DNA of 36,647 nucleotides from a virus (lineage: Duplodnaviria; Heunggongvirae; Uroviricota; Caudoviricetes), in the IMG/VR virus record IMGVR_UViG_2698536395_000034, one strand, 5' to 3'. This document shows positions 1 to 36,647 of this stretch, one piece after another; position 1 is the first letter of the stretch, and each line of letters opens with the position of its first letter. The position numbers were made by a program, and so were the translations under genes. The notes beneath the pieces are model-generated. The model was not told the DNA's origin, did no database searches, and saw nothing but the letters and a program-made list of their open reading frames with translations.

Positions 1-1284
1 TTACAGACTTCTGGAAGGTTGCGCAGCTCTTACAACACGCGGTTGATCTTCCGCAGCGTCTTCCAGCGCACTTAAATCACGGTCTTTCACCTCTGGCATT
101 TTCAGCGCAGAGATTAAACCAATTACTGAATATGCCATGATCATAATGGCGATCGGATACCAGGATTCCGTCATGGTGCAGAAAATACCCGCCAGGATAG
201 GACCAAAACCGGAAGCGATAAGACCACCAATTTCTTTAGAAATAGCCATCCGGGTAAAGCGGTTTTTACAGCCGAACATTTCTGCCATGGTAATGTTTTC
301 CAGAGCAAATAATCCCAGCACCGCACAGTTATGAATCACAATCAGTGCAACCATAATGGTGCTCGGGGCATAGCTTTTATCTACAATGATAGAAAGCATT
401 GGCCATGCCAGCACAATCGCGGAGGTATTCATAATAATATACGGGATCCGGCGACCAATTTTATCGGATAACCAACCAAGGAACGGAATGGTCATAAAGC
501 CGAGAATCGAACTAATCATCAATGCATCTGTTGGAATTGCTTTGTTAAACAATAACGTCTGCACTAAATAGCCTGCAAGGAAAGTCTGAATTAACCCGGA
601 GTTACCCGCCTGACCAAAACGCAGCCCTGTTGCCAGCCAGAAGGATTTGCTCTGGAACATGCTACCAGCAGGTGCAGGTTTTGCTGTGGGTTGGTTGCTG
701 TCGTTAACCTTCTCAAAGACCGGGCTTTCTTTCAGATTCATACGCAACCAGATAGCAAAGACCATCACGACAACGCTCGCCAGGAACGGTATACGCCATC
801 CCCACGCAAGCAGTTCCTCTTTACTGAGAATGAAGAACATAAAGGCCCAGATTGCCGTTGCGCTCAAGGTTCCGCAGTTAGTTCCCATAGCTACAAATGA
901 GGAGATAATTCCGCGCTTACCTTTTGGCGCATATTCCGCCAGCATCGTACCGGCACCGGAAATTTCCGCACCTGCACCCAACCCCTGAATAATACGCAGC
1001 GTCACCAGCAAGATGGGGGCAAAAACACCAATCTGTGCATAGGTCGGTAACACACCAATTAAGGTGGTACAGATCCCCATCATGGTGATGGTAATAAAGA
1101 GCACTTTTTTACGCCCTATTCTGTCGCCCATTTTGCCGAAAATAAATGCTCCGACAATACGCGCCACATAACCTGCACCGTAGGTTCCCATTGCCAAAAT
1201 TAACGCCATTGCCGTTGATGATTCAGGAAAAAATATTTCATGAAACACTAACGCTGCGCCGAGCGAATATAACTGGAAATCCAT
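1..1284 (-). CDS. ydfJ: MFS-family metabolite:H+ symporter, host gene flanking the prophage
   Basis: 427-aa ORF with TAA at 1..3; hydrophobic multi-helix profile and MFS-like motif GKMGDRIGRKK; sits next to ydfK/pin as in the E. coli ydfJ neighbourhood. Confidence 0.75.
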   Translation of the reverse strand: MDFQLYSLGAALVFHEIFFPESSTAMALILAMGTYGAGYVARIVGAFIFGKMGDRIGRKKVLFITITMMGICTTLIGVLPTYAQIGVFAPILLVTLRIIQGLGAGAEISGAGTMLAEYAPKGKRGIISSFVAMGTNCGTLSATAIWAFMFFILSKEELLAWGWRIPFLASVVVMVFAIWLRMNLKESPVFEKVNDSNQPTAKPAPAGSMFQSKSFWLATGLRFGQAGNSGLIQTFLAGYLVQTLLFNKAIPTDALMISSILGFMTIPFLGWLSDKIGRRIPYIIMNTSAIVLAWPMLSIIVDKSYAPSTIMVALIVIHNCAVLGLFALENITMAEMFGCKNRFTRMAISKEIGGLIASGFGPILAGIFCTMTESWYPIAIMIMAYSVIGLISALKMPEVKDRDLSALEDAAEDQPRVVRAAQPSRSL

Positions 1285-1886
1285 AATTCACAGGTGTTTT
1301 TTCCCATCCTGTGGTTTCCTTGGCGTTTTCTAGGTTTTTTCAGATAGTTGCATTTTTTTAAAAGCATCCTAAGTTCGATCTCAGTGTCTATCTGGGGCCT
1401 ATTTCTGTCCCATATATGCCCCAAAAAACTCCCCAACAGATAAGTAGTTTTTTCATGGATTTACGCGTAAAATCAATAACGGCTGGAAATCATTCAATAC
1501 TCGCACTATCGAAAAATTTACCAGCCAACCGCAGCACGTTCTTGCATAAGGTGTGTCTGCGGTTTTTCAACTATTCAGATACATCACTCCCATCACATTC
1601 ATTCCTCCACATCAAAGGCATATAGGCTATATCACCTTGATATTTTTCTTTTTCAGATAAAAACTGTTATCTATGTATACTTTTAAACCCAATCCGTGTA
1701 GAGTCTCTGCATAAGATAGTTTGCAGTTGCCGCTTCAGCTTGCGCCATAAACCGCCTGATTTTTGCTGCCACCTGTTAGCATTCCTGTATACCTGAAACG
1801 ACAATGTTTATCTACGAACTTTAAGAACACCCAAGATAAAAATTGTCAACTATATCATATATAACACATTACTAATTCGAGGCTAT

Positions 1887-2000
1887 ATGAACAGCATACT
1901 GATAATCACTTCTCTCCTTATCATATTCAGCATTTTTAGTCATGCCCTAATAAAATTAGGGATTGGCATATCCAATAACCCAGACAAAACCGATGTATAA
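1887..2000 (+). CDS. hypothetical 37-aa hydrophobic small protein ([37 protein letters not shown])
   Basis: ATG at 1887 preceded by GAGG about 5 nt upstream; one predicted TM helix plus polar tail; below the 60-aa cutoff of the ORF track; no homology check possible. Confidence 0.25.
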
Positions 2001-2068
2001 GTCAACATATCCTGAATCAGACATACAATATCGCAATGAAAATCAATAATATTTTAAGGAATATCTTC

Positions 2069-2302
2069 ATGAAATCAAAAGACACCCTAAAGTGGTTCCC
2101 TGCGCAGCTTCCTGAAGTAAGAATTATCCTAGGGGATGCTGTAGTGGAAGTAGCAAAACAGGGAAGACCTATCAATACCAGAACATTGCTTGATTACATT
2201 GAAGGAAACATAAAGAAAAAATCATGGCTGGATAACAAAGAATTATTACAAACAGCGATATCAGTTCTTAAAGACAACCAAAATTTAAATGGTAAAATGT
2301 AA
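2069..2302 (+). CDS. ydfK: prophage cold-shock-induced small protein YdfK/YnaE family (77 aa)
   Basis: Internal ATG at 2069 with AAGGA 8 nt upstream; product starts MKSKDTLKWFPAQLPEV, recognised as YdfK/YnaE-like; ORF-track start at 2036 lacks an RBS. Confidence 0.7.
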   Translation: MKSKDTLKWFPAQLPEVRIILGDAVVEVAKQGRPINTRTLLDYIEGNIKKKSWLDNKELLQTAISVLKDNQNLNGKM

Positions 2303-2618
2303 TATAATAAACTTACTTTTTTATCATTTTTCCACTTTAACAACATTTTGCTCCACTTTTCCACGACCAAACAACTTGAAATCTGGTTAAAATAACACGC
2401 AACACTATTCTTCTTCCTTGAGTCCGCCCGGAACTCGAAAAACAAACCGAGTTAAAGCCATTTTTCACAAAATCGATTTTGGGTCTCACCAAAATTACGG
2501 GGTTGCATACGCATTCGTTTATTTTCGAACGTGTACATACAAATATGCACAAAAATAATCAAAATTATTTTCTGAGATGCATTATGATATGAACACCAAT
2601 TTCGTATAGAGTCTCACT

Positions 2619-3209
2619 ATGTCTCGAATTTTTGCTTACTGTCGGATATCAACGCTGGATCAGACCATCGAAAATCAACGCCGGGAAATCGAAAGTGCAG
2701 GTTTTAAAATCAAACCTCAGCAAATAATCGAAGAACACATTAGCGGCTCAGCAGCAACCAGTGAGCGTCCTGGTTTTAACCGGTTGCTTGCTCGCCTGAA
2801 ATGTGGTGATCAATTGATTGTGACAAAACTGGATCGCCTTGGTTGTAATGCAATGGATATCAGGAAAACAGTGGAACAACTGACCGAAACAGGTATCAGA
2901 GTGCATTGCTTAGCATTGGGGGGCATTGACCTGACCAGTCCAACAGGAAAAATGATGATGCACGTAATTTCAGCAGTCGCTGAATTTGAACGAGACCTTT
3001 TACTTGAACGCACTCATTCCGGGATAGTAAGAGCCCGCGGCGCAGGGAAACGTTTTGGTCGACCACCTGTGTTAAATGAAGAACAGAAACAGGTGGTATT
3101 CGAACGAATTAAGTCAGGTGTAAGTATAAGTGCCATTGCCCGGGAATTCAAAACCTCGCGGCAAACCATTTTAAGAGCCAAAGCAAAACTTCAGACACCT
3201 GACATATAA
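2619..3209 (+). CDS. pinQ: serine recombinase, Pin/Gin/Hin/Cin-family DNA invertase
   Basis: 196 aa; N-terminal catalytic motif YCRISTLDQ, resolvase core and C-terminal HTH ([21 protein letters not shown]); lies next to tfa/stf as pin genes do. Confidence 0.9.
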
Positions 3210-3306
3210 AAAATAATCTCGGTGTGAGATGCTTTACGTCTTCCAAGCCCCCTTCCTTGCCGTAAATGGAAAGATACATCTAATTATAGAATTTATATGT
3301 TTTACC

Positions 3307-3882
3307 CTACGGCAGTGCTGGCCATTCAATATCCTGTGCAGTTGACGTATCAACACGGTTCAGCAACACCCGATACTTTTTCCAGGCTTCCAGCAATGAG
3401 GTTTCTTCCTCCGTTGCGATTTCCAGATCTACAGCATCCTGAAGTGGCGCAATATGCTCACTGGCTACCTGCATCAGGCTGTTTTTTGTTTCTTCCGCCT
3501 CTCGGATCCGGAACAGTTTTTCTGCTTCTGCATCTTTCACCCAGGCTGTGCCGTTCCACTTCTGAAACTCCCCTTCCGGCGATAACCAGGTAACATTTTC
3601 CGGTAACGGACCGAGTTCAGAAATAAATAACGCGTCCCCTGACGCTACGTCATAAACCGTTTTACCCCGATGGTCTTCAACGAGATGCCACGATGCCTTA
3701 TCACTGTTGAAAACAGCCACAAAGCCAGCAGGAATATCTGGTGGTGCAATATCGGTACTGTTTGCTGGCAGACCTGTATGAGGCGGAATATATGCGTCAC
3801 CTTCACCAATAAATTCATTAGTTCCGGCCAGCAGATTATAAATTTTTATGGTCCGTGGTTGTTCACTCATTCTGAATGCCAT
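3307..3882 (-). CDS. tfa: tail fibre assembly protein (Tfa)
   Basis: 191 aa immediately downstream of stf with 1-nt stop/start overlap at 3882; sequence recognised as lambda/Mu Tfa family. Confidence 0.85.
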
Positions 3883-6771
3883 TATGCAAGCCTCACAATA
3901 TAGTTAAATGCGATGTTTTTGACGGTGTTTTCCGCGTTACCAGCAGCGTTAACGGTGATGGTGTGTCCATGTGAACCAATCGCAACGGAGTGCGTATGAG
4001 CACCAATACCGACAGTATGCGCGTGTGCACCTGCAGATGCTGCTGTGCCGGACAGTGAATGGCTATGATTACCATCTGTACTGGTATTCGCTAACCACCC
4101 CGTAGACATACCTACTGAGCCTTGTACACCCCAGGTATTTTGACCTGAGCTTGTATAACCATATTGATAAGTATCTTTAAAAACACTGGGGTTAAATCGA
4201 CGGCCATCTCTATGGCTGTGATTACCAGCTGCATTCGTGCTGCCACTTAAACTATGGGTATGCGCACCAGTGTTATTCGTGGATTTAGTGCCGTAATCAA
4301 ACGACGATGTGGTTTTCGTCCCCAAATCCGTACTGGATGCGCTGGCGCTGTGGGTATGCGATTTAATGCCGTCCTGTTCCTGAGACAATACGGCCCGACC
4401 ACTGGCAGGTTTGCCCTTAATCGTCCAGCCACGCATATCAGGGATCACGCCTGACGGATAAGCCGCTGCAAGTTTCGGGTATGCAGATTTGTCAAAAGCC
4501 TGCCCCTGCATCAGGGCATAGCCAGACGGAACGGTATCTGATGGCCACGGGATTGGTGCGCCAGGCGGATAAAACTGCTCTGATGGCGTATAGAGTGAAT
4601 AAACTGTACCGTCCGTTAACCCTTCCGGCTTATTAGCAGAATATGCTGGTGACGTATGAATCGTCACGCTGGCATTACTGGTATAATCCCATTGAATATT
4701 TACACCAGTCGCATAATTTCCGATTGCAACGTAAATATCGTAAGTATCACCAGATGTATTAACCCAGGCAAAATTTGTAAACCCTGTCAATGTGCGCTGC
4801 CATAAAGCACCAGTAATCCCCTTCGGATTACCATTACCTGCACGTAAAACAAGTTCAGATATACCTGCCTGTTGAGGTGACCCCACGTTAAATCCAGCGC
4901 CACCAATCAACGTAATTGAAACAACAGAACTCGCCTGTGGCATGGTTACCGTTGCTAATTTGAACCAACCAGCACCACCGCTGAATGACATTGTTGTTGA
5001 GTTAAGCGTACCAATATCTTTCGGCGTCAGTGTTATATCCGCTGAAAGCGCCTTACCATTCACCTTACGGGCAGAAGGTACCCGACCATTCGCATTGTCA
5101 TTAGCTGCTTTCACTGCTTTCGGTGTCGCAGCAAGCGTTTCAGATGTGCTGTTGGTTGCACTACTGAGCTGGACAATTCCTTTTTGTGCTGTCGTAGCGT
5201 CCTGTGCGGTGTATTTCCCGTTAGCCNNNNNNNNNNNNNNNNNNNNNNNNNNNNNNNNNNNNNNNNNNNNNNNNNNNNNNNNNNNNNNNNNNNNNNNNNN
5301 NNNNNNNNNNNNNNNNNNNTGCCGCCTGTGACTCGGAAGTGCTGTTGGTCGCACTGCTGAGCTGTACTACCCCCTTTTTCGTCGTGCTCGCATCCTCAAG
5401 CGCCACGGCGGATGCAATATCCTCTGCACGTTTTGCCGCTGTCTCAGCGCGCGTTGCTGCGGATTCTGCCGTACTTTTGCTCTGTGCTGCCGCTGCCGCA
5501 CTGCCAGCAGCCTCTGTCGCCTTCGTGGATGCCGTCGTGGCGCTGCCCCTCGCTGCTGACGCCTGTCTGGTCGCCTCATCTTTTGAAGCAGACGCAGATG
5601 ATGCCGATGACGCCGCCGAACTGGCGGACGATGCGGCAGCCGTTTTTGAGGATTCTGCGCTGGTTTCCGACGCTTTCGCGTTCGTTTCGGATGTCTTCGC
5701 TGCGGAAGCAGACCTCGCTACTGCGCTGGCCTGTTCAGTGGCTTCGCCAGCCTTCGTTGTGGCTGTTGAAGCGGATGATGCGGCGCTTTCTGCCGATTTT
5801 CCGGCGGCGGTGGCACTGACTGCTGCCTCCTCTGCCTTAATGGACGCCTCACGGGCCGATGATGCAGCTGCTGTCTCAGAGTCTGCCGCAGCTGAGGCGC
5901 TCTGTTCCGCTGCCGTTTCAGAAGACTTAGCATTCGTCTCGGACGTTTTTGCCGCCTTCACGGAATTTCCTGCCGCCATTGCCGAGGAGGCTGCACTGCT
6001 GGCGCTTGTGGAGGCGTTCGTTTCTGATGATTTTGCCGCCTCTTTGGAGGCCGCCGCATCTCTGGCTGAAGTGGCGGCTTCTGACGCTTTCGTCGTCGCA
6101 GTGGATGCAGAAGTGGCTGCTGATTTTTGTGACGCTGCAGCATTCGTTTCTGACGTTTTCGCGGCACCGGCACTGGTGGCCGCCGCGCTTTTTGAGGACT
6201 CTGCAGCGGCAGCACTTTTTGATGCTTCTGTGGCCTTTGTTGATGCTGTTCCTGCGCTGGAAGACGCTGACTGAGCCGACGTCGCGGCCTGCCCGGCTGA
6301 TGTGCTGGCTGCACGTGCTGAGCCTGCAGCATCAGTCGCATGGGTTGCCGCCTCACGGGCTGATGTGCCGGCATCGCCGGCTGACTTCTTCGCGGCTGCC
6401 GTGTTCTGTGCCACCGCGGACGCGTTACGCGCCACCTCTTCCACCATCAGCTCAAAACGGCGCAGTGCCTCCGGACGGGCATCATCCTCCGTCATGGCAC
6501 CGAGAAAATCATTCAGCGTACCGGGTCGGGAATCTTCATACACGGTGATGGTCCCGGCATGTGACGGCGGGAATCCTTCCACCAACAGAATAACGCTGTA
6601 CTGACCGTACTCAACGTCCATACTGTAACGCCCGGCTTCATCCGGATTTTCTGAGGCCAGCGTGTTCACCACCACCGTGGTGCTGTTACGTTTTGCTTTC
6701 AGCTGGATTGTGCAGTTCTGTACCGGTTTTCCTGTGCCGTCTTTCAGTACACCTGAAATCTTTACTGCCAT
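3882..6771 (-). CDS. stf: side tail fibre protein (Stf), interrupted by an N gap; true length and frame across the gap unknown
   Basis: N-terminus [20 protein letters not shown] (lambda Stf-like) with ATG at 6771; about 330-aa Ala/Ser/Thr-rich repeat region; C-terminal His-rich GxHxH repeats typical of tail-fibre tips; the two halves are in different frames across the 93 N. Confidence 0.8.
5227..5319. other. run of 93 N (assembly gap or masked sequence) inside stf
   Basis: Literal n characters 5227..5319. Confidence 0.99.
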
Positions 6772-6782
6772 ATTCACCCCAC

Positions 6783-6808
6783 AAAAAAGCCCGCCTGAAC
6801 CGGCGGGC
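6783..6808 (-). terminator. Rho-independent terminator downstream of lom
   Basis: GC stem GCCCGCC / GGCGGGC with 5-nt loop; on the minus strand it is followed by a T6 run. Confidence 0.5.
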
Positions 6809-6835
6809 TGTCATAACACTGTGTTACCTGGCTAA

Positions 6836-7435
6836 TCAGAATTTATAACCGACACCCACGATGAAACTGTTGGTACGCCAGTCACCGCTGCCGGAGCCTT
6901 CATAAGCGACGTCAACGGCCACGGATTCGGTCGGGTTAAACTGCACGCCAGCTCCCCACGCCAGAGACGTGTTGCTGTGGCGACCGTCATCACTTCCGGT
7001 CAGCACATCGTGCGTTTTCCCCTTGTTGTCAGTTACGCGGATATAATCTCCGGAGAAAGTCGAAACACGGCTGTAAGCCATACCCGCCATCGCATACGCG
7101 CTGAACCATTCATTCACGCGCACAGACGGCCCCGCCATCACGCTGAACCAGCGGTTACGCACGGAATCTTCATGCCAGCGGGTATCGCTGTAATGCGTTT
7201 TTTGCTCATCTTCAGCGTTGGCATAACTGAATGACGTAATCAGCCCCAGCGTGTCCGTAAACTCATAACGGTATTTCACGTTAATCCCGTTCAGATTATC
7301 GCTGCCGGGAGCGTTCGTACGGGCATGAAGATACCCTGCGCTCAGTGTGGCCTGCTGCTCAGACGCCCATGCAGGCGCACCGGATACGGCCAGACAGATG
7401 GCTGCGGACAAAATGGCTGCACAAACTTTACGCAT
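6836..7435 (-). CDS. lom: outer membrane beta-barrel protein Lom (Ail/Lom/PagC family)
   Basis: 199 aa with signal peptide ([24 protein letters not shown]) and C-terminal ...GVGYKF; sits between J and stf as in lambda. Confidence 0.9.
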
Positions 7436-7458
7436 AATTACCTCTCGCTTTTCTGCAA

Positions 7459-7483
7459 TAAAAAAGGCGTCATTCCTGACGCC
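7459..7483 (-). terminator. Rho-independent terminator between J and lom
   Basis: Stem GGCGTCA / TGACGCC with loop TTCC; minus strand reads stem then T-run. Confidence 0.55.
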
Positions 7484-7505
7484 CTTTATTGGGGTTATAA
7501 ATATT

Positions 7506-10500
7506 TCAACGAATACTGATGCCGGAAGCAGCTTTTTTGGTCACAATCACCGTACAATCGGTGATATTGCCTGCCCCCTGATTGCCTTTCTGGAAAATCT
7601 TAAACTCCAGAGTGACGCTACCACCACCACTAGGCATATCAATAACTGCACTGTAACTACCGGGAATGGCCCCTTTAGTTTCTCTGGATGCGATTAATAC
7701 GCCGTTTTTGCGAACTTCAAAACCATAACCCGTGTATCGCGTGCCTCCTGGGTTATTTCCGCTCCCCGGATCGTCATACGCTATACCGTTAAAAATAATG
7801 GGCGGAATAATAATCTGGCGGTCAAAGTTATGATCATCGCTGATGGTGACTGTAACCGTACCGTTTGGTGTTTCCGTGTTACCCCACGTACCGACTTTTT
7901 TCGGGAAGGCTTTTGATACAGCTTTAACGAAATCCCCTCTGACCTGGGTCGCCTCCAGCATGCCCTTAATCGTACAGTTCTGGTTAATCGTGACATTGTT
8001 GAGCGTTCCTGAGTTCGCATTCACACTGCCACTGATATCCGCATTTTTAGCGGTCAGCTTTCCGTCTGATGTCAGGGAAAATACCGGAGGACTGCCACCG
8101 CTGGTAATGGTGGGGGCCGTCAGGCGCTTCAGGAACACGTCGTTCATGAATATCTGGTTGCCCTGCGCCACAAACATCGGCGTTTCATTCCCGTTTGCCG
8201 GGTCAATAAACGCGATACGGTTAGCGGCAACCAGAAACTGGCTCAGCTTGCCTTCCTCCGTGTCCTCCATGCTGAGGCCAATACCCGCGACATAATGTTT
8301 GCCGTCTTTGGTCTGCTCAATTTTGACGCCCCACATGGCATTCCATTTATCGTTGGCGTCTTTCCACTCTTTCGAAAACTCCTCCAGTTTGCTGGCGTTA
8401 TCCTCCGTCAGCTCGACTTTTTCCAGCAGCTCCTTGCCGAGATGGGATTCGGTTATCTGGCCTTTGAAAAAATCCAGGTAACCTTCCGCATCATCGCTCG
8501 CCCGACCGACAGCCTCCACAAATGCCGATTTGCCAACAGTGTTCACACTGCGGATATAAAAGTAATAATCATGGCCCGGTTTGATATTGATACTGGCGGC
8601 TATCCAGTACAGCGCCGTGCCAAGATAGCGGGCTGTGGTTTCAACCTGCCTGATATCGGTAATCCGCTTTTCCGAGAACCAGAACTCAAACTGTACCGTC
8701 GGGTCATAAATGGCAAGATGCGGCGTGGCGGTTATCTGAAAATAGCCCGGCGTCAGCTCAATCCTCGACGGTGCTGCCGGTGCGGCAATCCGGAACGATA
8801 CCGACGCCGCATCGCCCTGCTGCCCCCACGCATTTACCGCCCGGACTGTCAGCCTGTAGTTCCCCAGCGCCAGTTGCGTGAAGCGGTATGTGGTTTCCGT
8901 CGTCCGGGCCGTGCTGACCAGCCGCTCACTGCCGTCGTCCGCTGTTACGGTCAGACGGAGCAGGAAGCTCACGCCCTTCACCACCTTCGGTGTGTCCCAT
9001 CGCGCCAGCACCTGATATTCCCCGCTGTCTGCAGTGACTTCTGCGGTCAGGTGCTGCACCGCTGGCGGCGTGACACCATTCACCGTGCCACTCTGTTCGC
9101 CGTCAAAGTGCGCCCCGTTATCCACGATGGCCTCTTTTTCCGGCACATGCTGCACGGCGGTGATGGCATACGTGCCGTCGTCGTTCTCACGGATACTCAC
9201 GCAGCGGAACAGGCGCTGGCGCAGCGTCGGCAGCTTCAGCCCCCATACGCTGTATTCAGCAACACCCTCAGGAACACGGCTCACTTTTACCTTCACGCCG
9301 TCGGTGACGGACTGAACCTCCACGCTGACCGGATTGCCACTTCCGTCAACCAGGCTTATCAGCGTGGTACCGGAGGATGGCAGCGTGATTTCACGGTCGA
9401 GCGTCAGCGTCCGGGTCTGGCTGTTCACCGCCAGCACACGACCACCGGTGCTGATACCGGCATAGTCATCATCGCAGATTTCAATAACATCGCCCGGTAC
9501 ATGGCGAAGCCCTTCTGCGCCGACGCTGAAATCCACGGTCTGCGTCTCCAGCAGCTCCGTTTTAATCAGCCACAGCCCGGCGCGGTGTGCCTGCCCCCGG
9601 CTGGTACAGCCAAAGGCATCCATCTTCGTAACATTACGACCGTAACGGGCAATGGCCTGCGTATCTTCAACAAGCTCTGTCGCCGTCTCCCAGCCGTTGT
9701 TCGGGTCAATCCAGTTCACCTCAACGGCATTATGGCGGTCTTTCAGGGCGCTGAAGCTGTAGCGGAACGGCGCGCCATCATCCGGCATCACCACATTACT
9801 GCGGTTATAGGTCCACGCCTTATCCGACGGTCGGTTCTGCACGAACGTCAGCGTCTGCCCGTTCCATACCGGCATACAGCGCATCGCCGAGCAGAAATCA
9901 CTGAGAACGTCCCACGCCTTGCGCTGTGTGGTCAGGTACGCATTACAGGTGATGCGCGGCTCCGTGCCGCCAAAGCCGTCCGGCACTGACTGGTCGCAAT
10001 TCTGGCCGATGACATACAGCGCCCATTTATCCACATCCGCCGCACCAAGACGTTTCCCCATGCCGTAGCGCGGATGGGTAAGCATATCCCACAGACACCA
10101 GGCCATGTTGTTGCTGTATGCCGGTTTTAACGTTCCGTCCCAGATACCGCTGTATTGTCGCGTCTGCGGGTTATAATTCGACGGCACCTGCAGAATACGC
10201 CCGCGCAGATGATAATTACGGCTCACCTGCTGGCTGCCGAACTGCTCCGAATCCACCTGTACGCCGACCAGTGCCGTGTTCGGGTAGCACTGTTTCACAT
10301 CGATGATTTCGGTGTATGACGACCAGAGCGTTTTGTTCTGCAGCTGGTCTGTGGTGCTGTCCGGCGTCATCCTGCGCATCCGGATACTGAACGGGCGCGG
10401 CGGCAGGTTATCCACCACCACAGAGGCCAAGTACTGCGAGGTGGTTTTGCCTTTAATGGTGATGTCTTTTTCCGTCACCCAGCCACCGTTACGTTGTATC

Positions 10501-10919
10501 TGAACCAGCAGGCGGACTTCCGATGGATTCCTGTCCCCCTTTGAGGTGGTTTCCACCAGTGCCTGCACACCGAAGGTAAAGCGCAGACGGTCGATGTTTG
10601 CCGACGTGATGGTCCGGGTGATCGGCGTGTCGTATTTCACTTCCGTCCCCAGCACCGTCTCGGATCCGGAGGATTCAAATCCCTCCGGCGGTGTCTGCTC
10701 CTGCTCACCGGCCCGGAACACCACCGTGACGCCGGAGATGTTGGTATTCCCCTCAGTGTCCAGCACTGGCGTACTGTTCAGCAGCACGCTTTTTAATCCA
10801 TCCACCGGACCTTCAATCGGCCCTTCGCTGATGGCATCGATCACACTCAGCAACTGCGTGGACTTCAGGTTGTCCTTCGCTTCGCGCGGAGTATGCCCCT
10901 TACTGCTGCCTTTACCCAT
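7506..10919 (-). CDS. J: tail tip / host specificity protein J (central tail fibre)
   Basis: Start chosen at internal ATG giving [24 protein letters not shown] (lambda J N-terminus as I recall it); 1137 aa; downstream of I in lambda order. Confidence 0.93.
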
Positions 10920-10979
10920 TCCTAACGCTCCATAAACGACAAAACCGCCCGGAGGCGGTTTCACATAAAACGTTTTTCA

Positions 10980-11627
10980 TCAGCGACCAATCACTACAAC
11001 CTGACCACCATCCCCTTCGTCTGCCGTGCTGATCTCCTGAGAGACCACCCGCGACCCCACGCGCATTTCACCGTACAGAACGGGCAGAACATTGCCCTGG
11101 GCAACCATGTTATCCAGTGAGGAGAAATAGGTGTTCTGTTTGCCGTTATCTGTACTTGCTGCCGTGGGCGTCCTGGCTTTCGGTGCCAGCATCTGCGCCA
11201 CTCCGCCCAGGATCATACTGGCCCCTGCCGCATACATGCCCGATACAGCCGCGGCACCCAGCCAGCCCACAGGGTTCCACCATGCCACCGCAATCAGCGC
11301 CGCCCCCAGCACCACCTGAAACACACCGCCACTTTTAGCTCCCGCCAGACGCGGCACGATGTGGATCACGGCACCATTTGCCAGCGGCTCATTAAGACGG
11401 GCAGACAATTCGGTTTCACCTGCATCACGCCCGGCAATGCGTACCTGGTACCAGCCGTCGCTCAGTTTCTGACGAAACGCCGGGATCTGCATGGCCAGCG
11501 CCCGGATGGCTTCAGACCCCGTTTTCACTCGAAGGTCGATGCGGCGGCCAAATCGTTGTAAATCCCCGTAAAGGCAGATGCGTGCCATGCCCGGTGACGC
11601 CAGAGGGAGTGTGTGCGTCGCTGCCAT
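10980..11627 (-). CDS. I: tail assembly protein I
   Basis: 215 aa, MAATHTLPLASPGMARICLYGDLQRFGRR; overlaps the 3' end of K by about 100 nt as in lambda. Confidence 0.88.
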   Translation of the reverse strand: MAATHTLPLASPGMARICLYGDLQRFGRRIDLRVKTGSEAIRALAMQIPAFRQKLSDGWYQVRIAGRDAGETELSARLNEPLANGAVIHIVPRLAGAKSGGVFQVVLGAALIAVAWWNPVGWLGAAAVSGMYAAGASMILGGVAQMLAPKARTPTAASTDNGKQNTYFSSLDNMVAQGNVLPVLYGEMRVGSRVVSQEISTADEGDGGQVVVIGR

Positions 11628-12268
11628 TTGTCGGTATACCTCTCTCGTTTACTCAGTTGTTCAGGAATATGGTGCAGCAGCTCACCGTCGCCGCAGTAAA
11701 TGGCGGCATGATTCGGCACCGATGAACCAAAACAGCACAGCAGCACATCGCCCGGTTGTGCTGATGACAACGCCACCTGATACAGCCCTGTGGCCTCCAG
11801 ATTATCCAGATAGAGATTCTGACCGTTACGCCACCAGTCATCCCCGCGATGAAAATCCGGCATCTCAATCCCCGCCAGATGATAAGCATCCCGGAACAGC
11901 GTGTAACAGTCCGTCACCCCGTGCTCAAAGCGCCGCCCGGTGAGATGCGGCACACAGCGGAACTTGTGAATCGCCCCCCGGCAGACCAGCCACCACGGCA
12001 AATCACTCTGCACCTGCAGCCGCCGGTCAGCCTCACTCAGCCAGGGCAGACCACCGGGATGACTGTGGACCAGTGCCACAATCTCACCCTGCATCTCTGC
12101 CTGCAGCCAGTCCTCCGGAGCCATCCGGAAATAATCCTCCGGCTCACCGGAAATATTCACGCAGGGAAAATATCTTTCCCCCTCCGGCGCTCTCACCACG
12201 AAGCCGCACGACTCCGCTGGCGCACATCGCCGGGCGTGCGCCAGAATCGCTGATTCTGTCTCTGTCAT
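11525..12268 (-). CDS. K: tail assembly protein K (JAB/MPN plus NlpC/P60-like); start uncertain (alternative ATG at 12124)
   Basis: JAMM-type motif HSHPGGLPWLSEAD; the long form starting 4 nt after the L stop keeps the full MPN domain; the short form (199 aa) has GGAGG 11 nt upstream. Confidence 0.8.
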   Translation of the reverse strand: MTETESAILAHARRCAPAESCGFVVRAPEGERYFPCVNISGEPEDYFRMAPEDWLQAEMQGEIVALVHSHPGGLPWLSEADRRLQVQSDLPWWLVCRGAIHKFRCVPHLTGRRFEHGVTDCYTLFRDAYHLAGIEMPDFHRGDDWWRNGQNLYLDNLEATGLYQVALSSAQPGDVLLCCFGSSVPNHAAIYCGDGELLHHIPEQLSKRERYTDKWQRRTHSLWRHRAWHASAFTGIYNDLAAASTFE

Positions 12269-12272
12269 GGGA

Positions 12273-12971
12273 TTACTGCGAAAGTTTGTTAATGGAAAGG
12301 AAGCCGCCAAAGTTGCCGACGTTATTGCGAAACTTACAGCCGCTCAGGCATTTGCTGCATTTATCCTTCGTGATATCGGACGTCGGCTGGTCATATTCAT
12401 CCGCGACTGCCGGACCGTGATAACCGCACTCATCACCGCGATAGGTCCAGGTGCAGGTGTTGGCCAGCATGATACGTCCCGGAAAAACAGCGCCGTCCGT
12501 TTCCGTCGGCGTGGACAGTACAAAAGAGGCACTCACCGCGCTCAGTTCGCTGCACTGCTCAATGCGCCAGCGGCTGATCACCTCCTGCTCCGGATCGGCG
12601 TCACTGTTTCCGTTGACGAAGTTCACCGCATCCAGAAAACGGGCGTAAACCTTACGCCGGACCACCGTTCCGCCGACCAGACTCTGCAGATCTTCCGCCA
12701 TCCCGGTGACCATACCGTACAGGTTAGAAACCGTCAGTGTCGGACGGGCAGCACTGCCCTTGCCGTTCAGTTCAAATCCCGTCCCCTGAATGGGGTATAC
12801 CTGATACTGCCGCCCCTGCCAGATAACCGGCTCACCTTTTTCGTTCTGCTCATTACAGAAAAAATAACGTTCACCACCGACCTCTGTCAGATCGATTTCC
12901 CAGAGCACCACCTGGGCTGACTGAGTGAGGCGTGTCGTCTCATGATGTGTTTCCTGTGGAATATCCTGCAT
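12273..12971 (-). CDS. L: tail tip assembly protein L
   Basis: 232 aa, lambda L-like with C-terminal Cys cluster; order M-L-K-I. Confidence 0.9.
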   Translation of the reverse strand: MQDIPQETHHETTRLTQSAQVVLWEIDLTEVGGERYFFCNEQNEKGEPVIWQGRQYQVYPIQGTGFELNGKGSAARPTLTVSNLYGMVTGMAEDLQSLVGGTVVRRKVYARFLDAVNFVNGNSDADPEQEVISRWRIEQCSELSAVSASFVLSTPTETDGAVFPGRIMLANTCTWTYRGDECGYHGPAVADEYDQPTSDITKDKCSKCLSGCKFRNNVGNFGGFLSINKLSQ

Positions 12972-12980
12972 CAGAGCCTC

Positions 12981-13310
12981 CTATGCCACGACCTGTTCAA
13001 AATCTGCCGTTATGGTTACCCACAGCGCCCCCACGCTTGCCGACCATTTACGACAAACCACCCTGATCGGTTTCCAGTCATAAGGTGGCGTCCACTGAAA
13101 TGCACGGACGCCACCGTGCCGTTCCAGAAAGGCTTTTAAAGATGGGTGGTCACATTTACGAACACGTATCGTCACGCTGTAAGTCGACAACTGGTTATTC
13201 AGTCCCGCCGCACGACGCTGTTCATAACCATCGCCCAGCTTCACTGTCACCACTTTCGGCTCTGATACCACATTCATATCCGGGCGCACTTTCCAGTGAA
13301 ACGTCTCCAT
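12981..13310 (-). CDS. M: tail tip protein M
   Basis: 109 aa; 1-nt overlap with the H stop. Confidence 0.88.
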   Translation of the reverse strand: METFHWKVRPDMNVVSEPKVVTVKLGDGYEQRRAAGLNNQLSTYSVTIRVRKCDHPSLKAFLERHGGVRAFQWTPPYDWKPIRVVCRKWSASVGALWVTITADFEQVVA

Positions 13311-16300
13311 TACCGATATGCTCCACTTAACCGACCACCATCACGGGCCTGCTGTTGCATAAAGTCCGCTGCCGCTTTTTTCCCGAGGTCATAAACCGCC
13401 TTCAGGGCAGCCGGACCTATCTGCCCGTTCGTGCCATCGTTATTGATCTCGATGTTGTACTGCGGGGAAAACATCGCCATACCTGACCCCCCAATATCCG
13501 CCACAACCCCCAGCTTACCGTCAGCACCACGACGCAATGGCAGAATGGCTTCAGGTCCCGCTTCCCCCATCACACCCGCGCCTTTTGCAAAAGCAAAAAA
13601 CGTCGGACGGTTAACCACCGTGCCACTGTAACGACTCAAATCAGCAGACTGATAAATCCCCCCATTGGCATTCAGGGAAAGGCTGCTGAGATCAAATCCC
13701 AGTACACTGCCAATCCCTTTTATCGATTTCATCATGGTTGCCTGCGCCAGGATTTTCGCCATATCTGACAGCACAGAAGAGGTGAAGGATTTGAAATTGA
13801 GTTTGCCGGTAGTGACAAAAGTTGCCAGGCCATTTCCCATGTTGCTGAAGGCTGACGAGAACACCTGTTCTGCTGTTTCTGCCGTATTATCTGCATCCAC
13901 GGTAAAATCCTGAAATGCACGCAGGACTCCGTTTTTCCAGTTACCCTGCACAACTTCAAGCTGTTGCCAGTAACGGCGATTCTCATTCAGTTGTCGGTTC
14001 AGGCTCTCCGTCAGCGCCTGCTCGGCCTTTCTGTAGTCATCCGTGTTATATGTCCCTTTCTGCTCACTATCCCGCCTCAACTGCTCCAGCTGTTGCTGGT
14101 ATTTCTGGCGAAGACTCAGTTGTACCTGATATCGCTGTCGCTGCTGATCACCCATACCCACCGTGGCGATATCCAGGTCATGTTGCTGACGCTGAGCGCG
14201 CTCTTCTTCAGCCAGTTGACTGGTCAGCTGAATTGTTTTTTTCTTCAGCTCGTTGAGTGCCGTCTGTTTCTGAAGCTCCTGCTGTTTTACATCCAGCAGC
14301 GTCAGTGCCTGAATCAGTTCATCTTTACGGGCCAGCACACTCTTTTCATCTGCCGTCAGTTTTTTCCCGTCCAGGTCGCTGATGCGCTGCTGCAGAGCCA
14401 GAAGCTGTTTATGCGCTTCTGTCATCCTTTCCGTGGCAATGCCTGCTGACTGTCTGGCAGCAGCAATCTGTCCTTCCACCTGTGCCTGTTGCTGACTGTA
14501 CTGCAGCAATAACCGGGTGGCCTCATCATTACGGGTTTCGCGTGTTTTTTTCTTACCGGATGCCAGGGCTTTCTCGTAACGTTCATTTTCACGTTGTATC
14601 GCCGCATCCCTGACAGCCTGATCGGCGTACTGCATGGCATTAATACGCGCAATTTCACGCTGATGTCGTGCTGCTTCCGTTTCATTCATCCGGTTCAGTG
14701 CAGCATTTTCAGCATTACGGCGTTTCTGTTGCTCCTGATAATTCCGCTCTGCCTGCTCTTTTGCATCCTGCAAATCCTTCTGGCGTTTTTTCTCCTGAAG
14801 ATCGTTAAGACGCTGCTGATCGTATTCAACCTGAGAAGATGATGCCGTCCAGGGGAGTCTTTTCGCCCGCGACACTTTCTCCTGTAAAGCGGCAATCTGT
14901 TCATCCAGCGAGTCTTCACGACCAATATTCATGGCCGCATCCCAGAAACGACTCCACAAATCAGACAGATACTTCAGCGTACTGCCAAGCGCATTGAGGT
15001 TATTATCAATATCCGCAGTACGCCGACCGGTTTCCTCTGCCAGTGCAGACATGGCTATCCGTGCAGCATCACTGGACCGCCCCTGCTCCCCAAGGACGCG
15101 TATCTGCTCAAGCTGAGTGGCAGTAAGAAAATGCAGCTCATTGTCCAGAGCCTTCGCGGCATTTACAGGATCATCCTTCAGCCGCTTAAACTGATTTATG
15201 GTATCGCTGACCGACTGGCCAACCGATCGCTCCATCTGTGCGGCAACTCTCGCCACCATACCGATATCGTTTCCACGAAATGCACCACTCCCCACCACCT
15301 GAGCCAGCGCACCGGCTGCAGCATGTTGCGTGATACCATTCCCGGAAATAGCACGACTGAGCGTCCACAGCTGCCCGGCAGTGACTCCGGCATAATGCCC
15401 CGTCAGCGACAACTGGCGGTTAAATTCTTCCCCCTCCTTCTGACCGTCATACCAGGCTTTACCCAGACCATAGACGGCCGCGGCAATACCGCCAATAACC
15501 CCGCCAAGCATCATGCCTTTCGGTGACATCAGTGTGTCTATCCATCCGGCACGGTTAGCCAGCGTTATCCCGGATCCCCTCAGCGCCCCTAAATTGCCGC
15601 GGGCCAGTTCACCTATCAGAACGCCTATCTCCTGGCGGGCTGCTGCACTTTTCAGACCCAGCGAATGCGTGGCTTTTCCTGCCTGCTCCATTTTGCGGAT
15701 ATACACTTCTGCAGCACTGCTTACCCCCAGCTGGGCTGCCTTAGCACGAAGCAACTCAGAAGATGAAAGATTCAGGCGGGTTGCCTGCTCTTTAAGCTGA
15801 CGGATAAACGCCACTTTCTGTCGGGTAGCCTCTTCCTCAGCCTGTGTAAGAACACGGGTTTTCGCAGTAACCTCAGAAATCAGCGCCAGATAATCCTGCT
15901 GACCAATCCCGCCACTGTTTCTGGCCTGTCGGATCTGCTGCTGAATACGCTGTAATTCCTGCAGCCCCGCACTGGCCTGTTTCACACTGTCAATCTGACG
16001 ATAAAACGCAGCAGCCGCTTTATCCTGAGCCTCCGCCAGAGCCATGGCCTGCGCCTGTTCCTCGCGCATTTTCTGGCTCAGTGCCTCCATGCGCTGGCGG
16101 GTTTTCTCCACCTCGCGGGCCATGCGTTCATGAGCCTGTGCGTTCTTCTCCACCGTCTGCGCATGGACGGATGCGGCTGTTGCAGCCGAAGAAGCTGCCT
16201 GCGTTGTCTGCCGGGCGGCCTGAGTCTGACGCTCCATAAAACGCTGCATACGGGCAGAAGACCGTTCTGCATCGCTGGCTGCACCATTCAGAAGGTTTTT

Positions 16301-16375
16301 GATACGGGGAATTTCATTTTTAAACTCTGCCGCATCAATCCCCAAATCAATGACCAGGTTGGCTATCTGGTCCAT
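13310..16375 (-). CDS. H: tail tape measure protein H
   Basis: 1021 aa from ATG 16375 (GGAGGTG 7 nt upstream); long Q/A/E/R-rich coiled-coil centre; C-terminal ...NNDGTNGQIGPAALKAVYD... is lambda H-like. Confidence 0.9.
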   Translation of the reverse strand: MDQIANLVIDLGIDAAEFKNEIPRIKNLLNGAASDAERSSARMQRFMERQTQAARQTTQAASSAATAASVHAQTVEKNAQAHERMAREVEKTRQRMEALSQKMREEQAQAMALAEAQDKAAAAFYRQIDSVKQASAGLQELQRIQQQIRQARNSGGIGQQDYLALISEVTAKTRVLTQAEEEATRQKVAFIRQLKEQATRLNLSSSELLRAKAAQLGVSSAAEVYIRKMEQAGKATHSLGLKSAAARQEIGVLIGELARGNLGALRGSGITLANRAGWIDTLMSPKGMMLGGVIGGIAAAVYGLGKAWYDGQKEGEEFNRQLSLTGHYAGVTAGQLWTLSRAISGNGITQHAAAGALAQVVGSGAFRGNDIGMVARVAAQMERSVGQSVSDTINQFKRLKDDPVNAAKALDNELHFLTATQLEQIRVLGEQGRSSDAARIAMSALAEETGRRTADIDNNLNALGSTLKYLSDLWSRFWDAAMNIGREDSLDEQIAALQEKVSRAKRLPWTASSSQVEYDQQRLNDLQEKKRQKDLQDAKEQAERNYQEQQKRRNAENAALNRMNETEAARHQREIARINAMQYADQAVRDAAIQRENERYEKALASGKKKTRETRNDEATRLLLQYSQQQAQVEGQIAAARQSAGIATERMTEAHKQLLALQQRISDLDGKKLTADEKSVLARKDELIQALTLLDVKQQELQKQTALNELKKKTIQLTSQLAEEERAQRQQHDLDIATVGMGDQQRQRYQVQLSLRQKYQQQLEQLRRDSEQKGTYNTDDYRKAEQALTESLNRQLNENRRYWQQLEVVQGNWKNGVLRAFQDFTVDADNTAETAEQVFSSAFSNMGNGLATFVTTGKLNFKSFTSSVLSDMAKILAQATMMKSIKGIGSVLGFDLSSLSLNANGGIYQSADLSRYSGTVVNRPTFFAFAKGAGVMGEAGPEAILPLRRGADGKLGVVADIGGSGMAMFSPQYNIEINNDGTNGQIGPAALKAVYDLGKKAAADFMQQQARDGGRLSGAYR

Positions 16376-17074
16376 AACGCACACCTCCGGAAATACCTTC
16401 CCCAAGATGCATCAGTTCTTCGTCCGTTCGCTCCGGTATCCCGTTCTCTTCCGGTAAAAGGCTGAAATCAGCCACCGCAGCATCACTGCTGCCGGACACC
16501 ATTCTCACGATCAATGCCTTCAGCGAGGCAAACTGCGCATCCATCCACACATCACTGAAGCTCTGCATCCGGAAATAATCGCCCCACTCACCAAGCTCAG
16601 TGGCCGACATTTCCGACAGCATCCGCCGCCAGTCTGCCCGCCGGAACTCCCGGGCAAGCCGCATGACAAACTGCATTTCCCGCGTCAGGACTTTTCCGGC
16701 GTCAGCGCCTCATGCTCATCATCCACGGCATTATCAATGGCCCCCATACCGCTCAGCGACAGAACCATCTCCGCCCCCGCACCCAGGGCATCATACGACC
16801 ATGTTGTAATAACGGATGCGCAAAGCGTCTCTACATCCTTAGACTGATCCGCATTCCACAGTGAGCGGGAAACCAGCCAGGCATTGATATCCATCCCCAT
16901 CCGCAGAAAAGCAATCTGTCGTTCAGCCTCCGGCAGTTCTCCCTCCCCGGCATCAAACTTTGCCGTTCGCTGCTGAACAAACGTCAGATATTCAATTCTC
17001 TGCAGCCCGGACAGCTCACTGAGCACCACGGACTGTTTTTCATAATTAAACGTGTCCTGTTTCAGAAACATCAT
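16347..17074 (-). CDS. T: tail assembly chaperone G-T fusion made by -1 programmed frameshift near the 3' end of G
   Basis: The T ORF (16347..16676) is in the -1 frame relative to G and stays open upstream across the G stop; candidate slip region CCGGAAAAG at 16691..16699; arrangement conserved in lambda-like phages. Confidence 0.65.
16685..17074 (-). CDS. G: tail assembly chaperone G
   Basis: 129 aa from ATG 17074 (GGAG upstream), MMFLKQDTF...; between V and H. Confidence 0.85.
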   Translation of the reverse strand: MMFLKQDTFNYEKQSVVLSELSGLQRIEYLTFVQQRTAKFDAGEGELPEAERQIAFLRMGMDINAWLVSRSLWNADQSKDVETLCASVITTWSYDALGAGAEMVLSLSGMGAIDNAVDDEHEALTPEKS

Positions 17075-17131
17075 GTTCTCCACCTGCAAAAAAGCCCCGA
17101 ATAACCGGGGCAAATGATGAGTATCGTCCTG

Positions 17132-17875
17132 TTAACCTGCTGCGCTGACAGTCACCGCAGTCACAGCCACAAAATTCCCGTCAGCGGTCATGCCCACAAT
17201 GCTGACACTGCCCTGCTTCACGCCTTTTACCGTGGCCACAAGTCCGTTCAGGGTAACCGTGGCAGTCTGTGGATCTGACGAATGCACACTGATCGCTTTG
17301 TCACTGGCTCCGTCAGGTTTTACTGTAAAGGTCAGCGTGGTGGTTGCTCCCACTTTTACACTGGCAGACGCCGGTGATACTGTCAGCCCGGTAACGCTCA
17401 CGGTTTCAGTGCCTTCCTCTGCCAGATACGGACGCCCCACACCGCTGATTTTCACAGTGCGGGTCATCACGTCTTTTGAGGCAATGGTTTTACCCAGTGA
17501 GCTCAGCCAGCCACGGAAAACATCAACAGTGCCGTTGGGATATTTGATACGAAACGCGCAGACTTCACCGGAGTCGAACAACTGAACCAGTTTTTTCTGC
17601 CCGCTGTCACCCGGACGCCAGGCCAGCGTCGCCGAAGTATCACCAACGGATTTCTGCCCCTGGGTTGTCGTTTTCCAGTCTGCATCTTCATCATCGAGAT
17701 AAGTGTCATCTTCTGCATCAGCGGTCATTTCGCCAGGTTGCAGATCCTTCACCATCGCAAGACGCAGCCAGTCAGTGTCCGACAAAGGGTTCGCAAACGC
17801 ATCGCCGTTGCCGGTATACATCCAGAACGTCGTCCCCGCACCTTTCGTCTTTGCCAGTGGATTTGGTGTGGTCAT
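17132..17875 (-). CDS. V: major tail tube protein V with C-terminal Ig-like domain
   Basis: ATG 17875 with AAGGAGGT 5 nt upstream; MTTPNPLAKTKGAGTTFWMY... closely resembles lambda V; C-terminal region looks like a Big_2-type domain. Confidence 0.92.
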   Translation of the reverse strand: MTTPNPLAKTKGAGTTFWMYTGNGDAFANPLSDTDWLRLAMVKDLQPGEMTADAEDDTYLDDEDADWKTTTQGQKSVGDTSATLAWRPGDSGQKKLVQLFDSGEVCAFRIKYPNGTVDVFRGWLSSLGKTIASKDVMTRTVKISGVGRPYLAEEGTETVSVTGLTVSPASASVKVGATTTLTFTVKPDGASDKAISVHSSDPQTATVTLNGLVATVKGVKQGSVSIVGMTADGNFVAVTAVTVSAAG

Positions 17876-17885
17876 TACCACCTCC

Positions 17886-18287
17886 TTAATTCGTGTACGT
17901 GATCTGGTACGTGATTTCCGCCATCGCCCAGGTGGCCATCTCATTATCACGTTGATAGTTAAAACCGAGTGGGATCAGGGTGTCGATGAGTCCGGAAAGT
18001 GCCGGTATATCATTCAGGGCAGGGAAAATGGTGCTCTCCATCCACATATCCAGCTCTGAATCCGGTGCCTGTGCCCGGATGAAGACGGCAATATGCAGAA
18101 CAGCCTGCCAGTCATCTTCATCCGTCATTTTTCCGGTGTACTGAGCATCACTCAGCCACACCGCCACGGCAGGCAGTTCCTGCGCATCAATAAATGCCGG
18201 AAGCCCGTCAAAAAACGTGGCGCTGTCTCCACACTGTTCCCGAAGGCGTGCCAGTACGGCCTGGCGGATTTGTGTATGTCGGTTCAT
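17886..18287 (-). CDS. U: tail terminator protein U
   Basis: 133 aa; ATGA overlap with the Z stop (coupling as in lambda Z/U); lambda U-like (ATFFDGLPA...DSELDMWMES). Confidence 0.85.
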   Translation of the reverse strand: MNRHTQIRQAVLARLREQCGDSATFFDGLPAFIDAQELPAVAVWLSDAQYTGKMTDEDDWQAVLHIAVFIRAQAPDSELDMWMESTIFPALNDIPALSGLIDTLIPLGFNYQRDNEMATWAMAEITYQITYTN

Positions 18288-18862
18288 CGGGTCAGCCATA
18301 ACCTCAGTTGTTGTTTTAGTGCATACCCCAGCTGTTTCGGCATTTCCGCAGCAATGATGTGGTCGCGGGCATCTTCAAATGCCTGTGTCAGCGATCCGGA
18401 CAGCGGGATTTTCACCACATCAATGGGGTAACGATTTTTGCCATCAATACGTCGCATCACATGCCAGCGACCATTCGCCAGTTGCTGAATAAACGCATCC
18501 CGGAAAAGATATTTACCCACCTTCAGCACACTGCCACGGTACTGCAGTTTTCCACCACGCCGGGCCAGTCTGACCCGGGCTGTCCCCAGCTTAATGGCGG
18601 GCAGATTGCCCCGGTTAACGCGGATCCTGACCGTCATTTTTCCTGACGGACTGGCTTTAAACACCCGGACACGCTGACGTACCAGTTTCAGGGGGATCCC
18701 TTTCACCTGGTTATCTCCCGCAACGGTATTCCCGGCAACCTGCCGGGTGGCAACCGAGACCGCTTTCTGTGCCACACGGTTTATCGCCCATGCGCTGGCC
18801 TGTGGCACCATACGGGTATCAAGGCTGTTCAGATTGCGGATGGCATTCTCAAGCCCCTTCAT
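18284..18862 (-). CDS. Z: tail completion protein Z
   Basis: 192 aa, same length class and position as lambda Z. Confidence 0.8.
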   Translation of the reverse strand: MKGLENAIRNLNSLDTRMVPQASAWAINRVAQKAVSVATRQVAGNTVAGDNQVKGIPLKLVRQRVRVFKASPSGKMTVRIRVNRGNLPAIKLGTARVRLARRGGKLQYRGSVLKVGKYLFRDAFIQQLANGRWHVMRRIDGKNRYPIDVVKIPLSGSLTQAFEDARDHIIAAEMPKQLGYALKQQLRLWLTR

Positions 18863-18873
18863 CCCACACCTCT

Positions 18874-19149
18874 TTACTCAATAAAGATCATTGGCTTACC
18901 GTTAAAACGTTCATGCCGTGTGACCGTCCATTGTTGTCCGTCATAAACAACGCGATCCCCGCGCCGTGGGCGGTATCCCGAAGAAAACACCACCAGAGAG
19001 ACCGCAGGTCCGGACAGAGCATTCAGCTCTGCCAGTGTTTCTCCCGGGATCACAATCATATCGACATCATTAATCGAGGCTGTCTTTCCCATCTTTCTGA
19101 CCGTGATCGCATCCATACGCGCTGCCAGCCGGGAAAAGGGATCAGACAT
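18874..19149 (-). CDS. putative head-tail joining / head completion protein (FII position)
   Basis: 91-aa ORF between head genes and Z; assigned by position only. Confidence 0.4.
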   Translation of the reverse strand: MSDPFSRLAARMDAITVRKMGKTASINDVDMIVIPGETLAELNALSGPAVSLVVFSSGYRPRRGDRVVYDGQQWTVTRHERFNGKPMIFIE

Positions 19150-19465
19150 TGAGTTTTACCGGCACTTCTTCTGCACTGGTTCCGGCATCTGCCCAGACAA
19201 CCCCGACCAGCGGCTCAGAGCCGCTGTTAGTCAGCTGAACTTTTCCTGACTTCAGATAAACCTTCTTACCCGTTTTCATGTCATCCGTTTTCAGCTTAGG
19301 CAGCATAAACACACCTTCGGTTATGCCGTCGCCTGTTTCTCCCTGTGGAATATCGGTCAGCGCCACCGCAAAAACATCCCCCACCTGCACCAGATCTCCG
19401 CTGCTGATGGCTGCACTGGCAACAATCGCCACCGTTTTTCCTTCTTCTACAAAATTCTTTGCCAT
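19142..19465 (-). CDS. small phage head-associated protein (DUF2190-like); function unknown
   Basis: 107 aa from ATG 19465 (GGAGA upstream), directly downstream of the capsid gene; Gly-rich; ORF-track upstream extension lacks an RBS. Confidence 0.4.
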   Translation of the reverse strand: MAKNFVEEGKTVAIVASAAISSGDLVQVGDVFAVALTDIPQGETGDGITEGVFMLPKLKTDDMKTGKKVYLKSGKVQLTNSGSEPLVGVVWADAGTSAEEVPVKLNV

Positions 19466-19551
19466 AACTGTCTCCGCACAGCCCCGTTCAGGGGCTGATT
19501 TCAGGTACAAAAAAAGCCCTTACGGGCCATCAGAGTTGTTGTCTGCGACGT

Positions 19552-21510
19552 TTACGCCGTACATTTCACCAGGCCGCGGTGATCAACTGGCGCAACACCA
19601 GCGTCAATACGCACTTTCGTTGTCACGCCATCCACACTGAAGCCCTCCATCTGATCAATATATGGCGTATCCACACCGTTGAGATAAGCCACTTCAATCG
19701 TATCGGAGCCTTTGGACGCAGCCAGGTAGAAGGTGGTCTGGCTGTTATCATCAAGACGAGGCTCTGCAATAACGGTCGCAAAATCTTTCACCGGGTTAAT
19801 AATACCGGCGTTAATGTCAGCCCCCTTGACACTTGAGGAGCGAATGACCTGGTTAGCAACAGACTCCATCGCCGTCGGTACCAGTACGAACGCAGGACGA
19901 ATATTCAGATGACGCTCACCCTCTTTCTGAACGCGCATCAACTGGCGGGCTTTATCCAGCGATGCCACGTCCATTGCCGCGCTCTCCAGTACGTTTGCAT
20001 GTTTCGCTTTATCGAACAGACTTACATTATCTGTGGAGATTTTCGGGTTAGACGTCAGAATGGCATAAACCAGATCGGCAATAGTGGATTTCGCCGCACG
20101 GCCCAGCTTCATCGGGACATCGGTCAGCATATTCAGATCATCATTGATAATGGCCTGACGGGTGATACTGAACAGCTCGCCATAGGTCGCCAGTGCAATA
20201 GTGGCCTGTTTATCTCCGGTGGTGACGTATTTATATTCTGCCCCTTCACGCACCTGACGCAGAGCACTGAAGCCCCCCATACCCACACGATGGGCAATTT
20301 TAAAATCAGACAACTGACCTTTCCGCGTCCACTGTTCATAGGTTTCAGGGGCATCTTCCCAGCCCTGCAGAATGGCTTTGTTCGCAACATCCAGCAGAAT
20401 ATTACCGAAGTCAGACGTACTGTGTGTGAACGCCGCACCGACCATCTGCATCGGGTTATAACTGGAAACACCAATACCACGTTCAGTCAGTGACATACGG
20501 GCATATTCACGCAGGGTCATCCCGTTGTAGACATTATCACGTTCAGTTTTTTCAAACCCGGCGCGCGCCATCAGCGCCTGGCGGATCCCGTCCCCCACAA
20601 AATTACCGTTACCGGCATAAATATGAGCCGGGGTATTTTTATTGGATGGCGTGGACTCGCGCCCCATCTCGTTCAACAGCTTTTCGCGGGCCTGCTCCAG
20701 CGAACATTCAGGATCGGCAAGACACTGAGCCTGCAACGACTGATAACGCCCGCCAAACATGGCAAACAGATCATTAATACCGTTTACACGCGCTTTTTGC
20801 TCTGCCAGGACCTGCGCACGGATGCTGTTTTCATCCACCACGGGTGCTGCTGCCTGCACTGGCGTCCGGGAGGCTGCAGGTCCATCATCCTGTACGCGTG
20901 GAGCACTGTTGCGTGGCGGAGTAATCATATTTCGAATGGATTCCGGCATCTTTTTAAATTCCTCTGTACGTTTTGACTGAATACATGCCATTGCCTTAAC
21001 GGCTGGTGTCACCTGATCAGCAAATCCCTGTGCCAGACATTCGGCACCGGACATCCAGGTCTCATCCGCCAGCATGGCAGCAATTTCATCGGTGGTTTTC
21101 CCGGTTTTCTGTGCATAAGCGGGTAACAGAACCGCCTCAACTTTATCGAGCAGGTCGGCATAGGTGCGCATGTCCTCCGCATCACCGCCCGTAAAGCCAA
21201 ATGGTTTATGAATCATCATGAAGGAGTTTTCCGGCATAATGACCGGGTTTCCTACCATCGCAATGACCGACGCCATTGACGCCGCCACACCGTCGACATA
21301 AACGGTAATGGACGCACCATGTGTTTTCAGCGCATTAAAAATGGCGATGCCTTCAAAGACATCGCCACCCGGTGAATTAATATGGAGATTAATGTGGGTG
21401 ATATCGCCCAGTGCATTCAGATCACTGATAAACTGCTTCGCTGTAACACCCCAGAAACCAATCTCGTCATAAATATAAATATCCGCGTCACTCTGGTGAC
21501 CAGCCTGCAT
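19552..21510 (-). CDS. prohead protease (ClpP/S49-like) fused to major capsid protein
   Basis: 652 aa from ATG 21510, 14 nt after the portal stop; N-terminal protease motifs INSPGGDVFEGIAIFNALK and GVAASMASVIA; no separate capsid, scaffold or decoration gene between portal and tail genes. Confidence 0.8.
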   Translation of the reverse strand: MQAGHQSDADIYIYDEIGFWGVTAKQFISDLNALGDITHINLHINSPGGDVFEGIAIFNALKTHGASITVYVDGVAASMASVIAMVGNPVIMPENSFMMIHKPFGFTGGDAEDMRTYADLLDKVEAVLLPAYAQKTGKTTDEIAAMLADETWMSGAECLAQGFADQVTPAVKAMACIQSKRTEEFKKMPESIRNMITPPRNSAPRVQDDGPAASRTPVQAAAPVVDENSIRAQVLAEQKARVNGINDLFAMFGGRYQSLQAQCLADPECSLEQAREKLLNEMGRESTPSNKNTPAHIYAGNGNFVGDGIRQALMARAGFEKTERDNVYNGMTLREYARMSLTERGIGVSSYNPMQMVGAAFTHSTSDFGNILLDVANKAILQGWEDAPETYEQWTRKGQLSDFKIAHRVGMGGFSALRQVREGAEYKYVTTGDKQATIALATYGELFSITRQAIINDDLNMLTDVPMKLGRAAKSTIADLVYAILTSNPKISTDNVSLFDKAKHANVLESAAMDVASLDKARQLMRVQKEGERHLNIRPAFVLVPTAMESVANQVIRSSSVKGADINAGIINPVKDFATVIAEPRLDDNSQTTFYLAASKGSDTIEVAYLNGVDTPYIDQMEGFSVDGVTTKVRIDAGVAPVDHRGLVKCTA

Positions 21511-21523
21511 CCTGAACCAGGAA

Positions 21524-23032
21524 TTATTCTTCGGACTGGTCGTCGGTGTGCTGCGGCTCCTGTCGTTTCGTTGCGGCACTACTGCCTCCTTTATCACTGG
21601 CCGGATCGGTATCAAATACCAGATCCAGCTTGCGGTTTTCATCAATTTCGGCCTTGCGCCGACGTTTGACATCATCCGGATTACGACCACCAGCACGTAC
21701 CCAGTCTGATTCTGTCGCCGCTCCACCACGAATCTGGATTTTCCAGGCCTCAGCCTCCTTAACAGGGTCAATCCACGGCATCACTGGTCCGGAATACACC
21801 GCGGTATACAGTGAAGAACGGTCAAGATCGCGGGGTAGCCTGATAACACCGGATGCCACAGCCTGTTTCAGCCATGCACGATACATCGGGCGGGTGACGG
21901 CACCAATAAACCAGTCCTGCAGGATCAGGTAGCCATCAGTGGATTCAACCAGCTCCTGACGCTGGGCGCTGTAAGTGCCGTTATAGTTGCGCGCTGTACT
22001 GGAAAAACTCAGACGACTGCCCGCCGCCACGGCACGCAACTGACCATTACGAAAAGTTTCAAGGTTAGGATTGGGGCGATCCGACTTCACCATTCCGATT
22101 TCTTCGCCGGGTTTCAGATCGTCGTAAATAATGCCCGGCTGAATGGTAAGCTCACGTTCATTCTCCTTTCTGCCATTACCATCCGGTTCATAGCTCTGCC
22201 CGTCGCCTTTCCTGATGTACATCCCCAGAGCAGCGGCGATCCTTGCTGCAGTCAGCTCAGAATCTTCATATTCTTTCAGGGCACTGAGGCGGATCAGCAC
22301 ACCGGACAACAAAGACGTCCCGCGCATCTGGTGCAGACGGCGAACAAATTTAAGATGCAGCATTCGCTCTGCATCCACTTCTTTGGTTTCCATCTGCCGT
22401 CCGGATACGGGACGGCTTTTATACACCAGATATTTTTCGGGACGCCCCCAGTCATCAACAAACACGCCCTGATTCAGCCTGTTGCTCTCATCACTAGTCA
22501 TGGGAATAAAGTCCGGCTCGAGCGCCTCCAGCCAGAAATGAACACCGGCAGAAGGCGCCAGGCTGTTTATGCGCCCGGAAACCATCTGGGCAAACACCTC
22601 ACCATCGCGCAGCCAGGTACGAAGCATCAGACGTTCCAGCATCGGACGGGTAAACTGCCCGGTGACTTCCGGGCTGACAGACCATTCACTCCATCGGGTG
22701 CGAATCTCCGCAGCCAGGTCACGGGCAATGGCCCCATTGCGTAATACCGGATGTGGCTCGACAATAATCCCGTTTTTCCCCACCACCCGTTCTTCCAGCT
22801 TGTCAAATACACCAATAACCAGATCGTGGTTGTTATCAAGGTAACGGGCCTGCTCACGTAACGACACGGCCCCGTACTGGCTTAACTGGTCGGCAGTTCG
22901 GTTCTCCCGTCGGGCTTTGTGTGTCCGCGTCGTTTTTACGGCCTCATAAGCCTGGATCACCGCACGGGAACGCAGCCTTGCCGCTTTCCATCCTGGTGAA
23001 AAAACGCCAATCACATCATCAAGAATTGCCAT
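21524..23032 (-). CDS. portal protein (lambda B-like)
   Basis: About 502 aa; start ATG overlaps the W-like stop (TGATG); located between terminase and protease-capsid gene. Confidence 0.85.
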   Translation of the reverse strand: MAILDDVIGVFSPGWKAARLRSRAVIQAYEAVKTTRTHKARRENRTADQLSQYGAVSLREQARYLDNNHDLVIGVFDKLEERVVGKNGIIVEPHPVLRNGAIARDLAAEIRTRWSEWSVSPEVTGQFTRPMLERLMLRTWLRDGEVFAQMVSGRINSLAPSAGVHFWLEALEPDFIPMTSDESNRLNQGVFVDDWGRPEKYLVYKSRPVSGRQMETKEVDAERMLHLKFVRRLHQMRGTSLLSGVLIRLSALKEYEDSELTAARIAAALGMYIRKGDGQSYEPDGNGRKENERELTIQPGIIYDDLKPGEEIGMVKSDRPNPNLETFRNGQLRAVAAGSRLSFSSTARNYNGTYSAQRQELVESTDGYLILQDWFIGAVTRPMYRAWLKQAVASGVIRLPRDLDRSSLYTAVYSGPVMPWIDPVKEAEAWKIQIRGGAATESDWVRAGGRNPDDVKRRRKAEIDENRKLDLVFDTDPASDKGGSSAATKRQEPQHTDDQSEE

Positions 23033-23244
23033 CAGAACCTCGCCAGCCGGTACCCGGGATGCCCCCGTCGTCGTGTAATCAGAGCCGCAAGGCGGCGCTC
23101 CCACTCCTGCCGTCCCTGCCGGATCTCAGATAAGTTTTCCATGGTCATCTGCTGACCATTAAAGGTGACGGATTTTCCGTCCAGCACCGCCATTTCAGCT
23201 TCCGTATAACGCTGAATCATGGCTTCGATATCATTCTGGTTCAT
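23032..23244 (-). CDS. gpW-like head-tail joining protein
   Basis: 70 aa; ATGA overlap with the TerL stop; C-terminal RRRGHPGYRLARF resembles the lambda W C-terminus; GGAGG 6 nt upstream. Confidence 0.6.
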   Translation of the reverse strand: MNQNDIEAMIQRYTEAEMAVLDGKSVTFNGQQMTMENLSEIRQGRQEWERRLAALITRRRGHPGYRLARF

Positions 23245-25340
23245 AACCATCCTCCGGAAGTCAGCCAGGGGTTAACATCGTCAGTTACTGTTTTCTTCCG
23301 TTTTTGTTTTTTAACAGGCGTGGATACCGGTTCCGGTGAGGATGACGGTTCGGTACTGTCCTGGACACACTCCAGCCAGGTCTCCCGGCTCGCCCACTCC
23401 GGTGCATCCGGCCAGCGGATCTTTTCGTATCCATGCAGAATGACCAGAGCCTCGGCATACACCATCAGGTCAAAAGCTTCGTTGGCACCGCGACCCGGCT
23501 TACTCCATTTCCCGTCACTGCTCCGCTCTTCATACGTCAGTTCGTCGTAAAACCAGCTCCCCAGCCAGTCAGGGAAATGCACATAGCCTGGACCTGGCGA
23601 GTCACGCCATAACGCGTTATTCACCCGGTCTTTCAGGGCATCCGTCTGAAGAAGCCAGAGCGGCACATCACCTGCGGCCTGCGCCCGGCGGCCCGTTCGT
23701 CCGGTGTTATCAGGGAATGTACGGCTGATCAGTTTTGCGCGCCGGATGCTGTCACCCTTAAACAGGTAAATACGTTTACCAAGGCCATCACGACGGCAAC
23801 GACGCCAGAATTTATAGGCATTATCAGTGACCCCGTCTTCACCGCCGGAGTCCACCGCCATTGCCATCAGTCGCATTTGTTGAGAAGGATCGGAGGCCAG
23901 CGGCCAGCTTTTATGAAAAACATCCGTCAGCAGGACATCCCAGTCTTCCGGATAGCTGGCCGGATCAATTCGCTGGCTCTCCCCGTCGCAGTCACTGCGC
24001 AATGACTGCGTGATGTTGTAACGATCAATAATCCAGCGTTCGCCACGACTGCCATAGCCCGTTACCTGAACCACAAAACGGCGATGACGTCCCGCCTGCA
24101 CATCCACTGTCGCCACAAGGAAATTAACGCCATCCGGCACACTGCGGGAAGGAACTGGCTCTGCCCGCTGCTCAAGCAGTTCACTTTTTCGTTGCTCCAT
24201 GCTGGCACGAGGAAGATAAGGCAATCCCCAGTCGGTGTTGATAACCGCCCTGAGTGTTTCTTCGCTTCCTGTCGCTTCATACTCCTGTTCTGCAGTCAGT
24301 AATTTGTAAACCAGTTGCGCCCAGGTCTGATACGCAGCAGCTGGCCCTTCCATCCAGAAACTGGCGATACGGGAGCGGCGCGGTTCACCGGAAACGTTGC
24401 CGTTACGATCAATGACCTGACCTTCACGCAACCAGACTCCTGCACTATTGAGCTCACGCTTTTTCTCCGCAGTGATAATGCCGCTGCAGTGCGGGCAAAG
24501 TAGATACGCCGCCTCACTGGCTTTAAAGGGATCCGGTTCATTACGGTAGCCGGTCATGGCATCCATGGCTGGCTGAAAATATTCACCGCAGTGCGGACAT
24601 GACCAGTACCAGCGGCGGCGGTCACCACGATTGTAAAGGGAAAGAATACCAGTCGTCGGTGGCGCTTCATGAGGCGACTTACGTCGCCATTTGCTGTCGC
24701 AGATGTCACGTCCCGGCGAGCTCTCCACCAGAGTCATCCCAGCGGACATAAATGTGGTGGTACGTTTTGAGGCCAGGGAGAAACCATCACCCTCGCTGTC
24801 GATATTCTCCGGAAAACGGTCGTAATCGGTTAAGGCGACAAACCGGTAATCCGACGACGACATAATGTTGACCGAGGGCCAACCAATTTTAAGGAACGAG
24901 CCATCCCTGAACGTCTTATCATGGACATTATTGTCGTTACGACGTGGACTCATTCTTTTCTTTACCGCCGCACTGCTTCTGAACGTTCTGTCGAGGCGCT
25001 TTTTAGAATGCTCGCGGGCCTTATCTTCGGTCATCTGCACAACGAGCATGTCCGAAGGATCGCAAACGATGGTATAGACAATCCATCCATCGATCAGACC
25101 AATGGTCTTCCCTGTTCGCGCAGGACCAACAAAAATCACCGCATCGTATTCACGCGATGCCAGGCAGTTCATGGGCTCAATGATGTAGGGTGTCAGTTCA
25201 GGATCCCATGGCACCGAGTTACCAGCCCCCTTGGGAACACGCATGAATTTTTTAACAGCCTCCGAAATCGGCATGCGACGTGGTGGGGAAAATCCTGCCG
25301 ATATGTCCCTTCCCAAATTTCGGGCTGATGAAAAACCCAT
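23241..25340 (-). CDS. terminase large subunit (lambda gpA-like)
   Basis: 699 aa; Walker A VGPARTGKT; AGGAGG 5 nt upstream of ATG 25340. Confidence 0.9.
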   Translation of the reverse strand: MGFSSARNLGRDISAGFSPPRRMPISEAVKKFMRVPKGAGNSVPWDPELTPYIIEPMNCLASREYDAVIFVGPARTGKTIGLIDGWIVYTIVCDPSDMLVVQMTEDKAREHSKKRLDRTFRSSAAVKKRMSPRRNDNNVHDKTFRDGSFLKIGWPSVNIMSSSDYRFVALTDYDRFPENIDSEGDGFSLASKRTTTFMSAGMTLVESSPGRDICDSKWRRKSPHEAPPTTGILSLYNRGDRRRWYWSCPHCGEYFQPAMDAMTGYRNEPDPFKASEAAYLLCPHCSGIITAEKKRELNSAGVWLREGQVIDRNGNVSGEPRRSRIASFWMEGPAAAYQTWAQLVYKLLTAEQEYEATGSEETLRAVINTDWGLPYLPRASMEQRKSELLEQRAEPVPSRSVPDGVNFLVATVDVQAGRHRRFVVQVTGYGSRGERWIIDRYNITQSLRSDCDGESQRIDPASYPEDWDVLLTDVFHKSWPLASDPSQQMRLMAMAVDSGGEDGVTDNAYKFWRRCRRDGLGKRIYLFKGDSIRRAKLISRTFPDNTGRTGRRAQAAGDVPLWLLQTDALKDRVNNALWRDSPGPGYVHFPDWLGSWFYDELTYEERSSDGKWSKPGRGANEAFDLMVYAEALVILHGYEKIRWPDAPEWASRETWLECVQDSTEPSSSPEPVSTPVKKQKRKKTVTDDVNPWLTSGGWL

Positions 25341-25348
25341 TATTCCTC

Positions 25349-25876
25349 CTAGAGACTCTCTCCTTCCTCATCAGGAATTAATTCAGCAGCACAAGCCTCG
25401 TAGGATTTTTCCTGAAGAGTGTATCGCAGGTCATCAATGGCCTGCTGTACAACGCCGACGGCCTGAGGAGTCAGGGCGCAATCGCGTTCAAGAACATCCG
25501 GAATTGTCTCCAGAACCTGGACGACAGCCTTTCTCATGGACGAATAGACGATGACTACTTCATCAACGGGGATGAGTTTTCGCTGCTCCTTTTCCAGCTT
25601 GATCCTTTCATTTTCAGATTGGTACCAGTCCTTTCTCTCTTTCGGCTCCATACGGGATGGATCATGAACAGAGTCTGCTGCCTCATGCTTCACACTAAAC
25701 AGGGCTGGCCCGACATGCTGCAGGGCGTAAACGGGGTTCCCCCTGACAGTCGCAGCCACAGGAGTGTTAGCCGCGAGGAGCCGTTTTTTTACTGTGTCCC
25801 GGTGAAGCCCAAAGGCCTCAGCGATTTTAAAAACACTCCAGTAATAAGCATCACCGATCCCGCTCACATTTGACAT
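25349..25876 (-). CDS. terminase small subunit (Nu1 position)
   Basis: 175 aa from ATG 25876 (GGAG upstream); N-terminal HTH-like SVFKIAEAFGLHRDTVKKRL; immediately upstream of TerL and next to the cos-like site. Confidence 0.6.
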   Translation of the reverse strand: MSNVSGIGDAYYWSVFKIAEAFGLHRDTVKKRLLAANTPVAATVRGNPVYALQHVGPALFSVKHEAADSVHDPSRMEPKERKDWYQSENERIKLEKEQRKLIPVDEVVIVYSSMRKAVVQVLETIPDVLERDCALTPQAVGVVQQAIDDLRYTLQEKSYEACAAELIPDEEGESL

Positions 25877-26049
25877 AAGCAACTCCATCTGGCAGGTGAA
25901 AATCATGTTTATTTATATATTTCAATTAATTGCAAACTGGTCTAATGACAGGGAGAAAGAAATATTGTACAGGTGAAAAGAGAAATAACTTTTAATTATC
26001 AATAAATTACCAAACATGCTGCCGCCGCCATGGAAATGCAAAAACTAGC

Positions 26050-26080
26050 CTTTTTCCGCGACGCTCCCGCCCCGTGGCAG
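26050..26080. other. candidate cos (cohesive end) site
   Basis: GC-rich CCGCGACGCTCCCGCCCCGT resembles the reverse complement of the lambda cosN region (CCCGCGAGGTCGCCGCCCCGT) as recalled; sits about 180 bp upstream of the small terminase gene. Confidence 0.4.
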
Positions 26081-26101
26081 GGGCCCCCACCGGGAGGACC
26101 C

Positions 26102-26125
26102 GACAGCCTGACAGCCTGACAGCCG
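26102..26125. repeat. tandem octamer (GACAGCCT x3) next to the cos-like site
   Basis: gacagcctgacagcctgacagccg read directly. Confidence 0.6.
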
Positions 26126-26260
26126 TGATGAGCATCTGATACAGCGCTTTACATAATGGCATAGGAATAATTCAGAAGGACATCACAGCATGCCCACACA
26201 AATTAGTGTGAGTGTCCTGTTTCTTCCTACGCACAGGACTGACGAGCATGAGGGGAAAAT

Positions 26261-26428
26261 ATGCGAACCATAAATGCCTCATCTTCAGCAATGCAACCGG
26301 CATCCGAACAGGACGATATTGTAAATTCACCTAATTACGAGGACATTGCAGTAGTTGAATTGCAGCTCTGTATTAGCCTGACAGTGACAGAATGCGATAT
26401 TGACTCTGTCACAGGTGAAATAGTTTGA
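26261..26428 (+). CDS. hypothetical 55-aa acidic protein
   Basis: ATG 26261 with GAGGGG 5 nt upstream; MRTINASSSAMQPASEQDDIVNSPNYEDIAVVELQLCISLTVTECDIDSVTGEIV; not in ORF track (<60 aa). Confidence 0.25.
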   Translation: MRTINASSSAMQPASEQDDIVNSPNYEDIAVVELQLCISLTVTECDIDSVTGEIV

Positions 26429-26448
26429 ATGATTAGCAGTTATGGTGC

Positions 26449-26655
26449 TCAGTCAACCACCAGGGAATAATCCTTCGAATTCTTATCGTGCTTCACCAAC
26501 GCTGCCTCAATTGCCCTGAATGCTTCCAGAGACACCTGATGTTCTATACATGCAATTACAACATCCGGGTAACTCATAGAAATGGTGCTATTAAGCATAT
26601 TTTTTACACGAATCAGATCCAACGAGACTTCATCAGCAGATTGTTCTTTATTCAT
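26449..26655 (-). CDS. ynfO: small prophage protein, YnfO-like by position
   Basis: 68 aa; ATG with GGAG 8 nt upstream; first gene of the moron cluster. Confidence 0.35.
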
Positions 26656-26955
26656 TTTGTCGCTCCATGCGTTTGCTCGTCATCTAGCGGTTAAAATATT
26701 ACTTCAAATCTTACTGCATAAAAGAGGAAAAGTATGAAAGTTTGAGTACATCGACCTTACATACATCTGTCGGTTGCATATCCCTCCTGGATGCCAGCAA
26801 GGCTCAATTTTGTTACGCAATCAACACTATTCATTAAAAACAGGCTTAATATTTGACATAAATCATCAACAAAACACAAAGAGGTCAGACCAGATTGAAA
26901 CAATAAACACGATAATGCTAACTACGCGCCATCGTATCACATGGAAGGTTTACCA

Positions 26956-27366
26956 ATGGCTCAGGCTGCCATTTTTAAAGAAATATTCGATCAAGTGCGT
27001 AAAGATTTAAACTGTGAATTATTTTATTCTGAGCTAAAACGTCACAATGTCTCACTTTATATTTACTATTTAGCCACAGATAATATTCACATTGTGTTAG
27101 AAAACGACAACATAGTGTTAGTAAAAGGACTCAAAAAGGTTGTAAATGTTAAATTCTCCAGAAACAAACATCTTATAGAGACCTCCTATAATAAGTTGAA
27201 ATCAAAAGAAATCACATTTCAACAATACAGGGAAAATCTTGCTAAAGCAGGAGTTTTCCGATGGGTTACAAATATCCAGGAACACCAAAGATATTACTAT
27301 GCCTTTGATAACTCATTACTATTTACTGAAAGCATCCAGAAAACTACACAGATCTTACCACGCTAA
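26956..27366 (+). CDS. ydfO: DUF1398-family prophage protein
   Basis: 136 aa from ATG 26956 (GAAGG upstream); [31 protein letters not shown]... recognised as YdfO-like. Confidence 0.6.
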
Positions 27367-27517
27367 ACCATAACGTCCGGCTTCTCTCACTCCTGAGCCG
27401 GACTGCATTGGTTTAATAAAAACCATCAACAATTGTGATTTAGATATTCGGAACCATTCAAATATAACAAAACCCCGAAAAAACGAGGTTTATGGATAAA
27501 TTTTATTATTGAATACA

Positions 27518-27691
27518 TCAGATTAAATTAATCTTGACATCATAGCTTTCAAGACCCGTCATTTTTTCCCGTGCGGTAAACTGAATACTGGTAACTTCTT
27601 TCCCGGTCTTTTTCTTAAGTTCAATAATTTTTTTTGTTATATATTCAGAAATATCTGCTTCTGCTTTTGTTTTTAAGTTTTCAATATTCAT
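27518..27691 (-). CDS. gnsB: GnsA/GnsB-family small protein
   Basis: 57-aa ORF translated by hand: MNIENLKTKAEADISEYITKKIIELKKKTGKEVTSIQFTAREKMTGLESYDVKINLI; not in ORF track. Confidence 0.7.
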   Translation of the reverse strand: MNIENLKTKAEADISEYITKKIIELKKKTGKEVTSIQFTAREKMTGLESYDVKINLI

Positions 27692-27862
27692 CATTTCCTC
27701 TTTTAGTCTGTTATGACTTTCCAGTTACACAGTAAGTCGATTATATGGTGCAAACGTGTAAAAGATAAGATGAAACATCGCAATAATCAACATACGATAG
27801 TCTAAATTTTACACAAACAGACAAAGAGAATTTTCCTGAATTATCAATACAATAGCATCAAA

Positions 27863-28093
27863 TCAACTCAAGAGCCTTATTGCTGCTTCCAGAATTTCTT
27901 CTGAAGTAACATGTCGATCCGCGGCTACATAAATGACTTTATGATCTCCGGTCAGAGATGGAAACCCTGCGGCCATTACAGTAAGGTGTGTTTTTTCGCC
28001 ATTTGGATATTCACGCATGATGGTGTTAACTCCAGTCATCGCTGGCACTACCACTGCTGGTTCAGAGTTAAAAAAAACTATGATTTTTTTCAT
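27863..28093 (-). CDS. ynfN: small prophage protein, YnfN-like by position
   Basis: 76 aa from ATG 28093 (MKKIIVFFNSEP...); the ORF-track extension starts with TTG and would overlap the upstream terminator. Confidence 0.45.
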   Translation of the reverse strand: MKKIIVFFNSEPAVVVPAMTGVNTIMREYPNGEKTHLTVMAAGFPSLTGDHKVIYVAADRHVTSEEILEAAIRLLS

Positions 28094-28134
28094 GATGTTA
28101 CCGTAGTATGTGAGTATCCATCGAATAGATACCA

Positions 28135-28157
28135 AGCAAAAAAGCTCCCGAAGGAGC
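28135..28157 (-). terminator. putative terminator downstream of cspI
   Basis: Stem GCTCC / GGAGC with loop CGAA, followed on the minus strand by a T-run. Confidence 0.4.
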
Positions 28158-28364
28158 CTTCATTTTCACTTTTTTAAATCCAACGACAGACGGCTGGCAT
28201 TTAAGTATTGTGAAATATTATCAAATGTAATCATCATTGATTTACAAAAGATACATTTTGCCCCGAAAGGATTCATGTCAGAAACATCAAAAGATGATGT
28301 TCTATACTGGGAACCATGACAACACGGGCATCTAAAGTGAATATGGTTTGTAATATTGTCTACC

Positions 28365-28577
28365 TCAAAGCGCCACTACATGAACAGCGGCAGGACCTTT
28401 AGGTCCGTTCTCAATACCAAATTCAACTTCCTGATTCTCAGTTAATGTTTTGAAATCGTTGCTCTGAATTGCTGAGAAATGGACAAACACATCTTTGCTG
28501 CCATCTTTCGGCGTGATGAAACCAAAACCTTTTTCAGGGTTAAACCATTTCACTAAACCAGTCATTTTGTTAGACAT
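28365..28577 (-). CDS. cspI: cold shock protein (CspA family)
   Basis: 70 aa [38 protein letters not shown]... with RNP1/RNP2 motifs; recognised as CspI. Confidence 0.9.
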
Positions 28578-28939
28578 AATTATTACCTTTTGAAGAAATT
28601 AGCCCTTGGGCAGAATGGTCCGAAAAAAAATATCAGAGAGAAAAACCAACAAGGAAATCTCAAGAGGTACAAATAATAAAATTATAACAATGACTGCTTC
28701 AGATAAATTTGTAACAAACCAGAACACCATTAACGCATGATTAACCACCCATAGCAAGGATTACTTTTGTAAAGAAAAACACAGCAATGAAAGAATAGCT
28801 TTATTTATTAATAAAACGTGTCATTCTGATTAAGACCTTTTATCTTACCCTTAAGATTTCAGGAATTTTGGCTCATGGAAGAGTCCTTTTTATTTAAATT
28901 TTACATTCCGCGATGTAAATGTTCCGATTTAATATTACC

Positions 28940-29963
<1,024 letters not shown>

Positions 29964-29967
<4 letters not shown>

Positions 29968-30275
29968 ATATATTTATGATGAGGACGCTCGTGCTTATTG
30001 GCAGGATTTTCAATCTTAAAGGAGTACTGATGCTGCAGATAAGACTCAACTTTTTCTGACAATTTTTCTGCTACTTCCAGGAAGACTTGCCGGACGCTCC
30101 TTCTGGCTGCTGCCTCATAAAACTCCAGCGCAGCTCCTTCAACACGGTCCATGGCGACATCCAGGTCAAAAATTTCACCGTCAAAGCGTTCCTTGTCCTG
30201 TAAGGCTACAGTTACCGTAACTTTATTCTCAAAATTACGGACTCCTTTCACAACCAGTTCATAGTCTTGAGTCAT
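29964..30275 (-). CDS. ydfR: DUF1327-family prophage protein between holin and endolysin
   Basis: 103 aa; GAGGAG 9 nt upstream; position matches ydfR in Qin-type lysis cassettes. Confidence 0.6.
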
Positions 30276-30279
30276 TGGA

Positions 30280-30495
30280 TTACTCTCCTCTCGCAGCCTT
30301 ACGCCTGTCTTCTTTAATCTTGAAATAAAGATTTGTCAGATACGTCAGCAGGCCAAAAACCAGGCTACCCAGCACACCGATTGCAGCCCACTGTGACGGA
30401 GTTACTTTATCGAGTAACTGTAATGCCCAGAAACCAGCATTACCCGCCGATGTGCCATAGGCAACACCTGTTGTTAACTTATCCATTGATTTCAT
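30280..30495 (-). CDS. essQ: S21-type pinholin with dual-start motif
   Basis: 71 aa from ATG 30495; starts MKSMDK (Met1/Met4 dual start) and is close to phage 21 S (…[12 protein letters not shown]…[14 protein letters not shown]…[21 protein letters not shown]). Confidence 0.85.
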
Positions 30496-30714
30496 ATCCT
30501 CACCCCGATGTACACGGATGGTGCAATATGTTTGAAAAAGATCGGAGTCTACGGGGTAGTTTTGACAGCACACGTTGTTCTCAACGGCGCTAAAGAAACA
30601 TACACATTAAAAATGTGAGTAATTATTTTGAAAGAAAGTCATATATAAAATAATAATACGAGAAATGTTTTCATATTTAGTGTACTGTATACGGCCATTA
30701 TACAGGAAAAGCCT

Positions 30715-30885
30715 ATGTCAGAACGTAAAGACTCAAAATCACGCCGTAATTATCTCGTTAAATGTTCCTGCCCAAACTGCACCCAAGAGTCAGAACACAG
30801 TTTTTCAAGAGTACAAAAAGGTGCCCTTTTGATCTGCCCTCATTGCAACAAAGTATTCCAGACAAATCTTAAAGCTGTAGCCTGA
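30715..30885 (+). CDS. hypothetical 56-aa zinc-ribbon protein (CxxC-x18-CxxC)
   Basis: Hand translation MSERKDSKSRRNYLVKCSCPNCTQESEHSFSRVQKGALLICPHCNKVFQTNLKAVA; AGGA 9 nt upstream; not in ORF track. Confidence 0.35.
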   Translation: MSERKDSKSRRNYLVKCSCPNCTQESEHSFSRVQKGALLICPHCNKVFQTNLKAVA

Positions 30886-30942
30886 TTGATTTTATTAGTA
30901 ACAAGTATTTTTTATATTTTAATAATATATTTAAAGCAGATA

Positions 30943-30966
30943 ATAAAAAACCCGCCTGAGCGGGTT
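30943..30966 (-). terminator. Rho-independent terminator on the minus strand, downstream of cspB
   Basis: Stem AACCCGC / GCGGGTT, loop CTGA, followed on the minus strand by T6. Confidence 0.45.
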
Positions 30967-31248
30967 TGAGATTGTGGTGCTTTTTGTGGGAGTCATCCAC
31001 TTACGCACTTTGTTTTGCGATGCCAGCAGTTAGCTTCTGCTGTGAAACTATTCATGCAGCAAACCTGCACTTCACCACAATGGTTAGCATACTTTTCCTG
31101 ATTAAGATTTTGCCAAATATGCTAGCCATTGTTTCATGTATTGGACCTCCTTACTTTTTATTAAAGAGATCCAATATTCACTACTCTGTCCGTATCTCTA
31201 CTCAGGCATCAGCCTTCTTCGTTATCGTATACAGACGAGCGATGAATT

Positions 31249-31464
31249 TTAATCAGTAATGATGACATTTGCTGCTGCAGGACCTTTAGCACCTCTCTCT
31301 ATAGAGAAGGTAACCTTTTGACCTTCAAATAAGGTTCGATAATTATCATTCTGAATCGCAGAAAAATGCACAAACACATCTTTACTACCATCAACAGGAG
31401 AAATAAAGCCGAAACCTTTATCAGCGTTAAACCATTTTACTAAACCAGTCATTTTATTTGACAT
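31249..31464 (-). CDS. cspB: cold shock protein B
   Basis: 71 aa [53 protein letters not shown]...; recognised CspB sequence. Confidence 0.92.
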
Positions 31465-31764
31465 TCTACATTCCTTAACTTGAGCCTTTCGGCATAAATG
31501 GTTTGCATAACAGAAACGACTTCGTACTTAATTGGAGAGACTCAAAGAAGGAATAAGTGAATAACACCTGAAATGAGAACTGCTTTAGTAAACTACTTCG
31601 TATATCGTCTGTTCTTCAAACCGACGCAATCATTAACGCATAGTTGAACATATGAAGCAATGTTTATTTTAGACATCCAGCCATCTTCAACCCCATCAAA
31701 AAACTATAGCTTTCTTCAGGAACGTGTGTATAGTGCGCCAAGTTATCAGTATTAAGGAATTTTT

Positions 31765-31977
31765 TTGTCCCGTAAAATGACAGGAATTGTCAAAACCTTT
31801 GACGGCAAAAGCGGCAAGGGTCTTATCACCCCATCCGATGGTCGTATCGATGTCCAGCTTCATGTTTCAGCGCTCAATCTCCGCGATGCAGAAGAAATTA
31901 CCACCGGATTACGCGTGGAATTTTGCCGGATAAATGGTCTGCGTGGCCCTTCAGCTGCCAATGTTTACCTTTCATGA
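31765..31977 (+). CDS. cspF: cold shock protein F-like (CspA family)
   Basis: 70 aa [38 protein letters not shown]...; divergent from cspB as in Qin. Confidence 0.88.
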
Positions 31978-32264
31978 GCTATATTAAAGCTTTAATTTCA
32001 GGCCCCATCGGATCACACATGGAGAGTTTTTATGAATAACCCCGTCTGTCTTGATGACTGGTTGATTGGCTTTAAAAGCTTATGCTGTACTTTGGCCGTA
32101 ATAGCTCTGCTAATAATATAATAAGCAGACTCATTGTGTTTAGGGACATTGTACTGGAAGAAAACATTTTAAACATCAGGCAAATAACCAAGTCACCAGC
32201 TAAATAATAAGTTAACAGACATGAGTCCCGGGATGAGATTCAACATTACCATTGCCCCATTTAA

Positions 32265-32300
32265 AGCACAAAACCCGCTCATCAGCGGGTTTTCTACTTT
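32265..32300. terminator. hairpin with flanking A/T runs; possible bidirectional terminator (tR'-like on minus, cspF 3' end on plus)
   Basis: Stem CCCGCT / AGCGGG (32274..32289), preceded by A-run and followed by T-run on the plus strand. Confidence 0.4.
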
Positions 32301-32338
32301 TTCTTAACGTCGGGTATACAAAGCCCATCGTTGAAAAA

Positions 32339-32367
32339 ATTTTATCCATATTTTTTGAAAAATGCAA
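32339..32367 (-). promoter_or_regulatory. candidate late promoter (pR'-like) just downstream of Q
   Basis: Minus strand -35 TTGCAT (32367..32362), 17-nt spacer, -10 TAAAAT (32344..32339); 30-60 bp after the Q stop and upstream of the hairpin at about 32274..32289. Confidence 0.35.
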
Positions 32368-32398
32368 ACATCATGTCGCCATCTTCAGCAAAAATCAT

Positions 32399-33151
32399 TT
32401 ATCTCGTCACCTTCCTCAATTGCGCTTCCGCGTATGCTTCTTCCTGCCAGCACTTTGTTACCAGTTTACCAATGACGTCCGCATACCCCTTATACCACTG
32501 ATAATCGGTCAGGTCTGGTACCAGCTTCTGGACATGACGTCGTGCCAGCGTGGTCGGTAAACGACTAAACCGGTTTCCATTACAACGCCCACAAATCTTA
32601 TATACCGGTACGCCATGAAACCGGGTTCTTTTTTCATCCAGAACAATCCCTTTACCCTTACACCCTCTGCACGCTGTGCTGACTTCACCCTTACCATGGC
32701 AATGCTGACATAGTTCCTTCACCCATTCTTCCTTGATTACAGATTCCCCGCGTCGGTAGTGTTTCACCACTTCGCGCAATACATTATAAAATCCCGTACC
32801 TGAACAATGCTCACAGCGAGCCTTACTTGCCGCAGACCTGGAGTAATCAGCAAAGGCAAAATTCACGAGGTAAGGAATAATCTGTAACCGGATTTCTTCA
32901 CTCAATTTGTTCAATGTCGGGTTATCCAGTGCCATCGCGTAATTTAGCAGGCCTTCAATCGCAAACTGAGGGTCCTGAACACCAACTTTTGCCAGAAATA
33001 AGGCCAACCCAAGTGGTGCTTTCGACTGCACCATCCCCTGCGCTGCCATTACATCCGTAATTGTTAAACAACCGGTGCCTGTCGCTGGAGCGTCATCGCT
33101 CAATTTTGGAGATTTTGGGGAGTAATATTTTGGTAAGGCTTCAAGGTTCAT
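32399..33151 (-). CDS. quuQ: late antiterminator Q (phage 82/21 type)
   Basis: 250 aa from ATG 33151 (GGAGAA upstream); Cys-rich zinc-binding region CEHCSGTGF...CQHCHGKGE...CRGCKGKG...CGRCNG. Confidence 0.85.
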   Translation of the reverse strand: MNLEALPKYYSPKSPKLSDDAPATGTGCLTITDVMAAQGMVQSKAPLGLALFLAKVGVQDPQFAIEGLLNYAMALDNPTLNKLSEEIRLQIIPYLVNFAFADYSRSAASKARCEHCSGTGFYNVLREVVKHYRRGESVIKEEWVKELCQHCHGKGEVSTACRGCKGKGIVLDEKRTRFHGVPVYKICGRCNGNRFSRLPTTLARRHVQKLVPDLTDYQWYKGYADVIGKLVTKCWQEEAYAEAQLRKVTR

Positions 33152-33164
33152 GCTCGTTCTCCAC

Positions 33165-34214
33165 TTACGCCAGTACGCCAATTGCCAGCGCGCGATCGAT
33201 AAAACGAAATATCAGCTCCAGTTGGGAGCCATACTTATCTTCAAATGCCACTGTATCCGTATGCAGCTCGTTGTGATGCTTTCTGCACAAAGGCAACACA
33301 AAGAGATCATGTGCTTTTGTTCCCATTCCGCCCTGCCCGTGACCAATCAGATGATGCGGATCGTCGGCTGGCATACCGCAGCAAGCACACGGCTGTGTCT
33401 TAACCCAACGTGTGTATTTCTCCTTAACCCAGCGGCGACGTTTAGGCAGCTTCATGAAAGATTCCGGAGACTCTGGATCAACGGTGATGCTTACCACCGT
33501 CTTTTCCTGTGGTGATTTTTGTTGCTGGTGGGCGTAAGGCAACGGTGCAAGATTTTTTGTGCGTTGTTTCAATATGCTGGTGGCGGTCTGCTCTCCCGGT
33601 ACGATGTCGCTTTCGCGGTACACCGAGCAGATTTTTTCCGCTGGTAATCCCAGCGAACGACGCGATACAGCCTCAGGTAGTGCATCCACCACCTGATTGC
33701 AGACCGCCCACCAGGATAATTCAGCCAAAGATAATTCCCGCTCCTGCGTACCGCTTATTGCGTGACGGATGACGTCAATCACCCATGCTGTCAGATTTTG
33801 TTGAGCAAGCAGCTCCAGTGATTCCGATGTCTGGTCACGCAGTTGGTTGTCGCAGTGCCAGCACAACACCATTGCGCCGGTACCATAACGGTGAATGACT
33901 GTTTCAGTGTGATGGTAATCGCCATTAGGCCACTGGCAGGATGTAACATGACGTAATAGCCAGTCGGACAATGCGCCAACGCCGCCAGCAGCACGAATCA
34001 CCCGTTCGTTACTAAAAAACGGCAGCAATGTTTTGTCTTCCGCCAGCGGCTGGCGAACGGCAGGAACGACTCCGGATGGCAGATTACGCATGCTTTTTGG
34101 TTCCGGTTCCACCAGCACTCGAGGATTATGAAATATCTGTATGGATTCACGGCCCGGCTTAAGGACCACCAGCCCAAGCTCAGGCACCAGAACAGGTCTA
34201 AGTAATACCCGCAC
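33165..34214 (-). CDS. ydfU: DUF968-family protein with C-terminal HNH-like Cys/His motif
   Basis: 349 aa if started at GTG 34214 (GGAGGT 4 nt upstream); motif CACCGMPADDPHHLIGHG...CRKHHNELH. Confidence 0.65.
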   Translation of the reverse strand: MRVLLRPVLVPELGLVVLKPGRESIQIFHNPRVLVEPEPKSMRNLPSGVVPAVRQPLAEDKTLLPFFSNERVIRAAGGVGALSDWLLRHVTSCQWPNGDYHHTETVIHRYGTGAMVLCWHCDNQLRDQTSESLELLAQQNLTAWVIDVIRHAISGTQERELSLAELSWWAVCNQVVDALPEAVSRRSLGLPAEKICSVYRESDIVPGEQTATSILKQRTKNLAPLPYAHQQQKSPQEKTVVSITVDPESPESFMKLPKRRRWVKEKYTRWVKTQPCACCGMPADDPHHLIGHGQGGMGTKAHDLFVLPLCRKHHNELHTDTVAFEDKYGSQLELIFRFIDRALAIGVLA

Positions 34215-34215
34215 G

Positions 34216-34494
34216 TTACCTCCAGATCCGTTGCTGGAAAGTGCGGGACGCACGTGGTGGGCGTTCGGAATAAGGCAGCCTGACAGAGATTATCCAGTGC
34301 CGATAGTCGAGACTGAGAGCTTTCTTAACCTCGAACCCGCGCCTGCGGTAAGAATGAATCAGCCATTCGGCCTGTTCTGCAGTGCATGGAGGGTGCTGGA
34401 ACCATTCAGACTTGAATGCGTGAGAATACCGCCCGTGCGTGCAGGCAAGAACGGGCGAATTATCAGAATTGTAATATTTTGCGTTGCGTGCCAT
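34216..34494 (-). CDS. hypothetical 92-aa prophage protein
   Basis: ATG with GGAGAA 7 nt upstream; its stop lies 2 nt before the ydfU start; no family recognised. Confidence 0.4.
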   Translation of the reverse strand: MARNAKYYNSDNSPVLACTHGRYSHAFKSEWFQHPPCTAEQAEWLIHSYRRRGFEVKKALSLDYRHWIISVRLPYSERPPRASRTFQQRIWR

Positions 34495-34560
34495 CGGTTT
34501 TCTCCGGTGGCACGGTGTTACTCAGCGGGAGTTCAGCCCCGCGCAAGATTGTAGATGAGT

Positions 34561-34812
34561 TTATTCTCCTGAAAAAGCAGAAAAGCCAGCTTTTATTCCG
34601 ATCTCTTTCAATGCCTGTAATGAAGTGACAAACTCACCTTCGCGCAAGATAAATCCGTCCGTGACCCGAGCATCCACAAAATTAATTAACGCAGCCCCAT
34701 TCTTTCGCAAACACATAATGCGGTAATGACTAACAAGATTTCCATTTTCAACGCACACAGCATAGAGGCCATCTTCACAAAAAATTTTACGCAGTTCTTC
34801 GATGTTCATCAT
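34561..34812 (-). CDS. rem: 83-aa prophage protein, Rem-like by position and length
   Basis: MMNIEELRKIFCEDG...; GGAAGGA upstream; lies between the ydfU region and hokD. Confidence 0.45.
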   Translation of the reverse strand: MMNIEELRKIFCEDGLYAVCVENGNLVSHYRIMCLRKNGAALINFVDARVTDGFILREGEFVTSLQALKEIGIKAGFSAFSGE

Positions 34813-34926
34813 CAGAATCCTTCCGGATAATTAGCTCTCCCCTTTAAGGGACCATCCCTCTTATCCCTGCGCGCTACTTAAGTATTTTTGATTCTATTCC
34901 GGCACCGTCCAGAACTTCAAACGCGT

Positions 34927-34960
34927 TGAAAATAAAAACAAAAACCCGCCGAAGCGGGTT
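34927..34960 (-). terminator. Rho-independent terminator downstream of hokD
   Basis: Stem AACCCGC / GCGGGTT with loop CGAA; on the minus strand followed by TTTTGTTTTTATTTT. Confidence 0.5.
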
Positions 34961-35028
34961 AAGTGCGGGTGCGTTGAGGATGCCTGCCACATCAGAGGTG
35001 GCGAGGGATTTCTCCCCCGCCGGGTCTC

Positions 35029-35184
35029 TTACTCCTCAGGTTCGTAAGCTGTGAAGACAGCGACCTCCGTCTGGCCGGTTCGGATTCGTACCTCGCAGAG
35101 GTCTTTCCTCGTTACCAGTGCCGTCACTATGACGGTTAAACAGATGACGATCAGGGCGATTAACATCGCCTTTTGCTGCTTCAT
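35029..35184 (-). CDS. hokD: Hok-family type I toxin (51 aa)
   Basis: Hand translation MKQQKAMLIALIVICLTVIVTALVTRKDLCEVRIRTGQTEVAVFTAYEPEE; not in ORF track; downstream of relE as in relBE-hokD (relF). Confidence 0.85.
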   Translation of the reverse strand: MKQQKAMLIALIVICLTVIVTALVTRKDLCEVRIRTGQTEVAVFTAYEPEE

Positions 35185-35255
35185 AGCCTGCTTCTCCTGT
35201 CAACGCAAAGCAGAAGTGTCACCTTCGGTGCGAAACAGAGATGTCATGCTTTGGT

Positions 35256-35543
35256 TCAGAGAATGCGTTTGACCGCCTCGCTATATACTTCCGAGCGTTC
35301 TCTTTTCCCAACAGAAATCACGAAAACGACAACTTTCTCGTCTATAACCTGGTATACAAGGCGATAGCCTGAAGACCGGAGCTTAATCTTGTAACAATCA
35401 GGCATACCACGGAGCTTGTTTGCTTCAATCCGGGGTGACTCAAGTACTTCAACCAGCTTCTTTTTCAACTGTTCACGTACCGTCGAGCCCAGCTTTCGCC
35501 ATTCCTTTAGTGCCCGCTCGTCAAAATCCAGAAAATACGCCAT
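35256..35543 (-). CDS. relE: RelE mRNA interferase toxin
   Basis: 95 aa MAYFLDFDERALKEWRKLG...; 1-nt overlap with the relB stop. Confidence 0.92.
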   Translation of the reverse strand: MAYFLDFDERALKEWRKLGSTVREQLKKKLVEVLESPRIEANKLRGMPDCYKIKLRSSGYRLVYQVIDEKVVVFVISVGKRERSEVYSEAVKRIL

Positions 35544-35782
35544 CAGAGTTCATCCAGCGTCACACGTACTGGCTTAGGATTACGAAGCCGTTCTTTCACT
35601 ATCTCCACAAGTTCAGCATCTTCATCACTCAGGAGTGTCTGTTTGAACGGCAAGCGTTCATTGTCAGCGATATACTCGAGCATGAGACGAAGCGCTTCAG
35701 AAGGAGTTACACCCATTTTTTCAAGCGCGGCGTAAGAACGCGCTTTAAGTTCATCGTCAATACGCAGGTTAATGCTACCCAT
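35543..35782 (-). CDS. relB: RelB antitoxin
   Basis: 79 aa MGSINLRIDDELKARSYAALEKMGVTPSEALRLMLEY...; AGAGGTG RBS. Confidence 0.92.
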   Translation of the reverse strand: MGSINLRIDDELKARSYAALEKMGVTPSEALRLMLEYIADNERLPFKQTLLSDEDAELVEIVKERLRNPKPVRVTLDEL

Positions 35783-35792
35783 GTCTTACACC

Positions 35793-35820
35793 TCTTGTAA
35801 TTACAAATGTCATTACAAGT
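35793..35820 (-). promoter_or_regulatory. relBE operator/promoter region with paired inverted repeats
   Basis: TTGTAATTACAA (35795..35806) and TGTCATTACAAG (35808..35819), immediately upstream of the relB start. Confidence 0.5.
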
Positions 35821-36112
35821 ATCGCACTACAACATGCTTAGGGCAAGTCACGAAGGAAGTCAGAAAGTAGTCGTAAGAACGGTGATCACTGTCCGCTTTG
35901 TGCCAGGAGCAGCCATTGCTAAGTCCATCCTGTATTGTGCAGGTCAGCTCGTTTTTAAAGAGTCCGGCCATCATCTTACTGGTACAGACACCATATACTT
36001 TGTGACGGTCAGGCTACATATGCACAACTCAACTTATTCATCTATTTTTTGCTTTAGCATGTCAGTGTTGCTTTCTCGTCGGCGGGTGAGCGGTGACCTG
36101 ACCTGTCGATAA
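35807..36112 (+). CDS. ydfV: hypothetical protein, YdfV-like by position
   Basis: 101-aa ORF whose ATG lies inside the relBE operator; coding status uncertain. Confidence 0.3.
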   Translation: MSLQVSHYNMLRASHEGSQKVVVRTVITVRFVPGAAIAKSILYCAGQLVFKESGHHLTGTDTIYFVTVRLHMHNSTYSSIFCFSMSVLLSRRRVSGDLTCR

Positions 36113-36264
36113 AGGAACGTAGCACGTTTTATGCAACACCCGCATGCGGCAGAAAATTATTGCCGAACGTTTACCCCTGTCAACAAGCTTTACTTTCTGA
36201 GGCGCGCCAGCCCGCGAGGAAAACAATCTGAACATCAAACAATTAATGACACAAGAAATACGAT

Positions 36265-36291
36265 TAAAGATTTTTTTGTGCATGCCGATAG
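36265..36291 (+). promoter_or_regulatory. sigma-28 (FliA) promoter of flxA
   Basis: TAAAGATT - 11 nt - GCCGATAG matches the sigma-28 consensus TAAAGTTT-N11-GCCGATAA; 24 nt upstream of the flxA ATG. Confidence 0.6.
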
Positions 36292-36314
36292 TGCTTTTTT
36301 AAAAGGAGAAATCT

Positions 36315-36647
36315 ATGTCTGTCACAATTCAGGGAAATACCTCAACCGTTATTTCAAACAACTCCGCCCCGGAAGGAACATCAGAAATAGCCAAAATCAC
36401 AAGACAAATTCAGGTGCTGACTGAAAAGCTTGGGAAAATCTCATCGGAAGAGGGGATGACGACACAGCAGAAAAAAGAAATGGCTGCATTGGTACAGAAG
36501 CAAATTGAAAGCCTCAGGGCTCAACTGGAGCAGTTGTTAAGGCAGCAGGCAGAGAAAAAGAATAAAGACGCGACAGTTCAGCCTGATAAAAAAGAAGAGA
36601 AAAAAGACGATACAAATACCGCTGGCACCATTGATATTTACGTCTAA
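36315..36647 (+). CDS. flxA: FliA-regulated protein FlxA
   Basis: 110 aa MSVTIQGNTSTVISNNSAPEGTSEIAKITRQIQVLTEKLG...; AGGAG RBS; sigma-28 promoter upstream. Confidence 0.85.
   Translation: MSVTIQGNTSTVISNNSAPEGTSEIAKITRQIQVLTEKLGKISSEEGMTTQQKKEMAALVQKQIESLRAQLEQLLRQQAEKKNKDATVQPDKKEEKKDDTNTAGTIDIYV

What the first reader, a model, noticed from the sequence alone, without database searches (positions are those of the whole stretch)
19552..21510. Single gene encoding a ClpP-like prohead protease fused to the major capsid protein
Between portal and the head-tail joining genes there is one 652-aa ORF with a ClpP/S49 protease N-terminus; no separate scaffold, decoration or capsid gene is present. 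This is a different head-gene layout from lambda's C/Nu3/D/E even though the tail genes are lambda-like, indicating a mosaic head module that likely self-processes during maturation.
Basis: partly seen in the sequence, partly recalled or inferred. Interest (0 to 1): 0.5.

Follow-up and report, generated by a model that had tools for sequence, protein, structure and literature searches.

The report
Known fused protease–capsid phage gene
This is a real but already catalogued phage gene that makes the head-shell protein joined to its own maturation protease, found in about 40% of complete E. coli genomes; the one possibly new point is a conserved internal start signal that may also give a protease-free copy.

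Summary
The ORF is real, on the minus strand, but two details of the observation are wrong. The best start is GTG 21579 with an AAGGAGG ribosome site, giving 675 aa and a 56-nt overlap with the portal gene, not ATG 21510 (652 aa). A decoration gene also follows at 19142-19465.

- The N-terminus is ClpP-like, with an invariant Ser-His-Asp triad.
- It is not a merged-gene artefact. It is 99-100% identical in cultured phages mEp460 and cdtI, occurs in 2125 of 5426 complete E. coli genomes, and is fused in at least 245 hits across species-representative genomes.

It is already known. It matches NCBIfam NF045540 [quoted passage not shown] (984 bits, cut-off 475). It is 70% identical to the Gifsy-2 "tripartite capsid gene" (Effantin 2010).

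One addition may be new. An invariant in-frame ATG (20949) at the protease/linker junction follows a nucleotide-conserved AGGA. The same ATG-plus-ribosome-site pattern occurs in a sister family carrying an unrelated protease. This suggests a nested scaffold–capsid product, as in lambda C/Nu3. It is untested.

The parts
19552..21579 (-). Fusion gene: ClpP-like prohead protease + linker + scaffold-like domain + major capsid protein (675 aa, 73.4 kDa, GTG start)
   Evidence: The frame is open. GTG 21579 has the best SD. RefSeq CDS WP_001136588.1 has identical extent. NCBIfam NF045540 scores 984 bits over the full length.
21585..21591 (-). AAGGAGG ribosome-binding site for the GTG start, embedded in the 3' end of the portal gene
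   Evidence: Sequence. Duplex -11.6 kcal/mol. Conserved in homologues of 73-77% identity.
21007..21444 (-). ClpP-like (S14) serine protease domain. Catalytic codons: Ser101 21277-21279, His124 21208-21210, Asp188 21016-21018 (675-aa numbering)
   Evidence: Pfam CLP_protease 4.6e-36. PDB ClpP alignments place AASM, MIH-P and GF-D on the ClpP triad motifs. The three residues are invariant in 37 sequences down to 53% identity. Codon positions.
20947..20964 (-). Junction element: GAGGAA (AGGA core), 10 nt, then in-frame ATG 20949 (Met211). Candidate internal start for a 465-aa, 50.6-kDa scaffold-capsid product
   Evidence: Met present in 73/73 distinct junctions, AGGA in 47/50 contexts. Highest synonymous-codon conservation in the gene lies just upstream.
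20836..20922 (-). Hypervariable Pro/Ala/Thr/Gln-rich linker with length polymorphism
   Evidence: Alignment blocks. AlphaFold pLDDT below 50 for model residues 1-26.
20659..20832 (-). Three-helix scaffold-like (HK97 delta-like) domain
   Evidence: AlphaFold helices at model residues 31-54, 61-69 and 75-88, with pLDDT about 82-88. A disordered segment follows at model residues 90-107.
19555..20595 (-). Capsid region with HK97 fold. The Pfam Phage_capsid_4 core is 19564-20451. The exact mature N-terminus is unknown.
19505..19528 (-). Terminator-like hairpin (GGCCC-GTAA-GGGCT followed by T7) 24 nt after the capsid stop codon
   Evidence: Scan, sequence, fold. The same position is annotated as a rho-independent terminator in mEp460 and mEp213.
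19142..19465 (-). Head decoration (cement) protein gene, 107 aa, DUF2190 / Phage_cement_2
   Evidence: Pfam 4.2e-20. PHROG 122 at 1.8e-46. 62% identical to Gifsy-2 STM1034. Same position in mEp460, F10, S1 and Gifsy-2.
21524..23032 (-). Portal gene (lambda gpB family), whose last 56 nt overlap the fusion gene
   Evidence: Pfam Phage_portal_2 8.5e-82. RefSeq extent is 1509 nt.

Best explanation
This is the Gifsy-2-type 'tripartite' capsid gene of a lambdoid E. coli prophage of the mEp460/cdtI type.

One reading frame encodes, in order:
- a ClpP-like serine protease (Ser101/His124/Asp188);
- a variable flexible linker;
- a small helical scaffold-like domain;
- an HK97-fold major capsid protein related to Mu gpT-type capsids.

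Inferred mechanism:
1. The capsid parts co-assemble on the portal into a T=7 procapsid, with the N-terminal parts inside.
2. The tethered protease then cuts away itself, the linker and the scaffold part.
3. The shell expands on DNA packaging.
4. Trimers of the small DUF2190 protein encoded by the next gene cement the shell.

A probable refinement is scored separately as the novel case. The conserved in-frame ATG at the protease/linker junction may also give a protease-free scaffold-capsid protein. The full-length fusion would then be the minority, protease-delivering species, as with lambda C/Nu3.

Shown here: domain identities, fold, conserved triad, conserved fusion, gene context and homology to Gifsy-2. 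Inferred: assembly order, cleavage, T number and internal initiation.
For: - Domain calls: Pfam, NCBIfam and PHROG.
- ClpP triad aligned to solved ClpP structures and invariant across the family.
- Profile against PDB sequences at 6e-10.
- 70% identity over 97% of the length to the Gifsy-2 gene. Gifsy-2 capsids are reported as T=7, and Gifsy-2 is listed among phages with a trimeric cement protein at the 3-fold axes (PMC8814770, PMC8538268). [quoted passage not shown]
- The portal / fusion / decoration order is conserved in E. coli, Salmonella, Providencia, Pseudomonas and Stenotrophomonas phages.
Against: - No protein-level data for this phage were available. The cleavage site or sites, the copy number of the protease and the products actually made are unknown.
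- The primary Gifsy-2 paper could not be read, so its details rest on citing papers and my recollection.
- The position of the mature N-terminus is ambiguous. The ordered model starts at residue 329 of the 675-aa protein. Mu gpT-type capsids and the Pfam capsid model begin at the equivalent of about residue 377-387.
Confidence: 0.9

Rival explanations
1. Polyprotein only. The gene yields a single 675-aa product, so every capsid subunit brings its own protease into the procapsid (about 415 per T=7 shell). The junction ATG and AGGA are conserved for reasons other than translation initiation, for example a protein-level docking or cleavage motif, or a ribosome-pausing SD-like site.
For: - The strong AAGGAGG site is at the 5' start, whereas the internal AGGA is weak (-6.0 kcal/mol) with a long 10-nt spacer.
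- In the ClpP-type family the motif lies in a conserved peptide, [EQK][ED][FY]xxMP, so some protein-level constraint exists.
- Within single genes, the internal site is not an outlier against other windows (median null fraction 0.16).
Against: - The codon five positions before the Met is GAG, CAG or AAG in 47 of 50 distinct contexts and never GAA, CAA or AAA, although G-ending use in the same genes averages 0.46.
- The strongest synonymous conservation in the whole gene sits just upstream of the ATG.
- In the sister family, which has an unrelated S78 protease and a non-conserved peptide context, 46 of 49 loci still have a junction ATG. In most of them GGAG/GAGG-like motifs lie 6-9 nt upstream (32 of 49 sites at -6 kcal/mol or stronger), encoded by different amino acids.
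- Two unrelated proteases would not be expected to share a cleavage motif.
Confidence: 0.4
2. Artefact: two adjacent genes (protease, capsid) merged by a sequencing or assembly error in this window.
For: None found.
Against: - The identical ORF is in independent complete genomes (100% identity in several E. coli O26 chromosomes).
- It is in 16 cultured or induced phage records at 98-100% identity.
- It is fused in relatives down to 53% identity in Pasteurellales, Vibrionales, Alteromonadales and Pseudomonas.
- Thousands of protein clusters have both Pfam domains.
Confidence: 0.01
3. The gene is only a protease/scaffold (lambda C/Nu3-like), as many GenBank records label it, and the capsid protein is encoded elsewhere.
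For: GenBank product names such as 'protease/scaffold protein' and 'head-tail preconnector protein Nu3'.
Against: - The C-terminal roughly 300-350 residues have the HK97 capsid fold by sequence profile and predicted structure.
- No other capsid-family ORF lies between terminase and tail genes.
- Other records and RefSeq call it major head or capsid.
Confidence: 0.02
4. The ClpP-like domain is catalytically dead and serves only as internal scaffold mass.
For: No biochemical data exist for this protein.
Against: Ser, His and Asp of the ClpP triad are invariant in all 20 close and 37 broader family members and align with the triad motifs of solved ClpPs.
Confidence: 0.03

Closest known systems
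Salmonella phage Gifsy-2 'tripartite capsid gene' (STM1034.3n; Effantin et al. 2010, Virology 402:355)
   Same: 70% amino-acid identity over 97% of the length. Same order of protease, central domain and capsid. Same neighbours: portal upstream with overlap, and a 107-aa decoration protein downstream that is 62% identical. Lambda-like Z/U/V tail genes follow.
   Different: The variable linker differs in length and sequence. The 5' start is an ATG 46 codons before the YDEIG motif in Gifsy-2, against a GTG 36 codons before it here. No structural or proteomic data exist for the window's phage.
NCBIfam NF045540 (scaf_prot_MCP1), 'ClpP-like prohead protease/major capsid protein fusion protein'
   Same: Full-length match (model positions 2-651 of 652), 984 bits against a cut-off of 475. 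RefSeq gives this name to the identical protein WP_001136588.1.
   Different: Nothing. The window's gene is an ordinary member.
NCBIfam NF045541 (scaf_prot_MCP2), e.g. Stenotrophomonas phage S1 gp8 'major head and protease protein'
   Same: Shares the linker, scaffold-like and capsid parts (residues 197-649 of the 652-aa reading, 399 bits, about 33% identity). Same portal / fusion / decoration order. Same conserved junction ATG with a ribosome-site-like motif.
   Different: The N-terminal protease is unrelated: Pfam PF04586, Peptidase_S78, HK97 gp4-type in many members. The window protein scores below that model's cut-off (399 against 525), so it is not a member.
Phage lambda head genes B, C/Nu3, D, E
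   Same: The portal and terminase are lambda-family. A clan-related serine protease gene directly follows the portal gene. A small decoration protein stabilises the shell. If the internal start is used, it has the same nested logic as C/Nu3.
   Different: The capsid protein is in the same frame as the protease rather than a separate E gene. The decoration protein is DUF2190 / Phage_cement_2, not a gpD match, and lies after the capsid gene rather than before it. The protease is S14 ClpP-like rather than S49.
Phage HK97 gp4 protease / gp5 capsid with N-terminal delta domain
   Different: In HK97 the protease is a separate S78 gene. HK97 has no decoration protein and cross-links its subunits (established knowledge).

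Membership tests
ClpP-like prohead protease/major capsid protein fusion (NF045540; Gifsy-2 type) | Full-length match to the curated family model above its cut-off | tested here: met
   984 bits against a cut-off of 475, model positions 2-651 of 652.
ClpP-like prohead protease/major capsid protein fusion (NF045540; Gifsy-2 type) | N-terminal S14 (ClpP) domain with a Ser-His-Asp triad | tested here: met
   Pfam CLP_protease 4.6e-36. Triad motifs align to solved ClpPs. Ser101, His124 and Asp188 are invariant.
ClpP-like prohead protease/major capsid protein fusion (NF045540; Gifsy-2 type) | C-terminal HK97-fold major capsid domain in the same uninterrupted ORF | tested here: met
ClpP-like prohead protease/major capsid protein fusion (NF045540; Gifsy-2 type) | Head-module context: portal immediately upstream, small decoration gene downstream | tested here: met
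   for the window. The same order is seen.
ClpP-like prohead protease/major capsid protein fusion (NF045540; Gifsy-2 type) | Proteolytic maturation to a C-terminal capsid fragment present in virions | not testable with these tools
   Needs virion proteomics or N-terminal sequencing.
ClpP (S14) housekeeping protease | Score above the ClpP equivalog cut-offs; tetradecameric barrel working with a Clp ATPase | tested here: not met
   TIGR00493 scores 60 bits against a cut-off of 308.6, and the other ClpP equivalogs are also far below cut-off. It is a phage head-maturation relative (NF045542, 217 bits against a cut-off of 120), not cellular ClpP. Oligomeric state was not tested.
Lambda-type head module (C/Nu3, D, E) | Separate major capsid gene E and a gpD-family decoration protein | tested here: not met
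   There is no separate capsid ORF. The decoration protein matches Phage_cement_2, with no gpD-family hit at E of 0.01 or below.
Nested protease/scaffold gene pairs (lambda C-Nu3, Mu I-Z, herpesvirus UL26-UL26.5) | In-frame internal start with its own ribosome-binding signal, giving a C-terminally identical shorter product | tested here: inconclusive
   Conserved ATG and AGGA, and the same pattern in the S78-type sister family, support a start site. No product has been observed.
Prohead protease/MCP fusion, S78 type (NF045541) | Score above cut-off, including the N-terminal S78 protease part | tested here: not met
   399 bits against a cut-off of 525. Only residues 197-649 match.

The most novel reading that the evidence does not exclude
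The 'fusion' is really a nested gene pair. Ribosomes starting at GTG 21579 make the 73-kDa protease-scaffold-capsid protein. Ribosomes starting at the conserved internal ATG 20949, with an AGGA 10 nt upstream, make a 50.6-kDa scaffold-capsid protein without protease. The shared capsid part would carry a limited number of protease copies into each procapsid. This would extend the lambda C/Nu3 and herpesvirus UL26/UL26.5 principle to phages whose scaffold is fused to the capsid protein.

The same junction ATG plus SD signal is present in the sister family, which has an unrelated S78 protease. I could not check whether the Gifsy-2 paper already raised this.
Probability: 0.5. Interest if true: 0.5.

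Novelty: already known. Interest (0 to 1): 0.2.

Why it matters
As stated, the finding adds nothing new. It re-identifies a curated protein family, with an experimentally imaged member (Gifsy-2), that sits in prophages of about 40% of complete E. coli genomes, including Stx- and Cdt-converting phages.

It has practical value for annotation. GenBank records variously call this gene protease, scaffold, Nu3, 'terminase protein' or major head protein. An automated capsid-finding study failed to recover an HK97-fold MCP for Gifsy-2 (PMC8814770).

The conserved junction ATG and ribosome-site signal, if functional, would explain how these phages set the protease-to-capsid ratio. It would also show that two fusion families with unrelated proteases share one expression strategy.

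Tried and rejected
- AlphaFold on the full 652 aa with a shallow alignment of 20 sequences at 75% identity or more gave a useless model (pLDDT 35.3). I rebuilt the alignment with Pseudomonas and S78-type relatives from two further homologue searches and predicted residues 197-652.
- phmmer of the whole protein against PDB sequences listed only ClpP in the top 60. The capsid half alone gave weak JBD30-type hits at 2.7e-4, improved to 6e-10 with a profile.
- The IMG/VR scan with alignment A2 returned only relatives at 72% identity or more, useless for diversity. It was replaced by an S78-type scan and a species-representative genome scan.
- The Effantin 2010 paper is not held.
- Ralstonia phage YO178_1, which I hoped would be an unfused control, is also a fusion of the S78 type.
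- S49/SppA membership was rejected at 21.8 bits against a cut-off of 155.
- No sigma-70-like promoter was found inside or around the gene.

Full report
**The observation.** The window has an uninterrupted frame on the minus strand, from 21771 to the stop at 19552-19554.
- That ATG has essentially no ribosome-binding site (-2.2 kcal/mol).
- GTG 21579, 23 codons upstream, follows AAGGAGG with a 5-nt spacer (-11.6 kcal/mol). This is the best of all in-frame starts.
- The GTG and its site are conserved in phages 1720a-02, mEp213 and a Klebsiella phage. The ATG is missing in Gifsy-2, Fels-1 and Pseudomonas F10, which use upstream starts with good sites.
- tblastn matches in Pseudomonas phages begin at residue 18 of the 675-aa reading, upstream of that ATG.
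- RefSeq annotates the identical gene as 675 aa, overlapping the portal gene by 56 nt.
- In 49 diverse relatives, the best-supported start typically overlaps the upstream ORF by 14-95 nt.

The gene is therefore most likely 19552-21579.

**What the protein is.**
- Pfam finds CLP_protease at residues 23-168 (4.6e-36) and Phage_capsid_4 at 354-649 (6e-55), in 652-aa numbering.
- Solved ClpP structures match at 8e-16. The motifs AASM, MIH-P and GF-D align with the ClpP Ser, His and Asp motifs. The identity of these as the triad is established knowledge of ClpP.
- Those residues (Ser101, His124, Asp188 in 675-aa numbering) are invariant in 20 close and 37 broader relatives.
- It is a phage head-maturation relative of ClpP, not cellular ClpP or S49.

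- A first AlphaFold run with a shallow alignment failed (pLDDT 35).
- With 74 sequences spanning 30-99% identity, residues 197-652 gave pLDDT 82.7 and pTM 0.69.
- The model has a disordered linker (model residues 1-26), three helices (31-88), a second disordered stretch (90-107), and then a large alpha/beta domain.
- All 50 top Foldseek hits against the PDB are HK97-fold capsids or encapsulins (probability 1.00, E from 6e-9).
- A sequence profile hits the JBD30-type capsid at 6e-10.

**Not an artefact, and not rare.**
- The gene is 98.4-99.6% identical at the DNA level in 16 phage records, including mEp460, cdtI, Ayreon, Tritos and HannyBb.
- 74 phage records carry a full-length homologue.
- 2125 of 5426 complete E. 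coli genomes carry it, with up to 6 copies. The best-matching records are annotated 'ClpP-like prohead protease/major capsid protein fusion protein'.
- At least 245 hits in species-representative genomes across Enterobacterales, Pasteurellales, Vibrionales, Alteromonadales and Pseudomonas encode a fused relative.

**Context.**
- The ORF at 19142-19465 (107 aa) is a Phage_cement_2/DUF2190 protein (4e-20; PHROG 'head decoration' 1.8e-46). It is 62% identical to the Gifsy-2 protein in the same position.
- The order portal / fusion / decoration is conserved in every annotated relative inspected.
- The terminase large subunit and portal are lambda-family, and Z, U and V follow. Only the protease-to-decoration block differs from lambda.

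**Comparison with what is known.**
- The protein matches NCBIfam NF045540 over its full length (984 bits, cut-off 475).
- It is 70% identical to the Gifsy-2 gene. The held literature describes that gene as a fusion of prohead protease and coat protein (PMC12315714).
- Gifsy-2 capsids are T=7 (PMC8814770), and Gifsy-2 is listed among phages with an additional trimeric cement protein at the 3-fold axes (PMC8538268). These papers cite Effantin et al. 2010, which I could not read.
- From memory, that paper describes an N-terminal ClpP-like protease, a central domain of about 200 residues with a possible scaffolding role, and a C-terminal capsid protein modelled with HK97 gp5 and lambda gpD.
- The finding is therefore already known.

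**Mechanism (inferred).**
1. The capsid parts assemble on the portal, with protease, linker and helical domain inside.
2. The serine protease removes them.
3. The shell expands on packaging, and the DUF2190 protein cements it.

The mature N-terminus cannot be fixed here. The ordered model begins at residue 329 of 675 (37.8 kDa to the end). The Pfam capsid model begins at residue 377 (32.4 kDa), and Mu-gpT-type chains begin about ten residues further on.

**A possibly new layer: an internal start.** An in-frame ATG (20949, Met211, context EEFKK|MPESIRNM) sits exactly at the protease/linker junction.

In the ClpP-type family:
- The Met is present in 73 of 73 distinct junction sequences.
- The codon five positions upstream is GAG, CAG or AAG in 47 of 50 distinct nucleotide contexts, and never GAA, CAA or AAA. 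G-ending codons for these amino acids average 0.46 in the same genes.
- The amino acid varies (E, Q or K) while the nucleotides AGGA do not.
- Among eight divergent homologues, the 9-codon window with the highest synonymous-codon conservation in the whole gene lies immediately upstream of this ATG (0.73 against a mean of 0.47).

In the sister family NF045541:
- This family has the same linker, scaffold and capsid parts behind an unrelated S78 protease.
- 46 of 49 diverse IMG/VR loci have a junction ATG. In most of them a GGAG/GAGG-type motif lies 6-9 nt upstream and is encoded by different amino acids (32 of 49 sites at -6 kcal/mol or stronger).
- The median fraction of equally good windows elsewhere in the same gene is 0.02.

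This pattern fits a nested internal start giving a 465-aa scaffold-capsid protein (50.6 kDa), analogous to lambda C/Nu3.

Caveats:
- The site in the window's family is weak, with a long spacer.
- Sequences are phylogenetically related, so the naive probabilities are overstated.
- A pausing or protein-level role is not excluded.
- No product has been seen.

I rate this at about 0.5.

If only the full-length product were made, each T=7 procapsid would hold about 415 copies of a 35.6-kDa internal part. That is roughly 15 MDa, several times the internal load of HK97. This is my own rough estimate, using the mass.

**Verdict.** Interest is low, apart from the testable nested-start hypothesis.

Noticed in passing
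window 19479-19528 (-): Two stem-loops lie between the capsid stop and the decoration gene. The first is a terminator-like GGCCC/GGGCT hairpin followed by T7. The second is CAGCCCC-TGAAC-GGGGCTG, just before the decoration gene's ribosome site. The 91-nt region folds with z = -2.3. mEp460 and mEp213 records annotate a terminator at this position. It may tune capsid-to-decoration expression or stabilise the upstream mRNA.
   Followed up: partly
L004 2002-3984; L090-L167: A sister family (NF045541) has the same linker, scaffold and capsid module and the same portal/decoration neighbours. It carries an HK97-type S78 protease (PF04586) in place of the ClpP-like one, so the protease has been displaced within a fused gene.
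   Followed up: partly
window 28338-28723 (-) and 31233-31625 (-): Two Rfam cspA thermoregulator matches (112.8 and 161.6 bits, gathering score 78) lie in the low-GC region between the Q antiterminator and the lysis/terminase genes. This implies two prophage-borne cold-shock-protein genes with their 5' UTR thermosensors.
   Followed up: no
window 2619-3209 (+), 3341-3539 (-), 3882-6777 (-): A serine DNA invertase (Resolvase + HTH_7) sits next to the tail-fibre genes, suggesting an invertible host-range switch as in Mu, P1 or LLS. There is also an Rfam IS009 RNA match (226.7 bits) inside the tail-fibre-assembly region.
   Followed up: no
window 1-1284 (-): An MFS transporter gene runs to the left edge of the window and is probably host DNA. 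The prophage end would then lie between about 1284 and 2600.
   Followed up: no
PMC8814770: Public annotation of this gene is inconsistent: protease, protease/scaffold, Nu3, 'terminase protein', major head protein. An automated pipeline failed to recover an HK97-fold MCP for Gifsy-2.
   Followed up: partly
proteins P0006, P0009, P0033, P0061, P0079: Some database entries join this protein to terminase, portal, tape-measure, tail L or tail J domains (up to 1135 aa). Most come from a single contig and are probably frameshift or assembly artefacts or prophage rearrangements. P0061 (37 contigs) and P0079 (18 contigs) recur.
   Followed up: no
window 8295-9989 (+): A 564-aa ORF lies antisense inside the gpJ tail-tip gene (7506-10964, minus strand). 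It is most likely a chance open frame in GC-rich coding sequence.
   Followed up: no
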